From positions 1 to 53,246 of the forward strand of contig JAJXVV010000005.1 in the NCBI GenBank assembly GCA_021781955.1: a stretch of 53,246 nt of DNA, given 5' to 3'. The position numbers and the translations under genes were made by a program. The stretch is from a bacterium. GTDB taxonomy: Bacteria > Patescibacteriota > Minisyncoccia > Phycocordibacterales > UBA2100. Below, one piece after another: positions 1 through 53,246 of this stretch. Position 1 is the first letter of the stretch; the number at the start of each line of letters is the position of its first letter. Under the pieces are notes generated by a model. The model worked only from the letters and a program-made list of their open reading frames with translations, had not been told where the DNA came from and made no database searches.

Positions 1-2446
1 CGGCAAGGTCGGTGGCGAAGCGCGGGTCGAAAAGGCCGTTGAAGGTCGTGGTGTATACGCCGTTGGTGACGGTGCCGGCGTTGCCGGTGATGGAGCCCTG
101 GATGGTGTTGGTGAAGCTGTTCGTGCCGGAGAAGGTGTTGTTGTCTACGAGGAGCGTGGAAGAGGCGGCGGTGATGGTCTGCGCCGTGCCGAGGCCCACC
201 GAGGTGCCGTTGATCGTGACGGTGGAATTCTGCAGCATGGCGTTGGTGATGGCGGAGTTGGCGATGCCGAAGGTGCCTGAGGTGCCGCCGAGGAGAGTGC
301 CGAGGGTGCCGGAGTATGTGAGGACGGAGCCGATCGCGGGGGTGGAGGTGGAGATGCTGGTGAGGGTGTTGGGACCGGAGGCGTATATGACCTGGCCGGT
401 GGTGAGGTTGGTGGAAGTTCCGAGGCCGCTGAAGGTGAAGGCGCCTGTGCTGCTGTTGTACGCGAGCGGGAAGGTCGCGGAGAGGCTGGTGGATGAGACC
501 TTGCTGTTGAAGGTGGTCCAGTCGGAGGATGAGAGGAAGCCGCTTTGGGAACCGTTCGCTTGGTTGATGCCGATGACGCCGCTCGCGTACGTGAGCGGGC
601 TGCCTGAGACCGAGATGGCGTTCTGCGCGCGGGCGGTGGTGAAGTAGAGGTTGGAGCCTTCGGCGAGTGCGGTGGTGGTGGTGGCGGCAAGATTATTCGC
701 GAAGTTCGTGTTCGCGCGGGCGGTGGTGAAATACAAGTGGTTCGTGCCCTCGGCGAGTTGATCGGTGGTCGTGGAGTACCAGGCCGAGAGATCGAGTTTG
801 GCATTGAGCGCGTTCTGAAGATCGGTCTGGTTGGAGAGCATGCCGGTGATGTTCCCCCACACCGCACTCGCGATGCCGAGCGATGAAGTAGACACGAGCG
901 CATACCCGCCGTTGCCGTTGCCGAGGAGGAGCTGGCCGTATGTTGGCGCGGTGGAGGTGCCGACGCCGCCGTAACCGACGGAAAGCGTCGAAGTCGCAGC
1001 GACCACGCCACCATTCGCTTCAAGAAGACCTGTGGACGAGCCGAGCGTGAAATTGCTTGCAAAGAGATTCGTCGTCGTCGCGTTCGTGGTCGTGGAGTAA
1101 CTCGCGGTCAGATCGACGAGCGTCGAGCTCGTTGCAACGATGCTGCCTATGTTGTACGAACCGAACGACGCGGTACCGACGACCGTGAGATTCCCGCCGA
1201 CATTCGCGTTGCCGGAAACGGAGAGCGACGTCGCGCCTACCGACGCGTTGGCGATGGAACCGCCCGTGATGATCGGATTGGCAATGGCCGTATTAGTAAG
1301 CTGATTGATCGCGTTTGTCTGCGCGGTCACCGCATAGTTCTGCGCGATGACCGTGCTCTGACTCGCCGTGAGCGCGTATATCTGCGAGGTCAGTTTATTA
1401 TCGAGCTGGTTGAGGCGCATATCGAGCTCCGCTTCAGTGATACCGCCCGCCTGGGCCAGCTGCTGTGTTTGCGCCTGCTCAACGACCACGCGTTCGATGA
1501 TTTTTTGCTGCGGGCGTGCCGATGGTGCGACCGCTCTCGGAGGCAGCGCGTTCGACGTGGCGACAGAACGAGTGATGGCAGCGCTTGTCGCGCGTGCATA
1601 TGGCTCGATGGAAAGGGACACCGCGCCCGAACGGGTAATCGGGACAACGCTCTGCGAACTTACGAGTGCTTCCGGGAAGGCGATCGCATAAACGAATTCG
1701 TTGATGTTCGTACTGAACGAACGCGCGACACTCTTCGCGAACGCGGCTGCGGCATCGGAGAAATATCCCGGGATCCCCGCTGCGGCGACTTGGGGTCGCG
1801 CCGTAATGGACGCGAGCACATGTTGTTCGTGCGTTTCCGCCGCCAATACCGCACGTGCGAGACCATGCGGCGCCTGCACACCCGCTGCGAGATCGTCTCG
1901 CACTTCGCGCATCGAGTAACTCGCCGCCTTCGGATCAACCGTTGCATACACGCCGAAAATGATCGTCATCGTAAGCGTAAGCGCGATCAACTTCTGACCA
2001 GCCTCTACGAAAGGGGCGCCCGCGCCCTGAGACAACGGGATCAACTGAAGCGCTCTGCTCGGCGCACGAATATCGTCCTGCATTTTTGCGATCAATGCAG
2101 ATGCTCCTTTCTTCAGCGCCTGTTGCGATTCTCCGCGAACCTTTCCAACATGCTGAATGGCAGCCGAGGAGGGAGCGGCAACCAGCGGCTCTCGTGTCGC
2201 CGCTCTATATTCTTCGGCGCGCAATCGCGAGAGCGATTCGCTACGCTTGCTGCGATGATATTCTTGATCTACCAGGAAAGCTTCGATTGAAGATTGTTCC
2301 ACGAACCAATTCTTACCGACCCTTCGGGCGGTTAGCCGACCATCACGGCAAAGGCGCGAAATGTAATCACCGGTGAAGCCTCCAATCATCGCCGCCTCGC
2401 TTGCGGGAATGTACCTCTTTCCTTCAAAAAAAAGCTCGGATGTCAT
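1..2446 (-). CDS. Giant surface protein, truncated by the window edge (>815 aa): N-terminal excisionase-like HTH, one TM helix, Thr/Ser/Gly/Asn-rich beta-type ectodomain with LAEGxNLYFTTARA repeats
   Basis: Hand translation: ATG at 2446, in-frame upstream TAG at 2468-2470, no stop seen in the segments I translated (2446-1982, about 1560-620 and the left end). Begins MTSELFFEGKRYIPASEAAMIGGFTGDYISRLCRDGRLTARRVGKNWFVEQSSIEAFL, has a hydrophobic KLIALTLTMTIIFGVYATV, then PQQKIIERVVVE and T/S-rich repeats. Missing from the ORF track, presumably because its stop lies outside the window. Confidence 0.88.
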   Translation of the reverse strand, partial: MTSELFFEGKRYIPASEAAMIGGFTGDYISRLCRDGRLTARRVGKNWFVEQSSIEAFLVDQEYHRSKRSESLSRLRAEEYRAATREPLVAAPSSAAIQHVGKVRGESQQALKKGASALIAKMQDDIRAPSRALQLIPLSQGAGAPFVEAGQKLIALTLTMTIIFGVYATVDPKAASYSMREVRDDLAAGVQAPHGLARAVLAAETHEQHVLASITARPQVAAAGIPGYFSDAAAAFAKSVARSFSTNINEFVYAIAFPEALVSSQSVVPITRSGAVSLSIEPYARATSAAITRSVATSNALPPRAVAPSARPQQKIIERVVVEQAQTQQLAQAGGITEAELDMRLNQLDNKLTSQIYALTASQSTVIAQNYAVTAQTNAINQLTNTAIANPIITGGSIANASVGATSLSVSGNANVGGNLTVVGTASFGSYNIGSIVATSSTLVDLTASYSTTTNATTTNLFASNFTLGSSTGLLEANGGVVAATSTLSVGYGGVGTSTAPTYGQLLLGNGNGGYALVSTSSLGIASAVWGNITGMLSNQTDLQNALNAKLDLSAWYSTTTDQLAEGTNHLYFTTARANTNFANNLAATTTTALAEGSNLYFTTARAQNAISVSGSPLTYASGVIGINQANGSQSGFLSSSDWTTFNSKVSSTSLSATFPLAYNSSTGAFTFSGLGTSTNLTTGQVIYASGPNTLTSISTSTPAIGSVLTYSGTLGTLLGGTSGTFGIANSAITNAMLQNSTVTINGTSVGLGTAQTITAASSTLLVDNNTFSGTNSFTNTIQGSITGNAGTVTNGVYTTTFNGLFDPRFATDLA

Positions 2447-2883
2447 GTGGTCGGACGCACGACTTATCTAATATTCTACTAGATATTTCGTGTGCAAAGA
2501 CTCGCATACACCTGCGATTGTGTGGATAGTAAAATCTCGATGATTTTTATCCGCTGTCTTGGGATATGCTCGATCAATCTTGTATGGAAACAACGAATCA
2601 GAACGCGTGCGAGGAATCCTCTTCCATGTTCTCTTTACCGACCGTCTAGCATGTTCTTCTACGCGGTTAACGCCAGATGCATTAGACAAGAGCATCCGAC
2701 TGTGCGCGACGATGCGACGGAGGAACTCTATGTGCGTACGGGATAGGTCACTTCTGCACCTAATCTAACCAGATTATCAGCTCTGCAGATAACCGTCCTA
2801 AGTGCGGTATATCCAAGACTCTATACATCTCGCCCGAACGAGATACGCATTTACTGCATATCTCGGCATATATCTACCACGTA

Positions 2884-3840
2884 TTATTGCCGCTCGTAGT
2901 TAAGTTTTGACGTGACCGCACTCTCGACGACATCCCCTACGCTGCCGAATACCGAACTTATATATGCTTCGATGTTGTTCGAGTATACAGGCTGTGTTCG
3001 CGGCAGCAGCACACGGATCGCCACCACGAGTGCGATGACGAGTATGAATATGCCGGCTACCGTGAAATAGGTCGTGTATTGCCGCGATTTTCCTACCTGA
3101 ACGGCACTCCTTTTTCCTGTGCGTTCTGACACCGCATCTTCCGATGTAGCGTAGACATTAACGACCCGAATTGGGGTGGGTCTGGCCCTCCCATCTCCGG
3201 AAGGAGCTTGAGTGGTCCACTTCGTCCCGGGCTGCGCAACGTGAAGCTTTGGCGGTTCATTAACTTCTATATCCTGATGTAGGGGCAACAGATCACCTGT
3301 ATCCTTTGAATACGTGAAGAACGGATCTCTCGAATTGGCGAGGTGCTCATCTTGCACAGATATCCTTGTAGGTGCAGGCGTTTTCTGGATACCGACTGCG
3401 GCAGACTGGACGACAGCAAGTAGCGCGTCTTTTTCCTTTTTATGCGCAAGGATGCCTTCGCGTTCCACGTACCACCGATTGCCGACCTGACGTGACAAAA
3501 TACTGCCAGATCTCGCAAGCTGTCCTACATAATCCTGGTTATATCCGGTTACTTTCGAAGCTCGGGATGCCGAGATGTAGTCCTTGCCGTCAAATGTGAT
3601 GAGTGAATCCGGATCGGCAGAAGGGCCGCGGCTCGGTGGCTCTGGTTTATGCGCTTCGGCAATTTCCTTATACTTCGTTAACGAATCCATCGATACATAC
3701 CAAAGTCCCGACACTCGTCGAGCATCGATCTTCCCGCCCCGAGCTATCTGGCCAATATAATCTTGCGTGTATCCGGTCAATTGCGAGGCTCGCTTAGACG
3801 AGACATATTCTGTCCCATCGAGAGTTACTGCGTCTGTCAT
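2884..3840 (-). CDS. Membrane-anchored protein with two tandem excisionase-like (HTH_17-type) domains and a C-terminal TM helix
   Basis: Two copies of the motif G(T/K)xY(V/I)SxxRASxxTGYxQDY(I/V)GQxARxGxIxxRxVxxxWYV; TM YFTVAGIFILVIALVVAIRVLL near the C-terminus. Start moved to MTDAVTLDG (3840). Confidence 0.85.
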   Translation of the reverse strand: MTDAVTLDGTEYVSSKRASQLTGYTQDYIGQIARGGKIDARRVSGLWYVSMDSLTKYKEIAEAHKPEPPSRGPSADPDSLITFDGKDYISASRASKVTGYNQDYVGQLARSGSILSRQVGNRWYVEREGILAHKKEKDALLAVVQSAAVGIQKTPAPTRISVQDEHLANSRDPFFTYSKDTGDLLPLHQDIEVNEPPKLHVAQPGTKWTTQAPSGDGRARPTPIRVVNVYATSEDAVSERTGKRSAVQVGKSRQYTTYFTVAGIFILVIALVVAIRVLLPRTQPVYSNNIEAYISSVFGSVGDVVESAVTSKLNYERQ

Positions 3841-3932
3841 TAGTAAAGTATATACCGCACGCGCGAAATGCAGTACCCCTGAACTGATGGGCACTGTGGG
3901 TGAGTAACTCTCAGACTCCCTAAAAATGAGAT

Positions 3933-5393
3933 TTATCTGGCGGCCTCCTCTCTGAGCAGATCTCTCATGACCGATGGATTACCTGCGCCTTTGGAAGCCT
4001 TCATGCACTGCCCGAGAAGATATTCAAGGGCTGCTGCTTTACCTGCTTTGTATTCATTCACAACGGCAGCATTGGCCGCTAGAACCCCTTGCACTATGAG
4101 CCTCAAATCTTCGGTTGAACTGACTTGGAACAAACCTTCCTCCGCCGCCAAGCGCTCCGGATCAGCATCCGTAGCGGCCATTTTTGCAAGGAGATCTTTC
4201 GCGGATCTTGATGATATCTTCTTGGCTACTACCATATCGATGAGCGAGGAGAAATTATGCGGCGATATCGATATCTCGGATTGGAAATCCGTGTCTCGGT
4301 TATTGGTATCTCGGCTGTTTTGTGGAGAATCCTTCGCAGCATTCAAGCTGACGAGATCGTTCGTGATGTAATTGCTCGCAACTACTATCTTGGCAGGATC
4401 GGCTCCCCATTTGCTGATGACCGACTCGAAGAATGCGCCGAGCTGATCGTTCCTTACGAAGGCCTCCGCATCCTCCGTCTTCAAACCGAGAGCGAGGTAT
4501 CGAGTACGGCGGTCTTCAGGCAGCTCAGGCATCGATTTACGCAAATCTTCCTGTGAGAACTCGGGTATCTCCGAAAGCTTGAGGCTCGGCAGGTCAGGGT
4601 CAGGGAAGTAGCGGTAATCGGCACTGCCTTCTTTCACGCGCTGCGGGAAGGTCGACTGCTTGCCTTCGTCCCAGCCTCGCGTCTCTTGCGCCACTGTACC
4701 GCAACGCTTGAGCACGTCTGTTTGGCGCTTTATTTCATACTCGACCGCTCGCTCCATCGCCCGGAATGAATTGAGGTTCTTTATCTCGACTTTGGTGCCG
4801 AGAATACCATCTCGGCCGACCGAGACGTTCGCTTCTACACGCATCTCGCCCTTCTCCATGTTCGCATCGGAGGCGCCGAGATATCGAAGGACAAGCTGCA
4901 GTTCTCGGGCAAAATCACCCGCTTGCTTGGCGCTCGTGATGACCGGCTCGGTCACGAGCTCCATGAGCGGTACGCCACCGCGATTAAAATCGATGGTCGT
5001 TCCCTCGCCTTCCGTATGGATCGAGCTTGCCGTGTCCTCCTCGAGATGCACACGCGTAATCGCGACACCCTTGAGCTGACCCTGCGTGACGAGCGGATAT
5101 TCGTACTGGGAGAGCTGGTAGCCCTTTGGTAGGTCAGGATAAAAATAGTTCTTACGATCGAACTCGGTGTAATCGGCTAGCTTGGCATTGAGCGCGATAC
5201 CGACCCGCAGGACGTGCCGTACCGCTTCCCTGTTGATGACGGGCAGCGTTCCTGGGTGCGCCATGCAGACCGGGCAAATGTTCACATTCGGACGCGCCTC
5301 ATCGGGGTCATTCTTCGAGCGGCAGAACATCTTCGTCCGCGTCTTCAGTTCCGCATGGATCTCAAGGCCTATGGTGGGGATGTACTCACTCAC
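3933..5393 (-). CDS. gatB: Asp-tRNA(Asn)/Glu-tRNA(Gln) amidotransferase subunit B
   Basis: IGLEIHAEL, NICPVCMAHPGTLP, FDRKNYFYPDLPKGYQLSQY, VHLEEDTA, DFNRGGVPLMELVTEP, EIKNLNSF, DYRYFPDPDL motifs; GTG start. Confidence 0.97.
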   Translation of the reverse strand: MSEYIPTIGLEIHAELKTRTKMFCRSKNDPDEARPNVNICPVCMAHPGTLPVINREAVRHVLRVGIALNAKLADYTEFDRKNYFYPDLPKGYQLSQYEYPLVTQGQLKGVAITRVHLEEDTASSIHTEGEGTTIDFNRGGVPLMELVTEPVITSAKQAGDFARELQLVLRYLGASDANMEKGEMRVEANVSVGRDGILGTKVEIKNLNSFRAMERAVEYEIKRQTDVLKRCGTVAQETRGWDEGKQSTFPQRVKEGSADYRYFPDPDLPSLKLSEIPEFSQEDLRKSMPELPEDRRTRYLALGLKTEDAEAFVRNDQLGAFFESVISKWGADPAKIVVASNYITNDLVSLNAAKDSPQNSRDTNNRDTDFQSEISISPHNFSSLIDMVVAKKISSRSAKDLLAKMAATDADPERLAAEEGLFQVSSTEDLRLIVQGVLAANAAVVNEYKAGKAAALEYLLGQCMKASKGAGNPSVMRDLLREEAAR

Positions 5394-5397
5394 CCCC

Positions 5398-7968
5398 CTA
5401 CTCTACCACCCGCCACTCCCCGCTCGCAAGCAGCGGCTCGGCCTTCTTATACTTCATTTCCTGCGTCTCCTTTCCGTTGGTGATCGTGACGCGATCATTA
5501 CGACCGAATTCTTTCGAAACCTTGCCCTGATGGTGCGCGGTAATGGTGCGCGCGGCGTTCTCGATCGCGCGCTGCTGCTGGGCAGCGGGAGCGATTCCGA
5601 GATTCGGCATGACCGTGGCGACCTGCGCGACGTACGCCGCCTCCATCAACTGGAAGAGCCGGAGGCCTTCCTTCTTGTATTCGACGAGCGGGTCGCGCTG
5701 GCCGTACGCGCGCAAATTGACCGAGCTGCGCAGGTACTCCATCGCCTCGAGGTGGTCGACCCAGAGATAATCGACGGTCTGCAGGAGGAAGCGGCGCATC
5801 GTGGGGGTGAACGCCTCGCCGAGCTGCGCTTTCTTTTCGGCGATAACGGGCGCGAGCGGGGCGGCGTTCGCCTCTGCCTGCTCGTCACGCTCACTTCCGA
5901 TGCGGGCGAGCTCGTCTTCGATAGCGCTCTCATCGCCGGTGAGGAGCGCCCGGCGACGCGCGTAGATACTCTGACGCTGGATATTGAGCACGTCGTCGTA
6001 CGAGAGCACGTGCTTGCGCGCGTCGAAGTTGATCTCCTCGATGCGGGTCTGCGCTTTTTCGAGCGCGCGGGTGATCATCGGATTGTATATCGGCTCATCC
6101 TCCGGAATCTTGAAGGTGCCCATGACGCGCTTGATGACGTCCGAGGCGAAGATGCGCATCAAGGGATCCTCGAGCGACACGTAGAACTGCGTCTCGCCTG
6201 GATCGCCTTGGCGGCCGGAACGGCCGCGCAGCTGATTGTCGATGCGGCGCGCCTCATGCCGCTCCGTGCCGAGCACGAAGAGGCCGCCTGCGCGCTTCAC
6301 CTCCTCGTACGCCTCGTCGGAACCGGGATTGCCGCCGAGCTTGATGTCGACGCCGCGACCTGCCATGTTGGTCGCGATGGTGACCGCGCCCTTCCGGCCG
6401 GCCTGCGCGATGATCTCGCCCTCGCGTTCGTGGTTCTTCGCGTTGAGTATCTCGTGCGGGATGCCCTCCTGTTTGAAGTGCGCGGAGAGTATCTCGTTCT
6501 TCTCGACCGAAGCGGTGCCCACGAGGACCGGCTGGCCCTTCTCATGGAGCGCTTTGACGGTGCGCGCGATGGCGCGGTACTTCCCTTCCTCGGTCTGGAA
6601 CATGAGGTCGTCGGAATCCTTGCGCTGCGTAGAGCGATTGGTCGGCACCACGACCGTGTTGAGCCCGTAGACCTTGAAGAACTCCTCGGAGCTCGTGAGC
6701 GCGGTACCGGTCATGCCCGCGAGCTTGTCGTAGAGGCGGAAGTAGTTCTGGAACGTGATTGACGCGAACGTGCGGCTCTCCTGCTGGATCGCGACGCCTT
6801 CCTTCGCCTCGATCGCCTGGTGCAGGCCCTCCGACCAGCGCCGGCCCGGCTGCATGCGGCCGGTGAATTCGTCGACGATGACGATCGCGCCGTCGCGCAC
6901 GACGTATTCCTTGTCGCGCTCGAAAAGCGCGCGCGCGCGCACGGCCGTCTCAAGGTGATGAACGTATTTGATGCCCGCGTCGGTGTAGATGTTGTCGAGG
7001 CCGAGCGCCTTCTCCGCTTTCTCGATACCCGCATCGGTCATCGAGATCTGCTTGTGCTTGCGGTCGACGGCGTAGTCCTCCTCGGGCGTGAGCGTGTTCG
7101 CGATCTGCGCGAACGTCACATAGAGCGATCCGGCTTCGGCGACCGGCGCGGAAATAATGAGTGGCGTGCGTGCCTCGTCGATCAAGATAGAGTCGATCTC
7201 GTCGACGATGGCGAAGTGGTACGGGTTGGCGCGCCCGCCGTCCGTCACGCGCTGGCGAAGATTGTGCGCGTCGTACTCGAGATTGTCGCGCAGGTAGTCG
7301 AACCCGAATTCGTTGTTGGTGCCATACGTGATGTCGGCCGCGTAAGCTTCGTGGCGCGTGCATGGCCGCAGCAGCTCGTGCTCGATCTTGAACGCTCCTT
7401 CTTCTTTCTCGCTCTCACGAGCCGCGCCCTCCGAATCCTGCGCGAACGAGGAATCGTAACGGAAAGACGCTTCATGGTTGATGATGCCGACCGTAAGGCC
7501 GAGCGCATCGTACACCTGCCCCATCCACGCGCCGTCACGGCGAGAGAGATAGTCGTTGACGGTGACCACGTGCACGCCCTTGCCGGAGAGCGCGTTCAAG
7601 TACGCCGGGAGCGTCGCGACCAGGGTTTTCCCCTCGCCCGTGCGCATCTCTGCGATATCGCCGCGGTGCAAGATCATGCCGCCCAAAAGCTGCACATCGA
7701 AGTGCCGCTGTCCGAGCGTGCGACGCGATGCTTCGCGCACCGCCGCGAAAGCTTCGGGTGCCAGCTCGTCGATGAGCTTTCGCTCGTCCTTCCCTTCAGC
7801 GAGACCGCCCGCGATACGCCGCTTGAACTCGGCCGTTTTAGCCCGCAGAGCCTCGTCCGAGAGCGCCTGCATGCCCGCCTCGAGAGCGTTCGTCGCCGCC
7901 ACGATAGGCTGCGCCGCCCTGAGCGCAGCGGCATTGTCGTCCCCTTTCAATCTGCTCCACAAGGCCAT
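5398..7968 (-). CDS. secA: Preprotein translocase ATPase SecA
   Basis: IAEMRTGEGKTL, VHVVTVNDYL, YGTNNEFGFDYLRDN, IVDEIDSILIDEARTPLIIS, GRRWSEGLHQAIEAKE, TNMAGRGVDIKLGG, RRIDNQLRGRSGRQGDPG. Confidence 0.98.
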   Translation of the reverse strand: MALWSRLKGDDNAAALRAAQPIVAATNALEAGMQALSDEALRAKTAEFKRRIAGGLAEGKDERKLIDELAPEAFAAVREASRRTLGQRHFDVQLLGGMILHRGDIAEMRTGEGKTLVATLPAYLNALSGKGVHVVTVNDYLSRRDGAWMGQVYDALGLTVGIINHEASFRYDSSFAQDSEGAARESEKEEGAFKIEHELLRPCTRHEAYAADITYGTNNEFGFDYLRDNLEYDAHNLRQRVTDGGRANPYHFAIVDEIDSILIDEARTPLIISAPVAEAGSLYVTFAQIANTLTPEEDYAVDRKHKQISMTDAGIEKAEKALGLDNIYTDAGIKYVHHLETAVRARALFERDKEYVVRDGAIVIVDEFTGRMQPGRRWSEGLHQAIEAKEGVAIQQESRTFASITFQNYFRLYDKLAGMTGTALTSSEEFFKVYGLNTVVVPTNRSTQRKDSDDLMFQTEEGKYRAIARTVKALHEKGQPVLVGTASVEKNEILSAHFKQEGIPHEILNAKNHEREGEIIAQAGRKGAVTIATNMAGRGVDIKLGGNPGSDEAYEEVKRAGGLFVLGTERHEARRIDNQLRGRSGRQGDPGETQFYVSLEDPLMRIFASDVIKRVMGTFKIPEDEPIYNPMITRALEKAQTRIEEINFDARKHVLSYDDVLNIQRQSIYARRRALLTGDESAIEDELARIGSERDEQAEANAAPLAPVIAEKKAQLGEAFTPTMRRFLLQTVDYLWVDHLEAMEYLRSSVNLRAYGQRDPLVEYKKEGLRLFQLMEAAYVAQVATVMPNLGIAPAAQQQRAIENAARTITAHHQGKVSKEFGRNDRVTITNGKETQEMKYKKAEPLLASGEWRVVE

Positions 7969-8005
7969 AATCGGTCTATCCTACACCCTACGCAGTCCAA
8001 ACGAA

Positions 8006-8033
8006 AACGGCCCCGAGTCGTGTCGGGGCCGTT
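8006..8033 (-). terminator. Intrinsic terminator downstream of the Lys-rich micro-ORF
   Basis: Perfect 11-bp stem AACGGCCCCGA / TCGGGGCCGTT with a 6-nt loop, followed on the minus strand by TTCGTTT. A second 7-bp hairpin lies at 8038-8056. Confidence 0.75.
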
Positions 8034-8063
8034 CCCTCGGCGGCTCTCGGCCGCCGTTTCGCG

Positions 8064-8141
8064 TTAGCGCTTCTTGCGCTTCGCTGCTTTCTTCTTCGTG
8101 GCCTTCTTTTTCTTCGCGACCACCTTCTTTTTCTTCGCCAT
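8064..8141 (-). CDS. 25-aa Lys/Ala-rich basic micropeptide (histone-H1-like composition)
   Basis: ATG 8141 to TAA 8064 encodes MAKKKKVVAKKKKATKKKAAKRKKR. It has its own downstream terminator and an upstream TGCAATAAT extended -10-like motif. Confidence 0.65.
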   Translation of the reverse strand: MAKKKKVVAKKKKATKKKAAKRKKR

Positions 8142-8508
8142 ATCGGGTATGTAGCTTGTGTATTAAATTCGACCCGCACGATTCGCTCGGAGAGCGCGAT
8201 GCGTCTGTTACCGTTTTATTATTGCACTCGCGTGCGCGCATGATTCGAAAAGCGCGTATGCGTGTGGATAACTCGCGCGTGGAATTTTCTAACGATCAAG
8301 AACGAAAAATATCTTTCTTGCGCGTCCGTACTGCGGAGTCCGCATCGATTCGAACGCAAAACGGATCGTGTGCTCGTGTGTGAACGCAAGGCGCAATGCG
8401 GAGGACGGGTGCGAGCTCCAAAGTGAAAGTCTTATGTGAGTGCCGCCGCCCTCCGCGCTGAACCCTGCTGAACAAAGCCTATCACTCTCGCTCGATGTGG
8501 CAAGCCGT

Positions 8509-8543
8509 AAAAACCGAATACCTCCCGGAGGGAGGTATTTCGG
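8509..8543 (-). terminator. Intrinsic terminator-like hairpin, possibly bidirectional
   Basis: 13-bp stem CCGAATACCTCCC / GGGAGGTATTTCGG with one bulge, followed by TTTTT on the minus strand. Confidence 0.65.
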
Positions 8544-8627
8544 CGACTTTCTTTGCGAGCCACACGATTACACGAATGTGTAGCACTCACGCTCGTCAGT
8601 ATACCGCATTTCCAAGAGCACGCGAGT

Positions 8628-8724
8628 GCGGCGATGTCTTTCAGGCGTGTCTCGCAGGCTGACGAGCCGAGAGGCAGCGCTGGCGCAGCAGCGCCAGACA
8701 GCGACGCCGGAAAGACATCGCCGC
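8628..8724. repeat. 97-bp element bounded by perfect 15-bp inverted repeats
   Basis: GCGGCGATGTCTTTC (8628-8642) and GAAAGACATCGCCGC (8710-8724), with internal hairpins including CTGGCGC-AGCA-GCGCCAG. Confidence 0.7.
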
Positions 8725-8732
8725 CGAGCGCC

Positions 8733-11084
8733 CTACTGCACTTTCGCCGTGCCGTTCTGTATCTGCTGTATCAAGCTGTCGGCCTGTGTTTTCACCGATG
8801 GCGATACCGCTTCCACTGCCTGCAAGGCCGCGATGGCGTCCGTCGGGTCTTTGGCGCCCACGTAGGCGGCCGCAAGCGTGAAGTAGCCTTGGATATCCGT
8901 CGGATCAGCCTGCACGTGTGCCTTCCATATCGTCGCTATCTTGCCGTACTCGCCGCGCGAAGCGTATGCTGCGGCAATGCGCGCGTCCGCCGCCTGCCCG
9001 GTCGGGATGACTGGCGCGAGGAGCTGATCGGCGAGCGCGTCGTTACCCATCGCGATCGCCTGCGCCGCGTACATGAGGCGCGCGTCGATATAGGCGGGTG
9101 CGAGCTCGTACGCTTGCTTGAAGCTCGCGAGCGCGAGCGCGCTGTTGCCGAGAGCTTGCTGCGTGATCCCGATCTGGAAGAGAATGGATTGCTTATCGGG
9201 CGAGAGCTCATGCGCCTTCTGGAGCGACGCGAGCCCATCGGCGTAATCGCCGTACGCGTCCTGCACGATACCGAGGAAGAGCGGGAAGCGCGCGTCGAGC
9301 GGGCTCATCGTTTCCTGCCGCTGCATCTCGGAAACCGCAGTCTGGAAGAATTGCTGCTTCGTCGACGCGTCGACGCCCGATACCGAGGCTATCTGCGAGG
9401 CCATTTGCGAGAGCTGCTCGCGCGCCTCCTGCATGCCGAAGGTGCGGTACGCGATTGATCGCTCGAAGAGCGCGAGATTCTGCGACGGGTTGCCCTGCGA
9501 CGAGAGCGCGGAGATGAGCGTGAGGTTGGCCAAGAGCGCGTTGCCATTGACGTACCACGCGGCGCCGGCGAAGAGGACGACGCCTACGACCGCCGTGAGC
9601 GGCAAGGCGGACGACGGCAAGAACCGACGCTCGCACAGCGGCCGCGCCTCGGTCGCGGCGGTCGCGCGATACACGATATACGCGAGCACGAACGCGAAGA
9701 GGATGTAGCTCGTGATGTTGTCGAAGACCGTCAGATTGTGCGCAAAGTAGCCAGCGAGAAGGCCCGTCAGCACGCTCTTCTCCGCGTCGGTGAATCCGCT
9801 CGCTTTTCTCCACAAGGCCAGGAGCGCGGCCGCGAAGATCGCGAGGTACGAGAGGAGCCCGAGCGTGCCGCCCGCGATCCACCAGTCGAAGACGATGTCG
9901 TGCACGCGATCGAACCACGGTTCGTCGGCGTACATGCGCGGATCGTAGTACTTGTCGAACACGATCGCGTAATTCTCCTGCCCCCAGCCAAGAATGGGAC
10001 GTTCCTGCACGCCCCTCCACGCGATGGACATGTTGGTGAAGCGCGAAGCGATCGTCGTATCGGTCGTCGAAATCGAGGCGAGGCGGTCGAGGAAGCCGAC
10101 GCTGTGCACGAACGAAGTATCACGCGCAAACCACAAGCCGCCGCCAAGGACGAGCACCGCGACGATCGAGCCGACGCTCCAGCGCCGCATGCGCTTCGAG
10201 GCGCTCGGCGTGAAAGAGTAGATGATGAGCGCCAAAAGCGCGCCGCCGATGAGTCCCAGCATCGTGCCGCGCGTGCCCGTGAAGAAGAGTGCGATAGTGT
10301 CGAACGCGATGACGAGCGCGAAGAAGTACTTACGCTCTGCAAGCATGAGCGCCCACACGCCCGCGACGAGGACGAGCGAGAAAAGAAGCGCGCCAAAGAC
10401 GGTCGCCGGGGCGAGCGACAGCGCCACGACGATGAGGCTCGCGACGATCGCGATCGGCGCGAGCCAGCGCTCCGTGGTATCCCATCCGTCGCGCCCCTCG
10501 ACGACCCATAGCCACGCGGCGATGAAGATGTTGAAGAGCATGTAGATCGCGAGGTAGATGGAGTTGCCGAAGGTCGCGTCGATGCGCGCCATGAGCCCGG
10601 CCGAACCGCCCTGGCCGAGCGAAAGGTCGCCCGCGATCTGCAAAAAGCCGTAGAGCGAGACGAACGCGGACACCACGAGCGTGACGAGCCAGAAACGCCG
10701 CCAGAGCTGTTCCGCGCGCATGACCGACGACGCGACCACGAGCAAGAGGAGCAAGTGAATGAGCGTCACCCAGCCGTCCATGCGCTCGTAGTTGCTCCAG
10801 AAACTCTTAAAGGGATTGACTCCCTGCGCGTCGGCTATCGCGATGATGAGCACGAAGAGCGAGAAGGCGCCAAGTATCCACGAGCGCTTGGGGCGATACG
10901 CGGGAGAAACGAGTGCAAGCGAAAGCCACAGCGCGGTGATGAGCTCAACGATGATGCGAAAGGCGAAGTTCTTGCCGGTGATGTAGGGGAAGAAGAGCTG
11001 GTCGGCGACGATAAGACAAATAAAAGGAAAAGCGAACAGGCCCGCAATAATGGTCCTGCGCAGGACCTTTTCCAAAGTGGTCAT
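8733..11084 (-). CDS. O-antigen ligase / O-oligosaccharyltransferase-family polytopic membrane protein with C-terminal TPR region
   Basis: Many TM helices, SFWSNYERMDGW, RIDATFGNSIYLAIY, FTGTRG, RPILGWGQENY, DRVHDIVFD (Wzy_C-like H motif), followed by TPR-like helical repeats. Confidence 0.85.
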   Translation of the reverse strand: MTTLEKVLRRTIIAGLFAFPFICLIVADQLFFPYITGKNFAFRIIVELITALWLSLALVSPAYRPKRSWILGAFSLFVLIIAIADAQGVNPFKSFWSNYERMDGWVTLIHLLLLLVVASSVMRAEQLWRRFWLVTLVVSAFVSLYGFLQIAGDLSLGQGGSAGLMARIDATFGNSIYLAIYMLFNIFIAAWLWVVEGRDGWDTTERWLAPIAIVASLIVVALSLAPATVFGALLFSLVLVAGVWALMLAERKYFFALVIAFDTIALFFTGTRGTMLGLIGGALLALIIYSFTPSASKRMRRWSVGSIVAVLVLGGGLWFARDTSFVHSVGFLDRLASISTTDTTIASRFTNMSIAWRGVQERPILGWGQENYAIVFDKYYDPRMYADEPWFDRVHDIVFDWWIAGGTLGLLSYLAIFAAALLALWRKASGFTDAEKSVLTGLLAGYFAHNLTVFDNITSYILFAFVLAYIVYRATAATEARPLCERRFLPSSALPLTAVVGVVLFAGAAWYVNGNALLANLTLISALSSQGNPSQNLALFERSIAYRTFGMQEAREQLSQMASQIASVSGVDASTKQQFFQTAVSEMQRQETMSPLDARFPLFLGIVQDAYGDYADGLASLQKAHELSPDKQSILFQIGITQQALGNSALALASFKQAYELAPAYIDARLMYAAQAIAMGNDALADQLLAPVIPTGQAADARIAAAYASRGEYGKIATIWKAHVQADPTDIQGYFTLAAAYVGAKDPTDAIAALQAVEAVSPSVKTQADSLIQQIQNGTAKVQ

Positions 11085-11151
11085 GGGGCGATTCTACCAC
11101 GCGCGCCCTGGCACGCTAGCGCGGCCCGAGGGGGCGGGCTACTATAGGCCG

Positions 11152-12420
11152 ATGGACGCTTTGCAGGAGCGCGCGATACGATTCTTGCGCTGGAGCGAGC
11201 AATACACCAAGACCGACATGGTCTACCTCGCCTCGGGCGGTTTGTGGTCGGTACTCGGACAAGTCTCGGCTTCGGTCATCGCCCTCGGGCTCGCGATGCT
11301 CATGGCGCGGTTCGTTCCCAAAGACGCGTACGGCAGCTACAAGTACGTGCTCGCGACCATCTCCATCCTCGCGAGCTTCTCGCTCACCGGCGTCGGCACC
11401 GCCGTCTTCCAATCGATCGCGCACGGCTATCGCAGCGCGCTCGACGACGGCTTCAAGGCCAACCTCCGCTGGAGCGGTCTCGTCTTTCTCGGTGCGCTCC
11501 TAGGCGGGGTCTACTATCTCTTTCACGGCAACACGACCGTCGGCATCGGCATCCTCTTCGGGGGCTGCGCGACGCCGTTCCTCTCGAGCTACAACCTCTA
11601 CCTCTCGCTTCTCATGGGCGAAAAGGATTTCAAGGCGTCCGCATGGTACGGCGACTTCGTCACCAACATCATCCCCGCGCTCGTGCTCGGGCTCGTCGCC
11701 TACTTCGCACCGCAGCCGCTCTACCTCGTGCTCGCGTACTTCGCCGCGAATACCGCCGCGACCGCCTACGCGTACTATCGCTCCAAGCAAACATATCCCG
11801 ACACCGAGAAAAAGCACGACCCCGGCATGCTCACCTATGGCAAGCACCTCAGCGCTATGGGCATTCTCGGAGGCATCGCCAGCAACATCGACCAGGTCCT
11901 CCTCTTCCACTTCGTCGGCCCCATCGACCTCGCCATCTACAATTTCGCCATCGCGATACCGGACCAGCTCAAGGGACCCGTCAAAATGCTCGACTCAATG
12001 CTGCAAGCGGGTTTCGCCGTACGCTCCGATGGCGAGATACGGGCGAGCATGTACATAAAAATGATCTGGCTCTTTATCTCAGGCGCTCTCATCGTAGTCA
12101 CATACATTCTCCTCGCTCCTTTCGTTTTCTACGTACTGTTCCCGAAATACCTCGATGCAGTCCTTTACTCCCAGATCTACGTTCTCTCGTGGCTCGCGAT
12201 CGGACTAACCCCAAGTAGCTCGTTTCTCACAATTAAGAAAAAGGTGAAAGGCTTGTACATAAGTACAATGCTAGGCAACACTTTCAAGATCGTCGTGATG
12301 GTGATCGGCGTCCTCTATGGTGGACTCATGGGGCTTATAATCTCCCGAGTCGTCGCCCGCATTTTCGGCGCCATTGTGAACTACATGTTGTTCAGTGTCA
12401 CGGCGCTGCGAGAAAACTAA
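11152..12420 (+). CDS. Oligosaccharide flippase (Wzx/MATE-like polysaccharide transporter)
   Basis: About 12 hydrophobic segments, TKTDMVYLASGGLW, YGSYKYVL, LTYGKHLS, SNIDQVLL, LAIYNFA. Start moved to MDALQERAI (11152). Confidence 0.88.
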   Translation: MDALQERAIRFLRWSEQYTKTDMVYLASGGLWSVLGQVSASVIALGLAMLMARFVPKDAYGSYKYVLATISILASFSLTGVGTAVFQSIAHGYRSALDDGFKANLRWSGLVFLGALLGGVYYLFHGNTTVGIGILFGGCATPFLSSYNLYLSLLMGEKDFKASAWYGDFVTNIIPALVLGLVAYFAPQPLYLVLAYFAANTAATAYAYYRSKQTYPDTEKKHDPGMLTYGKHLSAMGILGGIASNIDQVLLFHFVGPIDLAIYNFAIAIPDQLKGPVKMLDSMLQAGFAVRSDGEIRASMYIKMIWLFISGALIVVTYILLAPFVFYVLFPKYLDAVLYSQIYVLSWLAIGLTPSSSFLTIKKKVKGLYISTMLGNTFKIVVMVIGVLYGGLMGLIISRVVARIFGAIVNYMLFSVTALREN

Positions 12421-12428
12421 GCCGGCCA

Positions 12429-13295
12429 CTATTGTCTCTCACCAATGAGAAAGAAATTGCCCGGAGCGTGTCGGATCGGAACTGATTTCCACGAGAGGCC
12501 AGGTGCCTGAGGACGCAACGTCTTGAAGAATATCTCGTTATCAACGTCTTGAAACTTCGCCTGGTAAGCTATAAGAACGTATTGAGACCCCTTGATCAAG
12601 GGAATCATTTTCTTGCGGACTTCGAGCGGCGACTCACTGAGCGACCATGCTGCCAAAAAAAGATCTGGGTGGGGTACGATTCGACGATCTGTAAAATCTG
12701 AAACAAATTCGATGCTCTCACCTTTGTTCATATGTTCGAGAAAGAATTCCTGAAGCAACAAAAACTCAGGCAAGTCGAAGATTATGTACGTTCCATTGAA
12801 TCCAAGTTGCGAGAAAAGACGCGCGGTGCTGCCGTAGCCTCCCCCGAACTCAAAAACCGTCTTTAGTCGCTGCGTTATACACGTTGTGTTCTGTTCTAAT
12901 GCCCAGAGTGCATATGCGTGATGTATCAAATTACCACTACTCTCGGGCAAGGCCGGGTAACGCTGCGGAAACCCAGCGGGACTTTCCAGTATCGCTTGGC
13001 GCCACATACCCCACGAGGGCGCACTTTGCAGCGCAGCAAGCTCGGCAGGATGACCTGGGTAAAACATCGTATGCTGGATGACTGGCCAACGGAGAAAATA
13101 TCGAGGGTCTTTTGCAGAAACGGAGTTACGAACGGTTTGCCGAAACTCAGTCCACGCTCGTTCTGGCTTCGTTGCAGTCGAAGAGATTGTCAGTGCTGGC
13201 AAAGCGTTCATCTTCTCTCGAAGAGTACGAATTGCCTTTCGTTCGCGCGCAGTAGGAGGATGTACAACTTGATGGAATCGATCGCGCCATCCCAT
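12429..13295 (-). CDS. Putative sugar O-methyltransferase
   Basis: SGNLIHHAY, VFEFGGGYGSTAR, YIIFDLPE, FLAAWSLSE; located in the glycan locus. Confidence 0.7.
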   Translation of the reverse strand: MGWRDRFHQVVHPPTARERKAIRTLREKMNALPALTISSTATKPERAWTEFRQTVRNSVSAKDPRYFLRWPVIQHTMFYPGHPAELAALQSAPSWGMWRQAILESPAGFPQRYPALPESSGNLIHHAYALWALEQNTTCITQRLKTVFEFGGGYGSTARLFSQLGFNGTYIIFDLPEFLLLQEFFLEHMNKGESIEFVSDFTDRRIVPHPDLFLAAWSLSESPLEVRKKMIPLIKGSQYVLIAYQAKFQDVDNEIFFKTLRPQAPGLSWKSVPIRHAPGNFFLIGERQ

Positions 13296-13297
13296 AT

Positions 13298-14059
13298 CTA
13301 CTCAGATTTCTCGAACCGAGCTTTCATGCGCTCTTGCCAAACGGTTCGGTCGACGAAAATGGTATTCAAGTACGTGTCGCCGAAGACGAAGTAGCCGTTC
13401 GCTTCCATGTGCTCCCCTATCTCGGCAATCTTGTGCGAGTGCCCATGCTCATCGTACGAAAGCGTCTCAACACAAAAGATGAGAGGCCGACAACGAGTGA
13501 AGTCGATGCTCTCCAATATTTCAAGGTCGGTGCCCTCGGTATCGAGCGATACCAGGTCGGGCGCCGCGTCAAAATGGTCGCGCACCAAATCCATGAAAGG
13601 TACGACCGGCACTTCGACCTCTTGCGTGATGTGATGTTTGCTTGTCGTGGCGAACACTTCCGCTTGCGGAAGCGATATCGTACTCAAGAGAGGATCGGAG
13701 ACGACATGCAAGACCGCGGTCCCTGCCGTCGACCCAACCGCAACTTCAAGCATCTCATCGCGCGGTCGTTTGCGTTTGAAGACGCTTGCAAGCTTCGGGT
13801 TCGGCTCGACGCACACCCCACGAAACCCCTGTCGATATAAACGATAGGTATTGCTGAGGAATACGGGATCGTTGGCCCCGATGTCGAGGTACGTTGGCCG
13901 TTCGATCGCCAGGTGCCGCAAGACGGAGTGAACGATGAGGTCTTCTCCTGTTTGGGAGTAACTCACTTTCGCGTCGCCGCTCAAGCGGGAAAGCCTCTCG
14001 GTTGCCGTATGGAAGTACATCGGGTACGTGATTGGTTTCAACAGATTCTTCCAATTCAT
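13298..14059 (-). CDS. FkbM-family methyltransferase
   Basis: YSQTGEDL, YLDIGANDP..SNT, GVCVEPNP, LVSLDTEGTDLEIL. Start moved to MNWKNLLKP. Confidence 0.88.
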   Translation of the reverse strand: MNWKNLLKPITYPMYFHTATERLSRLSGDAKVSYSQTGEDLIVHSVLRHLAIERPTYLDIGANDPVFLSNTYRLYRQGFRGVCVEPNPKLASVFKRKRPRDEMLEVAVGSTAGTAVLHVVSDPLLSTISLPQAEVFATTSKHHITQEVEVPVVPFMDLVRDHFDAAPDLVSLDTEGTDLEILESIDFTRCRPLIFCVETLSYDEHGHSHKIAEIGEHMEANGYFVFGDTYLNTIFVDRTVWQERMKARFEKSE

Positions 14060-14067
14060 ACGATACA

Positions 14068-14925
14068 CTAGTCGCTGATGGAGCGAACATACTCGGGAAG
14101 CGAGCGTCGTGCTCGCCAACCGATCGCGTGCGACTTCGTCGTGTCAAGGGTCGAATCCATGCGGTTGCCGGGACGCGAGGGAACGACGACGACCTCACCG
14201 CCGAACATGTTCGCAAGATCGAGGATAGAGTACGCTTCGGACGAACCGAGTCCGAACTCTTCCCCCTCCCCTTTCTCGCCAACGAGCAGCAAGCCGTCGA
14301 TGATGTCATCGACATGGGTGAAGTTGCGCCTCTGCATACCGGGCGAAGCGACCGTAAGCGGTTCTCCTTTGAGCCGTTTCTGCCTGAAGATCTCCACGAC
14401 GGTTCCATACCTGCCAGCGCGCTCGCCCGGTCCATACACGTTGTAGAAATAGGTGATCGCGAAAGGCAGGCCGTACCATGCGGCGTAGTTCTTGACGAGC
14501 TCGGTGTTCGCCGCCTTGGTCCATGCGTACGGAGTGGCGACACGCGCGAGGCCGCCGTCGCCGAATTTCGTTGATGAACCGGCGTACACGAGCTTGCACT
14601 TTTTCTGTCTCCAAAATTCGAGCACGCCGAAGCTGCCTGCAGCATTGAGGTCCCAAACGACGTGCGGCTCTTCGAGGCTCTGTTCGACGCGGGCATACTC
14701 TCCAAGATGGTACACGATATCCGGTCCCTCCGGGATATGCTGCACAATATCCTTCGTGTGCCCTTCGCGATACTCAACGCCGCCGATATGATTCTCGGGC
14801 GAGCCCGTGAAGTAATTGTCGAGCGATATGACGCAATGACCTTGGCGATGGAGTACCCCGCACAAACGAGAGCCCACGAAGCCGGCGCCGCCGGTGACCA
14901 CGATCGTCTTCTGTGCGTTCGCCAT
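14068..14925 (-). CDS. NAD-dependent epimerase/dehydratase (extended SDR)
   Basis: VVTGGAGFVGSRL, YAGSSTKFG, YAWTK (YxxxK), YNVYGPGE, RNFTHVDD. Confidence 0.9.
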   Translation of the reverse strand: MANAQKTIVVTGGAGFVGSRLCGVLHRQGHCVISLDNYFTGSPENHIGGVEYREGHTKDIVQHIPEGPDIVYHLGEYARVEQSLEEPHVVWDLNAAGSFGVLEFWRQKKCKLVYAGSSTKFGDGGLARVATPYAWTKAANTELVKNYAAWYGLPFAITYFYNVYGPGERAGRYGTVVEIFRQKRLKGEPLTVASPGMQRRNFTHVDDIIDGLLLVGEKGEGEEFGLGSSEAYSILDLANMFGGEVVVVPSRPGNRMDSTLDTTKSHAIGWRARRSLPEYVRSISD

Positions 14926-14956
14926 GTGCGCAAGTCTAACCGCCATCACCCGTTTT

Positions 14957-15769
14957 TCAAACTTGCCGAGGACGCAGCATCGTCTTCAACTTGTACTCGA
15001 CCCGATACAAGTGCCGGAACGCTTCTCCGATGAATGGCAAGCGGCGCAGGCTGCGTCGCAGGTACGTCGAGTATTTCTCGATCGACCGCTTCGTGAGGTC
15101 TACATCGACATGTTCGCGGCGAAAGAGATGTACGGCTTCCCACGTCCACAAGCGTTTCGAAATACCGGTGCACACGTATTCAAAGACCGGCGAGACACTC
15201 CCCCATCTGGACTTCCGATACACCGAAAGGAACGGCTCGGGTAAGGTGTCCGACACTTTCGACCCCTCGTGTTCCGTCGCCCACGGATCCTTCTTCATGA
15301 CCTTTCGCAGCACTTCTTTGTCCCACATCGTTGCCTGGGTCGACATCCGGTACGGCGTCCCGCGGACGACCTCGCCGACACCTCGATACTCTCTGTACGG
15401 CACTTGCGGGGCGGGATCGGGGTACAAACGGACGCTGCCGACCCGATCCGAAACAAGGATCTCAAAGAGCTCGCGAACGCGAGCCGTATCGACCCGCTCT
15501 TTCAAAAAATAATCCTCTTGCACGTACAAGACATAGAGCTGCGGCACGGTATCCAGCGCCTTCGCGAGACGCACGCCCCAGCTCGCATCGTTGACGGCGA
15601 TCGTCTGCACGCGCTGATCATCGTAGCGCTTCGATTCGGTGATGAGGTAGATCGGGTAGGGACAATCGGACCAGTAGCGGAAGAGAAGCGTGAAGAACGG
15701 GTGCCATGCATCGCTGTAGGCGTCGCACGAGGAGACGAGCACTGCGAGACGCTCGTCGGCCGCGCTCAT
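14957..15769 (-). CDS. Putative glycosyltransferase-like protein
   Basis: [30 protein letters not shown] (xED motif), [10 protein letters not shown]; ATGA overlap with the upstream gene. Confidence 0.6.
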
Positions 15770-16818
15770 GATGCGCTCGCACCGCTGACGAGGTCCTTGA
15801 GGATCGCCGTCATGTCGTACTGGTACCTCCATTCTGGATAGTGCTGCTGGAACTTCGATACGTCGGAGACATACCAGATATGGTCGCCGATGCGGTTCTC
15901 CTCGCTATACTCGACCACCGCTTTCTTTCCGGTCATCTTCTCAACGGCGCTGATCGCTTCGAGCATCGAGATATTGGAGTGCCGTCCACCGCCCGCGTTG
16001 TACACTTCGCCCGCACGCGGCGCCTGGTGGTAGTGCCAGAACATGTTGACCAGATCATGGGCATGGATGTTGTCGCGCACCTGCTTCCCTTTGTAGCCAA
16101 GAATCGTGTATTTCTCGCCACGCACGACGCATTTCACGAGGTAGGCGAGAAAGCCGTGTAGCTTCGCCGCGCTGTGCGCAGGCCCGGTGAGGCAGCCACC
16201 ACGAAAGACACTCGTATGAAGATTGAAGTAGCGTCCGTACTCTTGCACCATGACGTCGGCCGCGACTTTCGACGCGCCGAAGACGCTGTGGGTCGTCTGG
16301 TCGATGCTCATCGACTCGTCGATGCCGTTTTGATACCGGTGATTCGGATCGATCTCGTACCGCGTCTCGAGTTCGACGAGAGGAAGGTCGTTGGGCGTAT
16401 CGCCGTATACTTTGTTCGTCGAGGTGAAGATGAACGTCGCCTTCGGCGCGAATTTCCGGAGATTCTCGAGCATAACGAGCGTTCCGACGGCGTTCACGCC
16501 GAAGTCGGTCATCGGCTCGCGCGCCGCCCAGTCATGGCTCGGCTGCGCCGCCGTATGCACGATGATATCGAATTCATGTTCCTTGAAGAGCTTCTCGACC
16601 GCGTCGTTGTCACGGATATCGATCGCGTGCGATTCGTACGAATCGCCGAGCTTCTGCTTGAGGCGGTCGTTATTCGGCGCCGTGCTCGCGCTGTCGCCGA
16701 AAAAATACTTCCGCATGTCGTTGTCGACGCCGACGATGCGGTACCCCTTTTCCGCGAAGAATGCCGCTGTCTCCGAGCCGATGAGGCCGGCCGATCCTGT
16801 GACAAGAGCTGTTTTCAT
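15766..16818 (-). CDS. NAD-dependent epimerase, CDP-paratose 2-epimerase-like
   Basis: [63 protein letters not shown]. True start at 16818. Confidence 0.88.
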
Positions 16819-16834
16819 AGCAACGTGTGGTCGA

Positions 16835-17668
16835 TTATACCGCGGCAAAACGAGACCGCGCAATCCAGAAAAGACCGGCCGGATCGCCGTAGCGAAGCAT
16901 CGTTTTGCCGATACGTGCGTAGTAATCGCGCAGCACGGCGGGCCGCTTCGAAAGCTCGGCGCGATGCTCCTGCACGAAGAGCCGCCACGCCTTTGCGAAC
17001 TGTCGCGGCCAGCGTTTGTACGGTTCCTTGCTGAGATGCTCGTAGGTCCCGGTGTACCGTCTGTCGATAGGAACGTTGAGGTATAAGAATTTCTTGCCCT
17101 CTTTCGCGAGCTTCGCGAAGAATGCCGATTCGAACCCATTGACGTACTCGAAGAAGGCGTACCCCTCAGCGAAGATAGAGCGGCGCACGCAATAGTGTAT
17201 GTCACCGACGACATGGTCCTTAAAGAGGATCTCCGGGTACGTTGGATGTTGCTCGCGCCACTGTTCGCCGACACGGTAGCCGCGGAGCTGCATCGCTCCG
17301 CCCACTTCCCGATACGTCATAAAACCGACGACATCGACATCAGCCGGCACACTGCGAAGCGAAGCGAGCACCTGCGGGACGCCGCCTTCTACATACTCGT
17401 CATCGCTATCGAGCAAACTGATCCACTCGCCGCTCGCACGTTCGATACCACGATTGCGCGCATAGTTCACTCCCCTGTTCTCGGGCAACGTTACCGCTAT
17501 GATCGATGGGTTCTCTTTTTGCAGCGCGGCAACGACCTCTGGCGTTAGGTCGCGCGATCCGTCATCTACGATGACGATCTCCGCATTGCTGTCGCGCGGA
17601 ATGCTCCCCACCGCCCGAGACAAAACGTTGGCCCGGTCGAACACAGGAACAACAATGCTAAGCTCCAT
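16835..17668 (-). CDS. Glycosyltransferase family 2
   Basis: [40 protein letters not shown]. Confidence 0.92.
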
Positions 17669-17671
17669 GGA

Positions 17672-18472
17672 TCACTTCTCTATCACGTATAGAGTTCCGT
17701 AACCGCAGTCTCGCAGCACGAGCGCGCCGCGGTATCTGTTGAGGAACCGGACGGCCGGCTCGAGAAAGGTGAAGTACGGCAAGCAAAGACTATCAGCCTC
17801 ATACCTGACGAGCCGGAGGCCGAGTCGCCGCACCTTGCGCTTCATGATCCATGGAAACCGGAAGACGTGAGGCACATCGGCGCCGCCATAGGTCTCATTG
17901 ACACCCTCACGGCCGAGAATGAGCGCGCCGAGCATCCGCAAGAAACCCCATATAAACGCCGCGAACGAACGCTGGCCCTTGAGGTAGAACCACCCGCGCC
18001 CCACCTGCACCCACGAGCACGGGCTCAGCACCGTGGGTATGGCGGCGGCGACCCTGCCTTTCGATACACGCGCCATCTCGGCAAGTCCCTTGTCGAAATC
18101 CGGTAAATGCTCGAGCACGTGCGAGCTGACGACCAGATCGAACGAATTGTCCGGGAAGTCCAGGTTCTCGAGATCGCCGGTGCTGAACTCGACACTCTGG
18201 ACACTCTCATGCTCTGCAAGTTTTTTGCACGCAGCGATGTTCGGTTCCGAAATATCGACACCGATGACCTGCGCACCCTTCTTGGCCATCAGGATCGATA
18301 GATTGCCCTCGCCGCACCCCGCATCGAGCACGCGCATGCCGGGCTTCACATAGGCAAGCACCGCATCGTGTTGTGCCTGGTGCACCGTTTTTCGCAGGAG
18401 GTACGGAGAGTTAATCCGCTTTTCACTGATCGTATCAGCATGATGTACGTAGAAGCTTTTTATATCATCCAT
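17672..18472 (-). CDS. Class I SAM-dependent methyltransferase
   Basis: RVLDAGCGEG, VIGVDIS, FDLVVSSHVLEH. Confidence 0.9.
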   Translation of the reverse strand: MDDIKSFYVHHADTISEKRINSPYLLRKTVHQAQHDAVLAYVKPGMRVLDAGCGEGNLSILMAKKGAQVIGVDISEPNIAACKKLAEHESVQSVEFSTGDLENLDFPDNSFDLVVSSHVLEHLPDFDKGLAEMARVSKGRVAAAIPTVLSPCSWVQVGRGWFYLKGQRSFAAFIWGFLRMLGALILGREGVNETYGGADVPHVFRFPWIMKRKVRRLGLRLVRYEADSLCLPYFTFLEPAVRFLNRYRGALVLRDCGYGTLYVIEK

Positions 18473-18494
18473 AGCGAGCCGCTTGGGTGCCTAA

Positions 18495-19307
18495 TTATAT
18501 ACGCCTATAGTCGTCTTCGAGCCGAACAATGTCATCTTCGTCGAAATCGCCGTAGGCGACCTCCACGACGACACCGCCCCGCTTCGACGAGAGCCGGTGC
18601 ACCTGGCCTTTGGATACGCGGAAAACCTCACCCTTTTTCAAGGGCAGCGTGATGTGTTCTTTCCCTTCCCTCACCTCCGCAAGCGCATCACCTGAAACGA
18701 GCAACCACCACTCCTCGCGACGGTGATGGTACTGGAGCGAGAGCCGCTTGCTGGGTGAGATGTAGATGGTCTTGAGGTTCCACCCTCTGCCGGAATCCCA
18801 GCCGTAATATTCGCCCCACGGCCGCACGCTGCGCGACGCCGGTTTCCGTGCCGCGTTGATCATCCATGACGATGACTGGACCTTCCCCCCGGCACCCACA
18901 TTGAATACCATCTTGATGCCCAACTCTTTGCAAACCTTCGCCTCGGGAATATCGCGCGTACGCTTCCGATCGCCCCCGTTCGCGAAGATGTCGGGCCGCA
19001 CCTTCTCGAGCGCACGAGTAACGCTCATATCATCATCGTCTTTCTTGTGATCGGTAATGACGACCTTGTCGACGAACGGAAAGGTGCGAAGCAGCTCAGC
19101 GCGCTCTCGCTGCGGCATGAAAGCGAACCCCTTCTTCGTTCTCAGCCAGTTATCGTTGTTGAGAATGACGACCAGCTTGTCGCCGAGGGCGCGAGCCTCC
19201 TTGAACATGCGCACATGTCCGATGTGCATCGGGTCGAACCCGCCAGAGACCGCGACCCACACTTCCCGTTTTTTGCTATGCCGACCGGACCGGTGTCCTT
19301 GCTTCAT
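18495..19307 (-). CDS. Fusion of a nucleotidyltransferase (cytidylyl/adenylyltransferase HxGH family) and a C-terminal cupin (mannose-6-phosphate isomerase type II-like)
   Basis: VSGGFDPMHIGH, IFANGGDR, then RPWGEY, KRLSLQYHHRREEWW, HRL, VEVAYGDFDEDDIVRLEDDY. Confidence 0.88.
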   Translation of the reverse strand: MKQGHRSGRHSKKREVWVAVSGGFDPMHIGHVRMFKEARALGDKLVVILNNDNWLRTKKGFAFMPQRERAELLRTFPFVDKVVITDHKKDDDDMSVTRALEKVRPDIFANGGDRKRTRDIPEAKVCKELGIKMVFNVGAGGKVQSSSWMINAARKPASRSVRPWGEYYGWDSGRGWNLKTIYISPSKRLSLQYHHRREEWWLLVSGDALAEVREGKEHITLPLKKGEVFRVSKGQVHRLSSKRGGVVVEVAYGDFDEDDIVRLEDDYRRI

Positions 19308-19418
19308 TGGGCTATAGCATACCAGAGGGCCTTGCGGGATGCGAGACGTGAGTCGTCAGCACGATCATGACCGCGATACGCCGTTCTTATGACCGTACAC
19401 ACCCCCTTTTGGCGTCGG

Positions 19419-20213
19419 TCAGGAACGAAGAATAGAACTGATGACCCTCTTAGTGTCTTGCGGACCCTTAACAGGGATGCAATCAATGCCGCTTTTCCTG
19501 GCAGCGTAGTCGTTGCCGCCCGGAAATAGAGCGTCTCCTATAAATACCATGTCCTTAATTTTCACGTGAAGTTTCTTCTCTATCTGCCGGACCCCATAGG
19601 CTTTATCTATCCCCTTACGAGTCACGTCGATCGAAGTGAATCCAGATGCATGGACATGTAACTTCGGAAGGCTCTTCTGGACAAGGCGAGCAATCTTTAC
19701 CTTCAATGGTCGGTTCTTTTTCACCCACTCTTCCTTCATTTTAACGCCTTTATTTCCGAGCTGAGCGACGATATCTTGCCCTAGAGCCGAGAATGTAACT
19801 TGTGTCTTGCGATCTTCGATAACCTTACCGTAGACTTTTTTAGGATGAACATACGTTATAGCTTGCAGCACTTCATTGAAGGCTACTTTTATGGCCTTGC
19901 GTTCTATGGCTGACAACTCATGAACGTAGACTTTCTTCCAGCCATGCCTATAGCGATAAAAAGAAGTAGCTGTCGTCGGGAAAAGATACAATCGCGACAG
20001 TAGCGCTGGCGGGCAATGCAAGCGAGAAACGAACTGTTTCTTGAACTGCTGATAGGTTCCTCCTCCGATCACCGCCACTTGCTTGCTTTTTAGTAAGCGC
20101 CGAAGTTCCTCGGCCATGTCGGCTTCAAGATCGGATTTTGTTTCGGTCAAAGTGCCGTCCAGATCAAAGACGATGAGCTTCTTTTTGGAGAGCGTCTTGT
20201 TTGGTCGCGGCAT
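19419..20213 (-). CDS. HAD-IIB hydrolase, eukaryote-type phosphomannomutase-like
   Basis: IVFDLDGTL, VIGGG, IEDRKTQVTFSALGQ, SIDVTRKGIDKAY, FIGDALFPGGNDY. Confidence 0.82.
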   Translation of the reverse strand: MPRPNKTLSKKKLIVFDLDGTLTETKSDLEADMAEELRRLLKSKQVAVIGGGTYQQFKKQFVSRLHCPPALLSRLYLFPTTATSFYRYRHGWKKVYVHELSAIERKAIKVAFNEVLQAITYVHPKKVYGKVIEDRKTQVTFSALGQDIVAQLGNKGVKMKEEWVKKNRPLKVKIARLVQKSLPKLHVHASGFTSIDVTRKGIDKAYGVRQIEKKLHVKIKDMVFIGDALFPGGNDYAARKSGIDCIPVKGPQDTKRVISSILRS

Positions 20214-20263
20214 AGTACATCTTTGTCCCGATCTTAGCAGAGGCGTCGGACTCGCGATAGCGA

Positions 20264-21379
20264 CTAGTCAGTTCGCTGGTCAATTTGCCATCCAATCGCT
20301 TCGGCATACACGGCGATGTAACGATCGATGACCTTGCTCCAAACATGCTCGTACGCCCATTTGAGGCCGCCTACCGCGAGTCGATCTCGGAGGTTTTCGT
20401 CGAGCAAAATGCTCGTTATCTTATCGGCCAGATCAGCGACGTCCCCTTCGCGCGCAATGAGCCCGCTGCGACCAGCGGCAATAGCGTCGATGGCTCCCGA
20501 CCCTGCCATGCCGACGACCGGCACGCCGCAGGCGTTTGCTTCAAGGTAGACGAGGCCGAAGCCTTCAAAATCGGTCGCACTGCTCGCTGGTGTCATGACG
20601 AACAGCGACCCCTTCGCGTAGAGATCGCGCAATCGCTGCGCATCAATGCGTCCAGCAAGAACCACGGCCTCGCCCAGATCGAGTTCCGCTACACGCTTTC
20701 GGAGCGTCGCTACATATTCCGCGTGAGAGGTAAGATCGCCGGCCACCACATACTGCACGTCGGGAATTCTTTCTTTCACCTTCGCGAGCGCCTCAACGAC
20801 CAGGTGCTGCCCCTTGCGCGGCTTGACCGCACCCACCGTGAACACAAGGTGCGGCTGTCTGGTAGATGGAGCAACGTCGGTCGGAACCGTGACACCGTTG
20901 GGAATGACGATACTGCGTTTGAGCGAGATGTGCTCGGTCAATCGATCTTGAGAATATGTACTGACACAAACGATGCGAGCGGCGTGCGTATATGCACTGC
21001 GCTGCAGCACGCCAAAGATCCCATCCAACGTCTTTACCCCGTATGATCCATGAACTGTGAGGATATACGGCCGACCCATGATCACACTCAGAACTCTCGT
21101 AAACGGTGCATATGGTTCAATGGCACAATGTATGAGATCGTATTGTCGCAGCTTACGCCTCAAACGTAGCCATAGACAGAACGCCAACGGCATCGAAACG
21201 AGCGCGAGCAGCTTGTACCGTAGCGGATCCGGTAACGAGACTCTAAAGTCGGCAGTGCTGTCGGTGGACACGACATCGACGCGATTCCCCTTCGCCCGCA
21301 ACGCGTGCACGAGCTCGGTCGAATATGTCTCCCACCCAGATCGGTTGCCGCACCGTTGTGTAATGAACAGAATCCTCAT
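20264..21379 (-). CDS. Glycosyltransferase family 4
   Basis: MRILFIT, VIPNGV, VGAVKPRKGQ, FEGFGLVYLEANACGVPVV. Confidence 0.92.
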   Translation of the reverse strand: MRILFITQRCGNRSGWETYSTELVHALRAKGNRVDVVSTDSTADFRVSLPDPLRYKLLALVSMPLAFCLWLRLRRKLRQYDLIHCAIEPYAPFTRVLSVIMGRPYILTVHGSYGVKTLDGIFGVLQRSAYTHAARIVCVSTYSQDRLTEHISLKRSIVIPNGVTVPTDVAPSTRQPHLVFTVGAVKPRKGQHLVVEALAKVKERIPDVQYVVAGDLTSHAEYVATLRKRVAELDLGEAVVLAGRIDAQRLRDLYAKGSLFVMTPASSATDFEGFGLVYLEANACGVPVVGMAGSGAIDAIAAGRSGLIAREGDVADLADKITSILLDENLRDRLAVGGLKWAYEHVWSKVIDRYIAVYAEAIGWQIDQRTD

Positions 21380-22518
21380 AATGTCAGTGATTGCACAATG
21401 TTCTGTGATCGTCGATTCCATGTGAAAGCTGCCACTTCTTCTCTCGCCCTCTGAGCAAGCACAGAAGCGCGATGGTTATCACTCATGAGATCCGTCATGG
21501 CGGCCGCGAGCGCTTTCGCATCGCCGGGCGGTATGATGATCGCGTTCTCACGATTCAATACTTCGGTAATGGTCGGGAGGTCGGTCGCGATAATGGGTAC
21601 GCCGGAGGCCATGTACTCGAACATCTTCACCGGCGACATGTGGTTGCGGTAGTGCGGCGTGTCGGGGAACGGCATGAGGAGCATGTCGGCGGCTTTTTGG
21701 TATACGGCGAGCTCCTTTTGCGGCGCGAATCCGCGCAACACGACGCGATCGAGAACGCCAGCACCACGCGCTTCCCGTTCGTAGCGTTCGATATCATCGG
21801 CCCGACCGCCCACGGCGACGAATGTTACGGTCGGAACATCCTTCAATGCGAGAATGATGTCGTGGATGCCCTTGTCCTGGTCCATCGTCGTGAAATTACC
21901 CGTGTACACGGCTATCTTCGCGGCAAGTGGCAGATCGAGCTGCCGCCGCGCGTCATTCCTCGGCAGCTCGACGCCGAAGACCGCAAGATCGACGCCGCTC
22001 GGCGCGACGAGGATGCGCCGCTCATCGAATCCGGCATCGAGGAACGTGCGCTTGAGCGCGTGCGATATCGTCACGATGCGATGCGCTCTCCGCGCGAGCG
22101 CGAAGAAGCGCGGGCTTCGGTCGAATATATGGTGACATTCGTACACGACTCGATATCCCAGCTGCGAGAGTACGCACGCCTGCGGTTCGCGCGCGTAGAT
22201 AATCGTCTGTCTGGACCCGAACAGCAATCGCAACGCCACGGCGGCAAGGAAGAGTCCGTGATGTATACGATGCGCGAGTTTGCTCTCGGGAAAATGGGCA
22301 AAGATATCGGGAACGGATATTTGCTCGAAATGGAAATTGTGTTCGACGCCGTATACCGTGTAGATATCGTCAGTGATCGGCGTAGCGCGCTTCGGAACGA
22401 CGAGGGTCACCTCCGCGCCTGCCCGGGCAAAGCCCTCGCACGATTTCGCGATGGTGAGGCCGTGCGCCTTCTCGGTGGGCATGCGCGCGAACGCCAGGTA
22501 GAGGAGTTTTATCGCCAT
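21376..22518 (-). CDS. Glycosyltransferase family 4
   Basis: LVAPSGVD, YTGNF, SPVKMFEYMASGVPIIATD. Confidence 0.92.
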   Translation of the reverse strand: MAIKLLYLAFARMPTEKAHGLTIAKSCEGFARAGAEVTLVVPKRATPITDDIYTVYGVEHNFHFEQISVPDIFAHFPESKLAHRIHHGLFLAAVALRLLFGSRQTIIYAREPQACVLSQLGYRVVYECHHIFDRSPRFFALARRAHRIVTISHALKRTFLDAGFDERRILVAPSGVDLAVFGVELPRNDARRQLDLPLAAKIAVYTGNFTTMDQDKGIHDIILALKDVPTVTFVAVGGRADDIERYEREARGAGVLDRVVLRGFAPQKELAVYQKAADMLLMPFPDTPHYRNHMSPVKMFEYMASGVPIIATDLPTITEVLNRENAIIIPPGDAKALAAAMTDLMSDNHRASVLAQRAREEVAAFTWNRRSQNIVQSLTL

Positions 22519-23306
22519 ACTTTGAGCGTCTCGTAGATATCGACCGCGCGCGTGAGCTTGCCGCAAAACTGCGCCCTCGTGGTAGACGAGTCGATCGACA
22601 CGCGCGGGAGCGCGAATAGGTCGCTCGTCGGCCCGACGGTCCCCTCCCGCACGGTGACCGCCGCATCGAAACCAAGGTCGCGCGCGAGGCGCGCCGTCGC
22701 GGCGGTATAGCGGCCCGAGGGGTACGCGAACAGCCGCGCCTGTTTCGGCAGGTGCATCTCGATGAGTTCGCGCGATCCGCGCATTTCTTCGACGGCCGCC
22801 TCATCGCCGAGCGAAGCGAGCTTCCGGTGCGACATCGAGTGCGGCTCGATGTCGATGAGGCCGGATGCTTCCATTTCCTTCATCTGCTCGACCGAGCAAT
22901 GCGCGAACCCGTGCGTATCCGCCCTCCCGATGAGATCGGTGACGACGAATATCGTTGCCGGGAAGTTGTGCCGCTTCAGGATTGGGAACGCGGTCTCGTA
23001 GTTGTCGCGGAACCCATCGTCGAAGGTGATGGCGACCGATCCGCCGAGCGGCTCTTGCGCCTTGAGCCGCCGCGCGAGCTCCGCAAGCGAAATGACCGGC
23101 CGCTTTGCCCCGGCGAGATAGTTCATCTGCTGTTCGAACGCCTGCGGTTCGACGTTCATAAAGTGGTCGGCACCAGCCGAGACCGAGTGGTACATGAGTA
23201 TGATCGCGCGGTCGCTCGACAATCCGAGCACCGACAATCCGCCAAGCAGCGCGTCCTTGAGCAGGTGCATGAGCACAAGTATGCCCGCACGAACGACCCC
23301 CGGCAA
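22509..23306 (-). CDS. Polysaccharide deacetylase (NodB/CE4) family protein; start uncertain (TTG 23306 or ATG 23270)
   Basis: ILMYHSV, VAITFDDGFRD, PATIFV, IEPHSMSH, FAYPSG, LPRV. Confidence 0.88.
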   Translation of the reverse strand: MPGVVRAGILVLMHLLKDALLGGLSVLGLSSDRAIILMYHSVSAGADHFMNVEPQAFEQQMNYLAGAKRPVISLAELARRLKAQEPLGGSVAITFDDGFRDNYETAFPILKRHNFPATIFVVTDLIGRADTHGFAHCSVEQMKEMEASGLIDIEPHSMSHRKLASLGDEAAVEEMRGSRELIEMHLPKQARLFAYPSGRYTAATARLARDLGFDAAVTVREGTVGPTSDLFALPRVSIDSSTTRAQFCGKLTRAVDIYETLKVWR

Positions 23307-23320
23307 CTAGAGGCCGCTCG

Positions 23321-23887
23321 CTATGCCTGCGTCCGGCACTGGTACACGACCTGGTGGGCGAGCAAATTCGGCCAGAGGTATTTGAGGAACGGCATCGTAC
23401 CTTTCAGCGAGAACCCGTTCGAGGGTATGGCCTTTTCGACGACGAGCCCCTGCACGGCGAGCCATTCGAGGAAATCCGCATGCGACCAGAACCGCACGTG
23501 CTCCGACGGGTGGTGCGCCCACTGCTTCGGGAAGCGGCCGAACAGGAGGCGCAAGCGGAACGGGTAAAACCCGGTGTTCGGTACGGTGAGCAGAAACCGC
23601 TTCGTGCGCTCCTTGAGGACCGCGATGACCTCCTCCGGGTTCGCGAGATGTTCGAGCACTTCGCTCATGATGATGAAATCGTAGGTCCCTTCGATGCGGG
23701 TCTCGGCTATCTTGTCGAGGTCGATGACCTTCGGTTCGAGCCCTGCCGCTTTGTATCCTTCGAGTACGATGGGAGAGATGTCGCCGATCGCGACCGTGCA
23801 GCCCTTCTCTTTGAGCGCGACCGGCAACCGCGAGTTGCCGCAGCCGATGTCGAACACCGACGAACCTGCCGGAACGAGGTCGCGCAT
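23321..23887 (-). CDS. Class I SAM-dependent methyltransferase (MetW-like); 5' end anomalous, possible frameshift
   Basis: VFDIGCGN, IMSEVLEHL, TVPNTG, H(V)RFWS. The frame stays open for 28 further codons upstream of the ATG, with no other ATG, GTG or TTG. Confidence 0.8.
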   Translation of the reverse strand: MRDLVPAGSSVFDIGCGNSRLPVALKEKGCTVAIGDISPIVLEGYKAAGLEPKVIDLDKIAETRIEGTYDFIIMSEVLEHLANPEEVIAVLKERTKRFLLTVPNTGFYPFRLRLLFGRFPKQWAHHPSEHVRFWSHADFLEWLAVQGLVVEKAIPSNGFSLKGTMPFLKYLWPNLLAHQVVYQCRTQA

Positions 23888-23963
23888 GACGATTTCGCGC
23901 TCGCGGAATTTCTTATTGATCTGGAAACCGCGCGCGTTTGCAACATAATAGATGCGTATACCA

Positions 23964-24488
23964 TCAGGGCTTTAGATCACGAACGGGTCTCGCGGGGATC
24001 CCCACGCATAACGTATTGTCCGGCAGGTCGCTCGTCACTACTGCCCCGGCTCCGACCACAACACCGTCGCCGATCGATACACCAGCATTTACTAGAACAC
24101 CGGTCGCGAGCCATACATAGTTACCGATGCGCACGGGCGCACTTGTGTGCTCTCTTTCGAGTCGTTCTATTGCTGTTCCATCGAGGTCGAGGCCGCCCGT
24201 GTTTATACGCACAAAGGCTGAGAGGCGAACATGATCGCCGATCGTCACAGGAGCGCGAGCATTTATATAGACACCCTCTGCGAATTGAACATCCTCGCCG
24301 ACCGATACATTGTAAGGTCGTTTTATGCGTACGGGACCTCCCACGAAGAAATCCGGCTTTTTTATCCGTAAGACGTAGCGCCAATAGGCGGTGCGCACGC
24401 GAGTCGTCAGGCCCGCCCAATGATTCCGGAAGAACTCATCGACCGAGAACAGGGAGCCCGTTCGAGCTATGTGTTGGCGGTGTTCCAT
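23964..24488 (-). CDS. Hexapeptide-repeat O-acetyltransferase
   Basis: VSVGEDV, VTIGDHV, VRIGNYVWLATGVLVNAGVSIGDGVVVGAGAVVTSDLP, GIPAR. Confidence 0.9.
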   Translation of the reverse strand: MEHRQHIARTGSLFSVDEFFRNHWAGLTTRVRTAYWRYVLRIKKPDFFVGGPVRIKRPYNVSVGEDVQFAEGVYINARAPVTIGDHVRLSAFVRINTGGLDLDGTAIERLEREHTSAPVRIGNYVWLATGVLVNAGVSIGDGVVVGAGAVVTSDLPDNTLCVGIPARPVRDLKP

Positions 24489-24490
24489 TG

Positions 24491-25552
24491 TTAACTCTGT
24501 ATCGCTTTCATCATATCATCGACGAGATGCGAGATGCTTACCTTCTCACGAGCGATGCTCTGCAATCGATCCCGTACGACTGGAATATCGGGCCGTTCGC
24601 AGAAGTTCACGATTCTTTGTGCAAGTTCTTTCGCATCACCGAACGGGTATATAAACTGGTCAGCGAGATCGTCAAAATACTTGCGAAAACCCTCGTTAGC
24701 AACGAAGGTGGGCATACCTTTTGCTGTACTCTCAAGCACTGCTTTGTCGATCCCTCCCGTTGGACCGGCATTGACTGCAAAGTCATACTCGGCCAACAGC
24801 TGTGGCAAATCGCTATTCTTAATACTCCCGCGAAATGAAATGATACCTTCAAGCTGGAGGGTTCGTACGAGAGTGAGGAGCATTTCTTTGTAAACTGAAT
24901 CCTGAGCGGTAACGGGATCACCCACGAAATCAAGACGTGCCAAGATCCCGTTCACCCGCAACTGTCTCAGTGCACGGATGATCGTCTCCAAATGTTTGAT
25001 CGGTGTGATCCGCCCTACGCTAATTACGCGAGGACTGATCACGTCAATGGCCTTTAGCGGTGTGTCCTGATATACAGCAACGTCGATCCCATGCCCGACA
25101 TAGTGCGCTTTCGTCGTGATGAGACGCAGCGATTCGGGCGTCGAGGTAAAGATAGCGTCAACGAGCCGCGCGGCGACGCGCAGCCGCCAGGTGACTTGCC
25201 GGTGCACGTACCACAGCGCGATCCGCTTCCTCCTCAGCTTCCACCACCATCCGCCGAGCACCACGTACTCGGGATTCATGTGCACGAAGACTGCGTCGTA
25301 TTCACTCCGGAGCTCCCACATGAAACGATAGAAGTTGAGCACGTACTTGATGCGCGAGGCGCCGGACTCTTTCCCTAAACTGTGCACGTGCACGGTGGGG
25401 GGCAGCGCGTGCCTCCCCTCTTTGAGGCAGACCACTTGCACCTGCCCGCAATGCGTCGCGAACTCTTCGATCCAGCGGTGGAAGAACCCGAGCACCGGGT
25501 CGTCGAGGTCGACCGCTTGGGTGAGTATCAACAGCCGCATTTTTTTGTTCAT
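24491..25552 (-). CDS. Glycosyltransferase family 4
   Basis: LLILTQAVD, VFVHMNPEY, VGHGID, SVGRITPIKHLE, GGIDKAVLE. Confidence 0.9.
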   Translation of the reverse strand: MNKKMRLLILTQAVDLDDPVLGFFHRWIEEFATHCGQVQVVCLKEGRHALPPTVHVHSLGKESGASRIKYVLNFYRFMWELRSEYDAVFVHMNPEYVVLGGWWWKLRRKRIALWYVHRQVTWRLRVAARLVDAIFTSTPESLRLITTKAHYVGHGIDVAVYQDTPLKAIDVISPRVISVGRITPIKHLETIIRALRQLRVNGILARLDFVGDPVTAQDSVYKEMLLTLVRTLQLEGIISFRGSIKNSDLPQLLAEYDFAVNAGPTGGIDKAVLESTAKGMPTFVANEGFRKYFDDLADQFIYPFGDAKELAQRIVNFCERPDIPVVRDRLQSIAREKVSISHLVDDMMKAIQS

Positions 25553-25595
25553 TGACTTTTCATTCGCCTCCGTATAATTAACATACTGAACCTCG

Positions 25596-25617
25596 AAGGC
25601 CGGGTAACCGGCCTTTT
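25596..25617 (+). terminator. GC hairpin with GTAA tetraloop and short T run
   Basis: AAGGCCGG-GTAA-CCGGCCTT followed by TT. Confidence 0.55.
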
Positions 25618-25648
25618 GAATGTATCACAAGTTGCCCGCGCATCTTCC

Positions 25649-25676
25649 TTGACAGTTCATGCGGTTTCGGTATCAT
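25649..25676 (+). promoter_or_regulatory. Sigma70-type promoter pointing into the 3' end of the NYN gene
   Basis: TTGACA (25649-25654), 16 nt, TATCAT (25671-25676). The -35 box and spacer length are the same as in the 16S promoter in this window. Confidence 0.7.
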
Positions 25677-25682
25677 GTGCTC

Positions 25683-25741
25683 TGTAACCATGAAAAGGCG
25701 TGCCGAAGGGTTCTGTCCCTAGGGGCGCCTTTTCGTTTTTT
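25683..25741 (+). ncRNA. Candidate ~60-nt small RNA antisense to the NYN gene 3' end; 5' end inferred
   Basis: Directly follows the promoter. Hairpin GAAAAGGCG (25692-25700) / CGCCTTTTC (25726-25734) with inner AGGG/CCCT stem, then GTTTTTT. Overlaps the NYN stop codon and last seven sense codons. Confidence 0.55.
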
Positions 25742-26225
25742 CGAGTAACCCTTCATCATCTAAAGACTCGAGATAATCGAGATATCCGCCTGCTGCTTTC
25801 CGCAATAAATACGAACAACGTCGACGCTGTACTGCGATAACAGCGCGTAGTTTCTTCTGCACGACCCAATACTGCACGAGCGGAGCAAAATCACCGTCGC
25901 TTGATATGAGAACAGCCTTCTCGTATTCTCTAAACCGCAAGAGAGCATGCAAAGTCAGTAATACGTCGACATTTCCTTTTACTGTGCCGGTATGGTCACG
26001 CGAGACTTCTTTAAAGATCAATTCGTAACCGCAGGTGCGCAAACGTTTATACATTCCCTCGTTCGTCGCCACGTACCCAAAAAATACGAACGCGCGGGAC
26101 ACACCATACGTTTCTGCTAGATGTACGCGGAAACGCGAATAATCCATATCCCAGCCGAGCGACTTCAAGCCGAGGTATAGATTCTGTTCATCGATGAATG
26201 CGTAATTGTTTCGACCCCCGCGCAT
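25719..26225 (-). CDS. NYN-domain (LabA/DUF88, PIN-like) putative ribonuclease
   Basis: NYAFIDEQNL, KGNVDVLL, LISSDGDFAPLV (four acidic PIN/NYN-type residues); markedly AT-richer than its upstream neighbour. Confidence 0.9.
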   Translation of the reverse strand: MRGGRNNYAFIDEQNLYLGLKSLGWDMDYSRFRVHLAETYGVSRAFVFFGYVATNEGMYKRLRTCGYELIFKEVSRDHTGTVKGNVDVLLTLHALLRFREYEKAVLISSDGDFAPLVQYWVVQKKLRAVIAVQRRRCSYLLRKAAGGYLDYLESLDDEGLLEKTKRRP

Positions 26226-26234
26226 CGACCTATT

Positions 26235-27152
26235 CTAACGCTTTTTCCGCTTCGCGGCCTGCAAGTGCTTCTTGACCACCGCCTTGCCGTACACGCCCTC
26301 CAAAAGATCGATATCTTTGTTCGTGGCGGTGAGGAGCTCGATGTTCTTCGCCTCCATGGCTTCGAGCACCTTCAGCGCGTGCTTGTCGGCGGGCAGGTGC
26401 CTCTTGAAGTGGCGGCGCAGCGCCGCAATGTCCTTGATGAAACAGCCGCCGCCCGCGCCGCGTCCGCTCTTGTGCACCGGGTTGGAGTAGCGATTGGAAA
26501 TGAGCGGATCGGCCTGAATGGCGCGATTGACGACGTCCCAGCTTGCGTCGAACTGCTGCGCGAGGTCGTACATGAGATTGAAGAGGATGACCTGCGTGTA
26601 GCCGCTCGCGTTGTGCGTGTATTTGAATATCTCGGCTTCCGCGCTCTTGCAGATGGCGGCATGGCCAGCCTTGGGGAGCACTTTCATGACTCGCTCGGCC
26701 GCGAGGAAGTGCTTGGCGTCGGACACGGGCATGCCCACGAGATTGACGAACGGATGCGCCGCGTCGTGCACGTGCGAGACGATGGAGAGGAACTCGGGAT
26801 TGAAGAGGATCGTGATGCGCGGGAACTTCTTCTGGAGCACCTCCGTCGTGCCGGGCAGAATGGTGGATTTGATGACCGCGACCTTCCCCTCGCCCACGAG
26901 CGGCAGGACGCTCTGGATCACCGAGCTATCGAACCCTGCGGGCGTAGTCGGCGTCCACACCGCGATGAAGACGATGTCGCATTCCTTTATCTTGTCCTTG
27001 TTCTTGACCCACGGCTTTTCGAGGGAGTAGCGCACGACCTCGTAGCCGCGCTCCTCGAAATTGTCGGCGTACGCCTTTCCGATCCATCCCTGGCCGATGA
27101 ACCCGATGAGCGGTTTTTTGCTTTTCTTGGCCGCCATAATGATGGGCGACAT
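26235..27152 (-). CDS. UDP-glucose/GDP-mannose dehydrogenase-family protein, short form
   Basis: IGFIGQGWIG, VIKSTILPGTT, FNPEFL, AEIFKYTHN, GAGGGCFIKD; TAATG coupling to the upstream gene. Confidence 0.85.
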   Translation of the reverse strand: MSPIIMAAKKSKKPLIGFIGQGWIGKAYADNFEERGYEVVRYSLEKPWVKNKDKIKECDIVFIAVWTPTTPAGFDSSVIQSVLPLVGEGKVAVIKSTILPGTTEVLQKKFPRITILFNPEFLSIVSHVHDAAHPFVNLVGMPVSDAKHFLAAERVMKVLPKAGHAAICKSAEAEIFKYTHNASGYTQVILFNLMYDLAQQFDASWDVVNRAIQADPLISNRYSNPVHKSGRGAGGGCFIKDIAALRRHFKRHLPADKHALKVLEAMEAKNIELLTATNKDIDLLEGVYGKAVVKKHLQAAKRKKR

Positions 27153-29383
27153 TATTGCCCCTTTGCGCGCTTCGCGCAACCCGCGAGGTCGTCGTGATAC
27201 GCGCGGACGTACTCGTCAAAATCCTTGTACGGACGGCTTTTCAGTACGCCTTCGCGCGGACCGCTCGCGAACCACTGCGCGAGTGCCTCGGTAAAGCGCT
27301 CCGGCGAGGTAACGATCGCGCCCGCTTCGCGTGCGACGCCGACATTGGTCGAGAGCACGGGCTTCCCTGCCGCGAGCGCCTCGACGATGACAAGCCCGTA
27401 GCCTTCGTAGCGCGAGGGAACGAGCACGAGGTCGGCCGCGGAGTAATAGCTCGAACCGTCCTGCGAACCTTCGAAAAAGACGCGGTCGGTGATGCCGAGC
27501 TCGTGCGCGAGCCGCCGCAGCGCCGCTCGCTCGCTTCCCTCACCCACGATGATGAGGCAGGCGTCCTGCGGCGCGCTTTTCGCGAACGCGTCGAGCGCGA
27601 GCGCCACGCGTTTCTCCGGCTCGAGCCGCGCGACGACCAGAAGCTTCGTCCGGTAGTGCGAAAAGCGCGCCGCACTCACGGGATCAGGCGAAAGCGCCGC
27701 CGCGCGGCCGAGGTCGGCGTAGATCGGCAGCACGGAGACGCTCGCGCGCAGCCGGTAGTGTTCCGCCAGAGAATCACGTATGCGCTCCGAGACGACGCGC
27801 ACGCTTGCGGCGCGCCGCAGCACGAAGCCGGCGATGAGCACGCGCGCGAAATTCATGAGCGAGAGCCGCGCGTACTCGGGCGAGAGGAAGTCGGTATGCA
27901 CCTGCACGTGGAGAGGGGCGCCGACGCGGCGGGCGATGAGCCACGCCGTGAGCCCGGCCTCGAACGGGTCTTGCGAAGAGACGACGTCGGGCCGCTGCAG
28001 CTTTCTCGCTACGCGGAGCGCATCGCAGAGATAGAGAAAGCGGCTGCGCGAGCGGGTGGGATGAATGCGGAGCGTTTCCTGTTCAACCGGCTTTGCCCCG
28101 TCGCTCCGGCGGGAAAACCCGATGATGTCGAGCGCGTCGAAGGTCTTCGCATAGGCGGCTTGCCGATCAAAGGCTTGCGTGCCCGGAAAAAGTATCCCCC
28201 GCGAGGAGCGGTCGGCTCCTACCTGGAGAACGCGAAAATCGCTCTCGCGCCGGCCGAGCACGCTCTCAAAAAGGGTCATGTGCTCGGAAGCGACGACGTC
28301 CCAATCGCGCTCGAACTTCATCCCCTGGAACGAGCGAGAGAATTCCTCGTAGCGCGCGCGGTCGGCGAGCATGCGCAGCCGCTCGGCGAGCTCGTCCACC
28401 GATGCCGGGTCGAACGTCTGAGGCAATTCGCCGCGAATGCGCAGGTACGTCTCTTTCGTCACGAGCGCGGGCAGCCCGATCGCGAGCGATTCGTACACCT
28501 GATTGGGCGAGATGTCCGTCCAGCTCGGCAGTACGAACGCGCGGCAGCTGCGCACGCGTTGCATGACCTCCGGCAGGCTCATGGAGCGCTCGAAGCGCAC
28601 CTGCTTTTGCAAATGGAGCCGCATCGCGAGCGAGCGCAGCGCCGTTTTCTGCGGCCCGTCGCCGATCAAGGTGAGCGTGTATCCTTCGGGCAGCTTCGCC
28701 TGCGCGAATGCGCGCAAGAGCGTATCGAGATTCTTCATGACGATGAAGCGGCCCCAGAAAACTATTTCTTTCGTCGGCCGGCCGCGCGCCACGTCCTCGA
28801 CGCGCGGGAGTGCGTTCTCAATGAAGCGTGTGCGCTCGCGCGGAAGCCCCCAGTAGCGCTCATAGAGGGAGCGCTGCATCTCCGAATTGAACACGACGTA
28901 CCGCGCGAGGCGCAGGACGAACGCTATCGAAAGCCGTATCGACGCATAGCTCGCGCGCCGATACAAGCCGCGCCGATAAAACTCATCGAGCGTGATCGGC
29001 TCCTCGGTCGATTGCAGGTATCGCTGCTCCCAGAGGTAGTCGCCGCCGATGCGCACCACGTACGGTACGCGCGCGAGGCGCGCGGCGATAGCAGCGGGCA
29101 CGCCCGCCGCGAACCAATCGAGCGCATAGACGATATCGCTTTGCCGTATGTGCGGCCGCGCGGCGGCGAAATAACGGAAGCGGTCGATGAGGCGGCCGCG
29201 CCGTGCGACGCGCACGAGCTTAAAAGGAAGCGCTGCGTCCTCAACGCGGCGCGCGCTGTTGGAGTAGGTAACGACCGTGACCTTGTGGCCGCCATGCGCA
29301 AGCCTCGTCGCGAGCGAGAGCGCGTACGTCGCCGGACCCCCTATTTCGGGCGGATAGATGCCGGTCGCGATGGTGATGCGCAT
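27152..29383 (-). CDS. Tandem double glycosyltransferase (GT4-GT4 fusion)
   Basis: First unit MRITIATGIYPPEIGGPA...FWGRFIVMKNL...DISPNQVYESLAIGLP; second unit FRVLQVG...VVARLEPEK...YEGYGLVIVEALAAGKPVLST. Confidence 0.9.
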   Translation of the reverse strand: MRITIATGIYPPEIGGPATYALSLATRLAHGGHKVTVVTYSNSARRVEDAALPFKLVRVARRGRLIDRFRYFAAARPHIRQSDIVYALDWFAAGVPAAIAARLARVPYVVRIGGDYLWEQRYLQSTEEPITLDEFYRRGLYRRASYASIRLSIAFVLRLARYVVFNSEMQRSLYERYWGLPRERTRFIENALPRVEDVARGRPTKEIVFWGRFIVMKNLDTLLRAFAQAKLPEGYTLTLIGDGPQKTALRSLAMRLHLQKQVRFERSMSLPEVMQRVRSCRAFVLPSWTDISPNQVYESLAIGLPALVTKETYLRIRGELPQTFDPASVDELAERLRMLADRARYEEFSRSFQGMKFERDWDVVASEHMTLFESVLGRRESDFRVLQVGADRSSRGILFPGTQAFDRQAAYAKTFDALDIIGFSRRSDGAKPVEQETLRIHPTRSRSRFLYLCDALRVARKLQRPDVVSSQDPFEAGLTAWLIARRVGAPLHVQVHTDFLSPEYARLSLMNFARVLIAGFVLRRAASVRVVSERIRDSLAEHYRLRASVSVLPIYADLGRAAALSPDPVSAARFSHYRTKLLVVARLEPEKRVALALDAFAKSAPQDACLIIVGEGSERAALRRLAHELGITDRVFFEGSQDGSSYYSAADLVLVPSRYEGYGLVIVEALAAGKPVLSTNVGVAREAGAIVTSPERFTEALAQWFASGPREGVLKSRPYKDFDEYVRAYHDDLAGCAKRAKGQ

Positions 29384-29476
29384 ACGCAGTGTTGCGATCA
29401 GGGTACCACGCGCTCGCCCGCCATTAAAGAAGTCGGCGGCGCGCTTTGGAGCGCGTCGCCGCGTGCACAGGTGTTT

Positions 29477-29692
29477 TTAGCCGCGCGGTATCGTCGCGCG
29501 GTGGAGCGCAGCCGCAGAGGTTTTCAAAAACTCGTTCTGAATCTTCGCGAGCAGGCTCATGTACCACGTGTACGGCCACCAAACAACATCGATCGCGACG
29601 CCGATGGATTTTGCCAATGCGATCATTGACGCTGCACGATCGGCAAGCCGCAGATCACTCGCCACTCGCGCTGGCGCACGTCGAGAGGACAT
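29477..29692 (-). CDS. Small hypothetical protein (71 aa)
   Basis: AGGAAGGGGGTGA SD-like motif just before the ATG at 29692; fills the gap between two GT genes; an 11-bp hairpin follows at about 29435-29460. Confidence 0.5.
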   Translation of the reverse strand: MSSRRAPARVASDLRLADRAASMIALAKSIGVAIDVVWWPYTWYMSLLAKIQNEFLKTSAAALHRATIPRG

Positions 29693-29750
29693 GTTCTCAC
29701 CCCCTTCCTGATCCTCAGCAAACACCCGTTCCCGCTTCTGCGCAAGGGCG

Positions 29751-30962
29751 TTATCCTCTCTTGGTGAAGAGAGGCTCGAAGACCTCGTCGCGCATCTTCC
29801 GCGCGACGAGGTCCCAGTCGTACTTCTCGGCGACCATCGCTTTCCCGGTGCGCGCGACGGCGCGCGTTTTCTCGGAGTCGTTCATCATGTCTTTGACCGC
29901 TTCCGCGATCTGCTGCGGCGAGTCGCGGTCGACCGCCCAGCCGGTCGTCGGCCGATCAGGGTTTCGCTTCGCGTCGAAGAGCAGGTCCGCGATGCCGCCC
30001 TCCTGCGTCGCGATGACCGGCAGCCCAGCCGCCATCGCCTCCACGAACGAATTGCCCATGCCTTCGGAGCGGCTCGCGCGGATGAAGATGTCGCACGCCT
30101 TCAAAAGCCTCGGCAGCTCCGCGTGGCCCGCTTGTCCGCGAAAGTCGACCCTGGAAGCGACGCCGAGTCTCGCGGCGAGCGCCTTGAGCGTCGCCTCGTC
30201 CGGCCCGATACCGAAGACGACGAATCGCACATGCTCGGGGAGCAGCGGCAGCGCGCGGATCACGTCGTCGACCGCGTTCTTATGCACGAGGCGCGAGGTC
30301 GTCACTAAAAAGATATCGCCCATTCTTTTACCGAGCTCATCGCGCGTCTCGTCGAGCACTGCGGCCGGATAGTCCTGTGAGAAGTGTGCGGTGTCGACCG
30401 CATTGGGCACCAAAACCGGCTCCTTTTTGAAACCGCGGCGCTTCGCCCACCGGCCGAGGGAATTCGAAATGACCGCTATCGCATCGGCCGAGGTGAACGC
30501 GCGGGAAAAGAGCGGCCACAGCGGACGCGCGAGCCGCTCGATATGCTCCGGCGGATCGCCCTCCTGCAATTCGAGCACGAACGGGACCTGCGGGCGGAAG
30601 AACTTGAAGACTGCGGCCGGAACGCCGCAGCTGTGCGCCATCATCGCCCACGTCGCATCGTAGTGGTACTCGCGATGGAGCCGCAACGCCTTCCACGCGG
30701 CGAGGAGCTGGAAAAAATGCTTGTTGAGGTGGAGCGGAAAGCGTTTGAGATCAGACATCGTCGGATTCGGCCGCGTAAAGCCGATGCGGTGCACGAGCAC
30801 GTTGCCGACCTGCTCGACCACGGGCAGCGTCGAGTCGTATCGCAGCGTGACCATATGGAACTCGATGTCCCGCATGCGGTCGGTCTTCTCCTTGATCGCG
30901 ACCTCCGCGCCGCCGACGTGCTTCGGAAAGTACGCGAGCGAGAAGATGAGGACCCGTTTCAT
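29751..30962 (-). CDS. Glycosyltransferase family 4
   Basis: MKRVLIFSLAYFPKHVGGAE, LVPNAVD, TTSRLVHKN, SEGMGNSFVEAMAAGLPVIAT; ATGA overlap with the upstream gene. Confidence 0.92.
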   Translation of the reverse strand: MKRVLIFSLAYFPKHVGGAEVAIKEKTDRMRDIEFHMVTLRYDSTLPVVEQVGNVLVHRIGFTRPNPTMSDLKRFPLHLNKHFFQLLAAWKALRLHREYHYDATWAMMAHSCGVPAAVFKFFRPQVPFVLELQEGDPPEHIERLARPLWPLFSRAFTSADAIAVISNSLGRWAKRRGFKKEPVLVPNAVDTAHFSQDYPAAVLDETRDELGKRMGDIFLVTTSRLVHKNAVDDVIRALPLLPEHVRFVVFGIGPDEATLKALAARLGVASRVDFRGQAGHAELPRLLKACDIFIRASRSEGMGNSFVEAMAAGLPVIATQEGGIADLLFDAKRNPDRPTTGWAVDRDSPQQIAEAVKDMMNDSEKTRAVARTGKAMVAEKYDWDLVARKMRDEVFEPLFTKRG

Positions 30963-32416
30963 GCGCGAGGCTTCGCAGTGCGGAGAATATCCGCATACAC
31001 GTAGCGCAATTGATTCGCGAAGGCGTCGCCGTCGCCTATGGAGCGGCGCAGGGCGCGACCTGCGGCGAGGGTGGAGGCGCGACTCTCTTGCTCGGCATGG
31101 ATGCCGTACACCTGATCGGCATTGGCGAGGATGTGCATGAGCATGAACCGCGAGAAAACCGACGAGTGTTCCATCTTCTGATCGGCGAGCGTGATGAGGA
31201 GCGGCAGCGAGGTCCGGCGCTTGAGCAGGAGCGCCGCGAGCGCGGCATAGCTCGCCATGATCGACCACGCGAAAAGGTAGCGGTGCTGCCGGTGGAGCGC
31301 GCGCGCTTTGCGGTACGCGAGCATCGGCAGGAGGTACTTGTCGAAGTGGTTGCCAAAACCGACGCGGCAGACGTGCGCGTTCGGGAGCGGGCTCTCGGCT
31401 CGGCGGCCGTTCTTGGAAAAGCGGGTCGTGATGATGTCGAAGTGCACTTCCGGCATCGTGCGCATGAGCGACACGAGCGCTTCCTCCGCCGGACCTGCGA
31501 CGGGATAGAACGTGGTCGAGAATACGAGCACGCGCCGCTCGCGGCGCTGCCCGCGCGGATTCTCAGCAAGGAAACCCTTGATGTACGACTCAAGCGAACG
31601 GCTCGCCTTCCAGCCGAGCGCAGCGGACTTCGAGGTGTCGAGTTCGGAGCGCATGCGATTGCTCGCGCGCTCGGGCAGCATGAGGATGTCGCCGCCGAAG
31701 AGCTTCGCGACCTCGAGCACGGAGGACGAGTGTTCGTTGCCGAGACCGAATTCGTCGCCTTGCCCCTTTTCGCCGACCACGATGAGCCCGTCGACTATGT
31801 CGTCGACGTGCGTGAAGTTGCGCACCTGCGTGCCCGGCGAAACGACCGTGATGGGCGAGCCGGAAAGGTACATGCGCTTGAACGCCTCGATGAGCGTCCC
31901 GTAGAGCCCGGCGCGCTCGCCCGGACCGAACACGTTGTAGAAGTACGTGATCGCGTACGGGAGTTTCTCGCGCTCGCCAACCTCTTTCACGAGCTCGGAA
32001 TTCGCGGCCTTCGAGGAGGCGTACGGCGAGGTGCTCCGCGCGAGGCCGCCGTCGCCGAACTTGGTGCTTGATCCCGCATACACGAGCTTGCAGCGCTTTT
32101 TGACCCAAAAGTCGACAACGCCCTTCGTGCCGAGCACGTTGAGATCGTAGACGACCTCGGGCTCGAGCACGCTCTGCTCCACGCGCGCGTACTCGCCGAG
32201 ATGATAGATGATATCGGGCGTCTCCGGGACGTGCTTTTCGATATCTTTGGTGTGCCCTTCGCGATACTCAACGCCGGGCACCTGAGCATCTTTCGAGCCG
32301 GCGAAGTAGTTATCGAGCGAGAGGACGGTGTATCCTTCCTTTCGGAGCCGCCCGCAGAGGCGCGACCCGACGAACCCCGCACCGCCGGTCACGACCACGA
32401 GCTTCGACTGCGCCAT
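30959..32416 (-). CDS. Fusion of an NAD-dependent epimerase and an isolated GT4 N-terminal domain
   Basis: VVTGGAGFVGSRL...YASSK...RNFTHVDD, then RRVLVFSTTFYPVAGPAEEA...YLFAWSIMASYA resembling the N-domain of the next gene. Confidence 0.85.
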   Translation of the reverse strand: MAQSKLVVVTGGAGFVGSRLCGRLRKEGYTVLSLDNYFAGSKDAQVPGVEYREGHTKDIEKHVPETPDIIYHLGEYARVEQSVLEPEVVYDLNVLGTKGVVDFWVKKRCKLVYAGSSTKFGDGGLARSTSPYASSKAANSELVKEVGEREKLPYAITYFYNVFGPGERAGLYGTLIEAFKRMYLSGSPITVVSPGTQVRNFTHVDDIVDGLIVVGEKGQGDEFGLGNEHSSSVLEVAKLFGGDILMLPERASNRMRSELDTSKSAALGWKASRSLESYIKGFLAENPRGQRRERRVLVFSTTFYPVAGPAEEALVSLMRTMPEVHFDIITTRFSKNGRRAESPLPNAHVCRVGFGNHFDKYLLPMLAYRKARALHRQHRYLFAWSIMASYAALAALLLKRRTSLPLLITLADQKMEHSSVFSRFMLMHILANADQVYGIHAEQESRASTLAAGRALRRSIGDGDAFANQLRYVYADILRTAKPRA

Positions 32417-32482
32417 GCACACTAGCGTACACTAGCTTTTGCTGGGACGCGAATTGCGCCAATGCCGGCCGCAGCACCGGCA

Positions 32483-33916
32483 TTATTCTTCGCTTGCATC
32501 GACTACCGCCCACTCCGTCGCGCCGAGCCTGCGAGCCGCGATGAGCGCTCCCGCTGCGGCTATCGCCAAGGCCGCCGCCGCTCCCCACCACAACCACGAG
32601 CCATGCGTGCCCCCTGCGGCCGCCGCAGCAGCGACCTGCGTGCTCGTCGCGATCTGGTCGACAGGTTCGCGAGCCGGTTCGGGAGATAGATCGGGCGCTC
32701 GCGCGACCGGCTTAGGTCTTGCGTTCGCCGCGACAGGCTTTCGCATCGTCGACGCAACTGGCAGCGGCACGGCAAGCGCGATTGCCGATGACGAAGCGGG
32801 CGACGCGGCGGCTCCGGCGCTCGCCTGCCCCGCAGCAACTGCGGTGACGCCATTGGGATACTGCAACACCGCCTGTGCTGTCGCGGCGAATCCGAGCGTT
32901 CCGCGTGCGGCGAACATGGACGAGCCCGCGAGCACGATCGAATGCGGCGGCAGCATGAAGCTCTGGTCGAACGCGCTACCGCCCGCGCGCACGATCCAGC
33001 CGGAAAGATCGAGGTCGCGCTCGGCGAGGTCGGTGATCTTGACCCCGCCATCGGGCAGCGCGTCGAACGCGAGCTTGGCCGGTTCGGCGACAATGACCGC
33101 CTCATCCATCGCCGCCGACTTGTTCTCAGCGATGTTCACCACGAGCGCGTAGCGGCCGGGATAGCTGTAGTGGTGCAACACGCTCTGCCCTTCCGCGGTC
33201 GATCCGTCGCCGAAATTCCATGAGAATCGCACGTGATCGACGAGCTCGCTCGTTTTGTCGTACGCGCGCGCGTCGAACTCGGTATCAGCGCCGACGATGA
33301 CGGTGCGGTCGGGACCCGCGTCGGTGTAGATAGTCGGTACGGGAGGCGCGACGTACGAGGACACCGTCGCCTGCGCGTTCGTTCGCGCCTGGCTTGAGCC
33401 AGCGGTCGAGGTAGCGCTCGTGTCCGACGCGACGCCGCTTGTCGCGCTCGTGTCGTTCGTGCCGCTCGCAGTAGAACCGATACTGATTTGCTGCGAGACG
33501 CTCCAACCGACGCTCCATTGATCGATCGGCCAGTTGGCGCACGAGCTCGAGACGGTGTCCGGTTTGAGGGCGATGCGCGCTGTAACGGTCGCGTTTCCCT
33601 CCTGCGCATCTTGGTAATAGAAATTCTTGTTCGCGGTGTTCTTGCTCATCGTGAGCACCGAAACGGGACTCCACGTCGTCGCGCTCGAAGAAAAGTGTCC
33701 CTGGACGGAAGAACTCGTGATCGATACGCACGCGGTCGAAGGCACCGGCGCGCTCGTCCCCGCGCCATCCTGCGTTTGGACAGAGATCTGCTGCGATATG
33801 GCGTTCGGTGCGACGGTCTGCGGATCGCTCGTGAATACAACGGCGGCGACCTGCGCGAACGCGGCGCACGGCGCGAGCACCGACCAAACGATGCCGAAAA
33901 AGAGGATACGCCGCAT
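32483..33916 (-). CDS. Secreted/surface protein with PKD domain and C-terminal TM anchor; start may be 33934
   Basis: Signal peptide MRRILFFGIVWSVLAPCAAFA; DAGPDRTV...FSWNFGDGSTAEG...HHYSYPGRY (PKD); lamin-tail-like DLSGW segment; WLWWGAAAALAIAAAGALI anchor. Confidence 0.8.
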   Translation of the reverse strand: MRRILFFGIVWSVLAPCAAFAQVAAVVFTSDPQTVAPNAISQQISVQTQDGAGTSAPVPSTACVSITSSSVQGHFSSSATTWSPVSVLTMSKNTANKNFYYQDAQEGNATVTARIALKPDTVSSSCANWPIDQWSVGWSVSQQISIGSTASGTNDTSATSGVASDTSATSTAGSSQARTNAQATVSSYVAPPVPTIYTDAGPDRTVIVGADTEFDARAYDKTSELVDHVRFSWNFGDGSTAEGQSVLHHYSYPGRYALVVNIAENKSAAMDEAVIVAEPAKLAFDALPDGGVKITDLAERDLDLSGWIVRAGGSAFDQSFMLPPHSIVLAGSSMFAARGTLGFAATAQAVLQYPNGVTAVAAGQASAGAAASPASSSAIALAVPLPVASTMRKPVAANARPKPVARAPDLSPEPAREPVDQIATSTQVAAAAAAGGTHGSWLWWGAAAALAIAAAGALIAARRLGATEWAVVDASEE

Positions 33917-33995
33917 GACCCCTCGTGCGCGCATGAGGAAAGTATCGCATGAAAAATCCGCGTGCGGGCGAAACGCGCCGCACACGTGTGGAAAA

Positions 33996-35876
33996 TCAAT
34001 CGCGCTCGCGCAGCAGGCGTTCGAGATCCTCGCGGGTTACTTCGTTCGAACGGATCCGTGGCGCCGTGGCTGGCGCGTCGTGCGATGCGGCCGGCTGCGT
34101 CGGCTCGCGACGCGGCGATACCGCCTGCGGTGCGGGCCGTTCGCGCTCCGGCGGCGGATGCGCTATCGGCGGACGCTGCGATTGCGGCTGCGGCGCCGGT
34201 TTACGCGCCCTGTCCTCGGTCGTTGTCCTACGGGCGAGACGCTCGCGCAGCACGTCGGCGGGCGAGCGCGCGGGCGTTATAGCTGGTGCGGACTGATACC
34301 CGACCTCTCGCGATGGCGCACTCGCTCTCATCGGTGCAGAACGTGCTGCCGTTATCGCGGCGCGCAGTGCATTGTGCTCCTCGTTCATACCTATGTCGGC
34401 AGGAGCGTGCGGAATCGGCGGCCGCCTCGCGGAAAGGGGCGCTGCAGCAAGAGCTTGCTCCTGCCGCAGCATGTCGAGTGGCGAACGAGCCCCGCTTCCC
34501 TGTGTCTGCGGACGGTACGAGCCCGCATCGCGCCGTTCGTGTGGCGCCTTCTCCTTTTTCGGCGGAAGCGCGAATTCCTGCTGACGTTTTGCGAACACGC
34601 CCTCGATCTCGGCGCGAACGCGCCCGTACAGCTCCCGCGACGAGCGGATGACATCATCGCGATACGTGATGTGCGGCTTCTCTATCGGCGGGATAGTCTC
34701 CGCCGAGAACGGCCGCGAACCAACGCCGTCGATCATGAGCGTGAGGTAGATCTGCCCGATGCCGAGGCCCACGAGATCCTCCGGCGTGAAGGTCGGATCG
34801 AAAATGGTCTCGAGCACTTCCGCATCGAACGGCCCCACGCGGAAACAGATGAGCGTGCCGACGTTGCCGAAGACCGCATCGCGCACCTCTTCCTCCATTT
34901 GCTCGATATATTGGTTGGCCAGGGTGAGCGCGAGCTTGTACTTGCGGGACTCCGAGAGGATGTCGGCGAACGCCTGATTCATCATCGACTGGAACTCGTC
35001 GACGTAGAAGTAAAAACGCGGCAGACGATTGAGCACAGAGGCCGGCTCGTCGGCACGCGACATGGCAGCGAGGTATATTTTGACGACGAGCATGGAGCCG
35101 AGCAGCGACGCATTGCCTTCGCCCATCCGCCCCTTCGAAAGGTTGACGATGAATATCTTTTTTTCATCCATCACTTTGCGGAGATCAAAAGACGACTGCG
35201 ACTGCCCGATGATGTTGCGAATGAGCGGATTGGCGGTGAACTGGCCGACCTTGTTCTGGATGGCCGGCGTCGCCTCGCGCGTATAGGTGTCGGTGAAGTT
35301 GGCGAACTCTTCCGTCCAGAAGGAGCGCACGATCGGATCGGTGATCTTCTCGATGACTGCGGCGCGGAAAGTTTTGTTGGTGAGCATGCGATTGACGTCG
35401 AGCAGGGTCGAGCCGGGATACTCGAGGAGCGCCAAGAGCGTATTCTGCAAAATGTACTCCATGCGGGCGCTCCACGCGTCCTCCCAAATGCGCTTGAACG
35501 CGCCCATGAGACCGGCGACCACGAGGTGGCGTTTGTCGTAGCCCACATCCTCCATTACGTTGAAGCCGATCGGATTATCAGTGTCGAACGGAGCGAAATA
35601 GACGACATCTTTGATGCGTTCCTCAGGCACGAAGTCGAGAAGTTTCTCTGCCGTGGAGCCGTGCGGATCGATGAACGCTATCCCCTCGCCGTTCTGGATG
35701 TCCTGTATCGCCATGTTCTCGAGCATGGTCGATTTGCCCATACCGGTCTTGCCGATGACGTAGACGTGCTTGCCGCGATCGGCGGCGCGTATGCCGAACA
35801 TCTCGCGCTTGCCGCGCGTGTGCGTCGCTGCGAAGTACGTGATGCGCCGCTCGTCGCTGTGAGCGTCCGGATGCAT
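33996..35876 (-). CDS. VirD4/TrwB-like type IV coupling ATPase with Pro/Ala/Arg-rich C-terminal tail
   Basis: Walker A GKTGMGKST, FIDPHG, IGFNVME, IQNKVGQF, Walker B FYFYVDEFQ, LSESRKY, VFGNVGT. Confidence 0.88.
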   Translation of the reverse strand: MHPDAHSDERRITYFAATHTRGKREMFGIRAADRGKHVYVIGKTGMGKSTMLENMAIQDIQNGEGIAFIDPHGSTAEKLLDFVPEERIKDVVYFAPFDTDNPIGFNVMEDVGYDKRHLVVAGLMGAFKRIWEDAWSARMEYILQNTLLALLEYPGSTLLDVNRMLTNKTFRAAVIEKITDPIVRSFWTEEFANFTDTYTREATPAIQNKVGQFTANPLIRNIIGQSQSSFDLRKVMDEKKIFIVNLSKGRMGEGNASLLGSMLVVKIYLAAMSRADEPASVLNRLPRFYFYVDEFQSMMNQAFADILSESRKYKLALTLANQYIEQMEEEVRDAVFGNVGTLICFRVGPFDAEVLETIFDPTFTPEDLVGLGIGQIYLTLMIDGVGSRPFSAETIPPIEKPHITYRDDVIRSSRELYGRVRAEIEGVFAKRQQEFALPPKKEKAPHERRDAGSYRPQTQGSGARSPLDMLRQEQALAAAPLSARRPPIPHAPADIGMNEEHNALRAAITAARSAPMRASAPSREVGYQSAPAITPARSPADVLRERLARRTTTEDRARKPAPQPQSQRPPIAHPPPERERPAPQAVSPRREPTQPAASHDAPATAPRIRSNEVTREDLERLLRERD

Positions 35877-35893
35877 GCCTCAAGTATACCTCG

Positions 35894-37033
35894 TTACTGG
35901 TACTGTATGTATATCGGCGCCGGGGTGAGCTGAAGCACTTGTTGCGGGGTCATCATACCGGTCGAGGGTAGTTTGGTGTCGTTCTTATAGAAGAGCTTGA
36001 AGCCGGTGAACTGCACCGGTTCCGGCGCGATGACGGTGTTATACGTATTGATCTTTTTCGCGGGGAAACCCCAGCCGTCCATGTCCATCACGATCTGCAC
36101 CTCTGGCAGCGGCTTGATGGCGGCGGCGTGCGTCACCATGTCCTCGGTGAAGCGATGCACGATGAGTATTTTCGGCGGCAAGCTGTGCGCTTTCACGATT
36201 CCGGCAAGGTACTGCGCGACCCAGTTGACGTCGGTCGCGTCGAACGTGCCGATCTCGCGGCCCGGCGGCACGCCGTCTTTCATGGAGAACTCGGGATCGA
36301 TGCCGACGTGCACATTGGGCAGCTCGAGATACTTCTCATACTGCGGCAGCTCTTTTTGCACCGTGCTCAACCCGACCTGGAAATCGAGGAAGACGAGTCC
36401 GTGTATCTGCTCGGCGAGCGCGAGCGCTTTCTCCACCTGATCGTCAGGCATGCGCGCGCGGTACATGCCGTCCTTGCCTGGCTGTCCCTGCGCGGTCACC
36501 ACAATGTAGTGAATGGCGGGTATGACGGGCGTCGAGGGATCGGCTGCGCGCCACATCGCGGTCGTTGAGGCGAGCCTCGCGAGCACGACGTCGGGCGGAT
36601 ATTCGCCCAAGACGCCCATGCCGGTCGAGTAGAAGTTGCCGTAGTACGCGACGATGCGGTTGAACGGCAGCAGGGCGCCGGCATCTGGATACGCCGCGCG
36701 CACTGGCCAGAGCGGCTTCTTTTGCGCAGTCGTCGTGGGAGTGCCGTTCGCCGTGAGCGGGGTCGTCGTGCCGGCCAGATACGCGTAGTACCACGGACTC
36801 GTGTTCGGCACATGCGCGAGCGCGAGGAGCCTTTTATCGTACGCAATTTTATCGAGCACTGGTACTGATGCGGGCGGCGGGTCGGACTGAACGGCTTGCT
36901 GCGCCGCAGGCCGCTTGAACGAGATGTTCGGCGCGAGCACCGTCAACGACGCGAGGACGGCGCACGCGACGAGCGTCGTCGCCCCGGCGCCGAGCGCGAC
37001 ACTATACCACCTTGTGGGGATCCGGCGCTTCAT
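35894..37033 (-). CDS. Conserved hypothetical exported/membrane-anchored protein
   Basis: N-terminal hydrophobic segment; folded-looking C-terminal domain (RIVAYYG, LDFQVG, GIDPEF, IVHRF, MDGWG, FKLFYKND); codon style matches host genes. Confidence 0.75.
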   Translation of the reverse strand: MKRRIPTRWYSVALGAGATTLVACAVLASLTVLAPNISFKRPAAQQAVQSDPPPASVPVLDKIAYDKRLLALAHVPNTSPWYYAYLAGTTTPLTANGTPTTTAQKKPLWPVRAAYPDAGALLPFNRIVAYYGNFYSTGMGVLGEYPPDVVLARLASTTAMWRAADPSTPVIPAIHYIVVTAQGQPGKDGMYRARMPDDQVEKALALAEQIHGLVFLDFQVGLSTVQKELPQYEKYLELPNVHVGIDPEFSMKDGVPPGREIGTFDATDVNWVAQYLAGIVKAHSLPPKILIVHRFTEDMVTHAAAIKPLPEVQIVMDMDGWGFPAKKINTYNTVIAPEPVQFTGFKLFYKNDTKLPSTGMMTPQQVLQLTPAPIYIQYQ

Positions 37034-37268
37034 GGGACTCGTGAGACGGCATTGAGTGCCCCGCGGACGCATCCGATGGCGTCAATGCTTCCAGGCGGCG
37101 TTGCGCCGTTTCCCATTCGCCGCGGCGTCTGCGAACGACAATGCCGAGCGCGATCACAAACACGCCGATGATGAAGAAGAGCGGTTTATAAATTGAAGGC
37201 GGGAAACCCGCGACCGAAAGGAAGGCCACGAGCGCGCCGGAGAGCATGACGAGGGCATCGAGCGTCAT
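37002..37268 (-). CDS. Small two-TM membrane protein (88 aa)
   Basis: MTLDALVMLSGALVAFLSVAGFP and LFFIIGVFVIALGIVVRRRR hydrophobic segments; a TATACT -10 lies just upstream. Confidence 0.7.
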   Translation of the reverse strand: MTLDALVMLSGALVAFLSVAGFPPSIYKPLFFIIGVFVIALGIVVRRRRGEWETAQRRLEALTPSDASAGHSMPSHESHEAPDPHKVV

Positions 37269-37286
37269 GGCGGGAGTATAGCACGA

Positions 37287-38306
37287 CTACTTTGCTCCGT
37301 GGCTCTCGTCGAGATGTTCGAGCCATTTCTCGACCAGGTCTGTCCTGGTGATGTGCGGCAACGAACTGGCGAGCTTGCGCAGTTCCTGCGCGGAGTCGGC
37401 AGCGGCGACCCGTTCGCTGAAGTCGTTCCCGAACAGGTCAGAAAAAAGGTCGCGTATCTCGCGTAATGAAAGCTCGCCGCTGAAATATTCCCGCACGAAC
37501 CCCCGCCATACGATCTCGGTCGAGATGCCGGCATACCTTGCCATTGCATCGGCCAAAGCCATGACCAGATACCGCGCCGCATCGTAGTTATCCGCATCAC
37601 GCGCGATATCTTCGACGAGGGTATCAGCGACCGCCCCGCGATTCACGTTCGGATACCGCTGCACGTATTCCCACAGAACCTCGTGCGAGATCTGCTCGGT
37701 TATTCCCTCATTGAGCAAACGAAAAAGTGAACGGGTGTGGGAATCAGGACCCCCATCGCTTCGCATGACCCAATTGGCCGCAGCTCCCTGTTCGAACCCG
37801 TAGCGCCAATACGTGGACACGCAATCGACCTTGTCGATGACATGACGGTCCAATCCGATACTTACGACGCCGGTCCCATGCGTCCATTCGTGGAAGATCG
37901 TCCTGATGAACCTGATCCAATCTTTGGACGACCCTCCCCCTTTCGCGCGGAACTGCGCATCGAACTCGGCGACATTCACCTGCACCGAGTTCGTGAGAGC
38001 TCTATAGTCCATTATGCCCTTCAGTTCCGACAAAAAATAGATCCGTTCGGGCGCATTGAACCTCTCCAGCGAAACCCCCGATCGCACCGCATACTCAATG
38101 AACAGGTCCGTGACCACCTGCCAATCGATCGCGTGCGTCCAATTGATGAGAACTTGTGCCGTCTCAGGATATGCGCCGAGCGCTTTTTCCTCCTCTTTCT
38201 CGAGTTTCTCCGTCTCAAAATCCCTCACGCGACCAGTTACCTCGTTGTCCATGACAACGCGGCCGCCGAGTATCTTCTTACCGTTACCGGGAGGGATCTG
38301 TTCCAT
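37287..38306 (-). CDS. Hypothetical protein with zincin-like HExxH motif
   Basis: IFHEWTHG followed by LLNEGITEQIS; no signal peptide. Confidence 0.65.
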   Translation of the reverse strand: MEQIPPGNGKKILGGRVVMDNEVTGRVRDFETEKLEKEEEKALGAYPETAQVLINWTHAIDWQVVTDLFIEYAVRSGVSLERFNAPERIYFLSELKGIMDYRALTNSVQVNVAEFDAQFRAKGGGSSKDWIRFIRTIFHEWTHGTGVVSIGLDRHVIDKVDCVSTYWRYGFEQGAAANWVMRSDGGPDSHTRSLFRLLNEGITEQISHEVLWEYVQRYPNVNRGAVADTLVEDIARDADNYDAARYLVMALADAMARYAGISTEIVWRGFVREYFSGELSLREIRDLFSDLFGNDFSERVAAADSAQELRKLASSLPHITRTDLVEKWLEHLDESHGAK

Positions 38307-38323
38307 AGATGACGTGTTTGCGT

Positions 38324-38992
38324 CTAGCAGTGGACGATCACGACGAATTCGCCGCGAACGGCGCCTTTTTTCTCAAGCGCCTCCGCCACGACAAGCGGCT
38401 CACCCTCCAGAAATTCTTCGTGCAGCTTCGTGAGCTCGCGCGCGATAGCGACCTTCGCGACGCCCGCGCTGGAGAGTTCGCGCAGCAGTTTGAGGATGCG
38501 GTGCGGAGACTCATAGAGAACGACCGGCACAAGGCTTGCCGCGACAAATTTCAGGGCGGTCTGCCTTCCCTTCTTGTGCGGCAGGAAGCCGAGGAACAGG
38601 AATTCATCGGAACCGAGACCGGCGATGGAAAGCGCGGCGGCGAGCGCCGAGGGGCCTGGTATCGCCTCGATGCGGCCGCCGGCTTCGCGGGCGGCCGCCA
38701 CGAGCCGAGCGCCCGGATCCGATATCGCCGGCGTCCCTGCGTCGGAAACGAGTACCACGTGCTCTCCTGCCTCCAGCCGCGTGATGACCTCCCCGGATTT
38801 CCTGTGTTCGGTCGCCGCATCGAGCCGCTGAAGCGGTTTTGCTATTTCATACTGCGCGAGCAATTTTGCGATGACGCGCGTATCCTCCGCGTAAATAACG
38901 TCGCATTCCTTGAGCGTCCGCAGCGCGCGCAGCGTGATGTCTTCCAAGTTCCCTATCGGGGTTGCGACGACGGAAAGTTTGCCCGCGCTCAT
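38324..38992 (-). CDS. rsmI: 16S rRNA (cytidine1402-2'-O)-methyltransferase
   Basis: VVATPIGNLEDITLRA, IYAEDTR, LVSDAGTPAISDPG, PGPSA, LYESPHR, ARELTKLHEE, RGEFV. Confidence 0.96.
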   Translation of the reverse strand: MSAGKLSVVATPIGNLEDITLRALRTLKECDVIYAEDTRVIAKLLAQYEIAKPLQRLDAATEHRKSGEVITRLEAGEHVVLVSDAGTPAISDPGARLVAAAREAGGRIEAIPGPSALAAALSIAGLGSDEFLFLGFLPHKKGRQTALKFVAASLVPVVLYESPHRILKLLRELSSAGVAKVAIARELTKLHEEFLEGEPLVVAEALEKKGAVRGEFVVIVHC

Positions 38993-39627
38993 ACGTTGAT
39001 GAGCATACGCAAAAGCTCCTCCGGCGTCGAGACCACCTCTACGCCGGCCTTCTCAAGCGCTTCCGCGCTGTTGAGCCCCCAGGCAACGCCAAACATCGCA
39101 ATGCCCGCTTTCTTGCATGCGGCAAGATCGCGCAATTCGTCGCCCACGTAGACCGTCGATGCCGCAGCGAATCGATGCCGGCGTAGCACCGCCCGAAGCG
39201 CGGACCCTTTCCGGAAGCTGCTCGTCCCCGCATCGACAAAATCAAGCTCGACCCGCGCTTCGTCGAGCACCTGCTCAACGACGCTCGGCACCCCGGAGGA
39301 GACGACGCCGACGACCGCGCCGCGCGACCGCAGTTGCGAGACGACCTCCGCGACGCCCGGAAAGAGCTGCGGCCGCTTGCGCGTCTTGGCGAATTCTTCC
39401 TTCGCCCTTTTTTCCAGACGCAGCCACGTGCGCACCCTCCACAGCGGGATACCGAGCCGTTCCGCGACAAGCTCCTTTTGCGACAATGCCCGCAGCTGCG
39501 GCAACTCTTCCGCAGTGATCGGCGCGAAGCCGAATTCGTCTGAAACCGCATTCAGCGCGCTGATCATGAGCGGCTCGCTGTCGGCGAGCGTGCCATCGAA
39601 ATCGAATATGACAGTCCGGTACTTCAT
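38989..39627 (-). CDS. HAD-IA family hydrolase (phosphoglycolate-phosphatase-like)
   Basis: IFDFDGTLADS, VYVGDELRD, GVAWG. Confidence 0.9.
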   Translation of the reverse strand: MKYRTVIFDFDGTLADSEPLMISALNAVSDEFGFAPITAEELPQLRALSQKELVAERLGIPLWRVRTWLRLEKRAKEEFAKTRKRPQLFPGVAEVVSQLRSRGAVVGVVSSGVPSVVEQVLDEARVELDFVDAGTSSFRKGSALRAVLRRHRFAAASTVYVGDELRDLAACKKAGIAMFGVAWGLNSAEALEKAGVEVVSTPEELLRMLINV

Positions 39628-39629
39628 CG

Positions 39630-40922
39630 CTATTCTGCTATTTGTTCCGCGACTTTATAAATATCGCCCGCGCCCATCGTGATGATGAGCGCCGAACCAT
39701 CTTCCGCAAGCAGTCGGTCGCGTATCTCGTCGAAGGAATCGAGCGCGACGACGTTGCCGCCGAGGCGCTGCGCCTCCTGCGCGAGCGTGTGGTGCGAAAC
39801 GGCCGGATCGACCGGTTCACGTGCCGCGTATATCGGCGCGACGAGCGCGACGTCGGCGCTCGCGAGCGCGGTCGCGAAGCCGCTCAAAAGGCTCTTCGTG
39901 CGGCTGTAGAGGTGCGGATGGAACGCGATGACGATGCGCTTGCCGGGAAAGTGTTCGCGTACGGCGGTGATGGTCGCGCGGATCGCGGTCGGGTGATGCG
40001 CGTAGTCGTCGTACACCAAAGCGCCTTTCGGCGTCTCACCGCGATACTCGAGCCGCCGCCACGAACCGCGGAACGCGGCGAGCGCGGCATCGGCGACCTC
40101 TGCGGGGATGTCGGGGAACGCGGCACGCGCCGCCGCTTTTGCGGCGCGCGCGTTCGCACGATTGAACTCGCCGATGAGATGCAGCCGCGGCACCGATTCC
40201 TCGGAATAATCGATGATCGGCGCCGAGGCGCGCGCGATGACCGGCGCGATGTTCGGATTTAGCGGATCGGTGATGATACGCCCGTGCGCAGGCACTTTCT
40301 CCACCGCCGTGCGGAAGGTCGCCTGCAGCGCGTCGAGGTCGGGGAAGTAATCGGTGTGATCGAGCTCGAGGTTGGTGATGACGAGTACCTCGGGCAAGAG
40401 ATTGAGCACGTGCTCACGGTACTCGCACGCTTCGACGACAAAAAGGCCTGGGTCGCCCGCGAGGAAATTCGAACCTCCCTCGGGCGGGAAATCGCGCACG
40501 ATCGAACCGACGATGGCGGTCGGCTCCTTCCCCGCTGCGCGCAGGATCTGCGCGAGCATGCCGGTCGTCGTCGTCTTGCCGTGCGTGCCCGCGACCGCGA
40601 GCGTGCGCGCCGATGCCGAGACGATGCCGAGCGCTTCGAAGTATGAAAGCTGCGGCAGCTTCATCTGCGCAGCGCGATCGCGCTCGACGTTGTCCTCGGG
40701 AATGGCATCGCTATAGATCAAAAGCTCCGACTCGGCGGGAATATTGCAGCTATCATGTCCAACGACGACCGGCATGCCGCGCTCTCGCAGCATCGTCGTG
40801 ATGGGTGACTCTGCTCTATCGGATCCGCTCACCTGCTTGCCCTGATGCTTCAAGAGCTGCGCGAGAGCGGACATCCCGATCCCTCCGATGCCGACCATAT
40901 AGATGCGCTGTGGAAGTTCCAT
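39630..40922 (-). CDS. murC: UDP-N-acetylmuramate--L-alanine ligase
   Basis: GIGGIGMSALA, VSGSD, VAGTHGKTTT, VVEACEY, TNLELDH, DDYAHHP, FHPHLYSRT, MGAGDI. Start MELPQRIY (40922). Confidence 0.95.
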   Translation of the reverse strand: MELPQRIYMVGIGGIGMSALAQLLKHQGKQVSGSDRAESPITTMLRERGMPVVVGHDSCNIPAESELLIYSDAIPEDNVERDRAAQMKLPQLSYFEALGIVSASARTLAVAGTHGKTTTTGMLAQILRAAGKEPTAIVGSIVRDFPPEGGSNFLAGDPGLFVVEACEYREHVLNLLPEVLVITNLELDHTDYFPDLDALQATFRTAVEKVPAHGRIITDPLNPNIAPVIARASAPIIDYSEESVPRLHLIGEFNRANARAAKAAARAAFPDIPAEVADAALAAFRGSWRRLEYRGETPKGALVYDDYAHHPTAIRATITAVREHFPGKRIVIAFHPHLYSRTKSLLSGFATALASADVALVAPIYAAREPVDPAVSHHTLAQEAQRLGGNVVALDSFDEIRDRLLAEDGSALIITMGAGDIYKVAEQIAE

Positions 40923-40926
40923 AGGC

Positions 40927-42258
40927 TTATGAAAGCGCGCGCGCGAGCCGCATGAACTCATCGTTGCGCTCATACTCGTTGCGGAACATGCCGAACGAGG
41001 CGAATGCGGGCGAGAAGAGGAGCGTTGCGACGTCTTTGTGCGCGAGCGCGGCCTGTATCGCCTCGGAGAGCGACGCTGCCTCCTCGACGCGAGTGCTCGC
41101 TGCCTTGAGCGCCTCCGCAAGCCGGACCGATCCGCCGTAGTTCTCGTGGGTGAGCAGCACGACGTGCGAGCAATGCACCCGTATCTGCGTCACGAGATCG
41201 TCGAGCGCGAGACCCTTGTCGGAACCGCCGACGATGAGCGCGATATCCAGGCCGAGCGCTTTGAGCGCGGCGACGGTCGCCTCTGGCGTCGTCGCGCTGT
41301 TGTCGTTGTAGATGCGCACACCCTGGTGCTCGCGCACGAACTGCAGCCGACCTTCGACCGGTTTGAAAGAAGCGAGCCCGGCACGCACGTCCTTGCGCAG
41401 TATGCCCATCGCTTCGAGCGCGGCGGAGGCTAAGGCGGCGTTGTAGAGATTGTGCTCGCCGAGCAGGTGCGGGCACCACTCGGGTTCCAGCGGATCGCGA
41501 GGCTGGACGCGGTACACGTTGGCGGCCGGACGGTATTGATTGATGCGCTCCGCAAGGTCGGGATCGTGCACGAGGATGTCGCCGTCCTTCTGGTAGCGGA
41601 AGATGTTGGCTTTGTCCGTGAAGTACTCGTCCATGTTCTTGTAGTAGTTCTGATGGTCAGGCATGAAGTTGGTGAAGATGGCGACGTGCGGACTGATGCC
41701 CAGATCGCCGAAGCCCTGGAGTTGCCACGAGTCGAGCTCGAGCACGGCGACATCGCCCTTGCGCACGAGAGGCAAGAGCGCGAGCGTCGAGATGCCGCGC
41801 ACGTTGCCGCCTAAAAATACCCGCTTGTGCACACGCGCCAGGACCTCATGCATCATTTGTACGACCGTGGATTTGCCGCGCGTGCCCGTGACGCCGACGA
41901 CCTGCGCGCCCGCCTCCATCGCGTACTTGGCGAAGAGCGCCGTCGACATGTAGACCGGCACGCGCGCACTGCGCGCCACAGCAATCTCAGGCGAATCGAG
42001 CGGCACGCCCGCGCCCTTGATAACCATGTCGCACGCGCTGAAATCCTCGATGCGGTGCCCGCCGAGATGGAAGGTGATGCCGGGATACCCTTTGAGCGCT
42101 TCGAGTGACGGCGCGAGTTCCTCCGCCGTTTTTTTGTCGGTCACCGTGAGCGTGGCGCCGCAGCGCGCCAAAAAAGCCGCATCCCCTACCCCGCGTCCCA
42201 AAAGCCCGAGCCCCATGAGCGTAATACGCTTGCCGCGGAACAGATGCTCGCACTCCAT
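40927..42258 (-). CDS. murD: UDP-N-acetylmuramoyl-L-alanine--D-glutamate ligase
   Basis: GLGLLGRG, VGVTGTRGKST, GGNV, VLELDSWQL, NFMPDHQN, YNDNSAT, LIVGGSDK, LFSPAFASF..F.NEYER. Confidence 0.95.
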   Translation of the reverse strand: MECEHLFRGKRITLMGLGLLGRGVGDAAFLARCGATLTVTDKKTAEELAPSLEALKGYPGITFHLGGHRIEDFSACDMVIKGAGVPLDSPEIAVARSARVPVYMSTALFAKYAMEAGAQVVGVTGTRGKSTVVQMMHEVLARVHKRVFLGGNVRGISTLALLPLVRKGDVAVLELDSWQLQGFGDLGISPHVAIFTNFMPDHQNYYKNMDEYFTDKANIFRYQKDGDILVHDPDLAERINQYRPAANVYRVQPRDPLEPEWCPHLLGEHNLYNAALASAALEAMGILRKDVRAGLASFKPVEGRLQFVREHQGVRIYNDNSATTPEATVAALKALGLDIALIVGGSDKGLALDDLVTQIRVHCSHVVLLTHENYGGSVRLAEALKAASTRVEEAASLSEAIQAALAHKDVATLLFSPAFASFGMFRNEYERNDEFMRLARALS

Positions 42259-42272
42259 GCGACAACTATAGC

Positions 42273-43070
42273 TTACTCCCCGAGATAGGCACGCTCCGCG
42301 TGAACCGGCTGCCCGAACAAGATTGAGCCGAGGCGATCGAACGTCTCGACGTCGCCGGTCGTGAAAATGCGCGGCGGTTTGCCTTTATCGAGCCGTGCCT
42401 CTATTTCCGGATGCCGCTTGAGATATGCGGCAAGGCTCTGGGGCACAACATCACGATCTGAAATGATCTCGATATCCTCGCCCGCAGCCTCGCGAACGTA
42501 CGGCTCAAGGATGCCATAGTGCGTACAGCCGAGCACAAGTGTATCTATCCCCTCGGCGACGAGCGGACGCACACACGCGGCGACGGCCGACCGCGCCTCA
42601 TCCGAGTCTTGTTCGCCCTCTTCTACGAGCGGGACCAATCGCGGGCACGCTTGCTGCACGATCGTCATGTCTGGTACGAGCTTCGTAAGTTCGCGGACGT
42701 ACGCGCCGGAGCGCACGGTGCCTTCGGTCGCCATAACGCCTACCTGCTTCGATCGACTGCGCGCGGCTGCCGCTTCCGCAAAAGGAATGAGCACGCCGAG
42801 CACTTTCCGCGTCGCGCCGTATTCCACCTGCACCTTCCGCAACGCTTCGCTCGATGCCGTGTTGCAGGCAAGGATCACGAGCGTCGCTCCCTGCCCGAAG
42901 AGGAAGTCGACCCCCTGTTTGGTAAAACGGTACACCTCTTCTTGCGAGCGCGAGCCGTACGGGGCGCGGGCGCTGTCGCCGAGGTAGAGGCAGGAGTACT
43001 GCGGCAGCCGCGCGACCATGCCGCGCAACACATGCAGCCCGCCGAAACCGGAATCAAAGACGCCGAGCAT
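42273..43070 (-). CDS. murI: Glutamate racemase
   Basis: GVFDSGFGGL, YLGDSARAPYG, ILACNTAS, MATEGT, LVLGCTHY. Confidence 0.96.
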   Translation of the reverse strand: MLGVFDSGFGGLHVLRGMVARLPQYSCLYLGDSARAPYGSRSQEEVYRFTKQGVDFLFGQGATLVILACNTASSEALRKVQVEYGATRKVLGVLIPFAEAAAARSRSKQVGVMATEGTVRSGAYVRELTKLVPDMTIVQQACPRLVPLVEEGEQDSDEARSAVAACVRPLVAEGIDTLVLGCTHYGILEPYVREAAGEDIEIISDRDVVPQSLAAYLKRHPEIEARLDKGKPPRIFTTGDVETFDRLGSILFGQPVHAERAYLGE

Positions 43071-43145
43071 GGTCCGTACTATAGCTGAGAAACGCGCGTA
43101 CCGCCGTGTCTAGTTGCGCACGCGGCGCTCCGATGTAGAATGCGC

Positions 43146-43240
43146 GGCACGGTTGAGTGTGGAAGTGAGGTGAAATCCCTCCACTGTGCCGCAACGGTAA
43201 TGTCCCCTCGGGGAACGAGTCCGGTCTTCACCAGCCGTTA
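43146..43240 (+). promoter_or_regulatory. Cobalamin (B12) riboswitch aptamer
   Basis: GGAAGTGAGG-TGAAAT-CCCTC T-loop hairpin, ACTGT-GCCGCA-ACGGT hairpin, GAGTCCGG B12-box-like tract, closing helix ACGGTTG (43149-43155) / CAGCCGT (43231-43237). Confidence 0.88.
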
Positions 43241-43281
43241 TCCCGAGCAGGAATCTTCGTGCGAATACGCGCGAAAAAGAT

Positions 43282-43308
43282 ATCTCCGCTCGGGCGGAGA
43301 TTTATTTT
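43282..43308 (+). terminator. Riboswitch expression-platform terminator
   Basis: ATCTCCGC-TCGG-GCGGAGAT followed by TTATTTT, immediately before the ATG at 43309. Confidence 0.75.
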
Positions 43309-43875
43309 ATGAACAAACGATATTACGCGTACTACCTCATCGCGACGGCGGCCATTTGCGTCGTTTCGCTCGTGAGCCTTTACAATTCCACGCACCAGAC
43401 CCTGCTTACCGTCGCGCCTTCCCCGTTCGCGCCAGCGGCACCGACCTCGACCGCAAAGGCGGCAGCGGCGCGTGCGCCGCTGCCGCCTAAGCCCGCCCCT
43501 GCAGCCTTACCTGCGGCGGCGTTGAACGCTCCGGCAGCGACGACTACTACCGCGCCAACGACGGCGGCGACGGTTCCCGCACCGGACATCACGGTCGCCG
43601 TCGGGAGCACCACCTATCGCCTATATGCTCCGCAAGGCGCTACCGTGCTCGACGCGATGCGAACGCTCGCCTCGACGACCGGCTTCACGTTCTCAGGTCG
43701 CACGTATCCGAGCCTCGGCGTCTTCGTCGAATCCATCAACGGTACAGCGAACGCCCACGGCTACTATTGGACGCTCTATCTCGACGGCACCTACTCGCAG
43801 ACAGGCGTATCTCAAACGACACTTCGCGCGGGTGACACGGTGGAGTGGCGGTACGAAAACGGTCCGCAGCAATAA
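43309..43875 (+). CDS. Membrane-anchored DUF4430 (transcobalamin beta-domain-like) protein
   Basis: N-terminal TM, Pro/Ala/Thr linker, then TVLDAM...LGVFVESING...YYWTLYLDG...GVSQTTLRAGDTVEWRY. Confidence 0.85.
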   Translation: MNKRYYAYYLIATAAICVVSLVSLYNSTHQTLLTVAPSPFAPAAPTSTAKAAAARAPLPPKPAPAALPAAALNAPAATTTTAPTTAATVPAPDITVAVGSTTYRLYAPQGATVLDAMRTLASTTGFTFSGRTYPSLGVFVESINGTANAHGYYWTLYLDGTYSQTGVSQTTLRAGDTVEWRYENGPQQ

Positions 43876-43901
43876 TTAATCGTTAGCGATATTTTGTGCG
43901 C

Positions 43902-46391
43902 ATGAAAAAAATACTATTCGTCCTTATCGGCATCCTCGCGATGCATGCGAGCACTGCCCACGCGGCGGTCGCGGCCGACATCACCTTTACGAGCCCGCAG
44001 GACGTCACGGCAGAAGCGACGAGTTCGGCCGGTGCGTACGTGTCGTTCAGCGTGACGGCGGTCGACGCCTCGAACAAGCCGCTCAGCGTCACCTGCGCGC
44101 CGGCGAGCGGTTCGCTCTTCGCGCTCGGCTCGACCACCGTCATGTGCAGCGCCACCGACACGTCGCCCGCAACGAGCACGACCTCGTTCACGGTCGGGGT
44201 CGTCGACACGACGCCGCCTTCCATCACGCCGCCGCCCACCCAGACCTTCGCCACGAGTACCTTCCCTGCAACGCCATCGCTCACCTACGCGACCGCGACC
44301 GACCTCGTTGATCCGTCCCCGAAGGTAACCGCAAGCCCGACCACCTTCGATGCTGGCACGACGACGGTCACCTGGACCGCAACGGACTCTTCCGGCAACA
44401 GCGCCGCCACGACCTCGCTCGTCGTCATTACCGACGATTCCGCCTCAACGACATCGGCGACGTCTTCAGCACCGGTGCCGACACCCTCGCCTATCGGCAT
44501 CACGCTTGAGATCGACACCGCAACGACCACCCTTTTCAAGGGTCCGCTGACCGTCTCCGCCTGCTCCGCGAACGGCGCAACTTCGACCGTCAGCGGCTAC
44601 TGCGCACTGCAGCAATCAGGACATTCCGTTTCATGGCAATGGTTCTCGTTCGGGGCAGCTCTTGTGCGCGTAGACGGCATCGGCGACTGGAACAACGGCC
44701 CGTGGTGGTCTACGTTCTCGAATGGACAACCGCTTTCCGATTCGCTCGACAGGCATCTTCTCGCTCCCGGGGAGACGCTTCTCGTCACGGATGGCCCGAT
44801 GCCGCTCGAGCTCAGCGTGTCCACGACATCGCCGAGCGTAGACGGAACGACTACCGTGACCGTACAAGGGTTCAACGCTTCCAACTTCGACTTTGAACCA
44901 GTTGCAAACAGTACCATCAACGGAGCGGGCGTGACGACTAATGCGAGCGGGACCGTTGACATCCTCGCAACGACCACTGATCCGTTCACGATATCAGCAA
45001 GCGCGAACGGTTACTTACAAAGCAATAGCGTGACCATCGCACCCGCCGCAACCTCGACCGCGACGAGCACACCGCCGGTTTCCTCCGGCGGAGGCGGCGG
45101 AGGTATCGCGCACAACAACCTCGATATTCAGCATGCATTGCAATACCTCGTCGCACATCAGAACGCTGACGGCTCGTTCGACACGCCAATGCTGACCGAC
45201 TGGGCAGCGCTCGCCTTGGTCGCCGCCGATCCGGGCAGCGATGCGCTCGCGAAACTCAAAGCGTATGAAAAGACGGCGACGCCGACAATGTCGAGCGTGA
45301 CGGATTACGAACGGCACGCGATCGCGCTCGAAGCGCTCGGCGTCGATCCGTATAACGGTACGAGCGTGAATTACATCGCCCCGATAGTCGCTGCGTTCGA
45401 CGGCACGCAGATCGGCGATCCGTCGGAGGACAACGACGACATCTTCGCGATACTCGCCCTATCGAGCGCTGGGTATTCGCCGACGAACGATATGATGCAA
45501 AAAACGGCGACGTTCATCTTGTCGCGGCAAAAACCGGATGGGTCGTGGGACGAAAGTCCCGACCTCACGGCCGCCGCGCTCCAGGTGCTCCCGCAGTTCT
45601 TCGCAGGGACGTCGGTCTCTCCCGCAACCCTCGGTGCCGCGCTCGGCAACGGCGAGATGTACCTCCTCAATGCGCAGCACGCGGACGGTGGCTGGAGCAA
45701 CGGCCCCACGAGCGCCCTCAGTTCCGCGAGCAGTGTTGATTCGACGAGTTGGGTGCAGACTTTCATCAACGCCGTGAACCTCGATGATCCGACCAACGCA
45801 CGCACGTGGACGAGCAGCGCCGGCTACCTACCGACCGACGTCATCGCATCCGCGCAGCAGAGCGACGGCGGCGTACAGCCGACGAACCTATCCGCAGACA
45901 CGCGCGTCTGGAGCACCGAGTACGCGCTCGTCGCCGCTGCCGGCAAGGATTGGGACTCGCTCCAGCAGCCATTCTCGCAACCGAGCACCGCGATAGGCGG
46001 AGGAGGAGGCATGCCGACGATCGAGAGCGCGACAACGACCGGGGCGACGAGCACGCCACGGGTCGCAACCACGACGCCTTCGATCGCGAGCACTACACTG
46101 CCGTTCGCGAGCACGACGTCGGTCGAGGCGACAAGCACCGTTCTTGCTGAGCTATTGCGGTCCCTGCAAGCAGCATCAACGTTCCTCGCGGAAGCGAGGT
46201 CGCCCACGCGTTCCACGCACCATGTCGTCGTGCCGAGCTCGCCGGCGATGAACCCGACGCCGACGGCGAATGCCACTGTCTCGTCCACACAGCCGCAGCT
46301 CTCGCAGACCGCCTCAGCCGCGACCGGTGACGGCAATGCCCTCGCCAATGCCTGGCACGCCATCGTGTCCTTCTTCGCAAAGCTCTTTTGA
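43902..46391 (+). CDS. Secreted multidomain surface protein: HYR/Ig repeats, degenerate DUF4430-like domain, prenyltransferase/squalene-cyclase-type alpha-barrel, S/T stalk, amphipathic C-terminal helix
   Basis: Signal MKKILFVLIGILAMHASTAHA; VTCAPASGSLFALGSTTVMCSATD and DTTPP (HYR); YLVAHQNADGSF, FILSRQKPDGSW, YLLNAQHADGGW (QW-like repeats); ends NAWHAIVSFFAKLF. Confidence 0.85.
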   Translation: MKKILFVLIGILAMHASTAHAAVAADITFTSPQDVTAEATSSAGAYVSFSVTAVDASNKPLSVTCAPASGSLFALGSTTVMCSATDTSPATSTTSFTVGVVDTTPPSITPPPTQTFATSTFPATPSLTYATATDLVDPSPKVTASPTTFDAGTTTVTWTATDSSGNSAATTSLVVITDDSASTTSATSSAPVPTPSPIGITLEIDTATTTLFKGPLTVSACSANGATSTVSGYCALQQSGHSVSWQWFSFGAALVRVDGIGDWNNGPWWSTFSNGQPLSDSLDRHLLAPGETLLVTDGPMPLELSVSTTSPSVDGTTTVTVQGFNASNFDFEPVANSTINGAGVTTNASGTVDILATTTDPFTISASANGYLQSNSVTIAPAATSTATSTPPVSSGGGGGGIAHNNLDIQHALQYLVAHQNADGSFDTPMLTDWAALALVAADPGSDALAKLKAYEKTATPTMSSVTDYERHAIALEALGVDPYNGTSVNYIAPIVAAFDGTQIGDPSEDNDDIFAILALSSAGYSPTNDMMQKTATFILSRQKPDGSWDESPDLTAAALQVLPQFFAGTSVSPATLGAALGNGEMYLLNAQHADGGWSNGPTSALSSASSVDSTSWVQTFINAVNLDDPTNARTWTSSAGYLPTDVIASAQQSDGGVQPTNLSADTRVWSTEYALVAAAGKDWDSLQQPFSQPSTAIGGGGGMPTIESATTTGATSTPRVATTTPSIASTTLPFASTTSVEATSTVLAELLRSLQAASTFLAEARSPTRSTHHVVVPSSPAMNPTPTANATVSSTQPQLSQTASAATGDGNALANAWHAIVSFFAKLF

Positions 46392-46430
46392 GATGACGCG
46401 CAATGACACGGGGAGATCTGAGCTCCCCAT

Positions 46431-46461
46431 TCCTTTCGGAATGCGCTTCTGAGACGCACGC
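46431..46461 (-). repeat. 31-nt exact direct repeat of the tRNA-Leu anticodon and variable arm, followed by a degenerate T-arm (att-like remnant)
   Basis: TCCTTTCGGAATGCGCTTCTGAGACGCACGC at 46431-46461 and 46857-46887. Confidence 0.9.
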
Positions 46462-46826
46462 CTTATTTCAAGGCATTGTGGTGTTATTCTAACATTTGCG
46501 CGAACCTTTTTTGAAAGAAATGCGGACTCGGCAGGGCGAAACAATTGACTGGGGATATGGATTCGCCCTGCCTCGACTGATTTCCCGCCCGCAGGAGGGG
46601 TCTGGGGAGGAATGCGGGCGGGTTTCGGAATTGCCCGAAAAGTTTTTGAATCGCCAATCAGTCCAAGCTCAGGCTCGAACCCCACTCTCAAAGACAAAAC
46701 GCTTTCATGTCATTGGGGGGAACTTTGGGAATTCACCGCTTCCGCCCTTGGCGGAAGCGAAATTGATAGCGCGATTTTTGCTTCCGCAAAATCGCTCCGC
46801 TTCTTCAATTCCGAACAAGTTTCGTT

Positions 46827-46911
46827 TGGTGGGCATGGGGAGACTCGAACTCCCAATCCTTTCGGAATGCGCTTCTGAGACGCACGCGTATACCAATTCC
46901 GCCACATGCCC
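46827..46911 (-). tRNA. tRNA-Leu(CAG), CCA encoded
   Basis: GGGCATG/CATGCCC acceptor stem, anticodon loop CTCAGAA, long variable arm, GGGAG-TTCGAGT-CTCCC T-arm, ACCA end; 85 nt. Confidence 0.96.
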
Positions 46912-46955
46912 GTCCGAGCCATTCTATGCGAACTCGAGCCGTCCCACCAGCCGCA

Positions 46956-47000
46956 AACCCAGAGGACCGTCCTCTGGGTTACAGAGGACGGTCCTCTGTA
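46956..47000. repeat. Two abutting perfect palindromes with core CAGAGGAC-N-GTCCTCTG (REP-like)
   Basis: AACCCAGAGGAC-C-GTCCTCTGGGTT (46956-46980) and ACAGAGGAC-G-GTCCTCTGT (46981-46999). Confidence 0.9.
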
Positions 47001-47632
47001 TAGGAAACTACCGATGCCGGATCCTTGCCGTTCCACCCTATTCTGTCGTGTACGACCAGATTCGTCAGCTTCGGCTGCCACTCGTGCTCGGCCGCGTTGA
47101 CCGCTACCGCGATATCATCGGCGCGCATGCCGCGCGCAAGCGGCACGCGACGCTCGAAGAAGACCGGGCCGCCGTCTATTTCGCCGGTAACGAAGTGCAT
47201 CGAGAAGCCGGATTCCGTTATCTCCCCCGCGTCGAGCGCCGATTTCACCGCCTCATGCACGCGATGTCCGTACATGCCAGGCCCGCCGAACCGGCCGCCG
47301 AGCTGCGAGAGGAGCGCCGGATGGATGTTGAAGGTCTTCGCGGGATCGAGCCCGTGCACCTGCTTGAGCCAGCCGGAGAGCGCGATCCACTCCCCTCCCG
47401 CTTTCGCGACGACGGCGTGGTAGTGCTCCGCATCGAACGGTCCATTAAAAAATACGAACGGGACGCCGAGCCGATCGGCGCGCTCGCGCACGCCGCCGCG
47501 CTCATGATTCGAAACGACCGCAACGATATCCGCGTCGAGCGCGCCGCTTGTGGCGGCCATGACAAGATTCTCGAACCCGGATCCGCCCCCAGAAGCACTG
47601 CCAGACGCGAGCACGACCAGCTTTGGTCGCAT
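46979..47632 (-). CDS. purN: Phosphoribosylglycinamide formyltransferase-like (PurN/formyltransferase family)
   Basis: LVVLASG..SG.SGF, VVSNH, LSGW, NIHPALL..GGPGMYG..VHEAV, HFVTGEIDGGP, EH. Start MRPKLVV (47632). Confidence 0.78.
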   Translation of the reverse strand: MRPKLVVLASGSASGGGSGFENLVMAATSGALDADIVAVVSNHERGGVRERADRLGVPFVFFNGPFDAEHYHAVVAKAGGEWIALSGWLKQVHGLDPAKTFNIHPALLSQLGGRFGGPGMYGHRVHEAVKSALDAGEITESGFSMHFVTGEIDGGPVFFERRVPLARGMRADDIAVAVNAAEHEWQPKLTNLVVHDRIGWNGKDPASVVSYTEDRPL

Positions 47633-47633
47633 A

Positions 47634-48938
47634 TCACTCGATCGCCTCGATAGAGGCGCCGAGGGCGCGAAGACGTTCGTGGAGATTCTCGTAGCCGCGG
47701 CTGATCGGGTACACGTTGTTGAGCATCGATTCCCCCTCGGCCGCGAGCATGCCGATGAGAATGATGGATGCGGGCCGGAACGCGGGCGGCGCATCGATGG
47801 TCGCGCCATGCAACGGCGTCGGCCCGTTGATGAACACGCGATGCGGATCGGCAAGGAGCATGTCCGCGCCGAGCTTCTTCATCTCCAGATAATAGATGGC
47901 GCGATTCTCGTACACCCAATCATGCACGAGCGTGCGTCCCTGCGCTTGCGTCGCAATCGGCACGAAGTACGGAAGGTTGTCGATGTTGATGCCCGGATAC
48001 GGACGCGGCGCGATCTTCTCCGGCGGAGCATGCAAAGCGCCATCCTTGAGCACAAGGTCGACAAGCTTCGTGCGGCCGTTCTCGGCGAGGTACGGCGCGC
48101 TGCGTTCCAAGTGGAATCCCATGCTCTCGAGCGTCATGAGCTCGAGCTCGAGGAAATCGATTGGGCAGCGCTTCACCGTGAGCTGCGAGTGCGTCGTGGC
48201 CGAAAGCGAGATGAAGAACATGCTTTCGATCGGATCCTCGCTCGGGTAGCCGACGACGTCGGCATCGATCTCCTCGACTCCGTGTACGACGAGCGTCGAG
48301 GTGCCGATACCTTCGATGCGCACGCCACAACGCTCGAGGAACACGCACAGGTCCTGCACCATGTAGTTGGCGCTCGCGAACTTGATGGTCGTCGCGCCGG
48401 GAATCTTGGCGGCCGCCATGAGCACGTTCTCGACGCCAGTGTCGGAAGCCTCGTACATGACGATCTCCGCCGGATGCTTCCCGCCCGACTCGACATGATA
48501 CGTGTGCTCGTGCTCGTCGCCCTTGATAGAGATGCCGAGGCGCGCGAGCGCGTCGATGTGGGCGCCCAGGCTCCGCTTCCCGAGATTGCAGCCGGTCGGC
48601 GCAGGCAGATCGAACGATGGCACGAGGTGTGAGAGCGGCGCGGCAAACATCGCGATGGAGCGCGTCTTTTCAGCGGAAGTACGGTTTATCCTTTCAAGCG
48701 AGAATTTCTTGGGCGGCCTGATGACGATGTCGGCATTGTCCTTCCATTCGACCGACACCCCGATACTCTCGAGCACTTCGATGAGACGCTTCACCTCCTC
48801 GATGCGCGGCATGCGCTTCAGGGTCGTAGTGCCTTTGTTCAATAATGAGGCGCACAGCAACGCGACCGCCGCATTCTTGGATATGTTGGTCGTCACCTCA
48901 CCCGAAAGCGTTCTTCCGCCCGTGACCTTGTAGTTCAT
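47634..48938 (-). CDS. murA: UDP-N-acetylglucosamine 1-carboxyvinyltransferase
   Basis: SKNAAVALL, PTGCNLGKRSLGAH (catalytic Cys loop), SDTGVEN, GTSTL, PYPG..ID, VYENR, RGYE. Start MNYKVTGG (48938). Confidence 0.93.
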   Translation of the reverse strand: MNYKVTGGRTLSGEVTTNISKNAAVALLCASLLNKGTTTLKRMPRIEEVKRLIEVLESIGVSVEWKDNADIVIRPPKKFSLERINRTSAEKTRSIAMFAAPLSHLVPSFDLPAPTGCNLGKRSLGAHIDALARLGISIKGDEHEHTYHVESGGKHPAEIVMYEASDTGVENVLMAAAKIPGATTIKFASANYMVQDLCVFLERCGVRIEGIGTSTLVVHGVEEIDADVVGYPSEDPIESMFFISLSATTHSQLTVKRCPIDFLELELMTLESMGFHLERSAPYLAENGRTKLVDLVLKDGALHAPPEKIAPRPYPGINIDNLPYFVPIATQAQGRTLVHDWVYENRAIYYLEMKKLGADMLLADPHRVFINGPTPLHGATIDAPPAFRPASIILIGMLAAEGESMLNNVYPISRGYENLHERLRALGASIEAIE

Positions 48939-48958
48939 CGTCGTATTATACGTGTTTG

Positions 48959-49030
48959 TGCGGGTGGAAGGAATCGGACCTTCGACCTCTGTCTTATCAG
49001 GACAGCGTTCTACCATTGAACTACACCCGC
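48959..49030 (-). tRNA. tRNA-Ile(GAT), CCA not encoded, T-loop TCCGATT
   Basis: GCGGGTG/CACCCGC acceptor stem, CTGTC-CTGATAA-GACAG anticodon arm, GAAGG-TCCGATT-CCTTC T-arm. Confidence 0.93.
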
Positions 49031-49296
49031 GTATGCGCGATGGTAGCAAAAAATGAGGCTCGGTGCTACTGCCACCGAAATTCGGACATGCGCTCGGTGT
49101 AATAGAGTTATACACAGATCGGCAAAAAACGCTGTACAGGCGCGCCAGAATGTGTATGATAGCGATATTCGAGTTCTTTCAGTGTGACGCACGATTGTCC
49201 GAGCGAAAAGGTAATTCGCTTAGGCAGCGGAAGCACAAAAGGTGCGCGCGCAGGCGCCACCCTATTGTCAGGATTTATAGCGTTGTCACATCAGAA

Positions 49297-50529
49297 ATGG
49301 AATCTCATACTGTTGCGGCGTCGACCTCCCGAAGCTCGGCCCGCAGCACCACGAAGATGCGAGTGGGCGCTCGCTCCAAATTGCCCAAATTCCCGTCCCG
49401 CGAGAAAATAGAGAAATTCATAGCCGACAACCGGCTGAAGACGCCTTACCTCATCGTCGATCTCGATGTGGTGGAGCACAACTACAAGACTCTCCGCGCG
49501 ACTCTACCGGTGGCTGACGTGTTCTACGCCGTCAAGGCGAATCCTGCGCCCGAGGTTATCAAGCGCCTCGTCAAGCTCGGTTCGCACTTCGATGTCGCTT
49601 CCCCCGCCGAGGTCGAACTCGCGCTTGAAGCGGGCGCGAAGCCGGAGATGATCTCGCTCGGCAACACCATCAAGAAAGAGGAGGACATTAAATGGGCCTA
49701 CGACTACGGCGTGCGCATGTTCGCGTTTGATTCCGAAGCGGAGCTCCAAAAACTCGCGCGCTCCGCGCCCGGATCCAAGGTCTTCTGCCGCCTGCTCGTC
49801 TCCTGCGAGGGAGCCGACTGGCCGCTCTCGCGCAAGTTCGGCTGCGAGGTCGACATGGCGCGCGACCTCCTCATCAAGGCGAAGGACCTGGGCCTCGAAC
49901 CGTACGGCGTTTCGTTCCATGTCGGCTCGCAACAGACGCGCGTCGATCAGTGGGGCAACGCGCTTGGCCAAGCCGCAGCGCTCTTTAAGGCGCTCGAGGG
50001 TTCTGGCGTAAAGCTCCAGATGATCAACCTCGGCGGCGGTTTGCCGGCGCACTACACCGATTCCGTCTCTTCGGTCAATTCGTATTCAAGCGCCATCATG
50101 AAAGCGCTCACCAAACACTTCGGCGCCGACCTGCCGCGCATCATCACCGAACCGGGCCGGTCGCTCGTCGGCGACTCCGGCGTGCTCGACGCGGAGATTG
50201 TACTCATTTCAAAAAAATCTTACGCCGACGACGAAACGCGCTGGATCTATCTCGACATCGGCAAATTCGGCGGTTTGGCCGAAACGCTCGACGAAGCGAT
50301 CAAGTACCGCATCGAGCCTTTGGGCCGGAAGGGCGCGACTGCGCCGGCCATCATGGCAGGACCCTCATGCGACAGCGCAGACATCCTCTACGAGAAGTTC
50401 AAGTATCAGATGCCGCTCTCGCTCCAGGTGGGCGACAAGCTGCGCTTCCACTCGACCGGCGCCTACACCGCCAGCTACGCCTCTGTTGGTTTCAATGGAT
50501 TTGCTCCCTTGCCAACGTATTGTATTTAA
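49297..50529 (+). CDS. Fold-type III PLP decarboxylase (ornithine or lysine/ornithine decarboxylase); start uncertain (49297 or 49358)
   Basis: TPYLIVDL, FYAVKAN (PLP Lys), FDVAS, LSRKFGC, SFHVGSQ, NLGGG, TEPGR, GPSCDSAD, TGAYT. Confidence 0.92.
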   Translation: MESHTVAASTSRSSARSTTKMRVGARSKLPKFPSREKIEKFIADNRLKTPYLIVDLDVVEHNYKTLRATLPVADVFYAVKANPAPEVIKRLVKLGSHFDVASPAEVELALEAGAKPEMISLGNTIKKEEDIKWAYDYGVRMFAFDSEAELQKLARSAPGSKVFCRLLVSCEGADWPLSRKFGCEVDMARDLLIKAKDLGLEPYGVSFHVGSQQTRVDQWGNALGQAAALFKALEGSGVKLQMINLGGGLPAHYTDSVSSVNSYSSAIMKALTKHFGADLPRIITEPGRSLVGDSGVLDAEIVLISKKSYADDETRWIYLDIGKFGGLAETLDEAIKYRIEPLGRKGATAPAIMAGPSCDSADILYEKFKYQMPLSLQVGDKLRFHSTGAYTASYASVGFNGFAPLPTYCI

Positions 50530-50632
50530 CTTCAACCCCGGCGGGCAGGGCTTCGCGCCGCCTCCGACCGAAGCGATTCCGGGAAAAACCGTGCGCTCTC
50601 TTGTCCGCCCAGGCCGGAGCGACTTCTGGCTA

Positions 50633-50929
50633 TCACGCGTCACGTAATGCGGCGAGGAGGTCGCGAAGGGTCTCGTCGGACAATTGCGGCATGTGCTGAT
50701 GGCTTGCCAAAAGCTCCGCAGCGCGGCGGTAACGATCCTCAAACGCCTCGAGACTCTCTCGATCTTCCTGGCTGTGCTGCCGCAGCGTGGAGATGGCTAC
50801 GCTGTCCCTACCAGTTAGGCTGTACAGCGCCGCTATCGTTTCATGTTCCTGTGGCATTCGACGACGCAGCCGCGCAACAGCGTCGCTCACGTCGCGAACG
50901 AGCGCGGCTATCTGCAAATAACGGCCCAT
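50633..50929 (-). CDS. Hypothetical helical protein; start uncertain (50929 or 50971)
   Basis: Open frame MGRYLQIAALVRDVSDAVARL... with amphipathic-helix composition, lying just downstream of the rRNA terminator. Confidence 0.45.
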   Translation of the reverse strand: MGRYLQIAALVRDVSDAVARLRRRMPQEHETIAALYSLTGRDSVAISTLRQHSQEDRESLEAFEDRYRRAAELLASHQHMPQLSDETLRDLLAALRDA

Positions 50930-50987
50930 GTATTCTCGCTTATCTTTGTCGCCAGATACGCGTTCGATCATGACGACACTCTACCAC

Positions 50988-51023
50988 AAACAGCCGCCGA
51001 CCCAGAAAGGCCGGCGGCTGTTT
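50988..51023 (-). terminator. Terminator of the 16S transcript
   Basis: 12-bp stem AAACAGCCGCCG / CGGCGGCTGTTT just beyond the outermost 16S processing stem. Confidence 0.7.
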
Positions 51024-51289
51024 TGAAACTGAATGCAAGATTGTAGAAGGCGTCCCGACTTTCTAAGCCCTTCCGTGGGCAAGAAAGTCGTCATTACACA
51101 CTCTTTTGTTCCGTCCAAGGGATCGCGTCATGTGATGCCGGGTTTGAAGCGGCGATGACGAAATCCGAATCCTACGGAGTCTTTCCTCCGTGCCAGGCAT
51201 CAGTTTGAGATGAATGCCATTTCTCGTTGAGTGTCTCGATGAGACACTCAAATCGACAAGTGAGCCGCTCTCGAAGAGCGACAGTACTT

Positions 51290-52750
<1,461 letters not shown>

Positions 52751-52978
52751 AGTGACCGTGAGGTCACCCGATACTTAAGTTGTTAACTCTTTCTCTTTAG
52801 GATGGACGGAACAAAAGAATGTATACTTTCATTCCTTTTACTGTGTGTTTGTTTACGGTCAAGCGAGCGAGCGAAATGAGAAACTTGTTCTCAGTTCCGA
52901 GCGAGCGCTGACCGTATCGATTTTGGTTTACCAAAATCGATACCAACGATCTTCTTGATCGTGATGCGTACAATCTCA

Positions 52979-52994
52979 TATTCAGTTTTCAAAG
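52979..52994 (-). promoter_or_regulatory. boxA-like rRNA leader motif, also one strand of the outer processing stem
   Basis: CTTTGAAAACTGAATA on the minus strand, complementary to the trailer at 51021-51045. Confidence 0.65.
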
Positions 52995-53087
52995 GCCACA
53001 CCACACCCCCGAACAGCTTCGGTCGAAGGCCTTCCGGTCGAGCGACCTTCGGGCGACGAACAATCCATCAGGAGCGATGGTCGGCAC

Positions 53088-53115
53088 AGTATAGTCGCGG
53101 GCAAGTCGCTGTCAA
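53088..53115 (-). promoter_or_regulatory. Sigma70 rrn promoter
   Basis: TTGACA (53115-53110), 16 nt, TATACT (53093-53088), upstream of the 16S leader. Confidence 0.82.
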
Positions 53116-53246
53116 GCTTTTGTACGCGTCCAGTACATTTGGCACTCCTCTGCCGATAATGTTGCCATGGTACACGAAAGCGGCGTGCGCAGCGAGAGCG
53201 CCTCGTGGGGACGTTCAGCGTTGTACCAGATGAGCCAGTCTATCAG

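Follow-up and report, generated by a model that had tools for sequence, protein, structure and literature searches.

Why does the gene for a giant surface fibre begin with a domain of the kind that binds DNA, and what could such a domain do at the inner face of the membrane? The question is raised by two neighbouring genes, here called A and B, in a 53,246-nucleotide stretch of patescibacterial DNA (the window), which is the whole of contig C11 in a genome of 741 kb; homologues carry the name Candidatus Kaiserbacteria. A preliminary description, which rightly took the source to be patescibacterial, had read the two genes as a paralogous pair that links cytoplasmic helix-turn-helix (HTH) domains through the membrane to an adhesin-like ectodomain.

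Architecture of the gene A and gene B products

Gene A lies on the minus strand and, as had been described, runs leftwards from an ATG at 2446 for 815 codons without a stop (frame 2..2446) until it leaves the contig. Its remainder is found on contig C1 (3..2849, plus strand), with ~123 codons absent between the two pieces. A near-identical assembly, L043 (GCA_027352215.1), holds the full-length gene of 1,887 aa, in which residues 1–815 are 100% identical to the window and residues 939–1887 are 100% identical to the C1 ORF. The assembly broke within gene A because of an internal ~100-aa repeat (residues 568–668 vs 794–896). Gene B lies upstream on the same strand within an ORF at 2884..3894; judged from the alignment of orthologues and from P0001, the called protein of 318 aa, its start is the ATG at 3840, where the region described earlier also ends. 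The features of both genes are collected in Table 1.

The product of gene A is predicted to be a type-II anchored, tail-fibre-like surface fibre of 1,887 residues. The AF2 model of its N-terminal winged helix has the order strand-strand-helix-helix-strand-strand, and Foldseek matches it to BldC (TM-score 0.79, rmsd 1.3 Å), Pukovnik Xis (TM-score 0.71–0.73), TraN and RacA. Domain logic puts this HTH in the cytoplasm, where the preliminary description had also placed it. By hydropathy, A and B each have exactly one hydrophobic segment, and in A the motif LTFGTYA.VDP of the transmembrane (TM) region is kept in orthologues. The T/S-rich sequence reported earlier beyond this helix amounts to 644 residues within the window, and residues 401–815 consist of 18% T, 14% S, 12% G and 9% N. 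The ectodomain contains G-N-[LV]-G-I-G-T repeats. Beyond the contig it continues into a Peptidase_S74 domain (1553–1618), which exceeds the Pfam cut-off and whose Ser-Lys motif, SDERLK at 1553, is intact, and then an Ig-like domain (1768–1848, Pfam); paired cysteines occur in the full-length protein only in the ectodomain. The adhesin-like label was right in pointing to a giant surface-fibre protein but not to a generic adhesin, the ectodomain being tail-fibre-like with an autoprocessing Peptidase_S74 domain. Since Peptidase_S74 is an intramolecular-chaperone domain and its Ser-Lys motif is intact, the fibre is probably a trimer.

A paralogous fibre is encoded elsewhere in the genome, at the end of contig C4. 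It has a plain signal anchor and carries no HTH, so an HTH is dispensable for fibre display.

The product of gene B contains two winged HTH domains joined by a flexible linker of 17 residues and, as had been noted, a C-terminal TM helix. In the AF2 model the two domains are unpacked, compared with the internal dimer of TraN (rmsd 21 Å over both). Foldseek searches with the whole model return TraN, Xis, RdfS, BldC, RacA and GlnR. Alignment A1 shows extreme conservation of the recognition helix (QDY[IV]GQLAR.G). Gene B has 781 homologues, the majority with a precomputed PF12728 assignment.

Taken together, A and B carry three copies of a ~60-aa paralogous domain, one in A and two in B. A phmmer search with A residues 1–150 against all six-frame ORFs of the 741-kb genome finds B alone, with two hits (i-E 4.8e-08 and 8e-10), which bears out the two further motif copies described in the upstream gene; the reverse search gives 7.2e-09, and no copies beyond the three were found. 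All three domains are modelled with pLDDT >94, and their closest PDB matches (TraN, Pukovnik Xis, BldC, RdfS, RacA and GlnR) are all DNA-binding winged helices, with TraN the sole match of the sequence profile against the PDB. The HTH_17 wing motif G(K/R)xW is retained. An HMM check with Pfam HTH_17, proposed earlier, gave a divided answer: the orthologue L023 of A scores 38.4 bits, above the cut-off of 27, but the window domains stay below it, at 16.4 bits in A and 23.5 bits in the second HTH of B, which has the invariant residues (alignment A1). From the models and the family membership of orthologues, the three domains are predicted to be winged helices of the excisionase/BldC/TraN type (HTH_17), a family with 7,357 cluster representatives at E≤1e-10.

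Table 1. Features of genes A and B and of the DNA between them (window coordinates)
Feature	Position	Strand	Basis or remark
Gene B (318 aa): two winged HTH, long linker, TM helix, short outer tail	2884..3840	-	ORF, alignment A1, AF2
B residues 4–63, first winged HTH	3652..3831	-	AF2 pLDDT 94–97
B residues 81–149, second winged HTH and conserved helix (HKKEKDALLAVVQ)	3394..3600	-	AF2 pLDDT 94–97
B residues 258–278 (~275–297 in the 336-aa frame), TM helix	3007..3069	-	hydropathy reaching 3.0; AF2 helix
B residues 279–318, extracytoplasmic tail, conserved GD.LE..lvpEL.Y.R.	2887..3006	-	alignment A1; AF2 helix 290–310
Perfect palindrome ATCTCGTTCGGGCGAGAT (type ATMTCG-N6-CGAKAT)	2827..2844	.	40 nt past B stop codon
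DnaA-box-like motif CTATCCACA	2521..2529	-	28 nt upstream of proximal element
Conserved proximal element, CACGAAATATCTAGTAGAATATTAGATAAGTCG then TCGTGCGTCCGA (TCG-N6-CGA)	2451..2492	-	conserved in 18 genus loci
Gene A, 5' part, codons 1–815 of 1,887	2..2446	-	truncated by contig end; open frame
A residues 1–84, winged HTH then long basic helix (51–84)	2195..2446	-	AF2 pLDDT ≥96; cytoplasmic
A residues 85–144, variable low-confidence linker from HTH to membrane	2015..2194	-	pLDDT 40–55; unconserved in alignment A2
A residues 145–171, sole TM helix (signal anchor, N-terminus inside)	1934..2014	-	hydropathy peak 152–171; AF2 helix 145–170
A residues 172–385, extracytoplasmic juxtamembrane region and coiled-coil-like neck (ITEAELDMRLNQLDNKLTSQIYAL...)	1292..1933	-	sequence and orthologue alignment
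A residues 386–815, T/S/G/N-rich fibre shaft with internal repeats	2..1291	-	composition

Conservation of the locus and its intergenic DNA

The pairing is conserved. B and A are adjacent in 22 of 24 genus relatives, in keeping with the paralogous pair proposed earlier, and all five loci examined have the order secA-gatB-B-A. The survey of Patescibacteria that the preliminary description had suggested finds the layout again: all 13 giants fetched across the phylum have an HTH, then a TM helix, then a long ORF, and the HTH-TM-giant layout recurs across families. Within the order, 14 of 25 genera have any match.

The DNA between the genes (2447–2883), which had been picked out as worth examining, holds two conserved elements, each unique in the genome. 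The proximal element ends 4 nt upstream of the ATG of A and includes a -10-like TAGAAT and two CTAG-type repeats spaced 10–11 bp. The 33-nt element adjoining the start of A is unique in its own genome, and 13 of 41 genus genomes contain the core CTAGTANAATN{1,3}TAGNTAA, each a single time and without exception at the 5' end of A, with zero matches in a reversed control. No conserved RNA structure was found in the proximal element. The DnaA-box-like motif keeps a constant spacing of 28–29 nt in the 16 of 18 loci where it aligns; TTATCCACA, however, has 20 perfect intergenic copies genome-wide and so is not specific to A.

The second element, the palindrome, is a candidate operator and could alternatively be a terminator hairpin of B. 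Its type, ATCTCG-N6-CGAGAT, has one match in the 741-kb genome, in the B–A gap, where it recurs with 0–1 mismatch in 13 of 18 genus loci, the arms conserved and the spacer variable. Genus-wide, 43 sites were counted against 8 in the control; 15 of these lie at HTH loci and 28 elsewhere in the genome, so the palindrome is not exclusive to HTH loci. The perfect palindromes of the genus lie 180–740 nt from the start of A and 25–150 nt past the stop codon of B, a position which also fits a terminator, and several pattern matches in AT-rich relatives resemble ordinary bidirectional terminators. In other families, HTH-giant genes carry a palindrome of this type after the -10 box and ahead of the start codon, and in six genomes of such families 6 of the 8 genome-wide sites adjoin an HTH-giant gene. 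Two of the strict phylum-wide sites, both in genomes for which the earlier HTH search had come up empty, precede by ~60 nt genes whose products have two HTH domains and a TM helix.

Comparison with known systems

Membrane-bound regulators are widespread, and proteins that combine a DNA-binding domain with a TM helix are already recognised as a broad class: the transmembrane transcription regulators, which are believed to work on promoters without leaving the membrane (PMC10269533). Like the present proteins, ToxR, TcpP, CadC and PsaE (PMC10269533) have a DNA-binding domain at the cytoplasmic N-terminus, cross the membrane with a single helix and end in an extracytoplasmic C-terminal part. Their DNA-binding domain is of the OmpR/PhoB type and their outer part is a compact sensor, whereas A and B have Xis/MerR/BldC-type domains, A exposes a tail-fibre-like part of ~1,700 residues with S74, and B a tail of 40 residues. 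They further differ in being a paired system with three HTH domains and in that their DNA binding is predicted only. No published description of the HTH-TM-fibre layout was found in the literature searched; the earlier statement that no named system has this layout therefore holds for the design itself, but the broad class is known (PMC10269533).

The closest solved relative by fold and sequence profile is TraN of plasmid pIP501 (PDB 4P0Z, 4PM3, 6G1T), which, like B, has two tandem winged helices per chain; it represses promoters via an 18-bp operator with two half-sites (PMC6158623). TraN is small, soluble and cytosolic and packs into a compact internal dimer, whereas B has unpacked domains and is membrane-tethered. 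BldC of Streptomyces, Pukovnik Xis and RdfS have the minimal winged-helix fold in common with A and B (TM-score 0.7–0.8, rmsd 1.3–1.6 Å) but are stand-alone proteins of ~55–70 aa with neither TM helix nor ectodomain. BldC and Xis-type proteins bind short repeats cooperatively.

To our knowledge, no named protein other than MYRF brings together a DNA-binding domain (DBD), a type-II anchor and a phage-type Peptidase_S74. In MYRF, S74-mediated trimerisation governs DNA binding (PMC3742443, PMC3742440). Its DBD is of the Ndt80 type, unlike that of A, and its order is DBD-S74-TM, so that cleavage frees the DBD. In A, by contrast, the order is HTH-TM-fibre-S74 and the S74 domain lies outside the cell, ~1,400 residues from the membrane; cleavage would therefore shed the C-terminal 335 residues while the HTH remains. 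Phage tail fibres and endosialidases with a C-terminal Peptidase_S74 share with A this domain, its Ser-x4-Lys (SDERLK), the G-N-[LV]-G-I-G-T repeats and a T/S/G/N-rich shaft. Unlike them, A is chromosomal, is held in the cell membrane through a TM helix near its N-terminus that follows a cytoplasmic HTH, and continues for ~270 residues after S74, including the Ig-like domain. RodZ resembles B in being bitopic, its HTH lying at the cytoplasmic N-terminus and a linker leading to the TM helix, but this HTH is of the Xre type and binds MreB, and the protein has RodZ_C; none of these was found in A or B, and the genome has no canonical RodZ.

Possible roles of the cytoplasmic domains

We propose, at about an even chance of being right, that the conserved A–B pair works as transmembrane transcription regulators and autoregulates the fibre gene. 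The cytoplasmic winged helices would bind both the palindrome and the proximal element, the latter overlapping the -10 box and start site of A, and transcription of the giant gene would in this way be adjusted at the membrane. The likeliest mode would be autorepression, or feedback on fibre number or assembly state. In a cell this small, long disordered linkers (60–110 residues) may bring the nucleoid within range of the domains. Several observations speak against such regulation: the HTH_17 scores of the window domains fall short of the cut-off, the proximal TCG-N6-CGA of the window is a weak copy, the modelled B domains are not packed as in the TraN dimer, 28 of the 43 genus palindromes lie away from HTH loci, and in this genus the palindrome follows the B stop codon, where a terminator would also fit. 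Simple autorepression would also be hard to reverse, because a stable fibre is permanently anchored in the membrane.

The same fold and cis-element evidence would serve a DNA tether, in which the winged helices, by binding their own locus or DNA more broadly, would hold the chromosome or the giant gene at the membrane. Tethering might support coupled transcription, translation and insertion of the fibre gene, 5.7 kb long, or keep the nucleoid in place beneath the fibre; the logic would be RacA-like or Noc-like. In its favour, the structural matches include RacA, the HTH emerges from the ribosome ahead of the rest of A, secA is located two genes upstream, and the distal palindrome of the genus suits an anchoring site better than a classical operator. 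We nevertheless think a tether unlikely, since the palindrome of other families sits exactly where a repressor would, and each locus has one or two sites, with no centromere-like array found. Less probable again is a RodZ-like, protein-binding role for B and perhaps A, whose HTH would dock on MreB or another partner and position envelope or fibre assembly. The genome has two MreB paralogues and no RodZ_C or HTH_25 match, the size and domain order of B are RodZ-like, murG lies downstream of A, and the extreme conservation of the recognition helix would also fit a conserved protein partner. However, all close structural relatives bind DNA, the canonical wing motif is retained, the HTH is not of the Xre type, and B, given matches in only 14 of 25 genera of the order, is absent from many MreB-bearing relatives; protein binding would also leave unexplained the locus-specific DNA motifs that travel with these genes across families.

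A still lower probability goes to the view that the HTH is a mere cytoplasmic stopper that fixes the N-in topology, with the palindrome as the B terminator and the proximal element as the A promoter. Similar hairpins serve as terminators elsewhere, the genus palindrome follows the B stop codon, and the fibre at the end of C4 does with a plain anchor. Against this, in species with ~45% identity between their B proteins the palindrome arms retain their sequence and the spacer has drifted, which is the opposite of what selection on RNA pairing alone should produce; no T-run follows the window palindrome, and the terminator scan made no call there. Other families have the palindrome type upstream of HTH genes, past the -10 box, and near-invariant sequence across thousands of proteins would not be expected of a plain stopper. 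That the locus is a remnant of a mobile element or prophage, an excisionase gene beside a tail-fibre gene, is very improbable. PHROG matches to excisionases and recombination directionality factors and the tail-fibre-type S74 domain point that way, but HTH, TM helix and fibre form one in-frame fusion, the core context is stable across the genus (secA and gatB upstream, with a rhodanese gene and murG downstream of A in the own species), no integrase was found near the pair, and GC content at the locus shows no anomaly other than an intergenic dip. If the proposed autoregulation by A and B is true, a surface fibre may take part, from the membrane, in controlling the gene that encodes it.

Gene order and domain architecture of A and B

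The window comprises contig C11 in full, 53 kb of a 741-kb genome in 12 contigs; homologues bear source names that point to Candidatus Kaiserbacteria (Patescibacteria), and for the mine-drainage samples containing this genome, DNA runs only were found. On the minus strand, the genes run in the order secA, gatB, B and A, with a gap of 437 nt and lower GC separating the last two. The start of B is placed at its ATG codon, which matches the starts of its orthologues and the called protein P0001. The open frame that had been claimed for A from 2446 leftwards holds over 815 codons with no stop. In 22 of the 24 other genus genomes that carry a B orthologue (E<1e-50), an A-type match is found 0.3–1.5 kb downstream of B on the same strand, and the secA–gatB–B–A order is present in all five genus loci that were read further. 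The A orthologues of these five loci range from 1,272 to 4,053 aa. In every genus locus B has two helix-turn-helix (HTH) domains and a transmembrane (TM) helix, and A has one HTH domain and a TM helix. On the strength of this conserved core synteny, a prophage or mobile-element origin of the pair was rejected. One relative possesses, besides its B–A pair, a second HTH–TM giant of >3,538 aa, divergent from gatB (L028, G012:C18:3-10616, minus strand).

Features of the A–B locus, in window coordinates
Feature	Position	Strand	Remarks
secA	5398-7968	minus	
gatB	3933-5393	minus	
gene B	2884-3840/3894	minus	318 aa from ATG at 3840
proximal element	2460-2492	minus	33 nt directly upstream of the ATG of A: CACGAAATATCTAGTAGAATATTAGATAAGTCG
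gene A	2446 down to 2	minus	continues past contig end

The motif repeated in A and B, noticed earlier from the sequence alone, is a true domain. A phmmer search with residues 1–150 of A against all six-frame ORFs of the genome returned B only, twice (i-E 4.8e-08 and 8e-10; 7.2e-09 for the reverse search of B against A), and found no fourth copy among these ORFs. Pfam HTH_17 (PF12728) scores 16.4 bits in A and 23.5 bits in B, both short of its cut-off of 27; for TIGR01764 the score is 16 and the cut-off 28.8. The putative assignment to HTH_17 draws on relatives: the A orthologue L023 scores 38.4 bits, above the cut-off, and a precomputed PF12728 match is present in most of the B homologues listed (120). 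PHROG matches of the window proteins are to excisionases and recombination directionality factors.

AlphaFold2 models were computed for B (40-sequence alignment) and for residues 1–330 of A (18 sequences). B is predicted to have two domains (pLDDT 94–97) with the order strand-strand-helix-helix-strand-strand-helix, followed by a 110-residue low-confidence linker, the TM helix and a short outer helix. In A, behind the same domain (pLDDT >=96), a long helix extends as far as residue 84, after which come a disordered linker and the TM helix. The HTH fold expected in the preliminary description is thus predicted, if not solved, at pLDDT >94 for all three domains, each being a helix-turn-helix followed by a beta-hairpin wing in ~50–60 aa. 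A Foldseek search of the PDB found Xis, BldC, RdfS and TraN at an rmsd of 1.3–2 Å and TM-scores of 0.7–0.8. For A, the matches are BldC (TM-score 0.79, rmsd 1.3 Å), Pukovnik Xis (0.71–0.73, 1.5 Å), TraN and RacA; for B, TraN comes first, with both domains aligned, followed by Xis, RdfS, GlnR, RacA and BldC. All PDB matches of both proteins are DNA-binding winged helices. The Foldseek E-values are modest because a domain of ~50 residues sits inside models of 318–330 residues; probabilities and TM-scores are high. Searched against PDB sequences, a 39-sequence profile of the domain gave TraN as its sole, weak match (E 0.03). The winged helices of A and B are candidate DNA binders, judged indirectly from conserved, locus-specific DNA motifs.

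Each protein has the one TM helix previously ascribed to it, a single strongly hydrophobic segment at residues 152–171 of A and 258–278 of B (318-aa form). The domain order of A is HTH (1–58), TM (145–171) and Peptidase_S74 (1553–1618). Its N-terminus is probably inside the cell: the folded, basic domain of 84 residues has no signal peptide in front of it, A contains only one TM helix, and all domains of its C-terminal part are of extracellular type. By their observed and predicted features, A and B are bitopic, with winged helices of Xis/BldC/TraN type that long flexible linkers carry on the cytoplasmic side, and A is a tail-fibre-like giant.

The complete A (1,887 aa) was found by an exact look-up of the B sequence, which led to the near-identical assembly GCA_027352215.1 (L043). 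Residues 1–815 of the full-length protein are identical to A of the window, and residues 939–1887 to an ORF without its 5' end with which contig C1 of the same genome begins on the left, so that the left ends of C11 (the window) and C1 join inside gene A (C1:3-2849) with ~123 codons missing between them. The break lies at an internal ~100-aa repeat. The S74 domain (34.7 bits, cut-off 22), which lies outside the window on C1 and in L043, has both the catalytic Ser and Lys: the motif SDERLK starts at S1553, position 1 of the S74 profile. Ser-x4-Lys is the motif of self-cleaving S74 chaperones. Residues 1768–1848 match Pfam Bact_surface_Ig-like. The shaft consists of T, S, G and N to 42–66% and contains five GN[LV]GIGT repeats, and the four cysteines of the ectodomain form two close pairs. 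Judged by sequence, A is probably a trimeric protein of the phage-tail-fibre-like kind. The earlier term "adhesin-like" was correct as to a surface protein; the S74 domain, shaft composition and repeats allow it to be sharpened to tail-fibre-like with Peptidase_S74.

Other surface proteins are encoded at contig ends of the same genome. The left end of C4 (C4:2-1204) encodes a paralogous fibre with a plain signal anchor and without the HTH, which has the repeat TLNGTSVGLGT.QTI.AASSTLL.DNNTFSGTNSFT in common with A. At the left end of C2 (C2:1-2724) lies another fibre C-terminus, with an Ig-like domain and no S74 match. Two further surface-protein genes (C9:174468-176606 and C5:2-1432) end identically (...FTFANINLDASQSGEDIRLSSLPITATVANQISTTPDLTN) at contig ends, where the repeat accounts for the assembly break.

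Conserved DNA elements between B and A

The proximal element, aligned over 18 genus loci, reads CCGAAATAnCTAGTAAAAT(n)nTAGATAAgTCG. Of 41 genus genomes, 13 contain its core pattern, each a single time and always at the 5' end of A; the reversed control has none. The element is single-copy in the genome under study. It holds a -10-like hexamer and two CTAG/TAG repeats 10–11 bp apart. A promoter-proximal TCG-N6-CGA (2451–2462) is a weak copy of the palindrome described below, and ATATCGG...CCGA is kept at this position in several relatives. A role as an RNA leader was rejected: RNAalifold predicted no pairs in 14 leaders, and Rfam found nothing in the region at gathering level. A sigma-70 and terminator scan of 2300–4100, uninformative for this organism, called neither a promoter nor a terminator in the gap. 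In two relatives, L003 and L006 (G020 and G026), an insertion of ~500 nt rich in short CGAATG/ATTCG repeats separates the proximal element from the start codon of A.

At a constant 28–29 nt upstream of the proximal element, genus loci have a box resembling TTATCCACA, the DnaA-box consensus, which is found in the window at 8263–8271 and 2521–2529 (both minus). The 741-kb genome contains 20 perfect copies (~4 expected), nearly all intergenic or promoter-side. The box is therefore a general intergenic motif and not specific to A; it could be the site of a global regulator or a promoter element. Six copies sit in a longer repeat, TTATCCACAGATTTGTACAGAGGACCGTCCTCTGG, on contigs C6, C9 and C10. An origin of replication upstream of A was rejected, as the copies are scattered over promoter regions, only one is in the gap, and dnaA is on another contig.

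The palindrome ATMTCG-N6-CGAKAT has exactly one match in the genome, at 2827–2844 in the B–A gap, 40 nt past the stop codon of B. Of 18 genus loci, 13 have a copy with 0–1 mismatch between B and A (perfect in eight), in which the arms are kept and the spacers vary. Genus-wide, 43 sites were counted against 8 in the reversed control, 15 of them at HTH loci. In distant families, a palindrome ATATCGGATA(A/G)CCGATAT lies between the -10 box and the start codon of HTH-giant genes, and the pattern above is its generalised form; in a search of six such genomes, six of its eight genome-wide matches (<=1 mismatch) abut an HTH gene, and the controls gave none. A stricter 14-base version of the generalised pattern matched 15 sites in the phylum sample, compared with 1 in the control. 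HTH–TM genes adjoin seven of the 15, two of them in genomes that had no match in the earlier HTH search, where the site lies ~60 nt upstream of a gene for two HTH domains and a TM helix. The palindrome is not an exclusive marker of HTH genes, with 28 of the 43 genus sites and 8 of the 15 strict phylum sites elsewhere; some of the non-HTH sites, in AT-rich genomes, are ordinary-looking terminators.

Some sites recur at other conserved positions. In three genus relatives (L044, G004:C2; L045, G011:C17; L050, G001:C14), ATCTCGG-N4-CCGAGAT lies where a gene for a ClpB/ClpC-like chaperone and one for a ~270-aa membrane protein diverge, an arrangement absent from the genome under study. These two genes may be further regulon members, and the sites by the ClpB/ClpC-like gene hint at a small regulon. 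Two relatives, L047 (G036:C2) and L048 (G035:C4), have the palindrome ~100 nt past the stop codon of orthologous genes that encode ~430 aa (C-terminus ...LNPxDYL). Positions 2839–2865 of the window form an inverted repeat of 11 bp with a 5-nt loop (CGAGATACGCA / TGCATATCTCG), which overlaps the palindrome in its left arm and supplies a third CGAGAT/ATCTCG half-site (2861–2866). The codons of B for I-S-A-S-R-A (ATCTCGGCATCCCGAGCT, 3559–3576) resemble the palindrome with one mismatch, as they do in several orthologues, which is probably a coding coincidence.

Distribution across Patescibacteria

The distribution was taken from whole-genome searches and a library of cluster representatives. A homologue search with residues 1–90 of full-length A returned three proteins. 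Giants from other parts of the order (2,603 and 6,630 aa) begin with one or two copies of the domain, and S74 is present in one of them as well. Of 401 evenly sampled Patescibacteria genomes, 37 contain the domain at E<=1e-5, and 14 of the frames matched in them reach at least 900 aa. The survey across the phylum proposed in the preliminary description found the layout of HTH, one TM helix and long ORF in all 13 giants fetched. A search of 1.84 billion cluster representatives with the domain profile gave 14,849 matches at E<=1e-3, of which 7,357 reach E<=1e-10. Among the top 150, nearly all have two domains, two have three, and most resemble B in their length of ~300–350 aa.

Relation to known systems and possible roles

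Transmembrane transcription regulators, defined by a DNA-binding domain and at least one TM segment, are mostly single-pass and employ more than 100 kinds of DNA-binding domain (PMC10269533). A, B and their orthologues fit this definition with a winged HTH and a single hydrophobic helix, and the candidate membrane-based control of A places the pair in this broad class. ToxR, CadC and TcpP have an OmpR/PhoB-type effector domain (Trans_reg_C), whereas A and B give HTH_17-type Pfam matches only and have Xis/MerR-type structural neighbours. The tandem domains of B resemble TraN, in which two winged helices pack as a compact pseudo-dimer and occupy neighbouring major grooves, two in number, of an 18-bp site; TraN represses promoters, one of them upstream of its own gene (PMC6158623). 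TraN is the top Foldseek match of B (E 1.5e-3, probability 0.99), but the rmsd over both domains is 21 Å and the linker between the two B domains (64–80) is predicted at low confidence. In MYRF, trimerisation driven by S74 can turn on DNA binding (PMC3742443, PMC3742440). The order in A (HTH, TM, S74) is unlike the MYRF type: S74 of A lies on the outer side, a long way from the anchor, and cleavage there cannot therefore release the HTH. The Pam pilus of CPR bacteria is an Ig-fold donor-strand pilus unrelated to A and B (PMC13278184). No description of the A/B layout was found in the literature searched. A and B would form a putative transmembrane regulator whose outer part is a giant surface protein of tail-fibre-like build, joined by a partner with tandem HTH domains and by candidate operators.

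The preliminary description was confirmed in its observations and supported in part in its interpretation, a link between surface fibres and chromosome in the form of a regulator or a tether. In the most likely mechanism, the winged helices of A and B would recognise the conserved sites and, from their place in the membrane, regulate how A is transcribed. The simplest form of this is autorepression, because in other families the palindrome sits at a repressor position, behind the -10 box and before the start codon. A structural tether of DNA to the membrane is unlikely. Docking of a protein by the HTH domains, as in RodZ, would suit a genome with two MreB paralogues (C6:5528-6505 and 13086-14057) and no canonical RodZ; RodZ itself differs in having an Xre-type HTH and RodZ_C, neither of which (PF13413, HTH_25; PF13464) has a match anywhere in this genome, and we consider such docking somewhat more doubtful still. 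It is improbable that the HTH is a mere topological stopper and the palindrome a terminator. In this genus, a terminator is possible, given a perfect palindrome distal to the A promoter and near the 3' end of B; the conserved arm sequences and the lack of a T-run after the palindrome disfavour a purely structural RNA role. A mobile-element remnant, contradicted by synteny, has next to no probability.

Beyond autoregulation of A as such, the fibre might sense its own state or contact and be wired to its own gene, a speculative extension with a fairly low chance of being right. S74-assisted folding and trimerisation of the ectodomain would then alter the clustering of the three N-terminal winged helices under the membrane; in MYRF, trimerisation can confer DNA binding. 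Alternatively, the trigger would be load on the fibre at host-cell contact. B, with its tandem winged helices and conserved outer tail, would be a co-sensor or would compete for the same palindromic sites. In this way the surface apparatus would control its own gene, and perhaps a small regulon, directly and without a second messenger.

A large part of bacterial diversity belongs to the Patescibacteria, which live attached to other cells. Recognisable regulators are very scarce among them, and giant surface proteins without a known function are numerous. The members of a family of thousands (7,357 representatives at E<=1e-10) have a predicted DNA-binding head on the membrane anchor of a fibre, with matching DNA motifs at their genes. 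If the regulatory reading is true, this would be a very short signalling route from the cell surface to a gene, and would offer a handle on the control of the host-contact apparatus in Patescibacteria.

Follow-up and report, generated by a model that had tools for sequence, protein, structure and literature searches.

A convergent small RNA paired with a LabA-like NYN nuclease gene: a candidate toxin with an RNA antidote in Patescibacteria

Results

The insert and its features

The window analysed here is a stretch of 53,246 nt (contig JAJXVV010000005.1 of assembly GCA_021781955.1) from an ultra-small bacterium of the Patescibacteriota. Within it, a gene for an NYN-domain protein sits inside a sugar-coat (glycan) operon and is overlapped at its 3' end by a predicted small-RNA gene on the other strand. 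The features of the locus are as follows.

25541 to 26234, no strand assigned: insert of ~690 bp holding the NYN gene, the RNA gene and an extra hairpin, delimited by an empty-site comparison and a dip in G+C
25719 to 26225, minus strand: gene for an NYN (LabA/DUF88-like, PF01936) nuclease of 168 aa, a putative toxin, from the ORF and a Pfam match
26232 to 26237, minus strand: -10-like hexamer TAGAAT, 6 nt upstream of the NYN start codon (ATG), with no Shine-Dalgarno sequence, a leaderless-type promoter
25649 to 25676, plus strand: promoter of the small RNA, TTGACA (25649 to 25654), a 16-nt spacer and TATCAT (25671 to 25676), matching 11 of 12 consensus positions
about 25683 to 25741, plus strand: predicted small RNA of ~58 nt with a single-stranded 5' tail, a long hairpin and a U-tract, described by covariance model R1; its start is predicted from the -10 box and its end from the U-tract
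25683 to 25695, plus strand: 5' tail UGUAACCAUGAAA, by alignment a diverged form of the motif (R)AUCACNAYG-AAAAG that marks the family
25690 to 25736, plus strand: hairpin and bidirectional intrinsic terminator, with an A-rich 5' flank, outer stem, internal loops, inner stem and U-rich 3' flank
25708 to 25719, plus strand: apical element GGG-UUCUGU-CCC, the window copy of the GGU-YYY-GUCC loop with its closing pairs
25552 to 25617, plus strand: second promoter-like site (TTGACT, 15-nt spacer, TATAAT; 25552 to 25578) and a short hairpin, GGCCGG-GUAA-CCGGCC, followed by UUUU

The insert is flanked by a dehydrogenase-like gene, with its stop at 26235, and a glycosyltransferase gene with a homology-supported start at 25540. 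The G+C content is 0.47 across the NYN gene versus 0.60-0.68 in the flanks, and the site is empty in 12 of 13 same-genus relatives (L172-L184), where the dehydrogenase-like gene abuts the glycosyltransferase gene directly. These results bear out the AT-rich insert in a glycan operon that a first-pass annotation, made from the letters of the window, had described. That annotation had also proposed a unit of one protein and one RNA with no protein antitoxin at its side. No small ORF adjoins NYN in the window, and across loci there is no conserved neighbour family or mobile-element gene, the largest neighbour family being present at 7 of 98 loci; the unit is self-contained, as proposed.

The second promoter and hairpin (25552-25617) abut the glycosyltransferase start. 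This element may represent a second RNA unit, either decayed or minimal, and its membership of the cassette is uncertain; as a second copy of the RNA it was rejected, scoring only 7.1 bits with R1, which is not significant. Two tandem RNA copies occur at only a few other loci (L073, G408, G091 and G236), and the window holds one.

The NYN gene and its predicted product

Residues 10-150 of the 168-aa ORF match Pfam NYN PF01936 (E 2e-15; 58 bits, the cut-off being 24.2). An alignment of 23 sequences shows no change at D12, N15, D87, D110 or D112, confirming that the acidic motifs are intact, as first reported, and the DNDDD pattern is kept at 90 of 95 RNA-linked NYN loci. The AF2 model of the protein (pLDDT 91) has a PIN-like alpha/beta fold; the nearest folds found by Foldseek are 2QIP (E 9e-10) and the MARF1 NYN domains 6FDL and 5YAA (E about 1e-5), and a match to T5 flap endonuclease is weak. 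With intact catalytic residues and a modelled fold like that of the active MARF1 NYN RNase, the nuclease looks active. It is predicted to be soluble, unlike the usual type I toxin, which is a hydrophobic peptide of less than ~60 aa.

The TAGAAT hexamer ahead of the gene includes the stop codon (TAG) with which the dehydrogenase-like gene upstream ends. Among homologue loci, a TANNNT ending 4-10 nt before the ATG is present at 39 of 86, versus 12% of random positions, and an SD-like sequence at only 6 of 86.

The small-RNA gene

Both the -35 hexamer and the spacing of the small-RNA promoter are identical to those of the rRNA promoter of the genome (TTGACA-16-TATACT), the likeness on which the first-pass annotation had remarked. 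Sites of the form TTGACA-N15-18-TANNNT number 24 in the 741-kb genome (both strands), with roughly 7 expected by chance on our own estimate. The R1 model matches 25676-25739 on the plus strand with 42.8 bits (E 7e-7 in 475 kb), compared with 5.6 bits on the minus strand.

The hairpin is followed by UUUUUU, running to 25741, and has a folding energy of -29.4 kcal/mol on the plus strand (z -4.8) and -22.3 kcal/mol on the minus strand. On either strand there is AAAA before the stem and UUUU after it, and the stem is G+C-rich and stable both ways, as in a bidirectional terminator; a terminator role does not account for the promoter, loop and tail of the small RNA. The NYN stop codon (25719-25721) lies inside the hairpin and the RNA covers this stop and about the last seven codons, much as had been noted from the letters. 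At the level of sequence, the RNA is thus a cis-encoded complement of the 3' end of the NYN mRNA, arising from convergent gene overlap.

Conservation of the RNA

Conservation of the promoter and hairpin among homologues had been named beforehand as the test of the proposal. The proposal passes it: of 98 homologue loci, from Patescibacteria, Chloroflexota, Omnitrophota and other groups, 93 have opposite NYN a small-RNA unit with promoter, 5' tail, covarying hairpin and U-tract. Scores with R1 are 22-78 bits opposite NYN and no more than 31 bits on the NYN-sense strand. At the corresponding place in 95 loci, a promoter matching at least 10 of 12 consensus positions is found in 72%, versus 0.8% of control windows; overall, a near-consensus promoter at a fixed distance is present at 72-92% of loci and in 1-6% of controls.

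The consensus structure has 15 stem pairs, 13 of them with compensatory changes. In the alignment, 89.7% of cells are paired versus at most 65% in slid controls, double-change cells number 138 versus 46.5 +/- 5.5 in shuffles, and the covariation score is 0.456 versus 0.249 in shuffles. On the promoter-driven strand, G-U and A-C cells stand at 97:24. The NYN stop has no fixed place, lying as far as 122 nt ahead of the RNA span or as deep as 62 nt within it, which rules out a protein-coding origin of the conservation. Compensatory changes, G-U bias and the variable stop position together indicate selection on the RNA and not on the protein.

Columns G33, G34, T35, G39, C41 and C42 of the GGU-YYY-GUCC loop are invariant in the 68-sequence seed alignment, and both closing pairs are GC in all 68 sequences. 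The 5' AUCAC motif is the element common to all RNA variants, which include 'GGACUACCAAAGGG', 'CCUAAGGUUUCGACCG' and 'GAGGGAGAAACGA...ACGUG'; a few loci (L044, L061 and L062) have a hairpin without the conserved loop. Two roles for the tail were rejected. Predicted pairing of the RNA 5' tail with the 5' end of the NYN mRNA is equally strong in cognate and non-cognate combinations (duplex energies -6.32 versus -6.38 kcal/mol, p = 0.68), which speaks against a second contact of the par/Fst type. The AUCAC tail was also considered as a mimic of a 16S rRNA 3' end (GAUCACC); the 16S of this genome ends GGAAUCAUUC and same-genus cassettes still carry AUCACC, so that, with no co-variation between 16S end and RNA tail, mimicry remains a remote idea.

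Distribution

Among 61 relatives, the RNA is present where the RNA-linked NYN subfamily is present, and genomes free of the subfamily are without it, except for one (G049) with a single orphan RNA copy. Another genome (G003) has five copies, each paired with NYN, and a near-universal, distant NYN paralogue is without the RNA. Judged by gene content, the RNA-NYN linkage is tight within the RNA-linked clades, and the pair behaves as a cassette. In a phylum sample, about 16-30% of genomes carry this cassette, and the family collection holds 523 or more loci. Copies are often near contig ends, and their spread is patchy and multi-copy.

Genuine RNA genes without an NYN gene number about 16; they follow unrelated housekeeping genes, and most have a recognisable promoter. 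Some of these retain 40-55-aa remnants of the NYN C terminus. Other RNA genes adjoin NYN pseudogenes. The RNA is absent at 17 of 106 NYN-family loci examined in the phylum sample (about 16%). These RNA-less loci fall into about four clades, several with longer ORFs reaching past the NYN domain, and the RNA-less state requires 4 changes on the tree versus 14-17 in shuffles. Loss of the active site in RNA-less genes was considered and is not seen: all 17 retain D-N-D-D-D, and the active-site test therefore does not discriminate. The existence of RNA-less clades with an intact active site implies that the NYN fold is not intrinsically RNA-dependent.

Database and literature searches

No covariance model of Rfam 15 matched the window at its gathering score, and a permissive scan of the window and one further locus (L077) gave chance-level matches only, of 18 bits or less. 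A search of the literature found no description of an NYN protein with a partner RNA; the first-pass annotation knew of no NYN system with a convergent RNA, and the searches of Rfam and the literature found none. A tblastn search with NYN against 50,697 phage records gave no match or close homologue. Plasmid matches were alphaproteobacterial NYN genes, about 30% identical, with the RNA absent at the three loci checked. In IMG/VR there are 14 NYN loci, only 2 of them with an R1 match, and 33 exact 16-mer matches, which is about chance level on our own estimate, only one of them being a full RNA. PADLOC gave weak matches to PDLC01154 'NYN' (E 1.8e-7) and to HEC-09 (E 3.7e-5).

HEC-09 is the sole NYN defence candidate tested in the literature and gave no phage protection. 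The 2017 PIN-like classification has NYN.COG1432 / PF01936 as 'function unknown' and does not list it as a toxin of toxin-antitoxin systems. In some organisms, NYN/LabA proteins have housekeeping or regulatory roles.

Discussion

The promoter, structure, strand and terminator of the RNA gene show, at the level of sequence, that it is real in the evolutionary sense. The best reading of the pair, and one that we hold to be somewhat probable, is that the NYN RNase is a toxin and the RNA its antidote. The cassette-like spread and the lone surviving RNA genes lend circumstantial support to a toxin-antitoxin role. We infer transcription, toxicity, neutralisation and the mode of neutralisation from these comparisons.

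The NYN ribonuclease would be translated from a leaderless-type mRNA, while the ~58-nt RNA would be transcribed convergently from its own near-consensus sigma-70 promoter. The shared hairpin would end transcription in both directions, and, with a shared bidirectional terminator, the 3' ends of the two transcripts would be complementary for about 45-50 nt. An abundant small RNA would keep NYN harmless, as a dedicated antidote, and loss or reduction of the RNA would free the RNase. Neutralisation may be type I-like, in which case the RNA would pair with the hairpin at the 3' end of the NYN mRNA and make this mRNA open to decay. It may also, or instead, be type III-like, with the NYN protein binding the RNA as a 5'-tailed hairpin pseudo-substrate and contacting its conserved tail (AUCAC) and its invariant loop (GGU-YYY-GUCC). 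As mapped here, the unit is arranged like a type I locus and not like a type III one; recognition by a protein, known from type III, is suggested by the invariant loop and the AUCAC tail. Of these two elements, the tail falls where the NYN mRNA is expected to end, or past that point. As loop and tail are the best-conserved parts of the RNA and are not needed for antisense pairing, the RNA probably does more than pair in cis.

Several findings count against the toxin-antidote reading. There are RNA-less NYN loci that keep D-N-D-D-D, and loop-less hairpins at three loci (L044, L061 and L062). The tail shows no cognate pairing with the NYN mRNA 5' end, and the HEC-09 candidate was without phage protection. 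Moreover, the toxin of a type I system is typically a small membrane peptide, and the RNA of a type III system typically consists of same-strand repeats.

The par locus of pAD1 (Fst, RNA I / RNA II) and the Bacillus subtilis txpA/RatA and bsrG/SR4 pairs are type I loci with convergent, 3'-overlapping RNAs. The NYN pair has in common with them convergent transcription, a 3' overlap, a strong RNA promoter and the lack of a protein antitoxin, and par, like the NYN pair, has one bidirectional terminator for both transcripts. It differs in its toxin, a 168-aa NYN nuclease and not a small membrane peptide; in having no second 5' contact site such as that of par; and in an RNA whose loop and tail are conserved across phyla, whereas cis-antisense RNAs need no such conservation. 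Nuclease-type toxins under small-RNA control, as proposed for NYN, are found in the type I-like SymE/SymR and RalR/RalA systems. However, SymR overlaps the 5' end of its toxin gene and blocks translation, while the overlap of the NYN-linked RNA is at the 3' end; RalA acts from another locus (trans-encoded) and requires Hfq, while the NYN-linked RNA is convergent; the SymE and RalR folds are unrelated to NYN; and both systems are narrow in phylogenetic range.

Type III systems (ToxIN, CptIN and TenpIN) share with the NYN pair an endoribonuclease with a short, structured, conserved RNA, the absence of a protein antitoxin and a mobile module, and tandem RNA copies are occasional in NYN loci. Their RNAs are toxin-processed tandem repeats, upstream of the toxin on the same strand and set off from it by a terminator, whereas the NYN-linked RNA is 3'-overlapping, placed downstream on the opposite strand in the window and at 93 of 98 loci, and single in the window instead of forming an array. 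The toxin folds differ too, being ToxN/AbiQ-like in type III. VapBC resembles the NYN cassette as a small, mobile, multi-copy module with a PIN-like, metal-dependent RNase toxin, but its antitoxin is a protein encoded upstream in the operon, where the NYN pair has an RNA.

An unlikely explanation, though the strongest of the rivals, is that the RNA assists NYN as a positive partner, be it cofactor, activator, scaffold or natural substrate, and that the two form a ribonucleoprotein enzyme serving the cell or directed against invaders. The invariant loop and AUCAC tail point to specific protein recognition here as well, the RNA-NYN linkage is tight, and there is a precedent in the RNA motifs associated with the DUF3800 domain. 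Weinberg et al. 2017 (PMC5737381) described these motifs as terminator-bearing structured RNAs linked to a single domain of unknown role. Like the NYN-linked RNA, the motifs of PMC5737381 occur in several phyla, on either strand and in several structural variants per protein family; unlike it, they have no fixed convergent 3' overlap and are present in Rfam, and the protein families differ. The paper makes no mention of NYN. Against a positive partner, promoter-bearing RNA genes persist without NYN, which would be odd for the cofactor of an absent enzyme, entire NYN clades manage without the RNA, and a cofactor has no need of a convergent mRNA overlap.

Unlikely too, and second among the rivals, is ordinary cis-antisense regulation of a non-toxic NYN, in which the RNA tunes mRNA stability or stops read-through and has no addiction or defence role. 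The convergent overlap of about 45-50 nt with its shared bidirectional terminator is what such regulation would use, and NYN/LabA proteins with housekeeping or regulatory roles are in keeping with it. Yet pairing needs no conserved sequence and the loop and tail are kept across phyla; nor does this explanation sit well with the patchy, multi-copy, insert-like distribution or with orphan RNAs that have promoters. The same insert-like behaviour, multi-copy spread and frequent position near contig ends could be taken to mean that the hairpin and flanks are DNA signals for cassette movement (a recombination or nicking site) and NYN a mobility nuclease, PIN-like folds including DNA flap nucleases, though the T5 flap endonuclease match is weak. 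We regard this as very improbable: terminal repeats or target duplications are not seen, the element is at one end of the gene only, and the promoter and G-U-biased covariation argue for RNA. Least probable, and already close to refuted, is a hairpin that is merely a bidirectional terminator beside a chance or vestigial promoter, with no functional small RNA, since the A-tract, U-tract and folding on both strands fit it but the fixed-distance near-consensus promoter (72-92% of loci versus 1-6% of controls), the invariant loop, the 5' tail motif outside the stem, the strand asymmetry (42.8 versus 5.6 bits; G-U to A-C 97:24) and the promoters kept at orphan RNA copies do not.

Returning to the toxin-antidote reading, a bolder form of it is that the pair represents an RNA-antidote class that is neither type I nor type III. 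In such a class, a LabA-like NYN would be held inactive by a directly bound ~58-nt tail-plus-hairpin pseudo-substrate, which it would recognise by the AUCAC tail and the GGU-YYY-GUCC loop. There would be several co-evolving structural subtypes of the RNA, and the cassette would be common in small Patescibacteria genomes, where orphan RNAs might act in trans to prevent addiction to incoming cassettes or give immunity against them. We put this forward tentatively, as a possibility on which we would not rely. As the cassette is only about 650 bp, it is directly testable in E. coli.

Bacterial NYN/LabA proteins (PF01936) have thousands of members, and a covarying partner RNA is the first concrete handle on the role of one big branch of them. 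If the toxin-antidote reading is true, the pair adds a PIN-like nuclease to the toxins with RNA antidotes, so far dominated by peptides (type I) and ToxN-like RNases (type III), and does so in a hybrid layout that joins a convergent overlap to a sequence-conserved RNA resembling those recognised by proteins. The NYN-linked RNA is a new family for Rfam-type annotation, and the NYN cassette marks insertion hot spots within operons. The pair is frequent in the Candidate Phyla Radiation, whose members lack genetics and have small genomes in which few defence or addiction modules are recognised.

The NYN gene and its convergent RNA

The elements that the first-pass annotation had listed are all confirmed to be present in the window.

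25719..26225, reverse strand: NYN (putative nuclease) open reading frame, 168 aa, start codon predicted
Reverse strand: -10 box (TAGAAT) and NYN start in the window, TAGAAT-aggtcg-ATG, where TAG is the upstream gene's stop
25649-25676, forward strand: small-RNA promoter, TTGACA-16-TATCAT, 11/12 consensus positions
25690-25736, forward strand: long hairpin, -29.4 kcal/mol, z -4.8, UUUUUU directly after

The window corresponds to contig C11 in a Patescibacteria-type genome (741 kb, 12 contigs, ~60% G+C). The NYN protein matches Pfam NYN PF01936 (E 2e-15), and D12, N15, D87, D110 and D112 are kept without exception across 23 aligned sequences; the acidic motifs are intact, as had been claimed. 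Its AlphaFold model is confident (pLDDT 91) and has 2QIP and MARF1's NYN domain as its closest structural matches. A Shine-Dalgarno sequence precedes the NYN gene at only 6 of 86 homologue loci, while a -10 box lies 4-10 nt 5' of the ATG at 39 of the 86, versus 12% of random positions; the two together suggest that the cassette's NYN gene is of a leaderless type. Window 51290-51305 (reverse strand) holds the 16S rRNA 3' terminus, ...GGAAUCAUUCAAAA; it has no CCUCC anti-Shine-Dalgarno, in agreement with how rarely NYN genes have a Shine-Dalgarno sequence and with their leaderless-type starts.

The dehydrogenase-like and glycosyltransferase genes directly adjoin each other in 12 of 13 same-genus relatives; hence, the ~690 bp at 25541-26234 are an insert at a closely packed junction of the operon. 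This empty junction and the G+C content, 0.47 across the NYN gene versus 0.60-0.68 in the flanks, bear out the earlier description of an AT-rich insert in an operon. No protein family was common to the neighbourhoods of the 98 homologue loci, the largest being present at 7. Homology places the probable glycosyltransferase start at the ATG at 25540 (reverse strand; MRLLILTQ...) rather than at 25552; upstream of it (window 25540-25565, reverse strand) are a GGAGG and then a four-codon mini-ORF, MKSQ*, overlapping ATGA.

The small-RNA promoter does share its -35 box and spacing with the rRNA promoter (TTGACA-16-TATACT). Across both strands of the whole genome there are only 24 TTGACA-N15-18-TANNNT sites, versus an estimated ~7 by chance, and most of them sit upstream of genes or RNAs. 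The folded stretch starts ~7 nt downstream of the -10 box, its reverse-strand fold is weaker (-22.3 kcal/mol), and the hairpin contains the NYN stop codon (25719-21), as first reported; the ends of the small RNA are predicted. The contig end (window 53100-53246, reverse strand) encodes ...LIDWLIWYNAERPHEALSLRTPLS, which looks like the C-terminal end of a transposase or integrase of rve type and is located just upstream of the rRNA promoter, about 53088-53115.

Conservation of the RNA

We compared 98 homologue loci. Relatives supplied 18; the other 80 are on one-genome-per-species contigs, a selection out of at least 523 confirmed relatives belonging to Patescibacteria, Chloroflexota, Omnitrophota, Acidobacteriota, Elusimicrobiota and others. 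Opposite NYN, nearly all loci have the order TTGAC(A/T), a 16-17 nt spacer, TAnnnT, 6-9 nt and (R)AUCACNAYG, followed by an A-rich stem half, covarying stems, an invariant GGU-YYY-GUCC apex, a U-rich stem half and a U-tract. The RNAalifold consensus has 15 pairs, 13 with compensatory changes; 89.7% of cells are paired on this structure versus at most 65% with the 3' partners slid, and double-change cells number 138 versus 46.5 +/- 5.5 in shuffles. R1, a covariance model of the RNA, matches opposite NYN at 93 of 98 loci (22-78 bits), the NYN-sense strand of the same places scoring at most 31 bits; the window scores 42.8 bits on the forward and 5.6 on the reverse strand. Promoter and hairpin are thus conserved among NYN homologues, which is the check that the first-pass annotation had proposed.

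On the promoter-driven strand, G-U cells exceed A-C cells (97 versus 24), which marks it as the one on which structure is selected. In 72% of loci, the site at the expected upstream distance has 10 or more of the 12 promoter consensus positions, versus 0.8% of same-locus random windows. Protein coding is ruled out as the source of the conservation because the position of the NYN stop varies, from 122 nt ahead of the RNA span to 62 nt within it.

The apex (window 25708-25719 and the family loop) is readable as a UYYG tetraloop that a U-U mismatch closes above two G-C pairs, and presumably resembles the 16S rRNA helix 35 hairpin GGGUUAAGUCCC. Adjoining the glycosyltransferase start, at 25552-25617 (forward strand), TTGACT-15-TATAAT precedes a GGCCGG-GUAA-CCGGCC hairpin and UUUU; with only 7 bits under R1, it could be a second RNA unit, either decayed or minimal, or have nothing to do with the RNA. 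Tandem copies of the small RNA are present at loci other than the window. Five IMG/VR viral contigs (L219, L220, L231, L235 and L242) carry an identical partial R1 match (27.6 bits, model positions 21-56), which is a hairpin.

Distribution

Among 61 relatives, the small RNA goes with this NYN subfamily (one genome, G003, has five copies, all paired), and subfamily-negative genomes are without it, except for a single orphan copy in G049. Another, distant paralogue of NYN (~200 aa, 29% identical; G000:C9:80689-81126), probably with a housekeeping role, occurs in almost all genomes of the genus and order and had no RNA beside it in these relatives. In an even sample of 401 phylum genomes, the NYN family was present in 121 and R1 matches under strict filters in 64. 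An adjacent R1 match accompanied 46 of the 121 strongest NYN loci; R1 catches only part of the RNA variants, and of 60 further loci, inspected by eye, 43 shared the architecture, with inner stems that vary, and 17 had no such RNA, so that ~84% of the examined loci are paired with an RNA. The 17 RNA-less genes all keep D-N-D-D-D, cluster in ~4 clades (4 state changes on the tree versus 14-17 in shuffles) and in several cases have longer ORFs reaching past the NYN domain.

Genuine stand-alone RNA genes (L102, L103, L104, L185-L200) score at most 69 bits, retain a recognisable promoter in most cases and lie behind unrelated housekeeping genes, some beside NYN C-terminus remnants of 40-55 aa and others beside NYN pseudogenes.

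The small RNA has no Rfam 15 family, and full-text literature searches found no NYN with an RNA partner, in keeping with the earlier statement that no described NYN system of such layout was known. The 2017 PIN-like domain classification places NYN.COG1432 (PF01936, 2QIP) outside toxin-antitoxin toxins, with function unknown. A 224-motif survey with DUF3800-associated RNAs (PMC5737381) does not mention NYN, and HEC-09, an NYN-domain defence candidate, gave no phage protection.

Mechanism

Judged from sequence, the unit consists of a leaderless-type NYN gene and a convergent small RNA with a strong promoter, the two sharing a putative bidirectional terminator. In its convergence, 3' overlap and shared terminator, it is like par/Fst, Bacillus txpA/RatA and bsrG/SR4. 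In those systems, the toxin mRNA is destabilised by the RNA. The loop and closing pairs are invariant across phyla, and the AUCAC tail, the element most widely common to all RNA variants, is located at or past the expected NYN mRNA end. Cis pairing requires neither, so both exceed cis-antisense control; they suggest that a protein recognises the RNA, NYN being the simplest candidate. At the homologue loci, the RNA tail showed no cognate pairing with the NYN mRNA 5' end.

An NYN RNase toxin with an RNA antidote is, on balance, the reading that we slightly favour, and the antidote may be either mRNA-directed or protein-directed. Recognition by NYN would also suit an RNA that is a positive cofactor or substrate of the enzyme, which we regard as unlikely given how the two genes are lost (see below). 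A little less likely again is plain antisense tuning of a harmless enzyme, which the 3' overlap would allow and which the loop and tail exceed. A DNA-level mobility signal would fit an insert and is improbable with selection on one RNA strand, and that the hairpin is a mere terminator, despite its U-tract, is scarcely credible with so conserved a promoter.

For the favoured toxin and antidote, if NYN is the recognising protein, the small RNA would act as a 5'-tailed hairpin pseudo-substrate. In RNA-linked clades, the RNA outlasts the nuclease gene and the opposite case is rare, as would be expected if it were costly to lose the RNA first.
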